The translations under genes and the position numbers were made by a program. The notes beneath the pieces are model-generated. The model was not told where the DNA came from and searched no databases. It saw only the letters and a list, made by a program, of their open reading frames with translations. A stretch of 64,000 bases of DNA from an uncultured cyanobacterium (lineage in GTDB: Bacteria; Cyanobacteriota; Cyanobacteriia; CAKZMO01): assembly GCA_963719515.1 (NCBI GenBank), contig CAVRCJ010000005.1, forward strand, positions 160,001-224,000, in the 5' to 3' direction. This document shows positions 1 to 64,000 of the stretch, in pieces; the stretch's first letter is position 1, and every line of letters begins with the position of its first letter.

Positions 1-232
1 CTACTGTGTGGGCACTTGTTCTCTATTTATTATCCATCCTAGCCTGCGGGAGTTGCCTTCTATGTGCAGCGGATAACTTGCTCTATCGACCGGAAGCCTA
101 GCTAGGCGCTATCCGGAATTGGGGCTCAGGCCATTGATTCTTTAGTGAAGGCACTGCCGTAGAATGGCCACTACAGCGACAGCCTTGTTGTCACCGTTAC
201 ATTGATTGAGAGCCTGCACCGAGCCCCCCGCG

Positions 233-2274
233 ATGAAAACACTGCCGTTTATCATTGAGAAGTTCGTCCTCAGAGACAGGCGATCGCAGACTGGCGAGCA
301 AGTTGAGCTGGTCGACGACTTTAAGGCGTTTCCCCAGGGCAGCGATACCGCAATTCCGGGCTACTTTATCATGAGCAGCGCAACGCCCAATATAGATGGC
401 GACCGCGACTCTAGTGACGCGACCACAGATGGGAAAAGCGCCCGAGCTGCCCAGCAGCATAACCTGGAGAATGCGGCCCAGGGCATTAAGGAGATCGCCA
501 ACTACCTCTACCAGATCTACACCGACACAGAAAAGTCCCCAGAACTCGTGATCGCCGTCCACGGCTACAACACCAGCCGTAGATCGGTAAAGAGCTGGTA
601 CAAAGACATCTTCTACTACATCAACCGCTACGACGCGGCGATCGCCGACCCCAAAAACCAGGTGTTCATTGGCTATCGCTGGCCGTCTGAGAGCGTCAGG
701 GTGGGCCGCCTGTTTGAATCTTTAATTGCGCTACCGCCGCTGCCGCGTGACCTGCTGGTCTTCGGAGGCCTAGCAACCCTGGGGCTACTAGTCATTGGGC
801 TACTAGAATTATTTCTTTGGGAAAAGCTCGTCGCCGCGCTCCTGCTGACTATTCCGCTATTTATGCTGACGATGCTGGGCCTAATGATGGTCACCTTAGT
901 GATAATGCGGCTGGTGGTCTACTTTCGCGATCGCTACCGGGCCAGCAATTTCGGCGTCTTGGACTTAGTGGAGCTGCTGCGGCAGATTGACTGGGCGCTG
1001 GTGCAGCTGAAGGCCAACGATATTGCGGACGACATTAAAATGCAAAGTCCGAGCTACTCAGAGACTGAGACCAACAGTAGAGGCTTTAGACCAGGCCACC
1101 AAGGAATGGCGACAGGAAGCGCGACGGGTGAAGCTGTCCTTTATTGGTCACAGCATGGGCGGCTTCGTGGTCACCAACGCGGTGCGCATTCTGTCAGATG
1201 TCTTCGACTCTCGCTCCATTGAGCAGCACCCCCCCGCTGACGTCGGATCCGTATTTCGGCTGGAGCGGCTGCTGCTGGCCTCCCCCGACATCCCGATTCT
1301 CGACCCTGATCTCTAGCCGGGCTAACTTCTTGGCCTCCTCCCTGCGCCGCTTTGCCGAATCCTACCTGTTCACTAGCGAGGGAGATATCGCCCTAAGAAT
1401 GGCCTCCACCACCGCCAACTACATTGCCTTTCCCAGCCGTACCCAGCATCAGGGCTACCGCCTGGGCAACGTCGCGCTGCAGGATGGAGACTTCGGCATC
1501 ATTAACCTCGACGCATTGAACAACGATTTCATTGAAGGTAAACCTCTTCAGGAGATTATTACTGGGTCATCTCAGAAAATTTTATCCAATCTGTTTGTGA
1601 CGGCTGAGCGATCTGGGGCCGATCGCTACGTCACTTTAGATAAGCTCTTCCGAAAGCAGCCTGGACAGGAAAACAAACAGATCACCGTAGCCGATTTTTT
1701 TACTTTCTTCGACTGCACAGACTACAAAGACGTTGAGTTCTCTGTGAGGGATCTGCATCGAACGCGAGAGCCTGGGCTAAGCGGCCTGTTTGCCTGGGCT
1801 AGGGAGAAAAAGCCGCTCGGGCCCTTTGACTATTTTTGGCTGACGGTTGACTACGCGACGCGCAGACTAGACGCCCCGAAGGGCATACTCACCAGCGCTC
1901 AGCGCAAGAAGATGCTGCGTCCCTTTGATTACTTTGGATTAGCCGTCGACTACATCACCGGAAGGCGAGACGTACATGGGGGCTACTTTCGAGGTGAGTT
2001 TACCCAGCAGATAATCTACCGCACGGCGTTTCTGGGGTTTACGGGATACTTAAAGACGGTAGATGACGATCCTCGAAACGCTTTTGACCCCAGCGGCGCT
2101 CTGAGTAAGTTTGACGCCGCCTGCCAAGAGAAAGGCATCCAGGGATTTTTGTCACCCATTCGCTACCGCGTTGATATTCAAAAGCACAAGCTCTCTGAGA
2201 CGATTCGGGAGCTGTTAGTGGCGATCGCCCCACCGCTGGAGAAAAAAGTCGAGGAGAAAGTCAAAGAGGAATAG
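233..2274 (+). CDS. Alpha/beta hydrolase (DUF900-like) membrane protein, split by two apparent +1 frameshifts (~1040-1080 and ~1302)
   Basis: ORFs 206-1222, 1023-1316 and 1144-2274 supply consecutive motifs VHGYN, IGYRWPS, GHSMG (nucleophile elbow), LLLASPDIP, SEGDIAL and DVHGGYF. Confidence 0.7.
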
Positions 2275-3844
2275 GGTCGAGGGTATAGTTGCGCCAATCG
2301 TGCGCCTCCATCTCGATGATGTGGGGCTGCACGGTGAAGCGGGCGGGTGAATCGGCGCTTACCTCAATGCGGGCGAAAGAGTAGGGGCGACGCTTGTCCG
2401 AGCCGTGGCCGTGGCGGCCGATGAACAGGTGCGATCGCGCTACGGGCCACTGCTTGCCGTCTACGTCCTCAAACAAGATGTCTCCCTCGATTCGCTGCCG
2501 CCGCAGGCTGTAGCCGCTGCCGCCGCACACCACCCAGTTGATGTTGGCGTCGCCGTGGCGCATGTCCTCAGTGCGCAGATAGTCAAAGCAGTGGGCGTGA
2601 CCGCAAAGCACCAGGTCGACCACGGGGCGGCCATCCATCTGCGCGCCCGCCGCTTCGAGCACTTGGTCAAACACCTGCCGCAGCCGGGCGCGCACCCCCA
2701 AGGTCTGGCCCTGGTTCCACTTGGTGGCCTCCGTGATGTAGGGGGGGTGGTGGAAAAACACGACCCGTCCCCGAACTTCGCCGCCCGTTCCGTAATTGCG
2801 CCACGAATCGGTCAGCCGCTGCCGCAGCCAGTCGAGCTGCTCAGTATCCACGTCCATCTTGCGTTGGGTTTGGTCAAGCTGTTTCTCGGCGTCGCGGATC
2901 TCTTCTTCAATTTGCTCGTACTTGGCGTGCAGCTCATCGATATCTTCGGCTTGCTCGGGATCGTTCTCATCCAGCGCCGCTGCCTGCTCTAGAATTCTCT
3001 CCTGCTCCTGCCGCCAGCTTTCCTGCTGCTTCCGCAGGCGATCGCGTCTGTCGTCTCCACTTTCGCTGTCGGGCACCACGAATGGGGCGTTGATGGTGTT
3101 GGAGTCGAGGGCGTAAAACTCGATGCCCTGGTGGCGAAACCAGTAGTAGCGGTTGGGCAGTCGCGTGAACTTGCCGGGCTGGTAGCTCAGGCAGCGTCCG
3201 GTGTCGGTTTGGGCGGTGTAGTGCTGATCTAGGTGGCGCTTTAGCTGCTGGGGGTTCAAGCGCTTGAGGTAGTCTAAAAAGGCGCGGCTGTAGGCGTCGC
3301 CGACGTAGGAGCCATGCAGACCAAAGTTCATATCGAGCTGCCGCCGCAGCAGATAGCGCACCGGCAGCATCACCTGCGCCGTGATGCCAAAGGCCAGGGG
3401 CAGATCGTAGTAGTCGTGGTTGCCCAATACCGGGAATACGGGCCGCTTAAAGGTCATGCGGTCGTAGGCGATGTCTTTGGGGCGATCGCCATCCACCAGC
3501 AGCTCGCGGTAGGGCTTGATAAAGTTGTCGGGGTACTGCTCGCTAGACCCCACTAGGTAAACCACGTCGCCGGTGTGCAGGATAAACTCGCAGTCGTGGC
3601 TCTCCTTAATCATCTGCTCCGCCACCCGCCGCTGGGGGTGATCGCCCCGGTGCTTACCTGCTCCGGTGTCGCCAATGACTAAAAACGAAAAAGCTGAGCC
3701 ATTTTGCCCAGGGTCCGCGCCGTTGTCTAACACAAGCCGCGTTTGGTCAATGCCCCGCGCCTTAATTTCGGCGTGCTGCCAGCGGACCCGCTCCCGCATT
3801 AGGGCGATCTTTTTGAGGATGGGCGGGTCTTTGACGAGTTTCAT
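2261..3844 (-). CDS. Calcineurin-like metallophosphoesterase with coiled-coil insert
   Basis: Motifs IGDTG, HTGDVVY, GNHDY, FFHHPPY and GHAH. Confidence 0.85.
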   Translation of the reverse strand: MKLVKDPPILKKIALMRERVRWQHAEIKARGIDQTRLVLDNGADPGQNGSAFSFLVIGDTGAGKHRGDHPQRRVAEQMIKESHDCEFILHTGDVVYLVGSSEQYPDNFIKPYRELLVDGDRPKDIAYDRMTFKRPVFPVLGNHDYYDLPLAFGITAQVMLPVRYLLRRQLDMNFGLHGSYVGDAYSRAFLDYLKRLNPQQLKRHLDQHYTAQTDTGRCLSYQPGKFTRLPNRYYWFRHQGIEFYALDSNTINAPFVVPDSESGDDRRDRLRKQQESWRQEQERILEQAAALDENDPEQAEDIDELHAKYEQIEEEIRDAEKQLDQTQRKMDVDTEQLDWLRQRLTDSWRNYGTGGEVRGRVVFFHHPPYITEATKWNQGQTLGVRARLRQVFDQVLEAAGAQMDGRPVVDLVLCGHAHCFDYLRTEDMRHGDANINWVVCGGSGYSLRRQRIEGDILFEDVDGKQWPVARSHLFIGRHGHGSDKRRPYSFARIEVSADSPARFTVQPHIIEMEAHDWRNYTLDPIPL

Positions 3845-3906
3845 TGAGGGTGCAGAGAGGTGAAGTGCCTAAGCCAGTTTAAGCCAGTTTTCGAGCTAGC
3901 ACCACA

Positions 3907-4663
3907 CTACACCTCATCCCGGACTTCTGTCGGCTTTGCGGCGGCAAGCACATATTCTGGGTCATCGTCATCGCCACCGAACAGGCCAAACAGCGGCCCG
4001 AGCGCGGCTCCAAACAAAAAGCCGCCCGCGTGCGCCCAGTAGGCCACGCCGCCGCTCTCCATACCGACGTTGGCCGGGAGCCCCCAGGCTGGCAAACCCA
4101 TAGAGCGCCTGCTGCAAAAACCAGATGCCCAAAAACAGCAGCGCCGGGATGCGGGTCGTGAAGAAGAAGAAGCCCAGGGGAATCAAGGTTAAAATCCGCA
4201 CCTTGGGGTAGCGGAAGATGTAGGCCCCCATGACGCCAGCGATCGCCCCACTCGCGCCCAGGGAGGGAATGGCCGACTCTGGGGCAAAAAACCACTGAGC
4301 CAAAGACGCCAGCACGCCGCAGATGAGATAAAACACCAAAAAGCGGACGCGCCCCAGCTGCTCTTCTAGGTTGTTGCCAAAAATCCACAGGTAGAGCATG
4401 TTGCCCGCGACGTGCAAAAAGCCCGCGTGCAAAAATTCAGCCGACACCAGCGTCCCCCACTCCGAGAAGGTGGCTCCGCCAAAGCCGCTGTGAAAGCTGT
4501 CGGTGAGTTGCTTGGGCACCACGGCCCAGTGGTAGAAGAAGTCGGTGAGCTGCTGCGGGGGCAGCGTGGACTCGTAGAAAAAGAGCAGTACGTTGACGGC
4601 AATCAGCCCGTAGGTAACGTAGGGCGTGATTTTGATTGGGTTTTCATCACGAAGAGGAACCAC
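3907..4663 (-). CDS. Rhomboid intramembrane serine protease (frameshift near 4073-4085)
   Basis: FLHAGFLHVAGNM and GASG (catalytic Ser) lie in ORF 3968-4663; AHAGGF (catalytic His) lies in the shifted frame 3907-4101. Confidence 0.85.
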
Positions 4664-4688
4664 AGACAGCGTGACCTGTAAAAATAAC

Positions 4689-5675
4689 TCACTTACCGTA
4701 GCGAATTTCGCCGGGGATTTTCCTCTCTCCTGCGCTAGGTTTTGCCCGGCTTGCCCTCACTTCGTAGGCCAGCAAGACCGCCACCGCCACCGCCAGCGGC
4801 AGCAGAAAATAGACAATGCGGTACACCAGCAGGGCCGCCAAGAGCTGGTCTGAAGGCACCGAGGGAGATAGGATCATCAGCATCACCGTTTCAAACACCC
4901 CCAGCCCCCCCGGAACGCTGCTAAACACCCCGGCGAACTGAGCCAGCAAAAAGGCGCTGAGAACGCTGCCGTAGGGCGGCGAACCGGGTAGCAGGACGGT
5001 CAAAATGGCGGCGGCCAAGGCCCAGTCGACGAGCGTCAGAACCAGCTGGGCGATCGCCAGCGGCAGCGGCAGCCGAGGCAGGGTCCACCGCCCCAGGGTT
5101 AGTCCTCGCTGGCTGAGGGCGCTCCAGCCAAAGTAGCCGAGGGTGATGGCCAGGCCCAAAACACCAACCCGCTGGAGCAGGGCCTCAGACAGGGGGAGCC
5201 CTGGGGGAATGTCGGGAGGGTGGAAGGTAAATACGGTGCCCCCCACCGCAAACAGCCCCACCCAAAAGCTGAGGCTGCAAAAGGCAATGATTTGAGCGAT
5301 CGCCAGGTTAGAAACGCCCCAGCGGCGATAGAAGCGATAGCGAATGGCGCTGCCGCTGAGGGCGGAGAACCCGGCGGTGCGGCTGATGGCGTAGGTCAAA
5401 AAAGCGGCTAGGGCCGTACGGCGGTAGGGCAGCGGGCAGCGGGCAAACCGAGCGGCGAGGGCGTCGTAGCCGGTCAGCGTGAGGTAGCTGAGGCCGACTA
5501 AGGCGATCGCGGTGGCTAGGGCGGCTGGGGGGATGGCCCAGATGCCCTGAAGAATATCCTGCAGGCTATAGCGCCCTAGCTCTTGGCGGATGGCCCAGGC
5601 GCACAGCCCAAATATACCCAGGCCAAGGACGGCAGGAATGATACGGGAGAGTCGGCGCAGGGTGATATGGGGCAT
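4689..5675 (-). CDS. Lysylphosphatidylglycerol synthase-like TM protein (UPF0104 / MprF N-terminal-like)
   Basis: Multi-TM protein with GSAIRYRFY, PGGLGVFE and LLVYRIVYFLLPL. Confidence 0.8.
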   Translation of the reverse strand: MPHITLRRLSRIIPAVLGLGIFGLCAWAIRQELGRYSLQDILQGIWAIPPAALATAIALVGLSYLTLTGYDALAARFARCPLPYRRTALAAFLTYAISRTAGFSALSGSAIRYRFYRRWGVSNLAIAQIIAFCSLSFWVGLFAVGGTVFTFHPPDIPPGLPLSEALLQRVGVLGLAITLGYFGWSALSQRGLTLGRWTLPRLPLPLAIAQLVLTLVDWALAAAILTVLLPGSPPYGSVLSAFLLAQFAGVFSSVPGGLGVFETVMLMILSPSVPSDQLLAALLVYRIVYFLLPLAVAVAVLLAYEVRASRAKPSAGERKIPGEIRYGK

Positions 5676-5977
5676 AGGAAGATTTTACGGGAGACCCTCA
5701 GCTTATCTAGGCTTCTGGGGGCTTCGCCCGCCTGCGAGGGCGAAGCGATTCTTTGAAGGGGCGATCGCGAAGTGAGCCTGCAGCGCTGATCGCCTAGCCT
5801 TTTACCACCAGGGCAATATGCTCCAAGATCTAATTGTGCCATTCCTGAAAAAATGACTCACCTTCAGCGCGCGTGAGGTGGAGCCGCTGCTCGGCGTCTG
5901 CTAGCGTTGTGATGGCATTCGGAGTCGCAACTGACATCGGTCGTAAATGGGCCAGAACCCTGCTCGACTAGTCTTAT

Positions 5978-6390
5978 AGAAGACGCCTTATATCCCACCG
6001 CTAAAGCGGTGGGATATAAGGCGGTGAGCGCAGCGAACAATCCCGAAACCCTCACCGTTACTGGGATTTGCTATAATAGAGATGGTCAATGACCCACCCG
6101 AGACGCAGACGCAACAGACAGCCTAACGTGACGAAATCGGCAACAAGCTGATGGCGCGGACAGCTCGGTAGACCGGGAAAAGAGGATAGGGCAACGGAGA
6201 CGACCCTAGAATCAACAATCAACATAGAATTCCTTGAATTCAACAAATAAGAACCGCAGGGCTTGCGGGGATAGTCTGTGGAGCGACCGTAAGACCGGAA
6301 AGGCTTAGGCCTCGAAGGCAGGTGCTATGAAGCAGAAAAATCTTGGAGCGATCCAAGAATCCCACGTGCTTTAGCCGTGGGAGAAGTCAA
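5978..6390 (+). mobile_element. Non-autonomous IS200/IS605-family mini-element (left-end hairpin, promoter, short cargo, omegaRNA-like right end); no transposase or TnpB
   Basis: Perfect 19-bp inverted repeat at 5984-6002/6005-6023; TGnTATAAT at 6069-6077; right end ...AATCCCACGTGCTTTAGCCGTGGGAGAAGTCAA. Both ends align by eye with the ends of the tnpB element at 28508-29866. Confidence 0.8.
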
Positions 6391-6485
6391 TGTATGGCGT
6401 TGGTATGGGTTGAGTTGGCGGCGATCGCAACAGGGAAATCTGCGCGGGGTATGATAGCGCTTTAAGCGACTGTAGGCGTGGGACG

Positions 6486-7780
6486 ATGACTAGCCGCCAA
6501 GAGATGGAAGACCTGCTCGATGAAATGTACAATGCCTTTTCTCCTACGCCGCTACAGCCAGGAGACCCGGCCTATGTAGATTGTCGGGCCGTTCGGGGGG
6601 ATGAGGATGTGCTGGAGGATCTGGGGCGCACGGTAAGGCGATCGCAGATTTTGACCTACCAACTCTATTCCGGCTACCGGGGCTCGGGGAAAACTACAGA
6701 GCTGCTGCGGCTGAAGAAGCACTTAGAAGACAAAGGCCACGTGATGGTCTACTTCGCGGCGGATGAGGAAGACCTCAGCGTCCAGGACGCCCGTACACCG
6801 ATATTTTGCTGGCCTGCACCCGGCACCTGCTGCGCAAACTCGACGAGGCCAACCCAGACCCAATTCTCGACTGGCTGAAAGGGCGGCTCCGCGACCTAAA
6901 GGACGTGATGCTGACTGAGATTAGCGCAGATGACATCACCATAGAGGTGGGGCTGAAGGAGTTCGCTAAGCTGACGACGGCGGTGCGCCGAGAGCCGGGC
7001 CAGCGGCAAAAGATTCGCGATCGCATTGAGCCCCACACCGAGACGCTGATTCAGGCGCTGAATGCGTTTATTGCCGATGGTAAAGGGCAGCTACCAGAAA
7101 AGACAAAGCTGCTGGTGATTGCCGATAACCTGGACCGCATTGTGCCGATCTTTCGCGACAACGGACGCAGCAACCACGAGGAGATCTTTCTCGATCGCCA
7201 CGAGCAGCTAAAGGCGCTGGACTGCCATATTATCTACACGGTGCCGATTTCGATGGTCTATTCTCGCTGGGCCACGGAGCTAAAGGACAACTACGGCATT
7301 CCGCAGGTGCTGCCGTCGATTATGGTGCGGCAGGAGGATGGTGAGCCTTACGCTGCGGGGTTGGAGAAGCTGCAGGAGATCGTTCGGCTGAGAGTACCGG
7401 AGCATTTGCGGGCGTCGCTGGTGCCGGAGGTGTTTGAGTCGGTGGAGGTGCTGCAGGAGCTTTGTTTGATCAGCGGCGGCTATGCGCGGGATTTGGTGCA
7501 GCTGATGCAGGAGGCGATCAATAGGACGGAGACGCTGCCGATTCGGGCGCGGGCGGTGCAGCGGGCGGCGGATTCGCTGCGGGATGTGTATCGGCGAGCA
7601 GTGGAGGAGGACCAGTGGGCAGTGCTGCGGGAGATCCACAGCGATAGAAAGATCGATAATGGAGAGGTAGAGCGGAGCTTGCTGTTCAGCCGCTGCGTGC
7701 TGGAGTATCGCTATTACGATGCGCAGGGCAGTAAGCAAACCTGGTATGACGTTCATCCGGTGTTGTGGAAGGAGCTGTAG
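6486..7780 (+). CDS. P-loop (AAA+/STAND-like) ATPase, ~431 aa after correcting a 1-nt deletion near 6791
   Basis: Walker A GYRGSGKTT in ORF 6486-6878; Walker B VIADNLDR, SGGYAR and C-terminal WYDVHP in ORF 6806-7780. Confidence 0.8.
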
Positions 7781-7801
7781 TGGCTGAGCAACTGAGGAAA
7801 G

Positions 7802-10542
7802 GTGGCGTTGGGCAACTGGATGCGTCAGGCTTTTGGAGCGCTTGCAGGAAGCAATTATCGCTGGAGCCCTGAGGCAGAGGAGGTGGTGGGTGACCTGCTG
7901 CGGGCGCTGCGGCGTAAGCGCGGGTTTGGCCTATTTTTTGTGCAGTGCAGCCCTGCCCAAGGGCAGCAGGTGATGGCGGCTATTCAGGAGCGACTGCCTC
8001 AGAAGCGGCTGGCGGAGTTTGAGCTAGAGCGCGATAGCAAGACGCTCTATGGTGAGCTGCTGGAGAGCTATCGGGCGGAGCCGTTTGAGGTGGCTTGCGT
8101 GACGGGGGTAGAGCAAGCGCTGTATGACTATGAGGATACGAAGCGCATTGCGGGGTGGAGTTCGGAAGAGATATATAACTATAGCTGGAAGGGGCTGCCG
8201 CCGCTGCTAAGCCACCTTAACCGGCAGCGAGAAGCGTTTGAGGCCAATCTTCCTGTTGCATTACTTTTTTTGGTGCCGGGATTCGTAATTGACTATTTCG
8301 TTCAACGAGCACCAGATTTCTTTGATTGGCGCTCAGGTTTTTTTAGGCTATCTCCTAGAATCGGAAGATGCGGCGAAAAGCTATTTGAGGAGCTAACCAG
8401 TGAAGAATTTGAGGAATATAAAGAACTATCTTCAGAGAAACGTCTTCAAAGAATTCTACAGATCAAAGATTTATTGAAGTCTAGCGATTTAGAAAAAGAG
8501 CAGCAAGCGCAGATGCTGCGAGAGCAAGGACGCTTGTTTAGCAGTGGTGATGATTTCGAACAGTCTTTAGATTGCTACAGTCGCGCAATAAAATTTCAGC
8601 CAGATTGTCATGAAACATTTAGAAGCAAAGGAATTGTACTACGTAATCTAGAACGATACGAGGAGGCGATCGCTGCCTATGACACCGCTCTCAACATCAA
8701 GCCGGACAATCACAAGGTGCTCAACAACAAAGGAATTGCGCTATATCGTCTAGAACGATACGAGGAGGCGATCGCCGCCTATGACGCCGCCCTCATCATC
8801 AAGCCGGACAACCACTATGCTCTCAAAAGCAAAGGATTTGCGCTACGGAATCTAGAACGATACGAGGAGGCGATCGCCGCCTATGACGCCGCACTCATCA
8901 TCAAGCCGGACTTCCACGAGGCGCTCAACATCAAAGGAAATGCGCTACGGAATCTAGAACGATACGAGGAGGCGATCGCCGCCTATGACGCCGCCCTCAA
9001 CATCAAGCCGGACCTACCACGAGGCGCTCAACAACAAAGGATTTGCGCTAGATGATCTAGAACGATACGAGGAGGCGATCGCCGCCTATGACGCCGCCCT
9101 CAACATCAAGCCGGACGACCACAAGGCGCTCAACAACAAAGGAAATGCGCTAGGTAATCTAGAACGATACGAGGAGGCGATCGCCGCCTATGACGCCGCC
9201 CTCAACATCAAGCCGGACAAACACGAGGTGCTCAACAACAAAGGAATTGCGCTATATCGTCTAGAACGATACGAGGCGGCGATCGCCGCCTATGACGCCG
9301 CCCTCACCATCAAGCCGGACAACCACGATGCGCTCAACAACAAAGGAAATGCGCTAGATAATCTAGAACGATACGAGGAGGCGATCGCCGCCTATGACGC
9401 CGCCCTCAACATCAAGCCGGACTACCACGAGGCGCTCAACAACAAAGGAATTGCGCTAGGTAATCTAGAACGATACGAGGAGGCGATCGCCGCCTATGAC
9501 GCCGCCCTCAACATCAAGCCGGACAAACACGAGGTGCTCTACAACAAAGGAAATGCGCTATATCGTCTAGAACGATACGAGGAGGCGATCGCCGCCTATG
9601 ACGCCGCCCTCACCATCAACCCGGACAAACACGATGCGCTCAACAACAAAGGAAATGCGCTAGATGATCTAGAGCGATACGAGGAGGCGATCGCCGCCTA
9701 TGACGCCGCCCTCACCATCAAGCCGGACTACCACGGGGCGCTCAACAACAAAGGATTTGCGCTAGGGAATCTAAAACGATACGAGGAGGCGATCGCCGCC
9801 TATGACGCCGCCCTCAACATCAAGCCGGACTACCACGGGGCGCTCAACAACAAAGGAACTGCGCTAGGGAATCTAAAACGATACGAGGAGGCGATCGCCG
9901 CCTTTGACGCCGCCCTTAACATCAAGCCGGACCTCCACGATGCGCTCAACAACAAAGGACTTGCGCTAGCTGACCTAGAACGATACGAGGAGGCGATCGC
10001 CGCCTATGACGCTGCTCTCAACATCAAGCCGGACAAACACGGGGCGCTTAACAACAAAGGAAATGCGCTAGCTAATCTAGAACAATACGAGGCGGCGATC
10101 GCCTCCTATGACGCTGCTCTCAACATCAAGCCAGACCTCCACAAGGCGCTCAACAACAAAGGAAATGCGCATATGACCTAGAGCGATACGAGGAGGCGAT
10201 CGCCGCCTATGACGCCGCCCTCAACATCAAGCCGGACACGAGGCGCTCAACAACAAAGGAATTGCGCTAGGGAATCTAGAACGATACGAGGAGGCGATCG
10301 CCGCCTATGACGCCGCCCTCATCATCAAGCCGGACAAACACGATGTGCTCTACAACAAAGCCTGCTGCTACGGACTACAGGGTCAAGTAGACTCAGCCCT
10401 CCTCTGGCTAGAAAAAGCGATCGCCCTCGACTCTGAATATCGCACTATGGCTTCAGCTGACAGCGACTTTGACTCTATTCGAGACAACAAGCGCTTTCAG
10501 CAACTGCTCCATGCCACCCAAAGCAACGGGAGCGATCGCTGA
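7802..10542 (+). CDS. TPR-repeat protein with N-terminal alpha/beta (degenerate NTPase-like) domain, ~914 aa reconstructed; indels at ~9013 (+1), ~10171 (-1), ~10237 (-4)
   Basis: ORFs 7802-9055, 8985-10181 and 10345-10542; 34-aa repeats LERYEEAIAAYDAALNIKPD.H.ALNNKG.AL; C-terminal YNKACCY...DSDFDSIR TPR cap. Net -4 nt restores one frame. Confidence 0.85.
8648..10360 (+). repeat. 17 tandem near-identical 102-bp coding repeats (TPR units)
   Basis: Unit starts at 8648, 8750, 8852, 8954, 9057, then every 102 nt to 10077, then 10178 and 10276; each unit carries a HIP1 site. Confidence 0.95.
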
Positions 10543-10585
10543 GCAGCCCCAAAGCGATCGCCTCATAAAATTTTTTGTACTACCC

Positions 10586-10614
10586 TTGCGGCAGCTGACC
10601 CAATGCGATAAAGT
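10586..10614 (+). promoter_or_regulatory. Putative sigma70-type promoter
   Basis: TTGCGG (10586-10591), 17-nt spacer, TAAAGT (10609-10614), with an AT-rich tract upstream. Confidence 0.45.
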
Positions 10615-10830
10615 CACTTCTTGAGAGCTGCATCCCGCAGCTTGGCTCCCAAGACTTTGGTCAGCGGAGACGACCGTCAGTAGCAATGGCGATCGCCTCC
10701 TAACCCCCTCGACAGACAATCCCTGTCTCGGCGGCTACGGGCATTATCCCGTGCCATCCCGAAACACGTCACGTCTAGGGATGGCCAAACCTTGGGTTTT
10801 CTGCCCAATTCACAACAGAGAACCCCAAAA

Positions 10831-11307
10831 ATGACAATTCAATATCGCCCGTCGTCCCTTCCCCAAGAAGAGGCGGCACAGAGCCCAATGCCTTGCGAGC
10901 AGGAAAGCATCCCCAAAAGCCCACCCTCGTACGGGCAGGTTTTGCCGACAAGTTTTAACGGTGACCGTACCCATTTACGCCAAACCGGCCCCGATACCTT
11001 ATCGGCAGCCTCCGGCAGCGACCACAGCCGCCCCCGCGAAACCAACCCAGACATTGAGCCAAACACCGAAAGCATTCTAAACCTCAGCGCCCCCCACCCC
11101 AGCTCAGGCGACGACTACCTGCACCACATCCTCATCGGCTCCCCCAAAGCCGTCCAAGACACCATCAAGCTGCTGCACGTCTTGCGCTACGTCGAAGGGC
11201 GACTCTGGACGCCGCTGATTGCCATCCGCGAACAGGGTCTCCGCATCACCCCCAACGAGGGCGAGGTGTTGAGCTACCTGGTGCGACAGCATCTGAAGCG
11301 GCAATAG
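10831..11307 (+). CDS. Hypothetical protein with disordered N-terminus and compact C-terminal domain
   Basis: ATG at 10831 within ORF 10792-11307. The C-terminal HHILIGSPKAVQDTIKLLHVLRYVE..WTPL resembles a cyanobacterial hypothetical family (recalled, not searched). Confidence 0.65.
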   Translation: MTIQYRPSSLPQEEAAQSPMPCEQESIPKSPPSYGQVLPTSFNGDRTHLRQTGPDTLSAASGSDHSRPRETNPDIEPNTESILNLSAPHPSSGDDYLHHILIGSPKAVQDTIKLLHVLRYVEGRLWTPLIAIREQGLRITPNEGEVLSYLVRQHLKRQ

Positions 11308-11380
11308 CCACGGCAAAGGTCACCTCTAAAACCGCGTAGAGCGCGCAAAAAATTCCCCTCCAGCGCGGGCGATCGCCTTG

Positions 11381-11552
11381 GAGGGCGTTTGAAAAGTAAG
11401 GCCTTACGCTCTGGCTTCACCCCCCTTAGTCCCCCCTTGGCAAGGGGGGAAACCGCAGTTCTCCCCCTTGAGCTTTGGCGTTAGCCTGCCCGCAGGGCGT
11501 AGGGGAGTTAGAGGGGGTAATGCAGAACTTCTGCTACTTTTCAAACAGCCTC
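11381..11552. mobile_element. MITE-like element with ~19-bp imperfect terminal inverted repeats
   Basis: GAGGGCGTTTGAAAAGTAA (11381-11399) versus CTACTTTTCAAACAGCCTC (11534-11552); internal CCCCCCTT..AAGGGGGG hairpins. Confidence 0.6.
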
Positions 11553-11619
11553 TTACGAGTGCTGTCGCGCTGAAGGGGGAAAAAGGGAGCCGAAAAGTCA
11601 AGCTTTGTATGTGTTTGGC

Positions 11620-12022
11620 GCAATCCTGGCCCTCTCCCCCGGCCTCTCTCCCAAACTTGATACCACTGGCGAAATATTTCGTAATCGAGCTGCACGCTTC
11701 GAGGCCCCCTAACCCCCAATTCTGGGGGAACCGGAGCAGTGGCCGTACTATTCGCGGCTATTGACTTTAAGGAGTTCTAACCTCTCTGAAGTCCCCCAGA
11801 ATTGGGGGATTGAGGGGGCCTTCTCCGGGGCAGGAAATAGCCGAGATGTAACAAGATATAAAATTCGCCAGCGGTATCAGAATTGGGGGAAGGGCTAGGG
11901 ATGGGGGCTTCCCAGGACGCTAAACACGTACCCCAAACTTGGGAGAGGGGAGTCTGGTTCCCTTCGCTCAGCATTGGGGGAAGGGCAGGGATGGGGCCTC
12001 CAGGACGCTAAACTCATACCAA
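11620..12022. repeat. Cluster of REP-like G/C-rich palindromic repeats
   Basis: CCCCCAATTCTGGGGG (~11713) and its inverse CCCCCAGAATTGGGGG (~11793); ~50-nt direct repeat ATTGGGGGAAGGGC..GGGATGGGG..CCAGGACGCTAAAC at ~11882 and ~11973. Confidence 0.65.
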
Positions 12023-12041
12023 GCTTTGCGGCGATGCGGTT

Positions 12042-14216
12042 CTACTTAATAAACAGCATCTCCTGATAGGTCGGCAGCGGCCAGAAGCTATCGGCCATCA
12101 CCCCCTCCAGCGCGTCCACATAGCCCCGCAGCTCATCCATCAGCCCCCGCAGGGTCTTGGCGCAGTACTGCATGTGCTCCTCAGTAGAGGCAAAGTCGTG
12201 CTTCTCCAGCGCCGCTTCTAAGTTGTCCGCCGCCTTCACCATGCCGTTGGTCAGCTCGGCCACCTTCTTGGCGCTCTCCGCCTCCAGGTCAATGCCCAGC
12301 CCAGTGAGGCTAGCAATGGTGGAAGACAGCTTAGAGAGATACTCAACAGCCGCCGGATATACCGTGGTCTTAGCCAGGCTCACCGCCAGCTTCGACTCTA
12401 CCTCAATGGACAGGATGTACTGCTCGGCGTACACCTCAAACCGGCTTTCCAGCTCAACCGGCGTCAGCACCCCGGTTTTCTCAAACAGGTCTTGGACCGA
12501 CTCTGACTTGAGTGACGGCAGTGCATCTGCGGTGGTGGGCAGGTTCGCTAGGCCGCGCTCCTCCACCGCCATCTTGTGCCACTCTTCCGAGTAGCCGTTG
12601 CCGCCAAACACCACGACGCCGTGCTCGTCCATCACCTCTTTGAGCACGGTAGAAATCGCCGCGTTCAGATCCGCGCCGCCCGATAGCTCGTTCTCTAACC
12701 GGTTGCCGACCCAGTCCAGGGAGTCAGCCAGCATCGTGTTGAGCACGATTAGGGGACCGGAGACCGACTGGCTGGAGCCGACGGCCCGGAACTCAAAGCG
12801 GTTGCCCGTGAAGGCAAACGGCGAGGTGCGGTTGCGATCGCCCGCGTCTTTGCTGAGGGGCGGCAGCACGTCCACGCCCAGATCCATAACGCCCTTCTGC
12901 TTGGAGCCGCTGAGGTTGCCTGCCTTAATCTGGTCAAACACCTCTTCGAGCTGGGTGCCCAGGTAGACCGACATAATGGCGGGTGGGGCCTCGTTCGCGC
13001 CCAGCCGGTGGTCATTGCTCGCGGTGGCGATCGCCGCCCGCATCAGGGGTCCATACTTGTGGACGCCGCGAATTACCGCGCCGCAGAACACTAAGAACTG
13101 AGCGTTTTCGTGGGGAGAATCGCCGGGGTCTAGCAGGTTGCCCTGGGTGGCGTTGCCCACCGACCAGTTGACGTGCTTACCGGAGCCATTGATGCCCGCA
13201 AACGGCTTCTCGTGCAGCAGACACATGAAGCCGTGCTTTTTGGCCGTCTGGCGCAGCACCGTCATCATCATCTGCTGGTGGTCGCTGGCGACGTTGGCCG
13301 CTTCGAAGTAAGGCGCGATTTCAAACTGACCAGGGGCCACCTCGTTGTGCCGAGTCTTGGCGGGGATGCCCAGCTTGTAGAGGGTCTCCTCCACGTCCTG
13401 CATAAACACCTGAACCCGCTCAGGAATGGCCCCAAAATAGTGGTCGTCGAACTCCTGTCCTTTAGCGGGAGGCTTACCGAATAGAGTACGACCGGCCAGC
13501 AGCAGGTCGGGGCGCTGGGTCGCAAAGTTGGCGTCTACCAAGAAATATTCTTGCTCAGCGCCGCAGCTGGAATTCACGTGGGCGACATTGGTGTGGCCCA
13601 ACAGCTTCAGTACCTTATTGGCGGCTTTGTCCATCGCCGCAATGGAGCGCAGCAGCGGCACCTTTTTGTCTAGCGCTTCACCTGTCCAAGAGATAAACAC
13701 CGTGGGGATGCAGAGCGTTGCCCCGTTGGAGGTCTCCATGATGTATGCCGGACTGGTGACGTCCCAACCTGTGTAGCCCCTAGCCTCATAGGTGTCGCGG
13801 ATGCCGCCGTTGGGGAATGAAGAGCCGTCGGGCTCGCCCTGTACCAGCAACTTGCCCGCAAACTCAGAGATCGCGCTGCCATCGCTTTGCACCGAGATGA
13901 AGCCGTCGTGCTTCTCGGCGGTTTGGTTGGTCATTGGGTAGAAAACGTGGGCATAGTAGAGAGCGCCCTTCGACATTGCCCAGTCGCGCATCGCGTGGGC
14001 AACGGTATCCGCAATCGAGGGGTCGAGGCTCTCGCCGGACGTGATCGTCTTCTTGATTGATTTGAAAACCGCCTTGGGAAGTGTCTCCTGCATCGTCGTC
14101 AGGTTAAACACGTTCTCTGCCCAGATGTCAGCCAAGCTCGACGGCGCTTTTGCAGGCAGCGGTGGCCGGTTAACTACGTTTTGAACAGCCTGAACGCGAG
14201 CATCATATCCACTCAT
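12042..14216 (-). CDS. glnN: Glutamine synthetase type III
   Basis: 724 aa; [50 protein letters not shown] and C-terminal WPLPTY. Confidence 0.95.
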
Positions 14217-14570
14217 ACTTTTTCCCCTATAGTTCAGAGTGGCTTGATGTTACTCAAAACAGGGCATCGAAATAGATAGCAGATATACCAAAGCTCAAAA
14301 ATTATCGCAAACTTCATGCGACAGCTCGCTGAAAAATGGCCCGTCCGAGCGCGACAGGTACAGCAGTGTGCTGAAGAGGGCAGGAGTTGAGGGAAGCGGC
14401 GCTACTAAAATTAAGAGGCCTAGCTATCCGCAACAAATATCCGAATTTCTCGTGTATTCAACCTTCCAGCTTGGTTCCATAAGCCTACAGATCAGAAACG
14501 CCCGCATTCAAAGCAGTTGAGGGACTAACCTCGACTTAGTGATTAATCTCACGGATTGCCGGGTTTCTAC

Positions 14571-14586
14571 TGTGTGGAGGGCTACA
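14571..14586 (-). promoter_or_regulatory. Possible NtcA site upstream of glnN
   Basis: Minus-strand TGTA-N8-CACA, one mismatch to TGTA-N8-TACA, ~355 nt upstream of the glnN start; the -10 box at the canonical distance is weak. Confidence 0.35.
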
Positions 14587-14630
14587 AAATCCTGCAACAG
14601 CGCCGTTTTCCGCCCAGCGATCGCCCCTAG

Positions 14631-15284
14631 CTACGGCTGCCCCAACCGCCCGGTCGCGTAGCGGTAGTAGTGCCACATCAAATGCGCCACCACGCCCCGG
14701 TAGGGCTGCAGCGGTTCACAGCGCTGACGCAGCGCTTTTGCCGAGGGGCGATCGCTTAAGCCTTTGAGCTGTTGATACGCCACTTGGATTGCCAGATCTG
14801 AGGCGGGAAAGCTGTCTAAACGCTCCAGACAAAAGAGCATAAAGATTTCGGCGGTCCAAGGGCCAATACCCTTGACCTGGGTGAGCTTGTCGATGATGGC
14901 GCTGTCATCCCACTCAGATAAATTATCTAGAGGCAGGTCGCCCGAGGCGATAAGCTCACCCAAGGCGCGGCAGGTGGCTACCTTGGTGCGGCTCAGCCCC
15001 GCCTGCCTGAGAGCCTCTTCAGGGCAAGCCAGCAGGCGCTCCGGCGTCACTGGGTCTAGCCGCGTTTCTAGCCGCGCGAAAATAGCGCGGGCGGCGTGGG
15101 CCGAGAGCTGCTGACCGGCGATAGTGCGTACTAGCGCGCTGTAGGTGACCGCCCACCGGCGCACCTGCAGCGGACCCACCTGGGCCTCCACGCGGCCAAA
15201 GTCGGGATCGAGGGCGCAGACTTTCTCAATAGCCGCCCTTAAGCGAGGGCTGGGCGGAACGAGCTCGGGCGAGGCGTCTACCAT
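14631..15284 (-). CDS. alkA: DNA-3-methyladenine glycosylase (AlkA/HhH-GPD family)
   Basis: IAGQQLS, HhH motif VKGIGPWTA and FPASDL. Confidence 0.85.
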   Translation of the reverse strand: MVDASPELVPPSPRLRAAIEKVCALDPDFGRVEAQVGPLQVRRWAVTYSALVRTIAGQQLSAHAARAIFARLETRLDPVTPERLLACPEEALRQAGLSRTKVATCRALGELIASGDLPLDNLSEWDDSAIIDKLTQVKGIGPWTAEIFMLFCLERLDSFPASDLAIQVAYQQLKGLSDRPSAKALRQRCEPLQPYRGVVAHLMWHYYRYATGRLGQP

Positions 15285-15304
15285 AGGATACTTTGCCCTC
15301 AAGC

Positions 15305-16108
15305 CTATTCGGAGATTGCCGCCTTGAGGCTGCGGCAAAAGGCCTCAATCTCTTTGAGCCCCTGCTGGGGTGAGCCTTCCGCCAGCCGCTTTACAAAGGC
15401 GCTGCCCACCACCACCGCATTGGCTCCCCATTCCATAATCTGGCGGGCCTGGTCGGGCTGCGAGATGCCAAACCCCACCGCGATGGGCTTGTCGGAGACG
15501 CTTTGCAGATCCATGAGCAAATCCTGAACCCGTGACTCTACGCGGGTGCGGACCCCCGTCACGCCGGTGACGCTCACCAAATAAATGAAGCCCTGAGACT
15601 TAGCGGCGATCGCCTCAATGCGTTCCTTGGAGCTGGTGGGGGCCACCAGCAGCGTCAGCTCTATCCCATACTGCAGTCCCGTCTGCAGCAGCGTCTCCGC
15701 CTCTTCCAGCGGTAAATCTGGCACCACCAGTCCCTTCACCCCCGCCTCTGAAATGGTCTTCAAAAAGGCGTCAACGCCCTGATTGAGGATGGGGTTGTAG
15801 TAGGTAAACAGAATAATGGGGCTCTGCATTTCGGGGCTCACCTGTCGCACCACATCGAGAACGCTACTGAGCTGGGTGCCGCGCTTAAGGGCGCGAGACG
15901 CCGCCGCCTGAATCGTGGGGCCGTCTGCCAGCGGGTCGGAGTAGGGAACCCCTAGCTCAATCACGTCCGCGCCGCTGCGATCGAGCAGCCGCAGCGCCTG
16001 GGCGGTGGTGTCAAGGTCGGGGTCCCCCGCCGTGATGTAGGGAACCAAGGCGCACTGGCCGCGATCGCGGAGGGCGTTCATGCGCTCTGAGACGGAAGGT
16101 GAAGGCAT
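15305..16108 (-). CDS. trpA: Tryptophan synthase alpha subunit
   Basis: [27 protein letters not shown] and VVGSA. Confidence 0.97.
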
Positions 16109-16224
16109 AGGGGCTAGAGGGTGCTGAGACAGATCCAAGCTTACCGGATGGAGGTCTAATTTCTATTATCTGCTGATGGGCATCAGCCTGAAATAAGCGA
16201 TGTATATCTCTGCCTAAGTCTCTG

Positions 16225-17013
16225 CTACTTAGACGGCTGCAGCACCCACTGCAATACCCCCGGCAGCAGCCGGTACGCCTCCGTGGCGATCGCCGCCGGC
16301 CCCACTACGGTCTCCGTCTGCCCCTTACTCACCGCCTGCCAAATCGCCTTAGCGACGTCCTCTGGCTCACTGGCCACGGCGCTGCTCAGAGTCTCCTGCA
16401 TTTGCGATCGCTTTGCCTCCGCATCATCCCCACGAAACATGGCCCGCTCCATAAAGCTGCTGTTGATGATGCCGGGGTGGACAATGGCCACTTGAATACC
16501 TTTGGGGCGCAGCTCCAGCCGCAGGGTGTCGGTGAGGCCGGTGATAGCGTATTTGCTGGTGCAGTAGGCAGTCATGTAGGGGAGGGGCATTTTGCCGCCG
16601 AAAGAGCCGACGTTGACAATAGAGCCGCTGCCGCGGGCTAGGAACTGGGGCAGCAGCGCCTGGATCGTATGGACGTAGCCCCAGAGGTTGGTGTTGAGGA
16701 TCTCGGTCCAGTCGTCGAGGGTGGTTTTCTCTGCAGGGCCGGTGAGACAGATGCCGGCGTTGTTCACTAAAACATCAATAGAGCCAAAGGCGATCGCCTT
16801 TTCAGCGAGGTCGTTCACCTGCTGGGCATCTCCCACATCAGCAGGAACCGCTAAGGCCCTTTGCCCCATGGCTCTTACCTCCTGCGCCACTGCCTCTAGC
16901 CGGTCGGAACTGCGGGCGGTGAGTACAGTATCGTAGCCCTGCTTGGCAAACAGCAGTGCGGTCGCCCGCCCGGTCCCCTGAGATGCGCCAGTAATTAAGA
17001 CTGTTGGTGCCAT
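16225..17013 (-). CDS. SDR family oxidoreductase
   Basis: TGASQGTG, NNAG and YCTSK. Confidence 0.9.
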   Translation of the reverse strand: MAPTVLITGASQGTGRATALLFAKQGYDTVLTARSSDRLEAVAQEVRAMGQRALAVPADVGDAQQVNDLAEKAIAFGSIDVLVNNAGICLTGPAEKTTLDDWTEILNTNLWGYVHTIQALLPQFLARGSGSIVNVGSFGGKMPLPYMTAYCTSKYAITGLTDTLRLELRPKGIQVAIVHPGIINSSFMERAMFRGDDAEAKRSQMQETLSSAVASEPEDVAKAIWQAVSKGQTETVVGPAAIATEAYRLLPGVLQWVLQPSK

Positions 17014-17059
17014 AACGCTATTTGATGTACGACTAGACCTATCAGAATCTTTTGCAGTA

Positions 17060-18424
17060 CTCCGACCATAGCTGAAAGCTTGGTTGGTGGTGTAGCGAAA
17101 CGCGAGCAAAGCGAGCAATCTACAATAGATTATAGTATATTGTAGACATACTAAACATGACGTGGGAATTTAAGCTAAAGCCGAGCGCCGAGCAGGTTGC
17201 GGAGATTGAGCATACATTGTCTGTGTGCCGCAGTGTCTGGAACTTTGCGCTACGTGAGCGCAAAGACTGGTTGGATTCCCGCAACTCACCCATCAACGCC
17301 TGCTCACTGCGAGGAGAGTACATTCTCTCAGCAGACGAACCGTTCCCTGGCTACCACGTTCAGGCAAAGCGACTTACCGCTGCCAAAAAAGAGTTTCCAC
17401 TCTTTTTGGCAGTTAACGCTCAAATGCTGCAGCAGGTGCTGAGGAAGCTGGACATTGCCTGGGAGGCGTGGCGGCTGAAGCGAGCCGGGTTGCCCCGGTT
17501 CAAGAAGTCTAGCCGGATGCGGAGTTTTGTTTTCCCGCAGATGCTCAAGAACTGCATCAGCGCTGATGGAATCAAACTGCCACAGCTGGGCTGGGTTGGA
17601 GTTCGTTGGTCTCGTCAGATACCGTAGCCTGTTCGCCGTCAAGCAAGCCCGAATTGTCCGCAAAGCGTCGGGCTACTTTGTCATGCTGTCGCTAGAGGCT
17701 GATGTAGACATCCCTGATGTTCCCTTTCACGGCCACCCGGTCGGAATCGATGTGGGCCTTGAATACTTCCTCTCGACTTCTGATGGCGAGCAGGTCAAGC
17801 GACCCCGCTTTTTCGACGAGCTGCACCGCAAGCTGAAATCGCTGCAGCGTAGACTCAAGACTAAGCGCAAGGGGAGCAACAACTGGCTGAAGCTGCAAAA
17901 GAAGATATCGAGAGTGCATCAGCGCATCGCCGACACCCGCAAGGACTGGCACTACAAGCTAGCTCATCATCTGTGTGATGGCGCAGGCGCTGTGTTTGTC
18001 GAAGACCTCGACTTCCGCATCATGGCGAAAGGGATGCTGGGCAAACACATCCTTGACGCTGGCCTGGGGCAGTTCACCAATCAGGTGTTGCCCTGGGTGT
18101 GCTGGAAGCGTGATGTCTACTACGGCAAGGTGGACCCAAAGGGCACCTCTCAGGAGTGCCCAGACTGCGGCGCTGAGGTCCGCAAAGGTCTGAGCACCCG
18201 AATATCGCACTGCCGCTCTTGCGGTTCACTCAAGCCGCGAGATGTGGCAGCGGCACAAGTGATTAGTACCCGTGGGCAACGGGGAATAGAAAATGCCTGT
18301 GGAGTCGAGGCGGCGGGGGCTGGGGTAACTCAGTCTAGCTGGCTGGCAGCGAAGCAGGAACTCTTTGGGGTAACCCAGGGAATCTCCCTGCATACCCGAT
18401 AGGGTTGCTGGGAGAGGATGTCAA
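17060..18424 (+). mobile_element. IS200/IS605-family tnpB-only element (left boundary approximate)
   Basis: Left hairpin CCGACCATAGCTGAAAGCTTGGTTGG; right end ...GGGAGAGGATGTCAA ending at 18424; no tnpA. Confidence 0.75.
17157..18402 (+). pseudogene. tnpB: RNA-guided endonuclease TnpB, frameshift/stop near 17625 (real or sequencing error)
   Basis: HTH/PRFK in 17157-17627; RuvC GIDVG, VEDL, zinc finger CPDCG..CRSCG and PRDVAAA in 17527-18402. Confidence 0.85.
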
Positions 18425-18592
18425 TCCAACAGTGTGAATAATGCTGATGAGTTCCGCATCTGCCTGGACGCAGACCTGCCTTGGTCTACATCTGCGGAAT
18501 GGGCTCCATGGTCTGATAGACTTGGCGATGGAGTGGGGTTTATTAAATCTTGCTTAAAAAGCCGTATCAATGAGTTTGGGAGGGCAGAACCC

Positions 18593-19639
18593 GTGGAGAG
18601 TACGCTTGGGTTAGAGATTATTGAGGTCGTCGAGCAAGCCGCGATCGCCTCTGCGCGTTGGATGGGTAAAGGCGAAAAGGACACCGCAGATGAAGTAGCG
18701 GTGGAAGCGATGCGCGAGCGCATGAACAAGATCTACATGCGGGGCCGCATTGTGATCGGAGAGGGCGAGCGCGACGATGCTCCCATGCTCTACATCGGTG
18801 AAGAAGTGGGCATTTGCACCCGCGAAGACGCCGCTGAGTACTGCAACCCCGATGAGCTAATTGAAATTGACATCGCGGTAGATCCCTGCGAAGGCACCAA
18901 CCTGGTGGCTTACGGTCAAGAGGGCTCCATGGCGGTGCTGGCCATCTCTGAAAAGGGCGGCCTGTTTGCAGCTCCCGACTTCTACATGAAGAAGCTCGCG
19001 GCTCCTCCGGCAGCTCGCGGCAAAGTAGACATCAATAAGTCGGCCACCGAGAACCTAAAGATCATCGCTGAGTGCCTCGAGCGCCCCGTTGAAGAGCTAG
19101 TGGTCGTAGTGATGAAGCGCGAGCGCCACAACGACTTAATCAAAGAGATCCGTGATGCGGGTGCGCGGGTGCGCCTGATCTCTGATGGTGACGTCTCTGC
19201 AGGGCTGTGCTGCGCTTTTGAAGGGAGCAACATCCATGCGCTGATGGGTATTGGCGCTGCCCCTGAGGGTGTGATCACGGCGGCGGCAATGGAATGCCTA
19301 GGCGGTCACTTCCAGGGACAGCTGATCTATGATCCGGCGGTTGTGAAGACGGGCTTGATTGGCGAGAGCAAAGAGAGCAACCTAGAGCGCCTGCGGAGCA
19401 TGGGAATCACCGACCCGGATCGGACCTACAACGCTAACGAGCTCGCTTCGGGCGAGAACCTGCTGTTTGCGGCCTGCGGCATCACCCCCGGCACGCTGAT
19501 GGAGGGCGTTCGCTTCTTCAACGGCGGCGCGCGTACCCAGAGCCTGGTGATCTCTAACCAGTCCAAGACGGCTCGCTTCGTCGACACCATTCACAACATG
19601 AAGGGCGGCGACAACAAGCGGGCGCTACAGCTGCGGTAG
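18593..19639 (+). CDS. glpX: Fructose-1,6-/sedoheptulose-1,7-bisphosphatase (class II)
   Basis: GTG start after [24 protein letters not shown] and GAAPEGV. Confidence 0.95.
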
Positions 19640-19682
19640 GCGATCGCCGCGACGGTCTCAAAACCGATAGCAAAGTTAATTC

Positions 19683-19721
19683 AATGCTTTAGCGAGAGCG
19701 ATCTTGCTGAAGCATTTTTTT
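19683..19721 (+). terminator. Rho-independent terminator after glpX
   Basis: AATGCTTTAGCGAGA-GCGA-TCTTGCTGAAGCATT followed by a T run. Confidence 0.7.
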
Positions 19722-20007
19722 GTCAGATTGCTTGCCGTGGCGGGCGGCACAGAGAACAGTTTTGTCTGCGCTACGCCACCGCGATACGAAAATTCATGTC
19801 ATTTCCCGCTGAAGATTCCGGCAAGTTGATACACTTTTGTCTGACCTGAAGCCGATTTAATACGCTGCATATCGCAAATGGCCTAGCTCGCTGGGACATT
19901 CTCACCCCTCGTCGCCGACAAGACTCAAGGCTTTACGTCAAGAGGGTTATCTTGAAAGACCGGGGCAAAGAAACAAATTTTGGTGCGTTAAAAAACTGGA
20001 AGGAAGT

Positions 20008-21294
20008 ATGAATATCATCGTCGTGGGTCTGAGCCACAAAACAGCACCGGTAGATGTAAGGGAGAAGCTGAGCATCCCCGCTGAGCAGCTTGAAGCCGCG
20101 ATCGCTCAGCTGACAAGCTACCCTCATATCGACGAGATTGCGGTGCTGAGCACCTGCAACCGCCTAGAGCTTTACGCCGTGATTCAAGACACAGAGTACG
20201 GCATTCAGGAGATCATCCAGTTTTTGTCTGAGCACAGCACTCTACCGGCGTCACGGCTGCGGCCCTACTTGTTCACCCTGCTGCATCACGACGCCGTCAT
20301 GCACCTGATGCGGGTGGCGGCAGGGCTCGACAGCCTGGTGCTGGGCGAAGGCCAAATTCTCTCCCAGGTTAAGCAAACCCACAAGCTCGGACAGCAGTAC
20401 AGCGGCATTGGCCGGACGCTAAATAAGCTATTCAAGCAGGCCATCACGGCTGGAAAGCGGGTGCGGACCGAGACCAACATCGGCACGGGGGCAGTGTCTA
20501 TCAGCTCAGCAGCGGTTGAGCTGGCCTTGGTCCACACCCAAGGGTTGTCGCGGCAGCGCATTGGCATTATCGGCGCGGGTAAAATGGCTCGCCTGCTGGT
20601 GCAGCATCTGCTCTCAAAAGGGGCCAGCGATATCACGATCATCAACCGCTCGATGCGGGGCGCTGAGTCTTTGGCAAAGCAGTTTGACGCTAGCCTCTCG
20701 CTTTGCACCCTAGCTGACATGGACCAAAGGCTGCCCCAGTGCGAGCTGATTTTCACCAGTACAGCGGCCACCCAACCTCTGCTGAACCGCGCTAAGCTGG
20801 AAGCTCTGCTGGCTCCTGAGCAGCCGCTAATGCTGGTAGATATCTCTGTGCCCCGCAACGTCGATGGTGATGTGGTGGGCATGCATCACGTGCGGTCTTT
20901 CAACGTCGACGATCTCAAAGCCGTGGTGGCCCAAAACCAGGAAAGCCGCCGCCTGATCGCGATGGAAGCTGAGCAGCTTTTGGAAGAAGAAGTCGATGCT
21001 TTTGAGGCCTGGTGGCGATCGCTGGAGACGGTGCCCACCATCAGCAGCTTGCGTAACAAAGTCGAAACTATTCGCGAACAGGAATTAGAAAAGGCGCTCT
21101 CCCGGTTGGGAAGTGAGTTTGCTGAAAAGCATCAGGAGATTATCGAAGCGCTGACCCGGGGGATCGTCAATAAGATTTTGCACGACCCCATGGTGCAGCT
21201 GCGTGCCCAGCAGGATATCGAAGCCCGTCGCCACGCCATGCAAACCCTAGAAACCTTGTTCAATCTAGAGACCCCCGGCGAGCGCTACATCTAA
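20008..21294 (+). CDS. hemA: Glutamyl-tRNA reductase
   Basis: [25 protein letters not shown] and DISVPRN. Confidence 0.97.
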
Positions 21295-21335
21295 ATCCCA
21301 ATACCCAAGCCGCCTCGCTTTAAGGAATCGGCCCC

Positions 21336-24300
21336 GTGAGTTTAGCCCCGCCCCGCCCTGCCCCCCGCATCCGGAAGCGCAACGCCGCTTCACTTTGGCA
21401 AAGAACCTGGCCCATGGCGGCAATAGTTCTTATTGGGCTAGGGCTTGTCCTCTTCAACGCCCTTCTGGCCGAGAGCTTCTGGTTTGCAGAAGTAGGATAT
21501 TTCTCGGTGTTGGGGGTCCGGGTGCTGGCTCAAGGTCTGTTGGGTCTAGTTCCTTTTTTGCTCAGCATTGGGTTTGTCCAGTTTAATCTCGCACGCGCGG
21601 CGGCTCAACGATGGCCTGTGGTCGCCCCGTCGCCGGCACTTTCACTACCCTCACAGCTCGTTCCGCCGCTGAAGTCGGCCAGCAGCGAGATGGTATGTGA
21701 AATCAAATATCCGGGGCGGCTGCGGCTGGGATGGCTGCTGCTAGTCGCCATCGGGCTGGCAACCCTAGTGGCGGCGCTGCTGATTTACCATGGCCAAGTC
21801 GCCATTGGCCAGTGGCAGTCTGCCCTCAGCCTAGAGAGCACGCTCACGCCAGTTCCCGTTAAGTTTCGCTTTCGGGCGCTGTGGCGGGTGGTTCAGCTGC
21901 TGCAGGCGTCGCCCTGGCAGCTAGGGGCGCTGCCCCCGCTCGTTATTGCCATTTTGATCTACCCGCTCACCCTGCTGCGGGGCGTCGCGGCAGCCATGAG
22001 CCTGGTGTTCGGCGTCGTGATGGTAGAGCATTGGACCGAGGTAATGCTGGCGTTCAGCTCGACGGATTTTGGGCAAGTCGACCCTATCTTCGGAAGAGAC
22101 ATTGGCTTTTACGTCATGCTGCTGCCGGTGGGGGAGCTGCTCACGTTTTGGCTGGTGGGCTTGTTTTTACTGGTGTGGGTTTCGGTAGCGCTGGTATATT
22201 TGCTGTCGGGCAATAGCATCAGCCAGGGGCAGTTTCCTGGGTTTGCCAGCCCGCAGATTCGCCACCTCTATCGCCTGGGCAGTGCCACTATGGGGGCGAT
22301 CGCCCTCAGCTACTGGGTAGATCGCTACGAGCTGCTGTACTCCGCCACGGGCGTAATCTATGGCGCGAGCTACACCAACGTCACGGTGGAGCTACCGCTA
22401 TACACTGGGCTCAGCATAGGAGCGTTGGCGATCGCCGTCCTGCTGCTGCTGCGATCGTCGTCGCTGCCTCAGCTACCGCTGCGCAAACCGCTGGTCGATC
22501 GGGGAACCGCCCTTACTCGCGAACGACGTCTGTCTTGGCCCTTGGTAACAGCGGTAGTTGTCTACTTTGGGGTGGTGACGGTGGGCGGGGTAGTGCTGCC
22601 TGCGGTAGTGCAGCGGCTGGTGGTGCAGCCCAACGAATTAGACCGCGAAGGTCCGTTCATTGAGTACACTATTGCCTCAACCCGCCGCGCCTTCGCCTTG
22701 GACGACATCGACGTGGAGGTGTTCAACCCCCAAAGCACCCTCACCTACCAGGAACTGCTCAACAACAGCCTCACGGTAAATAATATTCGCCTGTGGGATA
22801 CCCGACCGCTGCTCGAAACTAACCGGCAGCTGCAGCGCATCCGGCTTTATTACGAGTTTGCCGATGCCGACATCGATCGCTACACGCTGACAGGCGAGAA
22901 CGGCAGCGAACGGCGGCAGGTTTTGATTGCCGCCCGAGAGCTGGACTACAACTCGGTGCCAGACGAGGCCAAAACCTGGGTCAACCAGCATCTCATCTAC
23001 ACCCACGGCTACGGCTTCACCATGAGCCCGGTGAACACCGCCGGGGAGAGCGGCCTCCCGCAGTATTTCATTCGCGGCATTGAACATATCCCCAGCAGCG
23101 AAACCATCCGCCAGAGCATTCCCGTCGCCGACCCGCGCATTTACTACGGGGAGCTGACGAATACCTATGTGCTCACCCAAACCAATCTGGAAGAGCTAGA
23201 CTACCCCAGCGGCAGCGAAAACGTCTACAACACCTACGATGGCGACGGCGGCATCTCCATCGGCAACTACTGGCAGCGGCTGGTGTACGCGGTGTACCTG
23301 CGGGACTGGCGGCTGCTGTTCACGGAGAACGTCACCCCAAAGACCAATCTGCTGTTTCGCCGCAACATCCGCGATCGCGTCCAGACCATTGCCCCCTTCC
23401 TGCGCTACGACAGCGATCCGTATTTGGTGGTGGCCGATCCCGATACCCCGCTTAGACCCGAACTAGAGCATCGCGGCACCAGTGACCCGAGCTACCTCTA
23501 TTGGGTGATCGACGCCTACACCGTCAGCAATCACTTCCCCTACGCGGCCCCCCTGAACAACGACTTTAACTACATTCGTAATTCAGTAAAAGTGGTGGTC
23601 GATGCCTATCACGGCACCGTCGCCTTCTACATCGCGGATCCCACAGACCCCATTATCCAGACTTGGAGCCGCGTCTTTCCAGGCATGTTCCATGCCCTAG
23701 AGGAGATGCCCGAAGCGCTGTTCCGCCACATTCGCTACCCGGAAGACTACTACCGGGTGCAGGCTCAGCAGCTGATGACTTACCACATGACCGACCCCCG
23801 CGTGTTCTACAACCGGGAGGACGAGTGGCGGGCCCCGACAGAAATCTACGCCAACGAACAGCAGCGAGTAGAGCCCTACTACCTGCTGATGGAGCTACCC
23901 GGCGACAACCAGGGGGAGTTTCTCCTCTTTCGCCCCTACACCCCTAGCCAACGGCGCAACCTGATTGCCTGGCTCGCAGCCCTCTCTGACGGCGATCGCT
24001 ACGGGCGGCAGGTGCTCTATACCTTCCCCAAGCAGGAGCTGGTGTTTGGCCCTGAGCAAATTGAGGCCCGCATTAACCAAGACCCGGTGATCTCCCAGCA
24101 GATTTCCCTATGGGACCGCCAGGGATCGCGGGCCATCCAGGGTAACCTGCTGGTAATTCCCATCGAGCAGTCGCTGCTGTATGTGGAGCCTCTCTATCTA
24201 GAAGCGGAGCAAAATCAGCTGCCCACGCTGGTCAGGGTGATTGCGGCGTACCAAAACCGCATCGCCATGGCCCCCACCCTGGACGCAGCCCTCAGAGCAG

Positions 24301-24455
24301 TGTTTGATGCGCCAGAGCCCTCCGAGGAAGAGACAATCGTGCGCTCGGTGAACGATGCTCCCCCAGATGCAGACAGTCCCCCGGCTACCCCAAACGATCT
24401 CACGGAGGAGACGGGAAGTGACGCGATCGCCGCGCCGGAAGCGGCGTCACCGTAG
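21336..24455 (+). CDS. UPF0182 family membrane protein
   Basis: DPIFGRDIGFY, YTHGYG, PRIYYGE, NYIRNSVK and LLYVEPLY. Confidence 0.9.
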   Translation: MSLAPPRPAPRIRKRNAASLWQRTWPMAAIVLIGLGLVLFNALLAESFWFAEVGYFSVLGVRVLAQGLLGLVPFLLSIGFVQFNLARAAAQRWPVVAPSPALSLPSQLVPPLKSASSEMVCEIKYPGRLRLGWLLLVAIGLATLVAALLIYHGQVAIGQWQSALSLESTLTPVPVKFRFRALWRVVQLLQASPWQLGALPPLVIAILIYPLTLLRGVAAAMSLVFGVVMVEHWTEVMLAFSSTDFGQVDPIFGRDIGFYVMLLPVGELLTFWLVGLFLLVWVSVALVYLLSGNSISQGQFPGFASPQIRHLYRLGSATMGAIALSYWVDRYELLYSATGVIYGASYTNVTVELPLYTGLSIGALAIAVLLLLRSSSLPQLPLRKPLVDRGTALTRERRLSWPLVTAVVVYFGVVTVGGVVLPAVVQRLVVQPNELDREGPFIEYTIASTRRAFALDDIDVEVFNPQSTLTYQELLNNSLTVNNIRLWDTRPLLETNRQLQRIRLYYEFADADIDRYTLTGENGSERRQVLIAARELDYNSVPDEAKTWVNQHLIYTHGYGFTMSPVNTAGESGLPQYFIRGIEHIPSSETIRQSIPVADPRIYYGELTNTYVLTQTNLEELDYPSGSENVYNTYDGDGGISIGNYWQRLVYAVYLRDWRLLFTENVTPKTNLLFRRNIRDRVQTIAPFLRYDSDPYLVVADPDTPLRPELEHRGTSDPSYLYWVIDAYTVSNHFPYAAPLNNDFNYIRNSVKVVVDAYHGTVAFYIADPTDPIIQTWSRVFPGMFHALEEMPEALFRHIRYPEDYYRVQAQQLMTYHMTDPRVFYNREDEWRAPTEIYANEQQRVEPYYLLMELPGDNQGEFLLFRPYTPSQRRNLIAWLAALSDGDRYGRQVLYTFPKQELVFGPEQIEARINQDPVISQQISLWDRQGSRAIQGNLLVIPIEQSLLYVEPLYLEAEQNQLPTLVRVIAAYQNRIAMAPTLDAALRAVFDAPEPSEEETIVRSVNDAPPDADSPPATPNDLTEETGSDAIAAPEAASP

Positions 24456-24487
24456 CGGCTGGCATTTGGCTTCAGCGGCCTCTCCTT

Positions 24488-25408
24488 CTACAGCCGATGG
24501 TGGCGGAACACCTCGCTTGCCGCCCGATGCAGCAGCGAATGCCGGTACGCCAGCGCCTCAAAATCCTTTGAATAGCCGCCGCCAATGACGCAGGCCACGG
24601 GACGTCCCGCCGCCGCGCAGGTGCCGAGAACCTGCATATCCCGCCTGAAGAGACCCGCATCCGTCAGCGCCAGCTTACCTAGGCGATCGCCAATGTGAAC
24701 ATCTACCCCCGCGTCGTAGATCACCAGATCAGGCTGCACCTGGGCCAGCAAATCGGGCAGGTGTGCCGCCAGACTCTGCAGATAGGCGTCATCTTCTAGC
24801 CCCTCGGGCAGAGGCACATCACAGTCGCTGCGCTGCTTGCGGCTAGGAAAATTCACCTCGCAGTGCATCGAAAAGGTAAACACGCTGGCGTCGTCTTTGA
24901 AAATGTGGGCAGTGCCGTCCCCCTGATGCACATCCAAATCGACAATCAAGATCCGCTGGGCTAGGCCTAAGTGCTGCATAACCCGGGCGGCGATCGCCAG
25001 GTCGTTGAAGATGCAAAATCCAGAGCCATAGTCGGCGTAGGCGTGGTGGGTGCCCCCCACCGTGTTGCAGGCTAGTCCGTGCTCCAGCGCTAGCTTCGCT
25101 GTCAAAATGGTGCCCCCCACGGCCAATTTTGTTCGGGTCACCAGCTCGGGTGACCAGGGGAGGCCGATGCGCCGCTGCGCTTTGGGCGGCAGCGTCCCCT
25201 GGCAATAGTCGTGAATATAGCTCGCCCTATGCACCAGCTGTAGCCAATCTGTGGAAGGCTCGTCAGGGCTATACACCTGGTGAGAGTCTGCTACCCCTTG
25301 CTTCAGCAGCAGGCGATAGAGCAGCCCGAACTTAGGCATTGGAAAGCGGTGGCCTAGGGGCAGAGGAGCTACGTAATGAGGATGATGAACGATAGGAAGA
25401 TTCAGCAT
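24488..25408 (-). CDS. Histone deacetylase family protein
   Basis: HRFPMPKF, GGTHHA, GFCIFND, DLDVHQGDGT and GGGY. Confidence 0.92.
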   Translation of the reverse strand: MLNLPIVHHPHYVAPLPLGHRFPMPKFGLLYRLLLKQGVADSHQVYSPDEPSTDWLQLVHRASYIHDYCQGTLPPKAQRRIGLPWSPELVTRTKLAVGGTILTAKLALEHGLACNTVGGTHHAYADYGSGFCIFNDLAIAARVMQHLGLAQRILIVDLDVHQGDGTAHIFKDDASVFTFSMHCEVNFPSRKQRSDCDVPLPEGLEDDAYLQSLAAHLPDLLAQVQPDLVIYDAGVDVHIGDRLGKLALTDAGLFRRDMQVLGTCAAAGRPVACVIGGGYSKDFEALAYRHSLLHRAASEVFRHHRL

Positions 25409-25696
25409 TGGGGCATTGGCTGTAGGGTGGGAGCCAAGTCGCCCCTCTAGATCATTGTATAAACTTTTATAAAATCGCCGTTTTGTGTTCGCCACTGCAG
25501 AAATTTTCAATATTATTTGAGCAGGAAGTAAGGACTTCCTCGGCACAGGCTTCAAGCAGCAGGAGCGCGGCGCTATAGCGGCCCAGGTTCAGCTCGCGCG
25601 CTGAGGCACGATCATCGCGTCACTTTTGAGAGTGCGCGCTTTACTTTTGGAGAAGCTCCTATAGAATTCGATCAGTCAGTTTTAAGGTGAGACGCG

Positions 25697-26935
25697 ATGG
25701 CAACTTGGCAGGTAGTATCGGGCGACATTACGGCACCCAAGGGATTTCGAGCAGCAGGAATCGCAGCAGGGCTCAAGCCCTCTGGAGCCAAAGACCTAGC
25801 GCTGATTGTCTCAGATGTGGACGCGATCGCCGCTGGGGTGTTTACCACCAATCAGGTGAGCGCCGCCTGTGTGGACTACTGCCGCCGACGGCTGGCCGCC
25901 AAGCCCAGCGCCCGCGCCATCCTCTGCAACGCGGGGCAGGCCAATGCGGCAACGGGGGAGGGGGGATGGCAGGACGCGAAAGAGAGCGCCCAGGTCGTGG
26001 GTGAGGCCTTGGGCATTTCTCCCGAGGCGGTGCTGCTGGCCTCTACGGGGGTCATCGGTCAGCGCATCCGCATGGCCCCCCTCAAGGCAGGCGTTCCCAC
26101 CGTTGTCGCGCAGCTTTCTGCCGGAGAAAACGAGGCCGCTCGCGCCATTATGACTACCGACCTATTGCCCAAAGTCATTGCCCTAGAGACCCTGATCGAC
26201 GGCCGGCCGGTGCGCATCGGTGGCATCTCCAAAGGCTCAGGCATGATTCACCCCAATATGGCCACCATGCTGGCCTTCGTCACCTGCGATGCGGCAGTTT
26301 CCCCGCCCCTGTGGCAGGAGATGCTGACCCGGGCCGCCAACCGAAGCTTTAACCAGGTCACCGTAGACGGTGACACCAGCACCAACGACAGCCTGATTGC
26401 CCTCGCCAACGGGGAATCTCGCACCCCCGCCATCACCGCTCCCGGTGCGGCAGCGGACCAGCTAGAGGCCATGCTCACTGAGGTATGCACCCACCTCGCC
26501 AAGGCGATCGCCCGCGATGGCGAAGGGGCCACCTGCTTGATTGAGGTGACGGCAACAGGGGCAGCCGACGACAAGCAGGCCCGCCAAATCGCCCGGACTG
26601 TAGCCGGGTCATCCCTGGTGAAGTCGGCTGTGTTTGGCCGCGACCCTAACTGGGGGCGAATTGCCGGAGCAGCAGGCCGAGCCGGGGTGCCGTTTGACCA
26701 AACTGATTTAGATATTTACCTGGGCGAGACGCAGCTGCTGCGAGAGGGACAGCCCCTATCTTTTGACCGGGCTGCGGCGTCGGCCTACCTGAAGCAGGCC
26801 GCAGAGGGGGCTTACCTTAAAGAGGATACGGTGGCGATCGCTTTGAAAGTCGGACATGGACAGGGTTCGGGGGTGGCCTGGGGCTGCGACCTTAGCTACG
26901 ACTATGTCAAGATCAATGCAGACTACACCACGTAG
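25697..26935 (+). CDS. argJ: Bifunctional ornithine acetyltransferase / N-acetylglutamate synthase
   Basis: KGSGMIHPNMATML, VDGDTSTND, DGEGAT and INADYTT. Confidence 0.97.
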   Translation: MATWQVVSGDITAPKGFRAAGIAAGLKPSGAKDLALIVSDVDAIAAGVFTTNQVSAACVDYCRRRLAAKPSARAILCNAGQANAATGEGGWQDAKESAQVVGEALGISPEAVLLASTGVIGQRIRMAPLKAGVPTVVAQLSAGENEAARAIMTTDLLPKVIALETLIDGRPVRIGGISKGSGMIHPNMATMLAFVTCDAAVSPPLWQEMLTRAANRSFNQVTVDGDTSTNDSLIALANGESRTPAITAPGAAADQLEAMLTEVCTHLAKAIARDGEGATCLIEVTATGAADDKQARQIARTVAGSSLVKSAVFGRDPNWGRIAGAAGRAGVPFDQTDLDIYLGETQLLREGQPLSFDRAAASAYLKQAAEGAYLKEDTVAIALKVGHGQGSGVAWGCDLSYDYVKINADYTT

Positions 26936-27041
26936 CGGAGCGTTCCATAGCCGTCAGTACTCCGAATTGCGCTCCGATGCCAGGTGCCGTCAGGACAGCG
27001 GGTACTGCTGCAGGACGTGACTCGCGTTTAATGGAGGCAAT

Positions 27042-28511
27042 ATGAGCGACCTTGTGTTGATGTCAGCGCATCAGCTGGCAGCTCTGATCCGCGATCGCCA
27101 AGCGTCAGCGGTGGAAGTTCTTGAGGCTTACCTCGTTCAAATCGCCGAGCGCAACCCCGCCCTCAACGCCATCTGCACCCTGGATGAAGCCGGAGCGCGG
27201 CAGCGAGCTGAGCAGGCGGACGAGGCCACCGCTCGGGGCGAAGTTTGGGGACCGCTGCACGGCGTCCCCATCACTATCAAAGATATTTTTGAAACCGCTG
27301 GTCTACGGACGACAGCGGGCTACATCCCCCTCAAAGACCATGTACCGTCTGAGGATGCCACTGCAGTAGCCCGGCTCCGGGCTGCAGGAGCTATCATCCT
27401 CGGTAAAACCAATATGGCGGAGCTGGCGGGAGACTACCAAAGCACCAACTCTCTGTTCCCTAGGGTCAACAACCCCTGGAACCTGGACTACACGGCGGGG
27501 GGAAGTTCTGGGGGCAGCGCCGCCGCCGTCGCTGCTGGCCTCTCGCCCTTAGACCTGGGCAACGACATCGCCGGTTCGGTTCGCCAACCGGCTCATTTTT
27601 GCGGCGTCTATGGCCTCAAGCCTACCGACCGCCGCGTGTCCACCGCCGGACAAATTCCAGAGGTGCCGGGAATGCCGACCTGTATCCGTCACCTCATTAC
27701 GGTCGGCTGCTTTGCGCGATCGCTCGAAGATATCCAGCTCTGCTTCTCCCTGATTGCGGGGGCAGACCGGCGTCGCGCCGATGTCCCCCCGGTGCCGCTA
27801 GACATCCCCTCTAACAGGTCGCTTCAGGAGATCAAAATCGCCTGGAGCAGCGAATGGCCTGAGGTGCCCGTCGCCCGCGACATCCTTAACGCTATGACCA
27901 CAGCGGCGGCGGCTTTAAGTGACGCTGGCGCTCAGCTTGAGGACTGGCGTCCCCAAAATTTCGACCTCTCGGCAACGCTAAACCTTTATACCAGGCTCGT
28001 GGCCTACCTGATGGTCTACGCCCAGCCGGTAAACCGCCACACCCTGCGGCGATCGCTCACTCAAATTTTTCGTACTGCAACCCAGGGAGACCGAGAGCTG
28101 CGGCAGCTGGGCAACTTTGCCGCAGTCCTGCCCGAGCTGCTGAATCCAGGACTGAAGGGATACTTTGAGGCGCTTACCGAGCGCGATCGCTTCATTACCG
28201 CAATGGAAGAGGCTCTAGACCCCTGGGACGTTTGGATTACGCCGGTTGCCGCTACGCCCGCCTTTACCCACCGCCCCGCCTGGAGCGCCATTGAAATTGA
28301 GGGACGACTATACCCGCATGTAGTTGCCAACGGTGCCTACGCGATGCCGTTTAACCTGAGCGGTCACCCGGCGGTGACGGTACCGATTGGACAGACTCCA
28401 GAGGGGTTACCCTTAGGCCTGCAGATCGTGGGCAAGCGCTGGCGAGAGCTGGAGCTGTTGGCGATCGCGAAGCATGTGCAGCGCGCCTGCCGCAAAACGC
28501 CATACACTTGA
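27042..28511 (+). CDS. Amidase signature family protein
   Basis: GVPITIKD, GGSSGGS and GSVRQPA; the stop codon lies within the adjacent IS end. Confidence 0.9.
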   Translation: MSDLVLMSAHQLAALIRDRQASAVEVLEAYLVQIAERNPALNAICTLDEAGARQRAEQADEATARGEVWGPLHGVPITIKDIFETAGLRTTAGYIPLKDHVPSEDATAVARLRAAGAIILGKTNMAELAGDYQSTNSLFPRVNNPWNLDYTAGGSSGGSAAAVAAGLSPLDLGNDIAGSVRQPAHFCGVYGLKPTDRRVSTAGQIPEVPGMPTCIRHLITVGCFARSLEDIQLCFSLIAGADRRRADVPPVPLDIPSNRSLQEIKIAWSSEWPEVPVARDILNAMTTAAAALSDAGAQLEDWRPQNFDLSATLNLYTRLVAYLMVYAQPVNRHTLRRSLTQIFRTATQGDRELRQLGNFAAVLPELLNPGLKGYFEALTERDRFITAMEEALDPWDVWITPVAATPAFTHRPAWSAIEIEGRLYPHVVANGAYAMPFNLSGHPAVTVPIGQTPEGLPLGLQIVGKRWRELELLAIAKHVQRACRKTPYT

Positions 28512-29866
28512 CCACTCCCACGGCTAAAGCGCGTGGGATTCTTGGATTGCTCCAAGACTTTTCTGCTTCGTAGCACCTGCCTTCCGAGATTTGCTCTCTA
28601 TGCGCGAAGCGCAGGCTTGCCAACGGGTCTTACAGTCGCTCCACAGACTGACACCGCTAGACCAGCGGCCAATACGTTTACAGCGGCGTTTACGTCTCTA
28701 TCGTGCTTAACGTCGCACTCAGGGCACTGCCACTGTCGAATGTTCGACGGCAGCTTATCTACGACGTGGCCGCAGCTGCCACAGCGCTTAGAGCTAGGGA
28801 ACCAGCGGTCTATCTTGACGAGCTCTCGCCCGTACCATTCGCACTTGTAGGTAAGCTGCCTCACCAGTTCTCCCCAGCTCGCATCACTGATGGCCGCGCC
28901 AAAGCGTGATTATGGACCATGTTCACCGCTGCTAAGTCCTCAACGGCGATCGCTTGGTTTTCGCGCACCAGCCGGGTTGTCAGCTTGTGTTCGCGAAGCG
29001 TCCCGAAGGGAAGCAGGTCTTTGCGGGCATTGGCTATCTCGGCGTGGACCCTGGCCACCCTGAGCCGCGCTTTGTATCGGTTGTTCGAGCCCTTTTGCTT
29101 GCGGCTGAGCGCCTTTTGAGCTTTTCGTAGCTTGCGGTACTTAGCCCTGAAGCCCTTGGGGTTGGCAATCTTCTCGCCCGTGCTCAGCGTGACCAGACTG
29201 GTGATGCCCAAGTCCAGGCCAACTTTGTTAGGAGATACCGGCAGTGGCTCAATGTCCACCTCCACCAACAGCGACACAAACCACCGACCTGCAGGCGTCA
29301 GCTTGACCGTGATAGTCGATGGTGCGGCAGCTTTCGGAAGCGCCCTAGACCATCGAATGGGCAGCGCCTCAGAGCACTTAGCCAAGTAGACTTGCCCCTC
29401 TCTAAACTTGAACGCCGCCTTGGTAAACTCCGCGCTACCGCCGTTGCGCTTCTTCTTGAAGTTGGGATACTCAGCCCGACCCGCAAAGAAGTTAGTGAAG
29501 GCGGTTTGCAGATGCCTCAGCCCTTGCTGAAGGGGAACCGAGCTAACCTCAGTAAGAAATTCAAGGCCCTCCTCTTTTTTCCACTGGGTCAGCATCGACG
29601 AGGTTTGAGCGTAGCCGACGCGCTCTTGCTTCTGGTACCAGGCCTCAGTCCTTGCCGCCAAAGCGCGGTTGTAGACCAGGCGAGTACACCCCATTGTCCG
29701 GCGCAAGAGGTTGTTCTTGCCCCACAGTAGGATAGAAGCGATAGCGGTAAGCCCTTTGAACCATGCTTACAGCTTAGCGCTCGCTGTGTAAGATGTGGAT
29801 GTGTTCGCTAACGCTCACCGTCTTAATATCCCACCCCTAAAGCGGATGGGTTTTACGGCGACTTCT
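28508..29866 (-). mobile_element. IS200/IS605-family tnpB-only element
   Basis: Minus-strand left end AGAAGTCGCCGTAAAACCCATCCGCTTTAGGGGTGGGATAT; right end ...AATCCCACGCGCTTTAGCCGTGGGAGTGGTCAA. Confidence 0.85.
28598..29764 (-). pseudogene. tnpB: TnpB with two frameshifts (~29713, ~28895) and a 21-nt in-frame insertion
   Basis: MVQRAYRYRFYPT start at 29764; GLDLG, VEDL, CGSCG..CPEC and HDRDVNAA spread over three reading-frame segments. Confidence 0.85.
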
Positions 29867-29975
29867 AAAAGTTTTGAGACTACACTCTCTGTATCTGCGC
29901 CCCCCAGAGCCCCTCAGAGCCTCTCAGCAGCGAGGAGAATGATACGATAGGGCTTCACTGCGTTTCAGGTCTTTT

Positions 29976-30890
29976 GTGGCCCCGTCCCCCTCCCCCACCA
30001 CGCCGCCTAACAGAGCTCTAAGCGCAGGCACGCTTTACGCTTTACTGGCCTACGGCTCCTGGGGGCTTCTCCCCATCTACTGGAAATTCTTTGGACAGAG
30101 TTCGCCCTTAGAAGTCCTCTGCCACCGCATCATCTGGTCTCTGGTATTTTTAAGCGGCATTCTGCTGCTCCAGCGGCGGCAAGCCGAAATTCGCGCCCTG
30201 TTTCAATCCCGTCAGCGCCTGGCGCTGCTCCTCCTATCAGCTGTCCTGCTCACCTGCAACTGGGGCCTCTACATCTACGGGGTGAACACCGACCGGGTGA
30301 TAGAAACTAGCCTGGGCTACTACATCAACCCCTTGGTGACCGTGCTGCTAGGCTTTGTTGTGCTTAAAGAGCGCCTACGGCCGGGACAGCAGGCTGCCGT
30401 AGGGTTGGCGGCGATCGCAGTGGGCTACTTTGTATGGCAGTTTGGTGCGGTTCCCTGGATTGCTCTGGGGCTGGCGTTTACCTTTGCGTTCTACGGCCTA
30501 GTACGAAAAATAGTGGTGGTCGCGCCGATGGTAGGGCTAGCGGTGGAGACGCTGCTGATCGCCCCCGCTGCGCTGATTTTTGTGGCCTATTGGGGGACGA
30601 CTGGGTCCAGCGGTTTTGGCCAGTCCCTACCCTTGACGCTGCTGTTTGTGGGGGCGGGCGTCATCACATCGATGCCGCTGCTGTGGTTCAACAACGCGGC
30701 CAAGCGGCTGCGGCTTTCAACGCTAGGATTTTTTCAATACTTGGCCCCGTCTTTACAACTGCTGCTGGGGGTGTTTTTGTACGGAGAGCCGTTTACCCTC
30801 ACCCATGCGGTTACCTTTGGCCTGATTTGGGCCGCGCTGCTGCTCTACTCCACGACGTCGCTGCTAGAGCGCAGGTCAACTCCACAATAA
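29976..30890 (+). CDS. rarD: EamA family transporter RarD
   Basis: WGLLPIYW, SLGYYINPL and GFFQYLAPS. Confidence 0.9.
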   Translation: MAPSPSPTTPPNRALSAGTLYALLAYGSWGLLPIYWKFFGQSSPLEVLCHRIIWSLVFLSGILLLQRRQAEIRALFQSRQRLALLLLSAVLLTCNWGLYIYGVNTDRVIETSLGYYINPLVTVLLGFVVLKERLRPGQQAAVGLAAIAVGYFVWQFGAVPWIALGLAFTFAFYGLVRKIVVVAPMVGLAVETLLIAPAALIFVAYWGTTGSSGFGQSLPLTLLFVGAGVITSMPLLWFNNAAKRLRLSTLGFFQYLAPSLQLLLGVFLYGEPFTLTHAVTFGLIWAALLLYSTTSLLERRSTPQ

Positions 30891-30899
30891 AGAATAATC

Positions 30900-32291
30900 C
30901 TATAGATTGTGCTGCTGACGCTGCTGCGGAACCACGATTTGTATCCACCCCCCGCCACCCTGGGGGTAGTTTTGGGCAACCACGGTGCCCTGATGCGCAT
31001 TGACAATTTGCTTGACAATCGCCAGTCCCAGGCCGCTGCCCCCCACAGAGTAAGCTGCTGTCGAGGCCCCAGAAACCACCGGCTGACGAGAGCGAGAGGC
31101 ATCTGCGCGGTAGAATCGCTCGAAGATATGAGGGAGGTCTTCCTCTTTGAACCCAGGGCCAGTGTCGACGATGTCGATTCTCACTTGGGGAATGGTGCTA
31201 TCTCTATCTTCAGTACTCGCCTCACCGCTCGCCCCCTCACCGCCAGTCGCCCCATCGCCAGCGGGACAATCATGGGCCTGGGAAGAATAGCCCTCAGCAT
31301 TGAGGCGGACCTGGACCGCTTCCCAAGGGGGGCTGTACTTAATAGCGTTGTCCAGTAGGTTCACTAAGACGCGGTAGAAGCGGGACTCATCTAGGGTTAC
31401 TGGCAATCGTTCTGGCCCAACATAGTCCAGCTCGACGTTCTTCTTGTTGGCAATCGGGTCCAAGTTAAGCCAAGCGGCCTGAATCAGTTCGGGAAGGTCA
31501 ACCGAGGCGGGGTTGAGGCATTGCTCAGATTCTTCCTCAAGCCGGCTGAGTTCTAGGAGATCTTGGACGATTTGGCTCAGGCGATTGGTTTGACTGATTA
31601 ATCGGTCTGCCCACCCCTGCAGCGAGGGATCGAGCCGCATCTGCAGCGTTTCGGCCACCAGTCGAATCGAAGTTAGGGGCGTTTTTAGCTCGTGGGCCAC
31701 GTCCGACACCCAGCGATCGCACTGCTGCTGCAGGGTAACCATGGCTTGCCGGCTTTCAATGAACATGCCCACATGGCCGTTGGGTAGCGGAATGCCAAAG
31801 CCCTCTAGAGCATAGAACTTCTGCTGCTTGACCCTTGAGGGGTCTGCGTTCACGGGGTAGAAGGTCCAGCAGCTTTGGCAAGGCTGCTGCTGCTGCCGCG
31901 TCACGTCGATGAGGCTGTCTAGCTCGTAAGAGCGCACAAGCTCTAAAAGCAGACGGGGTTCTGGCGTGTTGTCTTGGGTGATGGTGAGCAGCTGTCTGGC
32001 CTGAGGGTTACACCACACCAGCCGGTTCTCGTCGTCCACCTGCAAAAATCCTATGGGTGACAGGTTCATAATCTGCTGATAAAGCTCTAGACGAGCCTCA
32101 TACTGCTGCTGAATTTTTTGCTGGTAGGCGACCGCCAGAGAAAGCTGGGAAGTCACGGAAGAGGGTGAGGGAATGCTGTCGGGCTTAAGGTTTCGCAGCA
32201 GCGATTTTAACCGTTGGTCAGCGCGGGCCCGCTGCCACTTAAGCAGCAGGCCGCCGACGCATAAACCCAACAAAAAACCGATGATGCCCAT
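30900..32291 (-). CDS. sphS: PAS-domain sensor histidine kinase, PhoR/SphS-like
   Basis: LLELVRSYELD PAS region, H-box DVAHELKTPLT, NLLDNAIKY, FERFYR and GSGLGL. Confidence 0.7.
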   Translation of the reverse strand: MGIIGFLLGLCVGGLLLKWQRARADQRLKSLLRNLKPDSIPSPSSVTSQLSLAVAYQQKIQQQYEARLELYQQIMNLSPIGFLQVDDENRLVWCNPQARQLLTITQDNTPEPRLLLELVRSYELDSLIDVTRQQQQPCQSCWTFYPVNADPSRVKQQKFYALEGFGIPLPNGHVGMFIESRQAMVTLQQQCDRWVSDVAHELKTPLTSIRLVAETLQMRLDPSLQGWADRLISQTNRLSQIVQDLLELSRLEEESEQCLNPASVDLPELIQAAWLNLDPIANKKNVELDYVGPERLPVTLDESRFYRVLVNLLDNAIKYSPPWEAVQVRLNAEGYSSQAHDCPAGDGATGGEGASGEASTEDRDSTIPQVRIDIVDTGPGFKEEDLPHIFERFYRADASRSRQPVVSGASTAAYSVGGSGLGLAIVKQIVNAHQGTVVAQNYPQGGGGWIQIVVPQQRQQHNL

Positions 32292-32341
32292 GAATTCCGC
32301 TAACACGATACTTCTAGCGTAGTCCGCTAGGCATCGAGGTG

Positions 32342-33962
32342 CTAGTGTGCCAGCGCACAGCCGTCTTTGCGGGAGTCTGAGCCCGCGGTCCGCAGGCCGG
32401 TATCAGGATCTATCCAAACGGCCTGTCCGCCTCCCAAAGGCATCGCCGACTCGCTCAACTTGGTGACCTCGGGTTTTAAGGCCCTCTACGGCGTCAGGAG
32501 GCATCCCCTCTTCCACCTGGCACAGACCGCTGCTGCCGCTGAACAGTCGCGGGCAGTCTAGCGCTTCTTGAACATCCATGCCGTAGTCCAGCAGGTTGGT
32601 AAGCAGCAGGGCGTGACCCATGGGCTGAAACTCTCCCCCCATTACCCCAAAGGGCATCACCGCCCGTCCCGCTTTCATCAGCATGCCGGGAATGATGGTG
32701 TGCAGGGGCCGCTTGCCGGGGGCGATCGCGTTGGGGTGTTCTGGCTCTAAGCAAAATCCTGCCCCCCGACTCTGAAAAACCACACCGGTGGCGGGGCACA
32801 TGAGGCCGCTGCCAAAGGAATGGTAGACGGAGTTGATAAAGCTCATGGCGTTGCCCTCGGCGTCTACGACACAGAGGTAGACCGTATCGGGATGGGCAGG
32901 AAATTGGGACGGGGGGAGCGTCGCCATAGCGCTGTCCAGCGAAATATGCTGACGCATCCGATCGGCATAAGTGGAAGAGAGCAGCTGCTTCACCGGCACT
33001 TCGGCCTGGGCCGGGTCAGCAAGGTACAGGTCGCGATCGCGGTAGGCCAACCGCGCGGCCTCAGCCATGAGGTGGTAGCGCTCGGGGCTGCGGGGATCTA
33101 GAGCGGCGAGGTCAAATCCCTGGAGGAGGTTGAGCATCAGCAGCGCCGTGAGTCCCTGGCCGTTAGGCGGGCACTCAAACACCTGGTAGCCTCGGTACTC
33201 AGTGCTGATGGGGGCAACGTACTCGCCGGCGGCGCTGGCAAAGTCTTCTAGGGTATGTAAGCCCCCCAAGTCTTTTAGATAGTTCACCATTTGCTGAGCC
33301 GCTTCGCCGGCGTAAAAGGCGTCTCTGCCGCCCTGAGCGATCGCCTCTAGGGTGCGCGCGAGCTGCGGCTGCTGGTGGAGCTGTCCGACGTGGGGAGCCT
33401 TACCGCCGGGAAGAAAGGTCTGGGCTGCCGCCGGGCTTTGCTGTAGGGCTGAGGCCGCTGCGGCCCAGTCCGCCGCCACTCTGGGGTAAACGGGGTAGCC
33501 CCGCCGGGCCGTCTCAACGGCGGGCTGAAGCAGGTCACCTAGAGGCAGCCGGCCGTAGTCCTTGGACAACCGACACCAAGCGTCCACGGCTCCAGGGACG
33601 GTGACGGCGTGGGGGCTATGGCGATCGATTGCAGCTAGCCCCTGCTGGGTGAAGTAGTCGAGCTGGGCCGCAGCGGGCGATCGCCCCGACCCGTTGAGAG
33701 CGATGACTCCTGCTTCTGCTCCGGAAGCAGGAGTCGTTGGGCTAGGCGCTGGCGCGTACAGCGCAAAGCAGTCTCCCCCAATACCGGTGGACTGGGGCTC
33801 CACAACGCACAGCATGGCGGATGCGGCGATCGCTGCGTCAACAGCGTTGCCGCCTGAGCCAAGGATCGCCATGGCGGTGAGGGTAGCCTGGGGATGAGAA
33901 GTGGCCGCAACGCCGCGGGTGCCGTAGATAGAGGAGCGGCCAGGAAGATGAAAGTTACGCAA
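32342..33962 (-). CDS. ggt: Gamma-glutamyltransferase family protein (frameshift near 32440)
   Basis: GGNAVDAA, GIGGD, VPGAV, DTVY and PGKRPLHT; the true C-terminus LGGGQAVWID...SDSRKDGCALAH continues in another frame to a stop at 32342. Confidence 0.85.
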
Positions 33963-33999
33963 GGGAATTAATGCTGGACTATGCTCAAATACCCTACCA

Positions 34000-34989
34000 T
34001 CACCGCTCGTGGAACTCCACAACGCTCTGGCGGACCGTGATGTCATAACCGCTAAAAAAGTCTTGACCCAGCAGCCCCGTGCTGAGCTCCGGACCGGCGA
34101 TCGCCACCAGCAAATTGTCGATTCTTACCCCTGCCACCTCAAGGGACGATACATAGCCTAGCTGAAACGGAACGCTGCTGGCGCTGGCGGTGGCCACCCG
34201 GGCTTCTCCCACCGTGGCCACGTTGAGGGCTCTGGCCATAGGCTGGGTAATCACGGTGCCGCTGGCCCCGGTATCGACGATCATCTCAAAAGGTTCACCG
34301 CCATTGAAAGTCGCCAAAATCACCGGGGTTCCCCCCGCGCGGCGGACGATGGGGGCCTGGAACATTCCTCGCTCAGGAGGGGCTCTCCCGGCTTCCGCGG
34401 GCGGGGCGAGGGGTGAGGGGCGAGGCGAGGGGCGAGGCGCTGAGGCAGGGGCGCTGGGCGCTGAAGCTTGACGCGGCGCCGATAGCGCAGGCTCTTGGGC
34501 GGGCTCTTGGGCGGGCACCAATACGACGCGACCCGGCGCAGGTTCGGGGATAGGAACGTCTGCCTGCTGCTGTGCGTAGGCTAGGTTTTGCTGATATTCC
34601 GCCAGCTTCTGGGGCACAATGGCGTAGTTCGGGCTGCCCTCTGGGACAGTCTCTAGAAGGGCGATCGCCTGCTGCCAGCGGCTGGCCGTCAATCGCCAGT
34701 CGTCCTTGGATCGAGCCGACTGGCTCAGGGAAAATGCGGCAGAAGCCCGGTTAATGGCGTCGGCGTAGGATGCTGACGGAGGCGGTGCCTCCGGGGACGC
34801 TGTCGATGGGGGAGCGTCTAGCACCTCTGAGGACGTCTTCGCGTTTGCTTCTGAAACTGCTTGTGGGGAGTCAGGCTCACCCTCCACTACCGTAATGTCA
34901 GGCTGGGGCGACGCAGGCGGACTGAGGTCGCATCCTGCCACCGTCAGTGACAGCAGCAGCAGCAAACGCGAAGAAGAGAGGTTAGCCAT
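34000..34989 (-). CDS. Retropepsin-like aspartic protease, probable lipoprotein
   Basis: Lipobox-like VAGC, Pro-rich linkers, IVDTGASGT and GLLGQDF. Confidence 0.85.
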   Translation of the reverse strand: MANLSSSRLLLLLSLTVAGCDLSPPASPQPDITVVEGEPDSPQAVSEANAKTSSEVLDAPPSTASPEAPPPSASYADAINRASAAFSLSQSARSKDDWRLTASRWQQAIALLETVPEGSPNYAIVPQKLAEYQQNLAYAQQQADVPIPEPAPGRVVLVPAQEPAQEPALSAPRQASAPSAPASAPRPSPRPSPLAPPAEAGRAPPERGMFQAPIVRRAGGTPVILATFNGGEPFEMIVDTGASGTVITQPMARALNVATVGEARVATASASSVPFQLGYVSSLEVAGVRIDNLLVAIAGPELSTGLLGQDFFSGYDITVRQSVVEFHER

Positions 34990-35233
34990 TATAGTTGCTG
35001 AGAGGTGGCTGCATTCACTAGCCTATCTGAACGGCAAGGGTATCGGCCAGAACTGAGCCATTGTAAAGAAGATGCAATCGGTGGAAATTTGTAGGATTTT
35101 CGCAGAATGCAGAGGAGGCAACAGTCCCCGTTCCAAATTTTGGTTTATCATCGATCGTTGGTGTCCGTCACAGGCCAAACAGGCTCGCGGGTCGCTTAAG
35201 CCTTGTCTACTGCTCGCCATCGGAGTTCTCAAC

Positions 35234-36391
35234 ATGCCTTCCTCTCTTCGCCAGCCTGCCCTACTAGTCCTTGCCGATGGCTCTGCATATCGGGGCTACT
35301 CCTTTGGGGCGCTGGGCACGGCGATTGGTGAAGTGGTCTTCAACACGGGCATTACGGGCTACCAAGAAGTGCTTACTGATCCGAGCTATCGAGGGCAGAT
35401 CGTCACCTTTACCTATCCAGAATTGGGCAACACTGGCGTCAACCCGGACGATGAAGAATCAGCAGCGCCCCAGATTAAAGGGGCGATCGCCCGCAACATT
35501 ACCGACGTGCCCAGCAGCTGGCGCTCGACCCAGTCTCTGCCGGACTACCTCCAGCAGCACGGCGTTCCGGGCATCTATGGCATTGACACCCGCGCTCTAA
35601 CCCGCAAGATTCGTTCGGTAGGGGCCATGAACGGCGGCATCTCAACTAAAATTCTGTCGCCATCTGACCTTCTGATGCGGGTACAGCAAGCGCCCTCTAT
35701 GGCGGGGCTCAATCTAGTAAAAGAGGTGACTACCCCCGAACCCTACGAGTGGTCTGAAACAACGGACAAAGCTTGGGAGTTTTCCCCAGACCCTTCTCTG
35801 GGCCAAGACGGCGCAGCACTCACTGTAGTGGCACTCGATTTTGGCATTAAGCGCAACATTCTGCGGCGGCTGGCGAGCTATGGCTGCCGCGTCGTTGTGG
35901 TGCCCGCTGACACCTCCCCAGAAGAGATTCTCAAGCACAATCCCGATGGCATCTTCTTGTCCAACGGTCCGGGAGACCCCGCAGCAGTCACCGAGGGTAT
36001 TGAGACCGCCAAAGCACTGCTCCAGACCCAGCTGCCCACCTTTGGCATTTGCCTTGGGCATCAGCTACTGGGGCTCTCCCTAGGGGGCGAAACCTTTAAG
36101 CTTAAGTTTGGCCATCGGGGGCTGAACCAGCCCGCTGGTCTACGGCAAAAGGTGGAAATCACGAGCCAGAACCATGGCTTTGCCCTAGACGCCGACTCGA
36201 TTGCCAATGCCGACGTTGATGTTACCCACCTCAACCTCAACGATCGCACTATCGCAGGAATTCGCCACAAGACGCTGCCGCTGTTTTCGGTGCAGTACCA
36301 CCCTGAGGCCAGCCCCGGCCCCCATGACGCAGACTACCTATTTGAGCGGTTTGTAGCCTCTATGCGGGAGCACCAGAGCGCGGCATCGTAG
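35234..36391 (+). CDS. carA: Carbamoyl-phosphate synthase small subunit
   Basis: [22 protein letters not shown] and [10 protein letters not shown]. Confidence 0.97.
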
Positions 36392-36753
36392 TAGAAACTG
36401 TGACAAAGTCACAGCTCTGTACAGAACTGGCTGCGCAGAGCTAGGCAGCCGAATTCACCTATAGCGCTTGCTACAGCGATTTTCAGTCGCGTGTCTGGGC
36501 GTTAGTGGTGCAGCGCGCCCAGACATTGATCAACTTGTTGTCTAGGACGGCTTGATGCCATGAATGGTAAAGCTATGCTGTGAGCTTCTAAGAATCTTGA
36601 ACCTTCCACATTGATATCGAAGAAGTATCGTTCTAAGTATGGAGGGCAAAGCTTTATGCGTCCGCTGGTCGGTCTTGATGCTTTAAGCCGCGTCCTGCGT
36701 TAATCTGGACTCTGAATGATCACTATCACTACTAACGGGAGGACTCATAACCC

Positions 36754-37203
36754 TTGGAACGGACGTTTATTGCGATCAAGCCAGATGGTGTCCAGCGGGG
36801 CATTATTGGCAGCATCATCAGCCGCTTTGAGACCAAAGGTTTCACGCTGGTGGGCATGAAAATGATGACTGTGAGCCGCGAGCTAGCGGAGAAGCACTAC
36901 GGCGAGCACGAAGGCAAGCCGTTCTTCAGCGGACTCGTAGACTTCATTACCTCTGGCCCTGTGGTCGCGATGGTATGGGAAGGGGAGGGCGTTATTGCCT
37001 CCGCACGCAAGCTCATCGGCGCAACCAAGCCTTCGGAGTCTGCTCCCGGCACCATTCGCGGCGACTTCGGCGTCACAATTGGCCGCAACATCATTCACGG
37101 GTCTGATGCCCCGGAGACCGCTACAAAAGAAGTCCAGCTTTGGTTTGACGACAGCGAACTGTCTTCTTGGCAGCCCACCATGATGCCCTGGATCTACGAG
37201 TAG
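36754..37203 (+). CDS. ndk: Nucleoside diphosphate kinase
   Basis: IKPDGVQRG and NIIHGSD. Confidence 0.97.
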
Positions 37204-37216
37204 CGCTCGGCTATCC

Positions 37217-37930
37217 CTAGTCAGCTGGGGCTTCGGGCGACGAGCTGGCGTCTGAGGCTTCAGCCTTACGTTTTGAGAAGCCCCAGGTAAACAAAGCACC
37301 GATGAGGGTCAGCATGAGCCATTCTGGAGGTACCAAATTAGGGTCGATGACGCGGGCCAAGAGCCTCACCCCTACTAAACCGACGGTGACAAATCCAGCA
37401 TCTTCTAGATAGACAAATTCTTCTAGCCAGCGAATGAACAGACCTGCCATAAACCGTAGGGTGATGACACCGATAGTGCCGCCAACGATGACAACCCAGA
37501 GGTCTTTTGATAGAGCGATCGCCGTTGTGACACTGTCGAGGGAAAAGGCCAAGTCTGTTACCGCAATCATTGGAATAGCCTGCCACAACCCCGCAAATCT
37601 AGGTCCATGGTGCTCGTCTTCATCCTCGTCAGACGTAAAGTACTGGAAGACGAGCCAGAACAGATAAGCCGCTCCCAACACCTCAAACTGCCAAAACCGG
37701 ATTACCCAGGTTGCCGTCAAAATCAGCAGAATTCTGAGAATGAACGCTACCACCAAGCCTAGGTTGAGGGCCTGTCGCTGAATTTCCTGACTCGGAAGGC
37801 CCTGGGCAATCGCCGCCAAAGCGATCGCGTTATCTGCCGACAGCACCACCTCCAATGCAATCAGTACCGGCAGCAGCAGCAGCGCATCAACGCCAACGTT
37901 GGACGAATAGTTGAGAAGTTGATCTAGCAT
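37217..37930 (-). CDS. TerC family membrane protein
   Basis: EVVLSADNA and DLAFSLDSV. Confidence 0.88.
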   Translation of the reverse strand: MLDQLLNYSSNVGVDALLLLPVLIALEVVLSADNAIALAAIAQGLPSQEIQRQALNLGLVVAFILRILLILTATWVIRFWQFEVLGAAYLFWLVFQYFTSDEDEDEHHGPRFAGLWQAIPMIAVTDLAFSLDSVTTAIALSKDLWVVIVGGTIGVITLRFMAGLFIRWLEEFVYLEDAGFVTVGLVGVRLLARVIDPNLVPPEWLMLTLIGALFTWGFSKRKAEASDASSSPEAPAD

Positions 37931-38108
37931 GAAGGGTAGAGTTTGATAAACGTGGGCTTCAGCGGTCCTACCCAAGAGCGGGCTGCCAGTTTTAAGCTTA
38001 GCGTTATTCCACCCCAAAGCGGGATACCGACTTGGAGTGAGATATTGTCTAAGCCGGAGGGGAATGCCGTCTGCAGGCCGCCAATTCTACGACATAATCG
38101 ACAGCATA

Positions 38109-38837
38109 ATGTCAACTGATTTAATTCAACAGATTACCCAATTTCAAACTCGTTATCCCTTTGGCAGTCTCACTTCAGAGCTGCTGATGGTGCATGGCGA
38201 CACCTACGTCATTCGGGCGATCGCCCAAGTGGGTTCGGTGGTTGTAGCAACTGCCATGGCGACCCATACAGAGCTCGAGCAGGCGGAGGATCGCGCCAAG
38301 ATGCGGGTGCTGGCAACCCTCAACCTCTCGCCAAAAACCGAGCTAGCGCAGGAGCCAGCGCCCTCTACGACCCACAAAGAGAGCTCAAACCCAACGCCCA
38401 ACGCTGATAGTTCCGAGCCTCTACGTCAATCGGCTCCACTCCCGGCTAGCTTCGTGAGCTCGGGGCGTCCATCGACGGATCCACTGCCACCAATAGACGA
38501 GACAATTCCTGGGCTAGACCTACTCTCGCCGACGGACCATCCGCCAGCAGCCTGGTCCGAGCCAGAACAAACCCTCGCTAAACCTCGCTTAGCGCTGGCC
38601 CAGCCTTCAGAACTCCAGCCCCAGAGCAGCGCTGAGGAAACCCTCACGCCCCAAGATCTATCTGATATCATCGCCAAGACCAGCGTCGAGCTGCGACGAT
38701 TGGGATGGACCGATAAGCAAGGACGCGAGCACCTCCAGAACACTTACGGGAAGCGATCGCGTCAGCAGCTCACGGATCCAGAGCTAGTGGATTTTTTGCG
38801 CTATCTAGAGCAGCAATCCGCCCCACCCCAGACGTAA
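38109..38837 (+). CDS. Hypothetical protein (two small domains with a Pro/Ser linker)
   Basis: Long ORF with plausible composition; C-terminal ELRRLGW...YGKRSRQQLTD. Confidence 0.7.
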   Translation: MSTDLIQQITQFQTRYPFGSLTSELLMVHGDTYVIRAIAQVGSVVVATAMATHTELEQAEDRAKMRVLATLNLSPKTELAQEPAPSTTHKESSNPTPNADSSEPLRQSAPLPASFVSSGRPSTDPLPPIDETIPGLDLLSPTDHPPAAWSEPEQTLAKPRLALAQPSELQPQSSAEETLTPQDLSDIIAKTSVELRRLGWTDKQGREHLQNTYGKRSRQQLTDPELVDFLRYLEQQSAPPQT

Positions 38838-38843
38838 AGCCCC

Positions 38844-39449
38844 TTAGGCTACTGGCTCAGGGCGGCTACCCGCCGCATACTTATCAATCACCGTATCGAT
38901 AAGGCCATATTCAACGGCTTCTTCCGCTGACATAAAGAAGTCGCGCTCGGTGTCCTCCTCAATCTTCTCGATAGGCTGACCGGTGTGCTTAGCGAGCCAG
39001 TCGTTGAGCCGCTGCTTGTGGTAGAGAATCTCCTTCGCCTGAATCTCGATGTCGGCGGCCTGTCCCTGAGCCCCACCCAGCGGCTGGTGAATCATGATGC
39101 GAGAATTGGGCAAACTCATACGCTTGCCTTTTTCCCCAGCGCTCAGTAAAAATGCGCCCATGCTGGCAGCCAAGCCCACGCAGATGGTGCAAACCTTAGG
39201 ACGAATATGGTTCATGGTATCGAAAATACCAAGCCCCGCCATCACCGACCCACCAGGCGAGTTGATATAGAGGTAGATATCTTTCTCGGGATCCTCAGCT
39301 TCAAGAAACAGCATTTGGGCGACGATGAGATTCGCCAAATCGGAGTCGACCTGCTGGCCCAAAAAGATAATGCGCTCCCGCAGGAGGCGGGAGTAAATAT
39401 CAAAGGCGCGTTCGCCGCGTCCCGATTGTTCAATAACGGTTGGAATCAT
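38844..39449 (-). CDS. clpP: ATP-dependent Clp protease proteolytic subunit
   Basis: [24 protein letters not shown] and MIHQP. Confidence 0.97.
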
Positions 39450-39665
39450 TCAAACGCTTCCGTACAGACATAAGTGAGTCGCTATCAGTAAATGAGACCG
39501 ACTTAGAGGACTTCCCTATCCGGGGAGCACGCTCCAGTAGCAATCGATATTTAATCATTTACCTACTTTAAGTTTACCGAAATCTCTGCTGGACCGCAGA
39601 CATCGCGGATCCGCCGGAGTCTGTCGCGATCGCCTTGCTACGGTCGCCTTGCTACGGTTGTTCTG

Positions 39666-40025
39666 TCATGACGGCGGCGGCTCTGCTGAATCGCTAGTCC
39701 CAGCCGGCAGCGCCTCTAGATACTGAAGAAGCTGATGGAGCTTCATCCGGGGAATGTAGGGCCAGCCGCCGTTAGATTCAATGTCACGCAGGAGCGAGTA
39801 CAGCCGCTGGCGGTTTGTGGGGAAAGCCTCTTGAAATAGGCTGTCGCGGATCTCTTTGTGACAGGTTTCTAGGGTCCTAAGCAAAGCCAGCAGGGCTAGA
39901 ACATCGCCTTCCCTCTCCTGAGCCATCGTTTGCGTCATCTCGACGATCGAGCTCAGCTGCGACTTGGCAGCTTCTAATTGGTCAGCGTCAAGCGATGATT
40001 CGCCGGTAGGTTGTGACATGGTCAA
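39666..40025 (-). CDS. Hypothetical protein
   Basis: Helical ORF with PTNRQRLYSLLRDIE..GGWPYIPR. Confidence 0.7.
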   Translation of the reverse strand: MTMSQPTGESSLDADQLEAAKSQLSSIVEMTQTMAQEREGDVLALLALLRTLETCHKEIRDSLFQEAFPTNRQRLYSLLRDIESNGGWPYIPRMKLHQLLQYLEALPAGTSDSAEPPPS

Positions 40026-40131
40026 ACTTAGAGAATCAAGGTGAATGGACAGATCTACTGTGGGTTGGGTCTACGCAGGTAGAAGGAGGCGCACCAATTG
40101 CTGTAGACCAGGGGGATGGAAATGATGCGAA

Positions 40132-41529
40132 GTGAATACTCCCGACGCTCATCGCTGATGCGATAGAGCGCGGGCTTCATCGGTCACCCGATGAGTTTCC
40201 TGCTTCTGGGCCAGTTGGCTAGATATGGCTTCCCACATCCCCGCTACCTCGGCTCCACAGGCAATTTGAGTACCCGAAATTCCACGGGCGTTGATGACTT
40301 GAGCAGCGGCAATATCTCTCGGCTTGAGCGACCCACATTCATGACACCGATGAACGCGATCGCCCAACGATTTTTTGACCACAGCGCCGCAATCAGGGCA
40401 CTCCTGAGAAGTGCCGTAGGGGTCAACCTTGCCGTAATAGACGCCGCGTTTGAAGCACACCCATGGCAAGACCTGGTTTATGAACTGCCCCAAGCCAGCA
40501 TCAAGAGTGTGTTTACCCAGCATCCCTTTCGCCATGATGCGAAAGTCAAGGTCTTCAGCAAAGATGATTTGGGCTTGGTCACACAGCTTGTGGGCCAGCT
40601 TGAATTGCCAGTCAAGTCGACAGGCCGCTATCTGCTCATGCACCCGTCCAATTCTTCCGATGAGCTTGGCGCGGTTCTTCGAGCCCCGCTGCTTATTCTT
40701 CAGTCTGCGTTGCAGCAATTTAAGCTTGCGCTGCAGCTTACCGAAAAAGCGCGGACGCTCTACCTGCAAGCCGTTGGAAGTGGACAGAAAGTATTCAAGC
40801 CCTACGTCAATACCGATACTCTCCCCATAAGGAGCAGCATCAGGCACGTTGACGTCAGCTTGAATACTCGCGGTAGCGTACCACCCCGAATGCTTCTTGA
40901 TGACGCGCACCGTTTTCACCACAAACCCTTCTGGGACAGGGCGGTGCAGAACGATGCGCATCGTGCCCAGCTTAGGCAGCTTGATTTGGCTGCCCGTCAC
41001 CGGGTTTTCCTTGAACTGCGGAAAGAGGAACGAGCGGTACTGCCCAAACTTTTTGAAGCGCGGGAAACCGTGACCTCTCTCCTTCCTCGCAGCAAACGCT
41101 GCCTCTACCCTGCGAATAGGCTCTTGAAGCACCTGAGACTGCACGTCCTTCAGGTGAGGAAATATCTTCTTAGCCGCAGTCAGCGCATTTTGCTGCTTGT
41201 AGTAGCTAGGATATGGCGCGTCCGCCGCCATGACGTACTCTGACTGAAGCGAGCAGGCATTAGCTACGCAGCTTCTCGACTTTATCCAATCCTTGCGTTC
41301 GCGCAGCGCATAGTTGTAGACGCCGCGACAGGTCTCAAGCCAAGAGACCATACGGGCTTCCTGCTCAACAGACGGATAAATTCGGTAGGAGTAGTTCAAG
41401 GTCAACATACCTCGATTATAGCGTTTTTAAGGAGTAGTGCGCCACTCCTTAATCGCTCGCCTACGGCTCACGCGCCCATCATCCCGACGCTGATGCTGCG
41501 CATACAGCGCGGGACTTCCCGTCTACCAG
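40132..41529 (-). mobile_element. IS200/IS605-family tnpB-only element, apparently intact
   Basis: On the minus strand TTTAA precedes the left end CTGGTAGACGGG; related subterminal hairpins CCCGCGCT...AGCGTCGGG at both ends; the right end terminates GAGTATTCAC. Confidence 0.85.
40149..41408 (-). CDS. tnpB: RNA-guided endonuclease TnpB
   Basis: 419-aa uninterrupted ORF; RuvC D-E-D (GIDVG, AEDL, PRDIAAA) and CPDC..CHEC zinc finger. Confidence 0.95.
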   Translation of the reverse strand: MLTLNYSYRIYPSVEQEARMVSWLETCRGVYNYALRERKDWIKSRSCVANACSLQSEYVMAADAPYPSYYKQQNALTAAKKIFPHLKDVQSQVLQEPIRRVEAAFAARKERGHGFPRFKKFGQYRSFLFPQFKENPVTGSQIKLPKLGTMRIVLHRPVPEGFVVKTVRVIKKHSGWYATASIQADVNVPDAAPYGESIGIDVGLEYFLSTSNGLQVERPRFFGKLQRKLKLLQRRLKNKQRGSKNRAKLIGRIGRVHEQIAACRLDWQFKLAHKLCDQAQIIFAEDLDFRIMAKGMLGKHTLDAGLGQFINQVLPWVCFKRGVYYGKVDPYGTSQECPDCGAVVKKSLGDRVHRCHECGSLKPRDIAAAQVINARGISGTQIACGAEVAGMWEAISSQLAQKQETHRVTDEARALSHQR

Positions 41530-41816
41530 TTAAATGTGTACGAATTAGGAGAGCAACGTCCTGTAAAATAGTGAGGGCATCTGACCAGGCTTCCAATAGC
41601 GTAGCTGGTTGGAGGCTCGTTTGAAGATGGGCTAACCCAGCCTAGAGCATCCCACTCCATCAAAGCATAGTTCCTATTCGCTCAATCCTACAGTTGCTCA
41701 GGGCAGGCGTATAGGGCGAGCGTGCAACCCTACATCCGTTGATGTTGGATTCAAGTGGGCGCACTCTAGAGGTCAGCCAATAGGATACAGACATTAACGA
41801 GGTATTGAGGTTAAGT

Positions 41817-42638
41817 ATGAGGTATCGTGCCGTAGTTGCTGTGCTTTTAGCACTGTGCTTGGGCCTGCTGACAGCCTGTAGCGACGGAAAGTCAGCAGAT
41901 AGCGCATTGACATATGACGACATTAGAAACACGGGTTTGGCTAACAGCTGCCCCAAGCTTTCTGAGACGAGCCGTGGCTCTATTCCCTTGGAGTCTAGCC
42001 AGAGCTACTCTTTGCAAGAGCTGTGCCTGGAGCCGACCGCGTTCTTTATTAAAGAAGAGCCTATCAGCCGGCGTCAGGAAGCTGAGTTCATCTCGGGCAA
42101 ATCCTTGACTCGCTACACATCAACGTTGGACCAAGTCAGCGGTGACCTCATCTTGGGTGAGGGAGGAAAGCTGAAGTTTGTAGAAAAAGACGGCTTCGAT
42201 TTTCAGGCCATCACGGTTCTTCTGCCCGGTGGCGAGCAAATTCCATTTTTGTTCACCATTAAAGGCCTTATGGCCGAGGCTCAGATTGGTTCTGAGGGAA
42301 TCAATACTTCAACGGATTTTGAAGGCGAGTACAAGGTTCCGTCCTACCGTACCTCAAACTTCCTAGACCCCAAGGGTCGGGGACTGGCTACGGGATACGA
42401 CAACGCAGTTGCCCTGCCTGCTAAGGGAGATCGCGAAGAACTCGCTAAGGAGAACGTGAAGCGCTTTGACCTGGGGAACGGAACCATCTCACTTCAGGTG
42501 TCTAAGGTAAACAGTGCCACAGGAGAGATCGCTGGCGTATTCGAGAGCGATCAGCCCTCAGACACCGACATGGGAGCTGATGAACCGTCTGAAGTTAAAA
42601 TTCGCGGCATATTCTACGGTCGAATTCAGTCCACTTAA
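41817..42638 (+). CDS. psbO: Photosystem II manganese-stabilizing protein
   Basis: GLANSCP, FLDPKGRG, GYDNAVALPA and QPSDTDMG. Confidence 0.97.
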   Translation: MRYRAVVAVLLALCLGLLTACSDGKSADSALTYDDIRNTGLANSCPKLSETSRGSIPLESSQSYSLQELCLEPTAFFIKEEPISRRQEAEFISGKSLTRYTSTLDQVSGDLILGEGGKLKFVEKDGFDFQAITVLLPGGEQIPFLFTIKGLMAEAQIGSEGINTSTDFEGEYKVPSYRTSNFLDPKGRGLATGYDNAVALPAKGDREELAKENVKRFDLGNGTISLQVSKVNSATGEIAGVFESDQPSDTDMGADEPSEVKIRGIFYGRIQST

Positions 42639-42660
42639 CCGAATCGCCATCACATAGACA

Positions 42661-42688
42661 AAAAAGGGGAGCAGCTGCTCCCCTTTTT
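42661..42688. terminator. Bidirectional terminator between convergent psbO and cpcF
   Basis: Perfect palindrome AAAAAGGGGAGCAG/CTGCTCCCCTTTTT. Confidence 0.8.
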
Positions 42689-42720
42689 GGGTTCAGTGGC
42701 GGTGCGGCTCTCTAGAACCT

Positions 42721-43350
42721 CTACGCCATAGTCAGCGTTTCTATTGCCCAAGCCGCCCGGGCTTGAACGACAGCTGCGCTGTCGGTATCGGCAGCGGCCC
42801 GGATTTTTGGAATAACCTGCGATCGCTCCTCAGAAACTGAGGCACAAAGGGACTGTAGCCCTACTACAGCGGCGTAGCGGACCACCCATTCAGAATCATT
42901 GAGTGCGCCAAGGAGGGCGGCGATCGCCTGCTGCTGTGCCGGTCTTCTTTTGTCCTCGGGCAGCAGCTGCCAGCGAAGATTTCCCAGACCGCAGGCCGCC
43001 GCACGCCGCACGCTTAGAGCAAAATCGGACTGAACTGCGTCCAACAGTACCGCCAGCGCGTCGGGGTGAGCAATGCCCGAAACCGCCCGAATAGCCCAGG
43101 CTCTCGCCCCGTAGTTGTAGCCATCGAGCTGTGTCAGCAGCGCTGGGACAGCGGGATCTCCGATAGCTACAAGTCCCTCGACAGCGGCCACCGCTGCGCC
43201 AGGATTGTTGTAGCCTAATATCTGAATCAGCGCCGGCACGCTGGCCACGTCTTGAACTTGGGAAAGCTTCCGTACGGCTGTGACCAGAGCCGCCTTCGAG
43301 TCAGCCTGCTCGACGGCTTGAATTAACGCATCGGTAGGAGACATGGTCAA
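42721..43350 (-). CDS. cpcF: Phycocyanin alpha-subunit PCB lyase, CpcF
   Basis: HEAT repeats, LGYNNPGAAVAAV and DGYNYGARAW; last gene of the cpc operon. Confidence 0.92.
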   Translation of the reverse strand: MTMSPTDALIQAVEQADSKAALVTAVRKLSQVQDVASVPALIQILGYNNPGAAVAAVEGLVAIGDPAVPALLTQLDGYNYGARAWAIRAVSGIAHPDALAVLLDAVQSDFALSVRRAAACGLGNLRWQLLPEDKRRPAQQQAIAALLGALNDSEWVVRYAAVVGLQSLCASVSEERSQVIPKIRAAADTDSAAVVQARAAWAIETLTMA

Positions 43351-44168
43351 AGTAGCTTATCCATAAGCGCCATGACGGCTTTAGCCTCTGCAGACGGTGA
43401 CCTCGCGTCTGCAGCAAGCTGGTGCTCCAATACCCCTTTAAGGGCAATGAGCTTTAGGCTATTCTCGGCGTAGGTGGCCGCGATCGCATCCGCCGCCGCC
43501 AGGTAGCCAATCGCCCCCAAATCCATCAGGGCTGAGCGCCGAAGCTGTAGTTCCGGCGCGCGTAGAGCCTCCACCAGGCGATCGCCATAGCAAGAATCTT
43601 GGGTCAGCTGATACATCGCCCGAGCCGCTGCGTACTGTATGCGGGGGGTGGGATGGGCCAAAAAAGGTAGAATAGCGTCTATTTTCTCAGTAGCATTGAG
43701 CATTCCTAGCGCCTCAATAATGGCGTCGTAGGGCTGCTTCAAATGGGGAGTACCAGGCACCAGGACAACATCGTCGGCTCCTCCGTGGAGTAGATTAGCC
43801 AGCGGCTGTACGGCGCGATTGTCTCCTAGCTCTTCTAGTGATTGAGCTGCCGCCTCTCTCACGTAATAGTCTGGGCAACCCAGGCTGTCGAGCAACAGAG
43901 GAACAGCCTGGCGATCGCCCAGCTTGCCCAGAGCCCGAGCCGCATTTCGCCGTAGTGGATAACCCCCGTCAGGGGTGCGGTTGGTCGTATCCGCCAAAGC
44001 AGTCAGCAGCGCTGCTACAGCGTCTGGCTGACTGACGCGAAAGTGACCTAGCCACCAAGCAGCGTAGTAGCGACTGCTCGGATCCTCTACTTGCGTTAGA
44101 TTAGCGATCGCTTGGGAAACAGTTAGCGTCTGCGGAGAGAGCTCCGCTTCGGTTTGACGTTCTGCCAA
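43347..44168 (-). CDS. cpcE: Phycocyanin alpha-subunit PCB lyase, CpcE
   Basis: RYYAAWWLG, GGYPLRRNAARALG and ENSLKLIALKG. Confidence 0.93.
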   Translation of the reverse strand: MAERQTEAELSPQTLTVSQAIANLTQVEDPSSRYYAAWWLGHFRVSQPDAVAALLTALADTTNRTPDGGYPLRRNAARALGKLGDRQAVPLLLDSLGCPDYYVREAAAQSLEELGDNRAVQPLANLLHGGADDVVLVPGTPHLKQPYDAIIEALGMLNATEKIDAILPFLAHPTPRIQYAAARAMYQLTQDSCYGDRLVEALRAPELQLRRSALMDLGAIGYLAAADAIAATYAENSLKLIALKGVLEHQLAADARSPSAEAKAVMALMDKLL

Positions 44169-44171
44169 AAC

Positions 44172-44495
44172 CTATTCGGCACCCACAGACTTGGGCTTTC
44201 CGTCGGCCTGAAGATTTTGGTTGGCAGCCGTAGCCTGCGCTTTAACCTCGCTGCTGGCCTCTGAGCCTAGCTGCTCGATGCTGACGATCTTGCCGCCCAT
44301 CCGATTGATGCGCTTCATTTGCTCGCTCAGACGGCTGTACGGAATTGAGAGGTAAACTTTGCCCGTGCTGCGAATGGGGTAGCTAATGCGGTTAGGATTG
44401 ACGTTTTGGCCCATGCCCTCCACTTCAACGCGGTACATGCGGCTTCCATTCTGACTGGGGCTAGTGCTGCTGACAGCGCAACTTTGTCCAAACAT
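44172..44495 (-). CDS. cpcD: Rod-capping linker
   Basis: MFGQS start, IPYSRLSEQMKRINRMGGKIVSI. Confidence 0.9.
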   Translation of the reverse strand: MFGQSCAVSSTSPSQNGSRMYRVEVEGMGQNVNPNRISYPIRSTGKVYLSIPYSRLSEQMKRINRMGGKIVSIEQLGSEASSEVKAQATAANQNLQADGKPKSVGAE

Positions 44496-44649
44496 GGGTT
44501 ACTTCCTTAAAGAGAATAGCTTAACAATGGAAATTAGGCTCAATGCGACCTGTGGAAGGAACGAAAGCTCCCAACGGCAAACGATATAGTCGCTAGCGTA
44601 AGGAGCTTTCATTGCGGGCGTTATCCCGCCACAATCTGAAGACAGAGAG

Positions 44650-45513
44650 CTAAGCGGGACGAACGCTCTTGATTTTGGCGCCGCTGCGCAAAATCTGCTG
44701 CATCCGGTTGGATAGCTGCTCGTAAGGAACAAGATAGGCCTTGTTCGACTGACGAACCTTTGGGTCAAGCAGCGACGAGCCGATGCGTCCTGTAACCTCA
44801 ACGCGGTACATTCGCGCGCTTTGGTTACCGATACCGCCAAACGCCTTCTTGGGCGTATTTAGCTTAGAGTCGCGCTTGTCCGACGGGCTATCAATGCTAG
44901 AAGCTTGGTTACGCGCAACTTCGGAAAAGAGATGACCATTACGGCCAACCACCTGTCCACGGTCGTTGTTTGCGTAGCCCCGATAGAGCTGAAACATGCG
45001 GCTAAAGCCAACGGTGCGAGAGCCGGCATCAACCCCGAACCCAACGAAGTAGGGAACGATGTTGTCGCCAAACTTGTTGGAGTACTCCTCACTTTCAAAG
45101 TAGGAGTTAATTTCAGCGTCATATCCGTCATCTTCAATCATGCGGGTATGCTTAGCGACTTCAGCTTCATCGTGGGGAGGTCGCCCCAAGATGTGCTTAA
45201 AGTTCAGCTCCACAAGGCGCTGATTGTTGTTGGGATAGAAAAACTTCGACTTGTAGAGTTCGGACAATGCGATCGCCCGAACAAAATCGCGTACCGTAAT
45301 GTTGCCCTGCCGCAGCAGAGACTCAATAGAAATCAGCCGCTCGGACTTCATGATGTAATCATTGCCGAGGACTTGCCGATAGGCTGCCTTGATAACGGAC
45401 TGTAGGTCGGACTCGGTCCAATCTGGACGAAGCTCTACCTTTGTGCCGTCAAACGCATCAAGACCCAGACGACCAGCGGCCTGCAAATTGGATGCTACTA
45501 ATGTAGTTGCCAC
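44650..45513 (-). CDS. cpcC: Phycocyanin rod linker polypeptide
   Basis: [24 protein letters not shown] and a C-terminal CpcD-like domain; GTG start after GGGGGA. Confidence 0.9.
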
Positions 45514-45568
45514 AATTCCCCCATATGGATGTGGATTAAAACGGTGATGAATAAGGTAATTAAAAACA

Positions 45569-45630
45569 CTGCCCGGAAAAATTGACAACCGCTAGCTCAA
45601 TTGCCAGCAATCGCTAATTCCTCCGGGCAG
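45569..45630 (-). terminator. Stem-loop between cpcA and cpcC (partial terminator or processing/stability element)
   Basis: CTGCCCGGA...TCCGGGCAG long stem directly after cpcA. Confidence 0.55.
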
Positions 45631-45645
45631 CAGTTCCTAACTGGA

Positions 45646-46134
45646 CTAGCTCAGCGCGTTGATGGCGTAGTCGAGGTAGGAGTTAGCTTCGGTTGCTGAG
45701 TCACCAGATAGACCGTGATTGGCCTTGATATTCTTCAGCGCTTCGATGTACCAGCTAGGGGATAGATCGAACGTGCGGTTGATCTCGTCGATACCGGCAA
45801 CAAGATACTCATCCATAGGACCAGTACCACCAGCAACGCAGCAGTAGGTCACCATGCGGAGGTAGTAGCCGATGTCACGAGCACACTTTTGCTTGCCGCG
45901 CTCGTCAGCTGCGTACTGAGGTCCCTGCATCTGGGTTGTGTAGGGAAACTTGCTGTACACAGCTTTAGCTGCGCCTTCGATCAGCTGATCTTTCTTAGCG
46001 CTGAGCTGCTTAGCGGCTTCGAGGCTAGCTTGAGCCTGATTGAAGCGGCCAAATGCAGTCTGCACCTCGGTGCTAGATAGAAAACGGCCTTGAGAATCTG
46101 CAGCAGCAACTGCTTCAGTTAGCGGAGTCTTCAT
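45646..46134 (-). CDS. cpcA: C-phycocyanin alpha subunit
   Basis: [28 protein letters not shown] and YAINALS; 162 aa. Confidence 0.98.
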
Positions 46135-46201
46135 TGTCTTAATATCTCCTTAAGGGTATTGCAACGGTTAAGTATTAAAAGGTGTCCAAACAGACGGAGG
46201 A

Positions 46202-46720
46202 CTAGGATACTGCGGAAGCAGCCTGGTCGAAGTAGCTAGAAATCTCCGACATGATGGAGCTGCAGTCACCAGAAGTAATGCCGTTGGGGTCGCCAACGAT
46301 CTTCAGGGCTGCATCCTTCATCTTCTGAACGCCCGTTGAAACGGAAGCACCAGGAGTACCTAGAGCAACGTAGGTCTCGCGAAGACCATTGAGGCAACGA
46401 TCGTTGAGTACGCTGGAGTCGCCGCTGAAGATGGCGTAGGTGATGTAGCGCAGGATGATTTCCATATCGCGCAGGCAGGCAGCCATGCGGCGGCTGGTGT
46501 AAGCGTTACCACCAGGAGCGATAAGCTGAGGTTGCTCAGCGAACAGCTCGCGAGCAGCATCAGAGACAATGGCGGATGCATTGCTAGTGATGCGGTTTAC
46601 GGAATCCAGACGCTTGTTGCTCTCAGAAACCATTTGGTTTAGGGCATCGAGCTGGGAATCAGAGAGATACTCGCCGCGAGTATCTGCTTGGGAAACGACT
46701 TTAGTGAATGCGTCAAACAT
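46202..46720 (-). CDS. cpcB: C-phycocyanin beta subunit
   Basis: [18 protein letters not shown] and GDCS; 172 aa. Confidence 0.98.
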
Positions 46721-47042
46721 TGACTGAACACTCCTAGATTTGATCAAGTTGGGTTTGTAAAACGTGTGGTGTGAAGACAGAGGCTCCGTAGCCCAAACCA
46801 ATGCCCTAGACATCGGCTTTGTCTTCCCCACAAAGGTCTGCGCAGTGAGCCACAGACCTAAAGGGAAAGCAACAATTCAGAATTGCGCCGTAGCCGTTGA
46901 GACAGTCTCAGCCTACCCAATCTGAAACTCAGAATCCACGAGAAACCTGAGAATCATCTAGGACAAGATGAGAAGCATACGAAACCTGGCATCTAGAGCA
47001 CCAAAGCGGCTTCAGGTCTCTCAACAACCCCCTCCAGAATTC

Positions 47043-47114
47043 TTTATACACTGTTGTAGAGTAGTTATTTTTTACGAATTGTAAAGAGTTGATGCAATTG
47101 TAAACAAGTGTGAC
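47043..47114 (-). promoter_or_regulatory. Putative cpcB promoter with TTTACAAT (HLR1/RpaB-like) half-sites
   Basis: Minus-strand TGTATAAA at 47050-47043 and TTTACAAT at 47085-47078 and 47104-47097; implies a ~315-nt leader. Confidence 0.4.
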
Positions 47115-47596
47115 ATTACGGCTGAAACTTGTTCTCGAGTGGGTGTTTGGTGGTAATCGAATCTGCGTATTTTGGCCTAAGCTGCGCCTGAACTCGCACG
47201 AACTCCACTCGAACTGCGCCCAAATGATTCATCAGATCGAAATGATTTTTAATATTCTGTCTACGCAGAATGGCGTTGCGCTTTGTATAGCTTTCTATAT
47301 CGAGTGAAAATCTTTTTGGCCGCTCCCATCGAGCGCTATGCCAAAGCTGCGTTGAAGCGATCGCTTTATTCTCCTGTCATCAGCGCTGCGGGTCAGAGTC
47401 TAGCCCAAAGGTTGCTGAGGATACCCCCATCGCCGATCGAGTCCGCTTCGCTTAGGGTCACGCCCTATGAGCATTGTCATTCCTCTCTAGAGTAGCTAAC
47501 ATTAAGAATATTAAAATCATGGTGTAACTACATCGATATTGTGCAGTTGTGCCGCTTTCACGTCCAAGCCGTAGATTTCGTGGAGATGCTAGTCCA

Positions 47597-48136
47597 GTGA
47601 CCCTATCGCTTAAGCCATCGCTATCCAAAAGTGAGCAGCTGATTACGTCATTCTTTGAGCGAACTCAGGGACAGTGGCGGTCTGAGCGGCGTTACTACAC
47701 GCTTCCTGATGGGGAGGTCAAAGAGATTGTTAGCTCGATTGTGGTGCGTTTTTTGCAGCCGGGAGCACCAGAGCTTCTCGAACTAGCGCAGCGCCATCAG
47801 CTCCCGGACGCTCAGAAGATGGTTTGTGGAACTTGGGTGAGCTGGGACAGCGCGGATTCGGTTTCAGGTAAAAAGCAGTCCAGGGGAAGCACCATGTTTG
47901 GCGCGCTGGGGACTATCCTCTACCGCGATCGCGGCTTTGCAACGCCCAAGCCGGTTACCGCTGACTTTTACTTCAACGATCCGAAAACTTTGTGTTTGAA
48001 GACTGAGTACAACGATTCTATCTTTGAAGAGGAACTCAAGCTTGTGGGCGATCGCTACCGAACGCGCCAGACCATCATCTCCCGAGCTGGCGAGCAGCAG
48101 ATGATTGGGCAGTATCTGGAAACCCGCATAGATTAG
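47597..48136 (+). CDS. cpcS: CpcS/CpeS-type phycobiliprotein lyase
   Basis: FF..TQGQWRSERRYY, LYRDRGF, FEEELKL and RTRQTII; divergent from the cpc operon; start uncertain. Confidence 0.75.
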   Translation: MTLSLKPSLSKSEQLITSFFERTQGQWRSERRYYTLPDGEVKEIVSSIVVRFLQPGAPELLELAQRHQLPDAQKMVCGTWVSWDSADSVSGKKQSRGSTMFGALGTILYRDRGFATPKPVTADFYFNDPKTLCLKTEYNDSIFEEELKLVGDRYRTRQTIISRAGEQQMIGQYLETRID

Positions 48137-48293
48137 TAGTGAGAATAGCGATCGCTGGCCCACTGAAACCCCGCGCTGCCGCGAGCATTGCCGCTGTACT
48201 GCCTATGTGTTCGTAGCAGCTTCCTTTGCCTCCCGTTCTCCTCCAAAGTCAGGTATGTGAGAATAGGCAGACTGTTTTAGGAGGTGTGGCGTC

Positions 48294-49475
48294 ATGGTTA
48301 CAGCACAGCATCAAAAATATGCCACTAGAACGTCGTGGTGTGAGGTTTCTCAATCAGCCATCAAAGCCAACGTTGCTGCGCTGCGACAGCGAATAGGGCC
48401 AAGCGTCAAACTCGGGATAGTGGTTAAAGCAGACGCCTTTGGTCACGGCTTGGTCCCCTGTGCCGGCGCGTTCGTAGAGGCTGGCGCAGATTGGCTGATC
48501 GTCAACTTTGCCTACGAGGCCGCCGCCATTCGTAAAGCAGGGGTCGATGCACCTATTTACGTTTGTGGACACGTCCTGCCGTCCCAGGCCCATATCATTG
48601 CCGAGACAGGGGCCCGGATTGTTTTGTACGACGCTGAAGTTGCGCGGGCGATCGCGGCGGCAGCAAAAGCGGCTGGCAGAACTGTTCCGGTCCATCTAAA
48701 AATAGAAACCGGGACGCACCGACAAGGGTTGACCCTCAAGAACGCCCTTGATCTTGCCCGCTACATTGAACCTCTAGAGGGCATTGTCTTGGAGGGCGTC
48801 ACGACCCACTACGCCGACATTGAGGACACCACCGACCATCGCTTCGCCCATCATCAGCTCACGCAGCTGCTGGAGGCACAGTCGGCATTCCTAAACGCCG
48901 GCTTAGCGCTACCTATGGTCCATTCTGCTAACTCCGCAGCCACCATCTTGTGGCCAGAGACCCACGGCTCGCTGGTCCGCGTCGGTATTGCGGCCTATGG
49001 ACTCTGGCCCTCTACCGAAACCTACGCCACGGTGCTACAAACGGCCGGCTCGCCTAGCGGCTTTTTACCCCATCTTCAGCCCGTTCTAGCCTGGAAAACT
49101 CATATTGCTCAAGTCAAGTCTGTTCCGGCGGGAGGTTACGTGAGCTATGGCCGTACGTTTCGTGCGCCCTACGCTATGAAGATTGCAGTTTTGCCCCTGG
49201 GATATCACGAAGGCTACGATCGCCGCCTGTCAAATCTGGGATATGCGCTGATTCAAGGGCAGCGGGCCCCTATTTGTGGGCGTGTCTGCATGAACATGGT
49301 GATGGTCGATGTGACCCATCTTACTGGCGTGTCGAAGGCGTCAACGGTAACGCTTCTGGGAAGAGACGAAGACGAAGCGATCAGCGCAGAGCAGCTGGCG
49401 ACCTGGATGGGGACAATCAATTACGAAGTTGTTTCTCGAATTCACCCGTCGCAGCACCGCTATTTAGTGGCCTAG
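48294..49475 (+). CDS. alr: Alanine racemase
   Basis: VVKADAFGHG, HSANSAA, GYHEG, GRVCMN and TINYE. Confidence 0.93.
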   Translation: MVTAQHQKYATRTSWCEVSQSAIKANVAALRQRIGPSVKLGIVVKADAFGHGLVPCAGAFVEAGADWLIVNFAYEAAAIRKAGVDAPIYVCGHVLPSQAHIIAETGARIVLYDAEVARAIAAAAKAAGRTVPVHLKIETGTHRQGLTLKNALDLARYIEPLEGIVLEGVTTHYADIEDTTDHRFAHHQLTQLLEAQSAFLNAGLALPMVHSANSAATILWPETHGSLVRVGIAAYGLWPSTETYATVLQTAGSPSGFLPHLQPVLAWKTHIAQVKSVPAGGYVSYGRTFRAPYAMKIAVLPLGYHEGYDRRLSNLGYALIQGQRAPICGRVCMNMVMVDVTHLTGVSKASTVTLLGRDEDEAISAEQLATWMGTINYEVVSRIHPSQHRYLVA

Positions 49476-49572
49476 AACCGCCATTTGGTGGCTTAGAGTG
49501 AGCCTTGTAGGTCTGGTCCCACAGAATCTCGCCGGGCACTGCAGGACTAAAGCGGCGCCACGCAGGTATCAG

Positions 49573-49785
49573 TATTGCGGAGTGAAGCAGCCTGGAGCTC
49601 GGCTTTGAACGATAGGCAGTGAGAGTGTCTTAAGAGGTGATAGGTCACTGAGAGCGTCGTCACCGTAGTGACAACCGCGACTAGGGTAACGGCAATATGC
49701 TGTTGGGTAGCTGACCTGACCATAGGGCTGGACTCCTGATGCGGGTGAGTGCGGATGTCGTACTACAGCTAAGGTGCCCGCGATG
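49573..49785 (+). ncRNA. Candidate rod-shaped structured RNA (possibly 6S RNA)
   Basis: Six nested complementary segment pairs with G-U pairs favouring the + strand, followed by a TTGAGG/CCTCAA hairpin; identity not verified. Confidence 0.4.
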
Positions 49786-50019
49786 AGATTGAGGATCACA
49801 ACCTCAAAAGTTTTTATACCGACCTTACTGAAAGCCCACCAGCACCATAGCCCTCCCATAGCCGCCCTCAGAGCGCCCTAGAATGTCCCCAGAGTGCCCC
49901 AGAGTGTTCCGCAGTGGGCTTCAACTCCCTCTCACCCGACCCTTCAGCATTATGTGGAAGGGCAGTCGACCGCCTACAATGATGAAACTTAGCGTGACTT
50001 AGCGACTCTCTTCCTACCC

Positions 50020-50943
50020 ATGTCTACAAAGCAGGTCTCTGGCCCGCGAGCGCAGGCTACCGAAACACCTAACCTGTGGCTTGCCGCAATCAAGCCACCG
50101 ATGTATAGCGTGGCCGTCATTCCTATCTGGGTCGGCTCTGCCGTCGCCTGGGGGCAAACAGGGCAGCTCAACTGGGGTACTTTCGATACATTTCTCGCCT
50201 CGGCGATCGCGATTGTGGCCTGGCTCAACCTCAGCAACGACGTTTTTGACGCCGACACCGGAATCGACCGCAACAAGGCCCACTCCCTCGTCAACCTCAC
50301 CCACAGCAGGTCACTCATCTTCTGGATTGCTAACTATTTACTGGGGCTGGGACTATTGGGCATTGCGGCGATCGCCTGGTGGCAGCGGGATATTACCATC
50401 CTTGCCATTGTGGCGGTCTGCTGCGGGTTGGGGTACAGCTACCAGGGTCCGCCGTTCCGACTAGGCTACCAAGGTTGGGGAGAGCCAATTTGCTGGGTAA
50501 CATTTGGTCCACTCGCCGTTTCGGCGGCCTACTACAGCCAAACTCAAACTTGGGGATGGACGCCCTTAGCCGCATCCGCCATCGTCGGTATCAGCACCAG
50601 CTTGATTTTATTTTGCTCGCACTTTCATCAAATCGAAGACGACGCTGCCGCCGGAAAGCGATCGCCCATTGTGAGGCTGGGGACCGCGCGGGGAGCCGCG
50701 TTGGTTCCTTGGTCTAGCGGTAGCATATTTGGCGCTGCCCTAGTCTGCGCTGGGCTAGGGCTATTCCCGCTGCCTACGTTGATTGTGATGGCGAGTGCGC
50801 CAATTGCCTACCAACTCTCTCGCTACATCCAGCGCTATCACAGCTGCCCCGACCGCGTCAGCAACGCTAAGTTCATTGCCGTAGCGCTGCAGTTCTGGAG
50901 TGGATTACTGCTGGGTATCGGCTTTCTGTTGCCGATGGTCTAG
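50020..50943 (+). CDS. menA: 1,4-dihydroxy-2-naphthoate phytyltransferase
   Basis: AAIKPPMY, NDVFDADTGID, YQGPPFRLGY and DDAAAGKRS. Confidence 0.93.
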   Translation: MSTKQVSGPRAQATETPNLWLAAIKPPMYSVAVIPIWVGSAVAWGQTGQLNWGTFDTFLASAIAIVAWLNLSNDVFDADTGIDRNKAHSLVNLTHSRSLIFWIANYLLGLGLLGIAAIAWWQRDITILAIVAVCCGLGYSYQGPPFRLGYQGWGEPICWVTFGPLAVSAAYYSQTQTWGWTPLAASAIVGISTSLILFCSHFHQIEDDAAAGKRSPIVRLGTARGAALVPWSSGSIFGAALVCAGLGLFPLPTLIVMASAPIAYQLSRYIQRYHSCPDRVSNAKFIAVALQFWSGLLLGIGFLLPMV

Positions 50944-51387
50944 ACCTTGACTGCCGCTTCAGCACCGCTTACAAATCTTCGCATCAAAAGTTTTGCATTA
51001 GAGTATTCAGCTGCGGAGGGGTAACAATTCCTGGTAAATTCAGAAGTGCCGCCAGCGCGTCACACTTCTGGGGTCTGTTATGGGGCTTTCACCTATGGGA
51101 CTTTCACCGACGCTTGTGGTTATGACCTGCGTTCTAGCAGCAGGGCCGTGAGGATAGGTTAAATGACAAGAGTTTTTACAGTAATGGCAATCGCCTAGGG
51201 GTCAGCTTACGCATCAACCTAGCTTTGATTTCGCACTACCTGACCCAGCGGTCTACTTCAGTTCATGATTCTTATTGAATTTTTGCCACGAAACGGTTTT
51301 AGAGTCGTGACACGGCTACATTAAGACGTCAGTGGTGGGTCTCGCAGCATATGTTACTGAAGAAATTGTTTTTCTGGCTTACTCACT

Positions 51388-52365
51388 ATGTCTGACCTCC
51401 CCTTCACCCTAGACCAGCTCCGTATTCTTAGAGCCATTGCGGCTGAAGGGAGTTTTAAGCGTGCTGCAGATAGCTTATACGTCTCACAGCCTGCCGTCAG
51501 CCTTCAGGTTCAAAATCTAGAGCGCCAGCTTGACGTCCCTCTGTTCGATCGGGGAGGACGGCGCGCTCAGCTGACGGAAGCGGGGCATCTGTTGCTGAGG
51601 TACGGCGATCGCATTCTGTCGCTCTGCCAGGAAACCTGCCGCGCTATCGAGGATCTGCAAAATCTACAGGGAGGCACGCTGATTATTGGGGCGAGCCAAA
51701 CCACCGGCACTTATCTCCTGCCCCGCATGATCGGTCGCTTTAGGCAGACCTACTCAGACGTCGCGGTACAGCTGCACGTCCACTCCACTCGCCGCACGGC
51801 CTGGAGCGTCGCCAATGGTCAAATTGACTTGGCCATTATAGGTGGGGAAGTGCCGCCAGAGCTGCAGGACCCGCTGGATATCTCTCCCTATGCCGAGGAT
51901 GAGCTAGCGCTCATTCTGCCTGCGTTCCATCCCCTGTCCCGCAGCGCCACAATCCAGAAGGACGACCTCTACAAACTGAAGTTCATTGCCCTCGATTCTC
52001 AGTCAACAATTCGTAAAGTGATTGATAAAGTGCTGAGCCGTAGCGGTATCGAAACGAGACGCCTGAAAATCGAGATGGAGCTCAATTCGATTGAAGCCAT
52101 CAAAAACGCTGTACAGTCAGGCTTAGGGGCGTCGTTCGTGTCAATCTCAGCAATTGAAAAGGAGCTACAGATGGGCGTACTGCACCGCGCCAAGATCGAG
52201 GGTCTAGTGGTTACTCGCGTTCTCTCAGTGATTATCAACCCAAACCGCTACCTTTCTAAAGCCGCCGAAGCCTTTGTCAAAGAGATTTTGCCGCAGTTCT
52301 CCAAGCCAACGACCGGCGATGCCGCTAGGCAGCCCGTTGCCGGAACTGCCGAAACGCTTTCGTAG
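51388..52365 (+). CDS. rbcR: LysR-type regulator, Ycf30/RbcR-like
   Basis: [32 protein letters not shown] and [16 protein letters not shown]. Confidence 0.85.
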
Positions 52366-52403
52366 CAGGCGGCCTGTGGCTGCGGCTCTTGTGCGATTTG
52401 GTG

Positions 52404-53102
52404 TTAGCCTTGGGCCTGGGTCTTGGTGCCGCGCGCAGGAAGACACAGCAGATTGTCCCCGTAGGTACTTACCAAGCCACGCTGACGGAGCTTGCCCATC
52501 AGGCGAGTTACCGTGACGCGCGTTGAGCCAATAGCGCTGCCGATTTGAGCATGGGTCAACGTCCAGGGAAGACAGTATCCGTCCTCACAGGGTTCACCAA
52601 ATTCTTCAATAAGCAGTGTTAGAAACCCCAAGAGGCGATCGATTGTGCGCCGCTGACCTAGCGTGCTCAGCCAAAGGAGCTTGCGCTGATGCTGATAGCG
52701 AAAGGCATCCAGTACTTCACGACGGAAGTGGGGCCAGTTGTCCAGATCGTGCCAGTACATCCAGATCACCGAAGTTTGATCGACATGGGCAAAGCTTTGG
52801 AGCGTGAAAGGAGATTGGGCAACGATCTCAAACGGCTGACCTGCACCTACAAATCCGAGAAAGGCTTCTTCTGCATTCATCTGGGCTAGCTGTGAGGTTT
52901 CTTCCTCACCGTCAGAGGGGTAGGCATCGCCCACAAGCCGAATGGCACCGCGCTGCACAAGGTACAGCAATCCGGGCCGAGAGGGCACTCGCTCGTCTTT
53001 GCTAAAGGTGCGACAGCGGTAGTGCTCCTGGGCCCAGTCAATAATGCGCTGCCAGGTAAGAAACGGTCGAGGTGAGTTAGAAACTGAGGATGCTGAATAC
53101 AT
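52404..53102 (-). CDS. devH: CRP/FNR family regulator, DevH-like
   Basis: RPFLTWQRIIDWAQEHYRCRTF N-terminus; HTH LTHAQIGSAIGSTRVTVTRL. Confidence 0.75.
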   Translation of the reverse strand: MYSASSVSNSPRPFLTWQRIIDWAQEHYRCRTFSKDERVPSRPGLLYLVQRGAIRLVGDAYPSDGEEETSQLAQMNAEEAFLGFVGAGQPFEIVAQSPFTLQSFAHVDQTSVIWMYWHDLDNWPHFRREVLDAFRYQHQRKLLWLSTLGQRRTIDRLLGFLTLLIEEFGEPCEDGYCLPWTLTHAQIGSAIGSTRVTVTRLMGKLRQRGLVSTYGDNLLCLPARGTKTQAQG

Positions 53103-53626
53103 AGAAGGCAGGTTCCGGTATCGAAGAGGGTTGCAGTGGGTTCAAACAGCAATCTGACAGACGATTCGTAGAGCCGTTAAGCTGGCGGCGGTGATTTTCA
53201 ATGAGGCCAAATCGAGGGGCTAAGTCGGTATTATCCAATATGACCTTATGTACAGGAAGAACCCCCCAGAATCAGGACAACAACATACACTTTTGTGAAA
53301 ATACGGAGCGTAGCGGTCGCATACCGAGTTCAATGGCATCGTGTCCCTCTAAAGAGTAATCCCTAGATGGCTCCTGCCGTGCCGTTAATTTGTTACGCTC
53401 GCTAGGTCAGGACGTATCACACCACAACAATACAGATAATACCGACCACCTGACACAATCTAGGGTTCTTTTGAGCAAAGATATTTGTAGCCTACGTTGC
53501 TGCGGCAGAACAACGATGCGCTGCTTGCTTAACGCCTACTATCGCTGTCTTGCGTTCCCTATGATTCTATCCTATGGGCTCTGCGCGCTTTGAGAAAAAG
53601 TATGGGGTTAGAAGGTTGAGTCTACC

Positions 53627-54664
53627 GTGAAAGGTCAAAATGAACACAGGACTGAGTCAGGAGATACCGACAATTTTCAGGGTTTGATGCAGCAGTTGGT
53701 CAGCAAAAGGGACGCCAGACCATTTCAACACCTGTCGCTGGGAATAGCGCTAGAGCGCCGGCTGCTGGCGGCGGCAGCAAACCGTAGCGGCAGTGTCTCA
53801 TACGACACATTACATCTCGGTCATGGGCAAGCTTCTACATTCACTGGGCTCGACTTGAAACAAGGCTACCCCTTGAGCTATCGCTCGTCAGCTGCGATGA
53901 GACTAGCGCACTCCTTCAACCAGACGCCTCGGCAGTTAGCCCAGGCGATCGCGGCGATCGCCTCGGGCATCGGGTCCGGGCTGTACGGCGACGGGGCAGC
54001 GCCACATCTCTTCATCACGCCAGCTGGCAACTGGGTTGAGGTACAGGTGGCCGCGGCAGGGGTGGCACAGTGGCTACAGTATCTTCTGACTGCCCCTATT
54101 GACAGCCTGTCTACTGACCTCGAGAACGCCCCAGTGCTTGCCCCCCCCCGCGGGGAGCCTCCCGAACCCGCCCTGTGGCCGGCAAAGCTCGACTTCCGCG
54201 CCCTTCACGCTCACGCGCGCTGCTGCTCTATTTTGCAGCTTGCCCAAGAGATGGGAACCGCCCCAGCGCCGTCCGCCGTGCCCTGGCTAGCCGGAAACCT
54301 GCTCCGCGCCACCGGCTGCCCTCAACAGGCGCTGCTACAGCGTCTCATCCAGACTTTAGACTACGCCGCTCAGCACACAGCCCGAACGGATGGGCCTAGT
54401 CATATCGCTCTGCAGCGGATCTATGTCAAAGGGGCAAATCTAATAGGCCAAGCCTTCGAGGACTTTCACAGAGGGTGTCGCCCCCTGTCAACCCACTCAG
54501 TTTTTGGCAAGGCCCAGAGCAATAGCAGCGTGCGCCAAAGCGAGAAGAGCTTCCTTGAGCCAGCGCTCAACGCGCAGGTTGACCTAGGGTTAATTGGGGT
54601 GACCCAGCAAATCTTGGCGCTGTTCCTGAAGGCGCTAGGCCTAACGCCGCCGGTTGGACTGTAG
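53627..54664 (+). CDS. Stand-alone DALR anticodon-binding-domain-like protein
   Basis: YRSSAAMRLA, HAHARCCSIL, FEDFHRGC and LGLIGVTQQIL resemble ArgRS N-/C-terminal domains without a catalytic core. Confidence 0.6.
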   Translation: MKGQNEHRTESGDTDNFQGLMQQLVSKRDARPFQHLSLGIALERRLLAAAANRSGSVSYDTLHLGHGQASTFTGLDLKQGYPLSYRSSAAMRLAHSFNQTPRQLAQAIAAIASGIGSGLYGDGAAPHLFITPAGNWVEVQVAAAGVAQWLQYLLTAPIDSLSTDLENAPVLAPPRGEPPEPALWPAKLDFRALHAHARCCSILQLAQEMGTAPAPSAVPWLAGNLLRATGCPQQALLQRLIQTLDYAAQHTARTDGPSHIALQRIYVKGANLIGQAFEDFHRGCRPLSTHSVFGKAQSNSSVRQSEKSFLEPALNAQVDLGLIGVTQQILALFLKALGLTPPVGL

Positions 54665-54869
54665 CCGTCAATTGCGCTCTGGCCAGACGTCACACCAACC
54701 ATTACAAAACATTACATAAGTACCCTGCCAAGAACAGTTCGGCAAGCCTGCGCTCAAACAGGCCTAAGCTAAAGCTACAGCAGAAGACAAAACCGTCGGG
54801 CAACGAAACCATCAGAAATAGTTATCGGGAAACGCACTGACAACGGCTGAGCACCGTGCTATTCTTGCT

Positions 54870-54936
54870 ATTGTGTGAGGAGCGAACCAGCAAGGGTACC
54901 GAGACGAAACACGGACAGTCGTCGGTACCCTTTCTG
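54870..54936 (+). ncRNA. yfr2: Yfr2-family cyanobacterial sRNA
   Basis: 5' GTGTGAGGAG motif; stem AAGGGTACCGA/TCGGTACCCTT with loop GAAACACGGACA; promoter CTGACA-17-TATTCT (54837-54865). Confidence 0.65.
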
Positions 54937-55198
54937 CATTTAAACCCAAGCGCTTCGCACCCGACGCTTCGTACGTCTGAGCGCTTCAGTCACCTCAAAA
55001 GCTTTCACCTCAACCCTTGTTCTGTTCTAGCGCTCTTTGCGCTGCGGGCTTCTGTAGTCTTAGGCAAGGCGACCTAGCCGATCGCGTGCTGCAGACGGAA
55101 CGTCTGCGGAATATAGTCTTTTCAAGCGACCAGCCTAAGCTACCTTAGTGTTACTGCTGATCGCTAACACGCGTTACTGGTTGCCAACAAGGACGACT

Positions 55199-58111
55199 AT
55201 GGATACCGCCTCTTCTGCCTCTGCGCCCCTGCTCATCCTTGTAGACGGGCACTCTCTCGCTTTTCGCTCCTACTTTGCCCACAGCCGGGGGGCCGACGGG
55301 GGGCTGCGAACCTCTACCGGCATCCCCACCAGCGTGTCCTACGGATTTTTGCGGGCCCTGTTTGACATGCTGCAGGCAGAGACGCCTAGCCACGTGGCGG
55401 TGGCTTTCGATCTAGGAGGCCCGACCTTCCGCCACGAGGCAGATGACACCTATAAGGCAGGTCGCCCCGATGCCCCGGAAGATTTCTTGCCTGACCTGGA
55501 GAACCTGCAGGCGGTGCTCGCCGAGCTCAATATTTCCATGCTAGCGCTGGCGGGCTACGAGGCCGATGACATTATCGGGACTCTAGTGCGGTTAGGCAGA
55601 CAGGAAGGCTATCACATCAAGATTCTCAGCGGCGATCGCGATCTGTTTCAGCTCGTAGATGATGATAAGGGGGTCAGCGTTCTCTATTTAAGTAGCACCT
55701 TTGGTCCCAGAGCCTCAGCAGGGGCAATGGAAATTGGAGAGACCCAGGTGAGGGAAAAGCTGGGGGTGACGGCGGCTCAGGTGGTCGATTACAAAGCCCT
55801 GTGCGGTGACCCTTCTGACAATATTCCTGGCGTTAAAGGAATAGGGGCTAAGACCGCCGTCAAGCTGCTCGACGAGTTTGGCAGCCTAGAAAATATCTAC
55901 GCGTCGCTGGAGAAGATCAAAGGGGCTACCCGCAAAAAGCTGGAGGCGGGTCAGGAGGCCGCGCGCCATTCCCAGTATTTGGCTCAGATTCACCTCAATG
56001 TTCCCCTTGAAGCTGAGGTCAGCCACTGCAAGCTGGAAGGCTTCAAGACCGATCGTCTAGCGCCACTGCTCGAAAAGCTAGAGCTGCGCCAGTTTCTTAA
56101 GGCGCTGCCGCGTCTACAGCAAATTTTTACGGGGCAGGCTGTGGGCAAAAGTGAGCCCCCTCCGGTCGGGGAAGCCCTGCTCGCTAGACCCGATGACGAC
56201 GATACCTGGTTTTTTAGCGCCTCAGACACCGAGGCGAGCGAAGCGGTAACGGAAGCGGCGATCGCCCCCCAGATCATCGATACCCCCGAGAAGCTCACCG
56301 CCCTGATTGCTACTCTCAAAACCCACACCGACCCGGCCCAGCCCGTCTCCTGGGACACGGAGACTACGGCTCTAGAGCCCCGCGACGCTGAATTGGTGGG
56401 GCTGGGCTGCTGCTGGGGCGCTGAACCAGACGCTTTAGCCTACATTCCTCTAAAGCACCAGCAGGGGCGCTGCTTGCCGGTGGCCGAGGTGCTAGACGCC
56501 CTGCGGCCCGTGCTAGAGAGCGCTGACTACCCCAAGGCGCTGCAGAATGCAAAATTCGATCGCCTGGTGCTGAGGGTTCAGGGGGTAGCGCTGGCGGGGG
56601 TTGTGTTTGACAGCATGCTGGCAAGCTACGTGCTTAACCCTGAGGGCAGCCACAACCTGACAGACCTCGCTTTGCGCTATCTCAACGTCGGCATTCAAAG
56701 CTATAGCGACATCGTTTCTAAAGGGCAGACCATCGACCAGCTGAGCATCAAAGCAGTGGCCCAGTACTGCGGCGAAGATGTCCACACAACGTTTTTGCTG
56801 GTGGAGCCACTGCGACAGGAGCTGGCAGAAATTCCTGAGCTTGAGCGGCTTTTCGAAACGGTTGAGCTGCCCCTAGAGCCAGTGCTTGCCGAAATGGAGT
56901 ACTGCGGCATTCGTATCGATACTGACTACCTCAACGGACTCTCTGTCACTCTAGAAAAAGATCTCAGGGCTTTAGAGCAGCAGGCCTATCAAGATGCAGG
57001 CACCGAGTTTAATCTGGGTTCTCCAAAGCAGCTAAGCGAGCTGCTGTTCGATACTCTGAATCTCGACCGACGTAAATCCCGAAAAACCAAAACAGGTTAT
57101 TCTACCGATGCTGCGACCTTGGAAAAGCTGCGGGGCGACCACCCGGTTATTGATGCGGTGGTGGAATACCGCACCCTTTCCAAGCTCAAATCTACCTACG
57201 CTGATGCCCTGCCGGACCTTGTTCGGGCCGATACGGGGCGCATTCATACTGACTTCAACCAGGCCATCACGGCCACGGGGCGGCTATCATCCTCTAGCCC
57301 CAACCTGCAGAATATTCCCATCCGCACCGAGTTTAGCCGCAAGATTCGGGCGGCTTTCGTTCCTCAACCTGGATGGCAGCTGGTTGCTGCCGACTATTCC
57401 CAAATTGAGCTGCGCATTCTGGCCCACCTCAGCCAAGAGCCGGTGCTTATCGACGCGTATCAAACCGGTGAAGATGTCCACGGCTTGACCGCACGGCTGC
57501 TGCTTGACCGCGACGAGGTGAGCGCCGACGAGCGCCGACTTGGAAAGATCATTAACTTTGGGGTTATCTACGGCATGGGAGCAGTACGCTTTGCTCGTGA
57601 GGCAGGGGTAGGCCGCGATGAAGCGCGCCTATTCATTCAGCGATTTAACGATCGCTACCCTAAGGTATTCGCCTACCTACAGCGTATGCAGCAAGAGGCC
57701 ATAACCCAAGGCTATGTCACAACCTTGTGGGGCCGCCGTCGCTACTTCACCTTCACGAGCAGCAAGCTCAAGCAGCTCCGAGGCGCTGACCCGAGCACAG
57801 TAGATCTCAGTAAGCTCAAGTCTCCAGGCGTTTACGACGCCGGGCAGCTGAGAGCAGCGGCCAATGCCCCCATACAGGGCTCCAGCGCTGACATTATTAA
57901 AGTCGCTATGGTCCAGCTCCATCAGCTACTCAAAGGCTACCAAACCCAGCTGCTGCTGCAGGTTCACGATGAACTCGTATTCGAGGTGCCGCCGGACGAA
58001 TACGACGTACTTAAACCCAAAATTCAAACCATCATGGAGTCTGCGATCGCCCTTGCAGTGCCCCTAGCCGTCGAGATGAATACTGGGTCCAATTGGATGC
58101 TGGCAAAATAG
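55199..58111 (+). CDS. polA: DNA polymerase I
   Basis: 5'-3' exonuclease (DGHSLAFR, GDPSDNIPGV), 3'-5' exonuclease (DTET) and polymerase motifs DYSQIELR and QVHDEL. Confidence 0.98.
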   Translation: MDTASSASAPLLILVDGHSLAFRSYFAHSRGADGGLRTSTGIPTSVSYGFLRALFDMLQAETPSHVAVAFDLGGPTFRHEADDTYKAGRPDAPEDFLPDLENLQAVLAELNISMLALAGYEADDIIGTLVRLGRQEGYHIKILSGDRDLFQLVDDDKGVSVLYLSSTFGPRASAGAMEIGETQVREKLGVTAAQVVDYKALCGDPSDNIPGVKGIGAKTAVKLLDEFGSLENIYASLEKIKGATRKKLEAGQEAARHSQYLAQIHLNVPLEAEVSHCKLEGFKTDRLAPLLEKLELRQFLKALPRLQQIFTGQAVGKSEPPPVGEALLARPDDDDTWFFSASDTEASEAVTEAAIAPQIIDTPEKLTALIATLKTHTDPAQPVSWDTETTALEPRDAELVGLGCCWGAEPDALAYIPLKHQQGRCLPVAEVLDALRPVLESADYPKALQNAKFDRLVLRVQGVALAGVVFDSMLASYVLNPEGSHNLTDLALRYLNVGIQSYSDIVSKGQTIDQLSIKAVAQYCGEDVHTTFLLVEPLRQELAEIPELERLFETVELPLEPVLAEMEYCGIRIDTDYLNGLSVTLEKDLRALEQQAYQDAGTEFNLGSPKQLSELLFDTLNLDRRKSRKTKTGYSTDAATLEKLRGDHPVIDAVVEYRTLSKLKSTYADALPDLVRADTGRIHTDFNQAITATGRLSSSSPNLQNIPIRTEFSRKIRAAFVPQPGWQLVAADYSQIELRILAHLSQEPVLIDAYQTGEDVHGLTARLLLDRDEVSADERRLGKIINFGVIYGMGAVRFAREAGVGRDEARLFIQRFNDRYPKVFAYLQRMQQEAITQGYVTTLWGRRRYFTFTSSKLKQLRGADPSTVDLSKLKSPGVYDAGQLRAAANAPIQGSSADIIKVAMVQLHQLLKGYQTQLLLQVHDELVFEVPPDEYDVLKPKIQTIMESAIALAVPLAVEMNTGSNWMLAK

Positions 58112-58517
58112 CCTAAAGCTAATAGCAATACTGCGCAATACTGCGTAGATTTTGAAGTTTTATGATACCGTATTCGGAGCAGGGACATTTTCTGGGCAGT
58201 TACATAGCGGTAGGTTGTCAACCTACACAGCGGTAGATTAATAGACAACAGTTTCAGCTAAAACTACCGCAATAGACCGTTTTAAGTAGGTCGGTGCAAT
58301 TTAGCTCGCGTAAATCAAGTTTTGTAAAGATGGCTCCAAACTCTGTCGTATCGCCAATTTGAGCAAAGTTAATATTTCGTAACCTAGCTGCATCTTCCTA
58401 TGCCTACCTCTTAGACTTTACATTTTAGATAGAAAACTGCTTCAAGATAATCCTTGTTTGAAGCAAAATTCCAAAAGCATCTTAGCGGTGAGGCCACATC
58501 GGAATTAATCGGCTGAT

Positions 58518-60803
58518 GTGGAGCGTCTACCGCTCGTCACGTTCGCGTCAGGGTTGAAATTTGTGCGTCTACTTACTCACTCCACTCAGGATCATTCGTG
58601 TAAGTCTGTTGGCTTCTGTCGAGTTAGCCAGGCGGGTCAGCTTTTAGAAGCTAGCCCGCAGTTTTGTCGGCTCTTAGGCTACTCGCAATCAGAGCTGCTG
58701 CAGCTCCCCTATTTGGAGCTTTTCTTTCCCTCTGCAGCCGATATCTTGCTCTCAGTAGATAGCAATTCTCCCCATTTGCAAGATATTTTCTTGATCGCCA
58801 AAGGTGGAAAAGTGATCCAGACCTGCGCCACTTGCCTCCTTGAAAGAGCCACCCCAAATGCTGAACCTCATCACCTATTCCTAATCGAAGACGTCGCTGC
58901 TCGGTGCCTTGAGCGTAATCGGGATAAGGACTACAGTCAGATAAACCTGAGTCAGGCCATCTACGCCGTTCACAGCGGTTCTAGCATTGAAGAAATCCTC
59001 CAGGCTACAGAGGACTGGTGTCGAGCGTTGCTGTCCAGCTTTATTGGAATCAGAACCGATGGGTTTCGGCAGGGCGGACAGTGGAGAGTCTTCTCCGGTT
59101 CGAAGCGGGCGATCGTAGAGCATATAGCAGAGCTAGACTCGGTTCACGTTGCGACCTATCTGCATCAGGGCAAGTGCGTCAAACTGCAGACCAGTCCGCT
59201 GTCTGCGCCGCTGATGTCTGAGTGTCTCTATTGGGGCGCGGAAGCAGCGAGGGGAAAAGAGGACGTCGTACTGCTGCCCTCTCAAACTTGCCCAGGGGAT
59301 AGAGTCTGTTTGAGCCCCGACATTCTCTTTATTCCCATTCATGCCCAAGGAGTACTCTGGGGGGCCATCGCGCTCTCCCTCTCGGCGGCGGACCAGTTTT
59401 TTCCTTTTAACGCCGCTCCGATGCCAGAGGTTGAGCGAGCTATTGACCTTGCAGGTCACGCTGCGCTTGCCATCACGAAGATAGCGGGCTGCGAGAATAT
59501 GCAGCAGCGTAACCGCGAGCTAACGCAGTGGGTTCGCGCTCAAACCCAGCATCTACAGCAGGCACTCAATTTTGAGGCTGCCATAAAGCGAATTACCGAG
59601 AAAATCCGGGACAGCTTAGACGAGCACTACATCTTCGAGACCGTCATTCGCGAACTCTGTGAAACTCTGGTGCTCGATCGCTGTACCGTGAGTTTCTACA
59701 ACCTTGAACAGCAAACGGTCGAAATTCGCTATGAGCATGTCACCACCGACGACTGCTATGACCTAGAGGGACACATCAGTCCGATGGCAGCAAATGCCGC
59801 AGTCTACGCCGTTCTTCGTGAGGGGAACTGCATTCAGTTTTCGCCTCGAACCGCATGTGGCGATCGCCTCTCGGCTGCTCAAAACACAACCCTTGCTTAC
59901 CCCCTCACAGACGGACAGCAGGTCATTGGTGATCTCTGGCTCTCTCGTCCCAAATACTCAGCTTTCAACGAACAAGAACAGCGATTGATTCAGCAGGTGA
60001 CCAGTCAATGTGCTATTGGTCTGCGGCAAGCCCGACTTTATCAGACGTCGCAAGCGCAGGTCGAATCTCTGGAGATCCTAGGGACCCTAAAAGATGACTT
60101 TTTGAGCACGGTGTCCCACGAGCTGAGAACGCCGATCACCAACATCAAGATGACGGTCAAGATGTTGGAGCTGTCCCTCGGTCTGCATCCTGTCAACCAG
60201 GCGCGGATTGACCAGTATCTCAGAATCCTCCGCACCGAAACCCAGCGAGAACTCACCTTAATCAATGACCTACTCGATCTTCAGCGTCTAGATTCGGGGG
60301 GACAAGTCCTGGAGTCAAGCCCAATAGAGCTGGCCCCCTGGGTTTCTCAAATTGTCGATAGCTTTAGAGAGCGAGCAAAGGACAACCAGCAGCAGCTTCA
60401 TCTCACAGTAGTCACAGAAACGCCGTTTGTAGTCTCCGACGAAGACTGCCTCAAGCGAATTATTGCCGAGCTACTCAACAATGCTTGTAAATATACGCCA
60501 CCTCAAGAGTCTATTAGTGTTGATGTTCACCTATGCTCCAAAGGTCTTCAGCTCAGCGTGAGCAACTCAGGGGTTGTGATTCCAACCATTGAGCACAAAC
60601 ACGTGTTTGAAAAGTTCTATCGCATTCGGAGTAGCGACTCGCGCAAAAAAGGGGGAACGGGTTTGGGCCTTGCCCTAATTAAGCAGCTCGCCCAGCATCT
60701 CAGCGGCGACATCTCCCTCGTCAGCAGCGACAACCTAACGAGCTTCACCCTCAAGCTTCCAGTGCTGCCGCAACCTGCCGCATCAGCCACTGATTCAGAA
60801 TAG
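58518..60803 (+). CDS. PAS/GAF sensor histidine kinase
   Basis: PAS-like N-terminus, two GAF-like regions, SHELRTP, NNACKY and GGTGLGL; start uncertain. Confidence 0.85.
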   Translation: MERLPLVTFASGLKFVRLLTHSTQDHSCKSVGFCRVSQAGQLLEASPQFCRLLGYSQSELLQLPYLELFFPSAADILLSVDSNSPHLQDIFLIAKGGKVIQTCATCLLERATPNAEPHHLFLIEDVAARCLERNRDKDYSQINLSQAIYAVHSGSSIEEILQATEDWCRALLSSFIGIRTDGFRQGGQWRVFSGSKRAIVEHIAELDSVHVATYLHQGKCVKLQTSPLSAPLMSECLYWGAEAARGKEDVVLLPSQTCPGDRVCLSPDILFIPIHAQGVLWGAIALSLSAADQFFPFNAAPMPEVERAIDLAGHAALAITKIAGCENMQQRNRELTQWVRAQTQHLQQALNFEAAIKRITEKIRDSLDEHYIFETVIRELCETLVLDRCTVSFYNLEQQTVEIRYEHVTTDDCYDLEGHISPMAANAAVYAVLREGNCIQFSPRTACGDRLSAAQNTTLAYPLTDGQQVIGDLWLSRPKYSAFNEQEQRLIQQVTSQCAIGLRQARLYQTSQAQVESLEILGTLKDDFLSTVSHELRTPITNIKMTVKMLELSLGLHPVNQARIDQYLRILRTETQRELTLINDLLDLQRLDSGGQVLESSPIELAPWVSQIVDSFRERAKDNQQQLHLTVVTETPFVVSDEDCLKRIIAELLNNACKYTPPQESISVDVHLCSKGLQLSVSNSGVVIPTIEHKHVFEKFYRIRSSDSRKKGGTGLGLALIKQLAQHLSGDISLVSSDNLTSFTLKLPVLPQPAASATDSE

Positions 60804-61725
60804 CGTTGACCTGCTCGGGAATCTCGTCCTGCGGACAGTGACCTGCGTTAGGTAAGGCAATAAATTTCTCAACGCAAGAGAATTTTGCCAGCGTGCGGCC
60901 TAGCTCGACTGGCTCCCAAGGATCCTCTACGCCCCACAAAATCAGCACAGAAATATCGCTGTGCTCTAAAGTTCCCAGCAGGTCTTCCGGTAAGGGACCA
61001 GAAGAGTAGCGGGTAAAGGCTAAAAAGACGTCAGCTGCTCCTACATCTCCAGCAGGCCTCAGCAACATCTCGACAAGGTCGTCCGTAACCCTATCTGGGG
61101 AAGCATAGGCCTGGGCCAAAACGCTCTTGACGGTACCGCGCCGCGCCAGCAGCCGAAAGAACCCGTGGCCCAGCCAGCGAATACCTAACGCCCTCTGGAG
61201 CAAGGGCGCACCAACTTGGCGATGCCACGGCAGGGTAGCTCGGCGCTTATCGTGCAGCAGGCGCATCGAGCAATTGAGCATCGCGACATCGCGCACCTGG
61301 TCAGGCGCATCGACGGCGGTTTGCAAGGCAACGATACAGCCGATAGAGTTGCCTACCAGAAACGCAGGCTCCCCCACAATTTCCCGGCAAAAGTCAGCGA
61401 CCTGCTGTCCCCAGGTCTCAAAGGTGTATGAGAGCTTATCGCTTGGTTCTGGCTTAGCCGACCCCCCAAACCCAAGCAGATCTAGCGCATATACCCGGCT
61501 GTTCTCTGCCAAAGCGGGTATGTTGTGCCGCCAGTGGCCCCACGATGCCCCAAACCCGTGAATAAGCACCACGGCGGGACGGTTAGAATCCGGGACTGCC
61601 CCAGGGGAGCCGCTGCCCATAGCCTGGTAAACAATCGGAAACCCTCGCCAGATCCAGCGCTGAGGGTCAGGCAACGGCGTGAAGGGCAGTTCTGATTGAG
61701 AAGATGTTGGAAGGGGAGAAGACAT
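60751..61725 (-). CDS. Alpha/beta fold hydrolase
   Basis: IHGFGAS, DLLGFG, GNSIG and GHCPQDE. Confidence 0.9.
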   Translation of the reverse strand: MSSPLPTSSQSELPFTPLPDPQRWIWRGFPIVYQAMGSGSPGAVPDSNRPAVVLIHGFGASWGHWRHNIPALAENSRVYALDLLGFGGSAKPEPSDKLSYTFETWGQQVADFCREIVGEPAFLVGNSIGCIVALQTAVDAPDQVRDVAMLNCSMRLLHDKRRATLPWHRQVGAPLLQRALGIRWLGHGFFRLLARRGTVKSVLAQAYASPDRVTDDLVEMLLRPAGDVGAADVFLAFTRYSSGPLPEDLLGTLEHSDISVLILWGVEDPWEPVELGRTLAKFSCVEKFIALPNAGHCPQDEIPEQVNAILNQWLMRQVAAALEA

Positions 61726-61826
61726 TATTTAAGGGCAGTATTGCGCAGCGTTCCCTCTTAGAGAGTTACACCAATGGTCAGAATTCGCAACGGCTTTCGC
61801 CTGAGGAGAAATTTCCAGTGAGAGGG

Positions 61827-62618
61827 CTAAACCAAAGACAGCTGGATGCCTTGCTGCGAGCACAGTAAGTCCTCGACATGGCCTCGACGATACATCGGGG
61901 TCTTGTGGGTCGAGCGCCCTGACAGTCGGTGGGGAATATCCGCTCTTGCCAATAGATCAAAGCCGTCCTCACAGCTGCACTTGAGACACTGGGCCGCCAC
62001 TTTGAGGGGAATCCACTCCTGACGAAACCGCGTCAGCAGAGTTTTATCCTTTTTAGTCTTAATGTCTGTCAGCAGATGGGCCAGCAGCAGCCAGCAGGCT
62101 TGAGCATCCGCCGCCGCTCGATGAGACACCCCCACATCAAACTTGAAGTGCTTCACGAGCTTCGGCAGCCGGCGTGAGGGGAGATCCGCCAGCATGAGCC
62201 GCGCCAGCTGCACGGTGCAAAGCTGCTGGTGAGCGAGTCTGTGAAACGGCTGACCCTGGCGCGCAAATTCAGCCCGTAGGAAGCCGTAATCGAAAGCAAC
62301 ATTGTGCCCTGTGAGGATGCCCGTCTCTAGGCGATCGCGGTAGCGCGGCAGGATTTCGCTAGCGCTAGGTTCGTTGGCCACCATCTCGGGCGTGATACCG
62401 GTGAGGCGAACTATCTTGTCGGGAATCTCTACCCCCGGATCGATCAGGTGGGTCATCTGGGTCTCGATTCCAGAACTGAGTGAGGCCTGGAGCACAGAGA
62501 TCTCAGTAATGCGATCGCTTTTAGCGTCTCCCCCCGTGGTTTCAAGATCGACAACGGTAAAGCGGCTATCGGCCAGACGGCGATAGTGGTGAAGCAAATC
62601 GACAGAGAGCATGGTCAA
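61827..62618 (-). CDS. DEDDh 3'-5' exonuclease (DnaQ-like)
   Basis: VDLETTG, GHNVAFD and HRAAADA. Confidence 0.9.
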   Translation of the reverse strand: MTMLSVDLLHHYRRLADSRFTVVDLETTGGDAKSDRITEISVLQASLSSGIETQMTHLIDPGVEIPDKIVRLTGITPEMVANEPSASEILPRYRDRLETGILTGHNVAFDYGFLRAEFARQGQPFHRLAHQQLCTVQLARLMLADLPSRRLPKLVKHFKFDVGVSHRAAADAQACWLLLAHLLTDIKTKKDKTLLTRFRQEWIPLKVAAQCLKCSCEDGFDLLARADIPHRLSGRSTHKTPMYRRGHVEDLLCSQQGIQLSLV

Positions 62619-62645
62619 ACCGAAACTATATTTGGGAAGCTCGCG

Positions 62646-62927
62646 CTAGTCCGCCGGCTCGATAGTGCTCATCAGGCCGTGAGATTTCAGCATCTCAGAG
62701 TAAAACTCGGCGTGCTCTTGAGCGCAGACAATGACGACAGCCATACCGTCGCTGTGGGCCTGCATCATAATATCTACTGCCTGAGGCGTTGTCAGGCCAG
62801 CAACCGTCTTGAGCAACACCTCAACGACGTACTCCATAGGATTATGGTCGTCGTTATGAAGCAGGACGCGATATTGGGGGGCGTGCTTGCGCACAGTTGA
62901 ACGCTTCTCGATCGTTTCAACCGACAC
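62646..62927 (-). CDS. clpS: ATP-dependent Clp protease adaptor
   Basis: VLLHNDDHN, IMMQAH and EHAEFY. Confidence 0.95.
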   Translation of the reverse strand: MSVETIEKRSTVRKHAPQYRVLLHNDDHNPMEYVVEVLLKTVAGLTTPQAVDIMMQAHSDGMAVVIVCAQEHAEFYSEMLKSHGLMSTIEPAD

Positions 62928-62981
62928 CGTGAACTCTCCTATAGCTGAACTGGAATACAGGACCTTGATCTTACTGAATAA

Positions 62982-63366
62982 TGGAGCTGACGGGAGTCGA
63001 ACCCGTGTCCGCTCTGGGTAGTCATATTCCGCTCATTCACAGGCTTAGCCCACGTTACCCTGTGGGCGGGGATCGTCCATTGTCCCGGACGTGGGATTCT
63101 TTGGTGAGGTCTTAGCTAGCTGTCTACCAAAGACGACAGACTAGAGCATCCGTTGGGGTTAGGTCCACAGCCCTTAACGGAGTCAAGCCGTGGACTCTCG
63201 CGATCTATGAGAGATGCTTAGGCTACAGCAGGTGCGGCCTTGCGAGAGAAAGCTACGATGTTGTTCGCAGTTACGTGTTTTTGAGCCTTTATTTTCGAGA
63301 GTGGGCTCACTCTCGGCCTGAATCACGAAATAACTTTCGCCAAAACGTCGAAACCGTTACAGCCCC
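62982..63366 (-). ncRNA. ssrA: tmRNA (one-piece), tag ANNIVAFSRKAAPAVA
   Basis: 5' GGGGCTGTAACGGTTTCGAC; 3' T-arm and acceptor GGGTTCGACTCCCGTCAGCTCCA; tag ORF 63268-63218; -10 TATACT at 63387-63382. Confidence 0.97.
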
Positions 63367-63438
63367 GTGCGTTATTCCTATAGTATAGCCTGCTGTCCAA
63401 TGAGTCTGCACAAGTTAAATTTGCGCGAACGAATCTGA

Positions 63439-63828
63439 ATGAATCAAACCCCATACCCCATCTACTGTATCGATCACCAGAGTCAGACGCTTTACGTCGA
63501 GCTGATTCAGGTTGTCGAGTCGCGCCAGCTTGCCTGGGTTCGTCCCCTGATGCTGCTCGCCTCCGGAGAGATGCTGGCGTCTACGCTCTATGGCCGGCAA
63601 GAGGAAGCCGATCTGCTATGCCCCCTGCCCTTGCTGCGGCAAGCACTAGATACTGAAGTTATTCCGCTATTGAGCAAAGCTACTCAGCTTAGCGATAGCA
63701 GCTTGAGCGACAGCGATACGGACGATCGCGGCCTGGGCGATCGCGGATGGCTGCATCGGTTTCTCCAGAAAGTTTGCGTCGACAATCCAGGACTCTTTCA
63801 GTCCTCAGAAGCGTCTAGCAGTGACTAG
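63439..63828 (+). CDS. Hypothetical protein
   Basis: LYVELIQVVESRQLAWVRPL..ADLLCP..ALDTEVIPL. Confidence 0.7.
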   Translation: MNQTPYPIYCIDHQSQTLYVELIQVVESRQLAWVRPLMLLASGEMLASTLYGRQEEADLLCPLPLLRQALDTEVIPLLSKATQLSDSSLSDSDTDDRGLGDRGWLHRFLQKVCVDNPGLFQSSEASSSD

Positions 63829-64000
63829 CAACCGTCTGCACCCGGCCCGCGTCCATTTCCGACATCAGCAGCTCTAGGGCCTCATAGTCGACGTCCGAAA
63901 GACAGCCCAGCTGGGTGAGCTCGCAGCTAATCTGATTTTCCATGTCGGGCGTTAACCGCCTGATGTATAGAGCCTGCTCTACAAGCTGGCGAATGACGTG
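63815..64000 (-). CDS. Hypothetical protein, 5'-truncated by the window edge
   Basis: Open frame HVIRQLVEQALYIRRLTPDMENQI...DYEALELLMSEMDAGRV, stop at 63817-63815. Confidence 0.6.
   Translation of the reverse strand, partial: HVIRQLVEQALYIRRLTPDMENQISCELTQLGCLSDVDYEALELLMSEMDAGRVQTVASHC

Follow-up and report, generated by a model that had tools for sequence, protein, structure and literature searches.

PATE-like elements, which lack genes, frequently specify omegaRNAs that depend on TnpB supplied in trans, and in the homing model TnpB cuts an empty site and recombination then restores the element (accessible part of Meers et al., bioRxiv 10.1101/2023.03.14.532601). Stand-alone OMEGA omegaRNAs have been described as mobilised without an effector or transposase and as working in trans, in a role called unknown (accessible part of PMC10691335, on Altae-Tran 2021). 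Gene-less omegaRNA elements acting in trans are therefore an already published concept. The omegaRNA of ISDra2 has four stems, a guide supplied by the flank, and a pseudoknot that joins the loop of stem 1 to the 3′ end; sequence 5′ of its 116-nt scaffold is trimmed off and not required (accessible sections of PMC10097598).

We analysed a 64,000-nt stretch of an uncultured cyanobacterial genome (the window), in which a 413-bp gene-less element, here called the mini, is related to these systems. Like PATE-like elements, the mini has transposon ends without genes; the accessible part of the PATE text (10.1101/2023.03.14.532601) does not mention an internal promoter, a 5′ RNA domain or an end-swapping lineage. 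It also resembles the stand-alone OMEGA omegaRNAs, for which the accessible part of PMC10691335 mentions no 5′ module. The layout of its scaffold is that of ISDra2, whereas the 5′ extension, which is tnpB coding sequence in ISDra2, is a separate non-coding covarying domain in the mini (accessible sections of PMC10097598). RAGATH-18 (RF03064, IS607 TnpB) weakly resembles the central scaffold stem of the mini, with a match at 6275-6338 of 22.7 bits that lies below the 44.9-bit gathering score; that RNA belongs to the IS607 family, stands downstream of a tnpB gene and does not cover the module (accessible part of PMC11061315). In IStrons, as in the mini, a structured RNA precedes a TnpB omegaRNA within one IS200/IS605-type element, but the introns of IStrons begin at the left end, run to several hundred nucleotides and splice (accessible part of bioRxiv 10.1101/2023.11.20.567912), whereas the module of the mini is approximately 170 nt long, follows a promoter of its own and matches no intron. 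We rejected the mini as an IStron or group I intron (no Rfam intron match, an internal -10 and a TCAA end) and as a HEARO/IscB omegaRNA (no Rfam HEARO match and a TnpB-type scaffold with a 3′ guide).

A gene-less IS200/IS605 element and its copies

The mini occupies positions 5978-6390 and ends in TCAA, and its neighbours are an mprF-like flippase gene and a frameshifted gene at 6486-7780. Subterminal hairpins at both ends, a fixed tetranucleotide on the 5′ side, the lack of a target duplication and the TCAA end identify it as a non-autonomous IS200/IS605 element. The initial annotation had described a 413-bp unit preceded by TTAT and free of long ORFs, and this holds: TTAT stands at 5974-5977 (+), no ORF of at least 80 aa overlaps 5978-6390, and stops occur in all six frames. 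TTAT, the TnpA left cleavage site and predicted TnpB TAM, precedes all five minis of the genome; among cognate tnpB elements, left ends were read for eight, and seven of these also follow TTAT. The right end (6357-6390, +) comprises the DNA guide GAAT, a hairpin and the TCAA cleavage site. The downstream gene at 6486-7780 is apparently split by its frameshift into two overlapping ORFs; it has no Pfam or NCBIfam match and shows, by eye, a Walker-A-like motif.

A single decaying copy lacking compensatory changes had been named among the outcomes that would count against a functional cassette. BLAST of the unit against the 5.28-Mb assembly, one of the checks proposed at the time, instead found four further copies (contigs C14, C15, C3 and C20) at 89-91% identity, giving five dispersed copies, with covarying pairs as described below. 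All five have TTAT on the 5′ side, a TCAA end and unrelated flanks. The C20 copy (L266, G000 C20:68172-70322) is split inside the scaffold by a 1.7-kb element with an IS1380-type transposase.

In IS608-type transposases, the target tetranucleotide is predicted by the left-end DNA guide. The family follows this rule: with the guide read as the four bases at the foot of the left hairpin, the target tracks it among 107 scored copies, TCAT occurring with GAAA in 74 and TTAT with AAAA in 8. The window copy, which combines an ATAT guide with a TTAT target, is the only one of its kind among the 107. A left-end guide complementary to the target is present in its sister copies and absent here, and an AAAA/AAGA-type guide is readable in 7 of 13 other full-ended relatives. 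Within the left end (5978-6035, +), a perfect 18-bp hairpin at 5984-6023 has overwritten the DNA guide at 5990-5993; the ATAT guide is thus explained by correction of the left hairpin into a perfect palindrome. The window copy has probably lost its left-end DNA guide and with it excision at that end, which would leave it immobile with its RNA parts intact, so that the description of this copy as mobilisable probably no longer applies. We also searched congeners for empty sites, another check suggested by the initial annotation, and found no clean one for the mini or for the tnpB element. One congener (G003) lacks approximately 1 kb around the mini, more than the element itself, and three others gave no match spanning the site.

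A conserved RNA module at the 5′ end

The real novelty of the element, overlooked in the initial annotation, is a conserved 5′ RNA module of approximately 170 nt (6083-6251, +), which is neither filler nor derived from tnpB. The region 6070-6270 has no counterpart in tnpB elements, and 6083-6251 likewise has none in the tnpB element at 28508-29866. Among 400 other cyanobacterial genomes, 6070-6270 matched 26, from nine families and mostly at 72-83% identity, and a covariance model of the module found matches in 13 of 150 genomes. A 21-base motif of the module occurs at no fewer than 118 loci, all cyanobacterial by name except for a few unclassified MAGs and one Sericytochromatia MAG; Calothrix, Tolypothrix, Microcoleus and Moorena are among the carriers. 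Viral contigs gave no match to two module patterns, and the module was absent from plasmids, where four records matched the scaffold or right end only.

The module travels with the scaffold. It adjoins an omegaRNA scaffold in 125 of 136 distinct genome copies, a set that includes own-genome copies and related strains; of the remaining 11, six run off the contig or locus and five are truncated. In metagenome contigs it does so in 65 of 74 cases, the others being seven contig ends and two truncations. No tnpB ORF lies between module and scaffold in any of the 136 genome and 74 metagenome copies, and tnpB elements themselves lack the module. Two gene-less relatives in another genome (G183) are also without it, so the module is not obligatory for gene-less elements.

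Coding explanations for the module were not borne out. Among the matches listed, blastx of 112 modules against ten TnpA/TnpB proteins gave nothing below E 0.03, and we rejected a coding remnant for want of convincing similarity. A Shine-Dalgarno-like stretch followed by ATG opens no reading frame that is conserved, and all five copies from this genome carry ACG in place of the ATG. An internal second right end, suggested by a hairpin followed by TCAA, was discarded because the truncated copies inspected end elsewhere. Rfam 15 yielded no match for the module, either in the window (at gathering scores and at E up to 10) or in 19 related loci (at E up to 2); with no covariance-model match, we set aside a known riboswitch or self-cleaving ribozyme. 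Apart from the weak RAGATH-18 match, the sub-threshold matches in the unit do not rise above chance level. A literature search at the level of listings and abstracts found no description of the module, and the accessible parts of PMC13565253, PMC11061315 and bioRxiv 2020.07.02.184192 contain nothing on it.

Comparison of the copies pointed to a compact fold on the plus strand. The model begins with a 5′-terminal hairpin (6084-6094), followed by a long closing helix (6097-6100 with 6174-6177) that encloses a hairpin at 6135-6152 and a predicted pseudoknot helix (6121-6123 with 6153-6155), which crosses a short imperfect helix; a purine-rich internal-loop stem (6180-6213) and a variable hairpin (6224-6240) complete it. 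Of 33 named pairs, 14 vary at both partners across 46 non-redundant copies (five were omitted because of their length or because they were not parsed), compared with 6.9 in shuffles and 3-9 in slid controls, counts that kinship inflates and for which the structure was derived from the same sequences. The three-pair helix 6121-6123/6153-6155 alternates between GC and CG. The helix that it crosses has a mean of 2.75 against 2.28 when permuted (0 of 1,000 permutations) and is imperfect in most copies; one of its pairs is 99% complementary, with five pair types. The pseudoknot is thus a prediction of the model, and the window module alone folds no better than shuffles (z -1.19). Invariant single-stranded positions lie in a purine-rich bulge, in A-rich linkers and in an internal loop.

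More diverged elements retain parts of this fold. Type B keeps the core of the module, joined here to another scaffold that is longer and has a TTCAC end; in one genome (G093) the type B right end also occurs on tnpB elements of another clade. Of 23 pairs compared across the diverged types, 15 vary at both partners, in an alignment that was fitted to the model. Type C has only the outer helices and the purine-rich stem in common, carries a third scaffold, and its core aligns poorly. We also observed eight gene-less IS605 elements (L210, L225, L214, L221, L230, L228, L354 and L355) in which the same two outer helices enclose other folds, and these probably belong to a wider superfamily of 5′ modules.

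Such a fold raises the question of whether the module binds or switches something, as an aptamer for TnpA, TnpB, a host RNA-binding protein or a small ligand that would gate omegaRNA production or couple TnpB to TnpA. An H-type pseudoknot with an inserted hairpin is a topology known from small aptamers, and the module is predicted to have this arrangement, together with invariant single-stranded positions beside covarying stems and a core kept across scaffold classes. Against this, no Rfam aptamer matched, the sense strand of the unit has no terminator, and complementarity to the tnpB mRNA does not exceed that of shuffles; we consider an aptamer unlikely. The same comparison led us to reject an antisense role towards the tnpB mRNA (-32.7 kcal/mol, against -26.3 to -33.7 in 12 shuffles); the corresponding value for the tnpA mRNA, calculated without its own shuffle control, was -25.3 kcal/mol.

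We regard as rather more doubtful a ribozyme, whether self-cleaving, ligating or a reduced intron core, that would set the omegaRNA 5′ end without TnpB. Group I introns end in a terminal G, whereas the element ends in A and its module is set back from the left end, following an internal promoter. Rfam ribozyme and intron matches are absent, and the layouts of twister, pistol, HDV, hammerhead and glmS ribozymes do not fit by eye. What speaks for catalysis is that this mobile-element RNA begins with a fold that is compact, conserved and tertiary in appearance, together with the precedent of introns that partner omegaRNAs in IStrons (accessible part of bioRxiv 2023.11.20.567912). A broader proposal, that the module is a new functional class of RNA, aptamer or ribozyme, for parasitising TnpB in trans, carried by an old independent lineage that combines various scaffolds with host-active ends, is one that we entertain only tentatively.

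Promoter motif, omegaRNA scaffold and predicted guide

The initial annotation had noted an extended -10 motif, and we located it as TGCTATAAT at 6069-6077 (+), directly upstream of the module. Of 101 distinct upstream regions, 97 have a TAnnnT box 4-6 nt 5′ of the predicted start of the RNA, compared with a mean of 9.9 (maximum 18) in shuffles and 0-4 of 101 at other offsets. A sigma-70 scan of the unit found no -35/-10 pair, as expected for an extended -10 promoter. The predicted mini RNA is approximately 310 nt long, and the sense strand contains no terminator within the unit. One run yielded a single 275-nt contig at depth 3 that covers 6072-6327 with 17 differences and includes upstream sequence, and which may be DNA.

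At least four kinds of left end are followed by this box, a point that bears on the idea of a neutral miniature transposon, in which nothing but the DNA ends matters and the interior is similar between copies because the element spread recently. The damaged left end of the window copy would suit such a history, as would the truncated or interrupted relatives (the 11 of 136 above, six of them at contig or locus ends). However, ends are swapped while the interior stays and the promoter box persists, and pairwise module identity falls to 58% (mean 78%) with compensatory changes, all of which makes neutrality very unlikely.

Downstream of the module, the TnpB omegaRNA scaffold spans 6252-6390 (+). 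Its model has 20 pairs, and in 27 copies 99.8% of 540 cells are paired. Stem 1 (6254-6268) carries a loop, 6260-6262, that pairs with 6386-6388 as a pseudoknot to the 3′ end; pairing of this loop with the three bases before the terminal AA is found in 27 of 27 copies, and as two of the three pairs are invariant it reflects conservation and not covariation. Further helices are the stem 6275-6278/6333-6336, stems nested within it and the right-end hairpin. The earlier view that the element keeps the whole scaffold and not only the TnpA hairpins is thereby upheld, the 20 pairs including the 3′ pseudoknot being retained in all 27 copies. The right end had been put at approximately 125 nt; the scaffold in fact begins further 5′, near 6252, and measures about 140 nt.

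The complete scaffold with its 3′ pseudoknot adjoins a variable guide, with 112 distinct flanks among the copies. From IS605 biology, the flank at 6391-6406 (+) is the predicted RNA guide of the window copy, and no other site in the genome lies within two mismatches of it. For 14 guides of this genome, no second TTAT-flanked genomic site appeared among the matches listed (up to 12 per guide), a result consistent with each guide homing to the empty site of its element and not with a set of regulatory guides. A domesticated guide library, directing TnpB at host genes or invaders, could account for the few insertion sites common to related genomes, where up to six loci have identical guides. Yet the guides are mere flanks, the 14 searched here lack a second TTAT site among the matches listed, and the copies sit at unrelated sites; this reading lies at the lower edge of what we find credible.

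Partner genes, origin and proposed function

The cognate tnpB-only element of the window (28508-29866, -) shares ends and scaffold with the mini. Both ends align, as initially claimed, with the right end at 76% identity over 161 columns (E 5e-26), but a variable stem interrupts the right-end match. This tnpB is frameshifted and its left flank is TTTT, not TTAT. Nine tnpB-only elements of the genome have the right end of the mini, and four full-length 413-aa cognate TnpB ORFs (on C13, C15, C3 and C6) show RuvC-type D, E and D motifs by eye. There are also 14 Y1 transposase matches from several families. One of them, on C16, is an intact TnpA, and its element has a TTAC target and the left-end hairpin type of the mini. 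The proposal that the mini borrows TnpB and TnpA in trans thus has intact candidates elsewhere in the genome, the neighbouring tnpB being broken. We infer from the common ends and most of the scaffold that the four intact TnpBs are compatible with the mini; given that only 12-13 of 23 stem 1 positions match the local tnpB scaffold, this compatibility is not certain. Four of five other genomes checked contain same-clade full tnpB elements with the right end and scaffold of their minis, and the three matches in G183 included no cognate tnpB element. The genome as a whole is very rich in TnpB, with 81 zinc-ribbon matches from several families.

The contrast between ends and stem 1 bears on the origin of the mini. 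Relative to local tnpB elements, the window mini matches at 46-48 of 52 right-end positions and at the few stem 1 positions given above, a combination that led us to reject the tnpB element 22 kb away as its parent. For 98 minis of other genomes the pattern is inverted, with medians of 63% at the right end and 91% in stem 1. One scaffold hairpin occurs in two variants, each found in both minis and tnpB elements of the genome. Together, the contrast and the common hairpin variants indicate that minis form a lineage of their own and did not arise by deletion from resident elements; they probably acquire local ends by recombination.

On balance, with moderate confidence, we favour a non-autonomous mini with its own promoter, a module, a scaffold and a flank-derived guide, served by TnpB in trans, in which the module would act as a protective leader. 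Following the known IS605 pathway for transcription, TnpB loading in trans, homing and TnpA mobilisation, the extended -10 promoter would produce an RNA made of the 5′ module, the complete omegaRNA scaffold and the right flank as guide. TnpB from other elements would load this RNA in trans and cut the empty site, where recombination would then restore the element, and TnpA would mobilise the sister copies. The module would be a compact leader that replaces the missing tnpB mRNA, shielding an untranslated transcript from 5′ decay and keeping the scaffold folded until TnpB arrives and trims the RNA. The leader is the least supported step of this explanation. We favour it because the module is confined to gene-less elements, starts where transcription is predicted to begin and persists from one scaffold class to another. 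Protection, however, could be achieved by a 5′ hairpin on its own, and the module is more elaborate than such a role needs.

Restriction of the module to gene-less elements suggests that an RNA acting in trans requires an additional part. The module would be a structured RNA family new to Rfam 15, and its distribution would show mini-elements evolving as a lineage of their own across TnpB clades. If it boosts loading or stability, it would serve TnpB guides as a natural, portable enhancer. The family might also help to raise the expression of guides in compact TnpB editors. With a conserved promoter, a complete scaffold, intact TnpBs and a covarying domain, the system offers a testable handle on stand-alone omegaRNAs.

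Several further observations concern the flanks and other elements. The right flanks of the mini (6391-6401) and of the tnpB element (28496-28506, -) have an 11-mer in common, offset by one base; it occurs five times in the genome, and its pairing of these two flanks looks unlikely by chance. Guide-directed insertion or a local rearrangement is possible. A Tn7-like element between the two right ends was rejected, as the common 11-mer does not extend, and by eye no general sharing of flanks among TnpB elements was seen among the matches listed. The 11-mer also occurs at G000 C5:126577, in an apparent CRISPR spacer between two identical repeats; this match is probably chance, the rest of the spacer fitting neither flank. 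The tnpB locus itself seems rearranged, with its TTTT left flank and with the last 12 codons of the amidase unlike the amidase end of a congener; the stop codon of this amidase ORF (27042-28511) is supplied by the right end of the tnpB element. Two cognate tnpB elements (G000 C13:11280-12112 and C3:818336-819168) have 833 identical right-flank bases and different left flanks; either the copies recombined or the assembly is at fault. A second gene-less IS605 element of the TTAC family (L265, G000 C6:326325-326870) is 546 bp long, with an interior of approximately 250 nt that is unrelated to the module, has no Rfam match and gave one weak match among 300 other genomes. The window also contains a tmRNA (62979-63366, -) and a Cyano-1 RNA (54869-54938, +).
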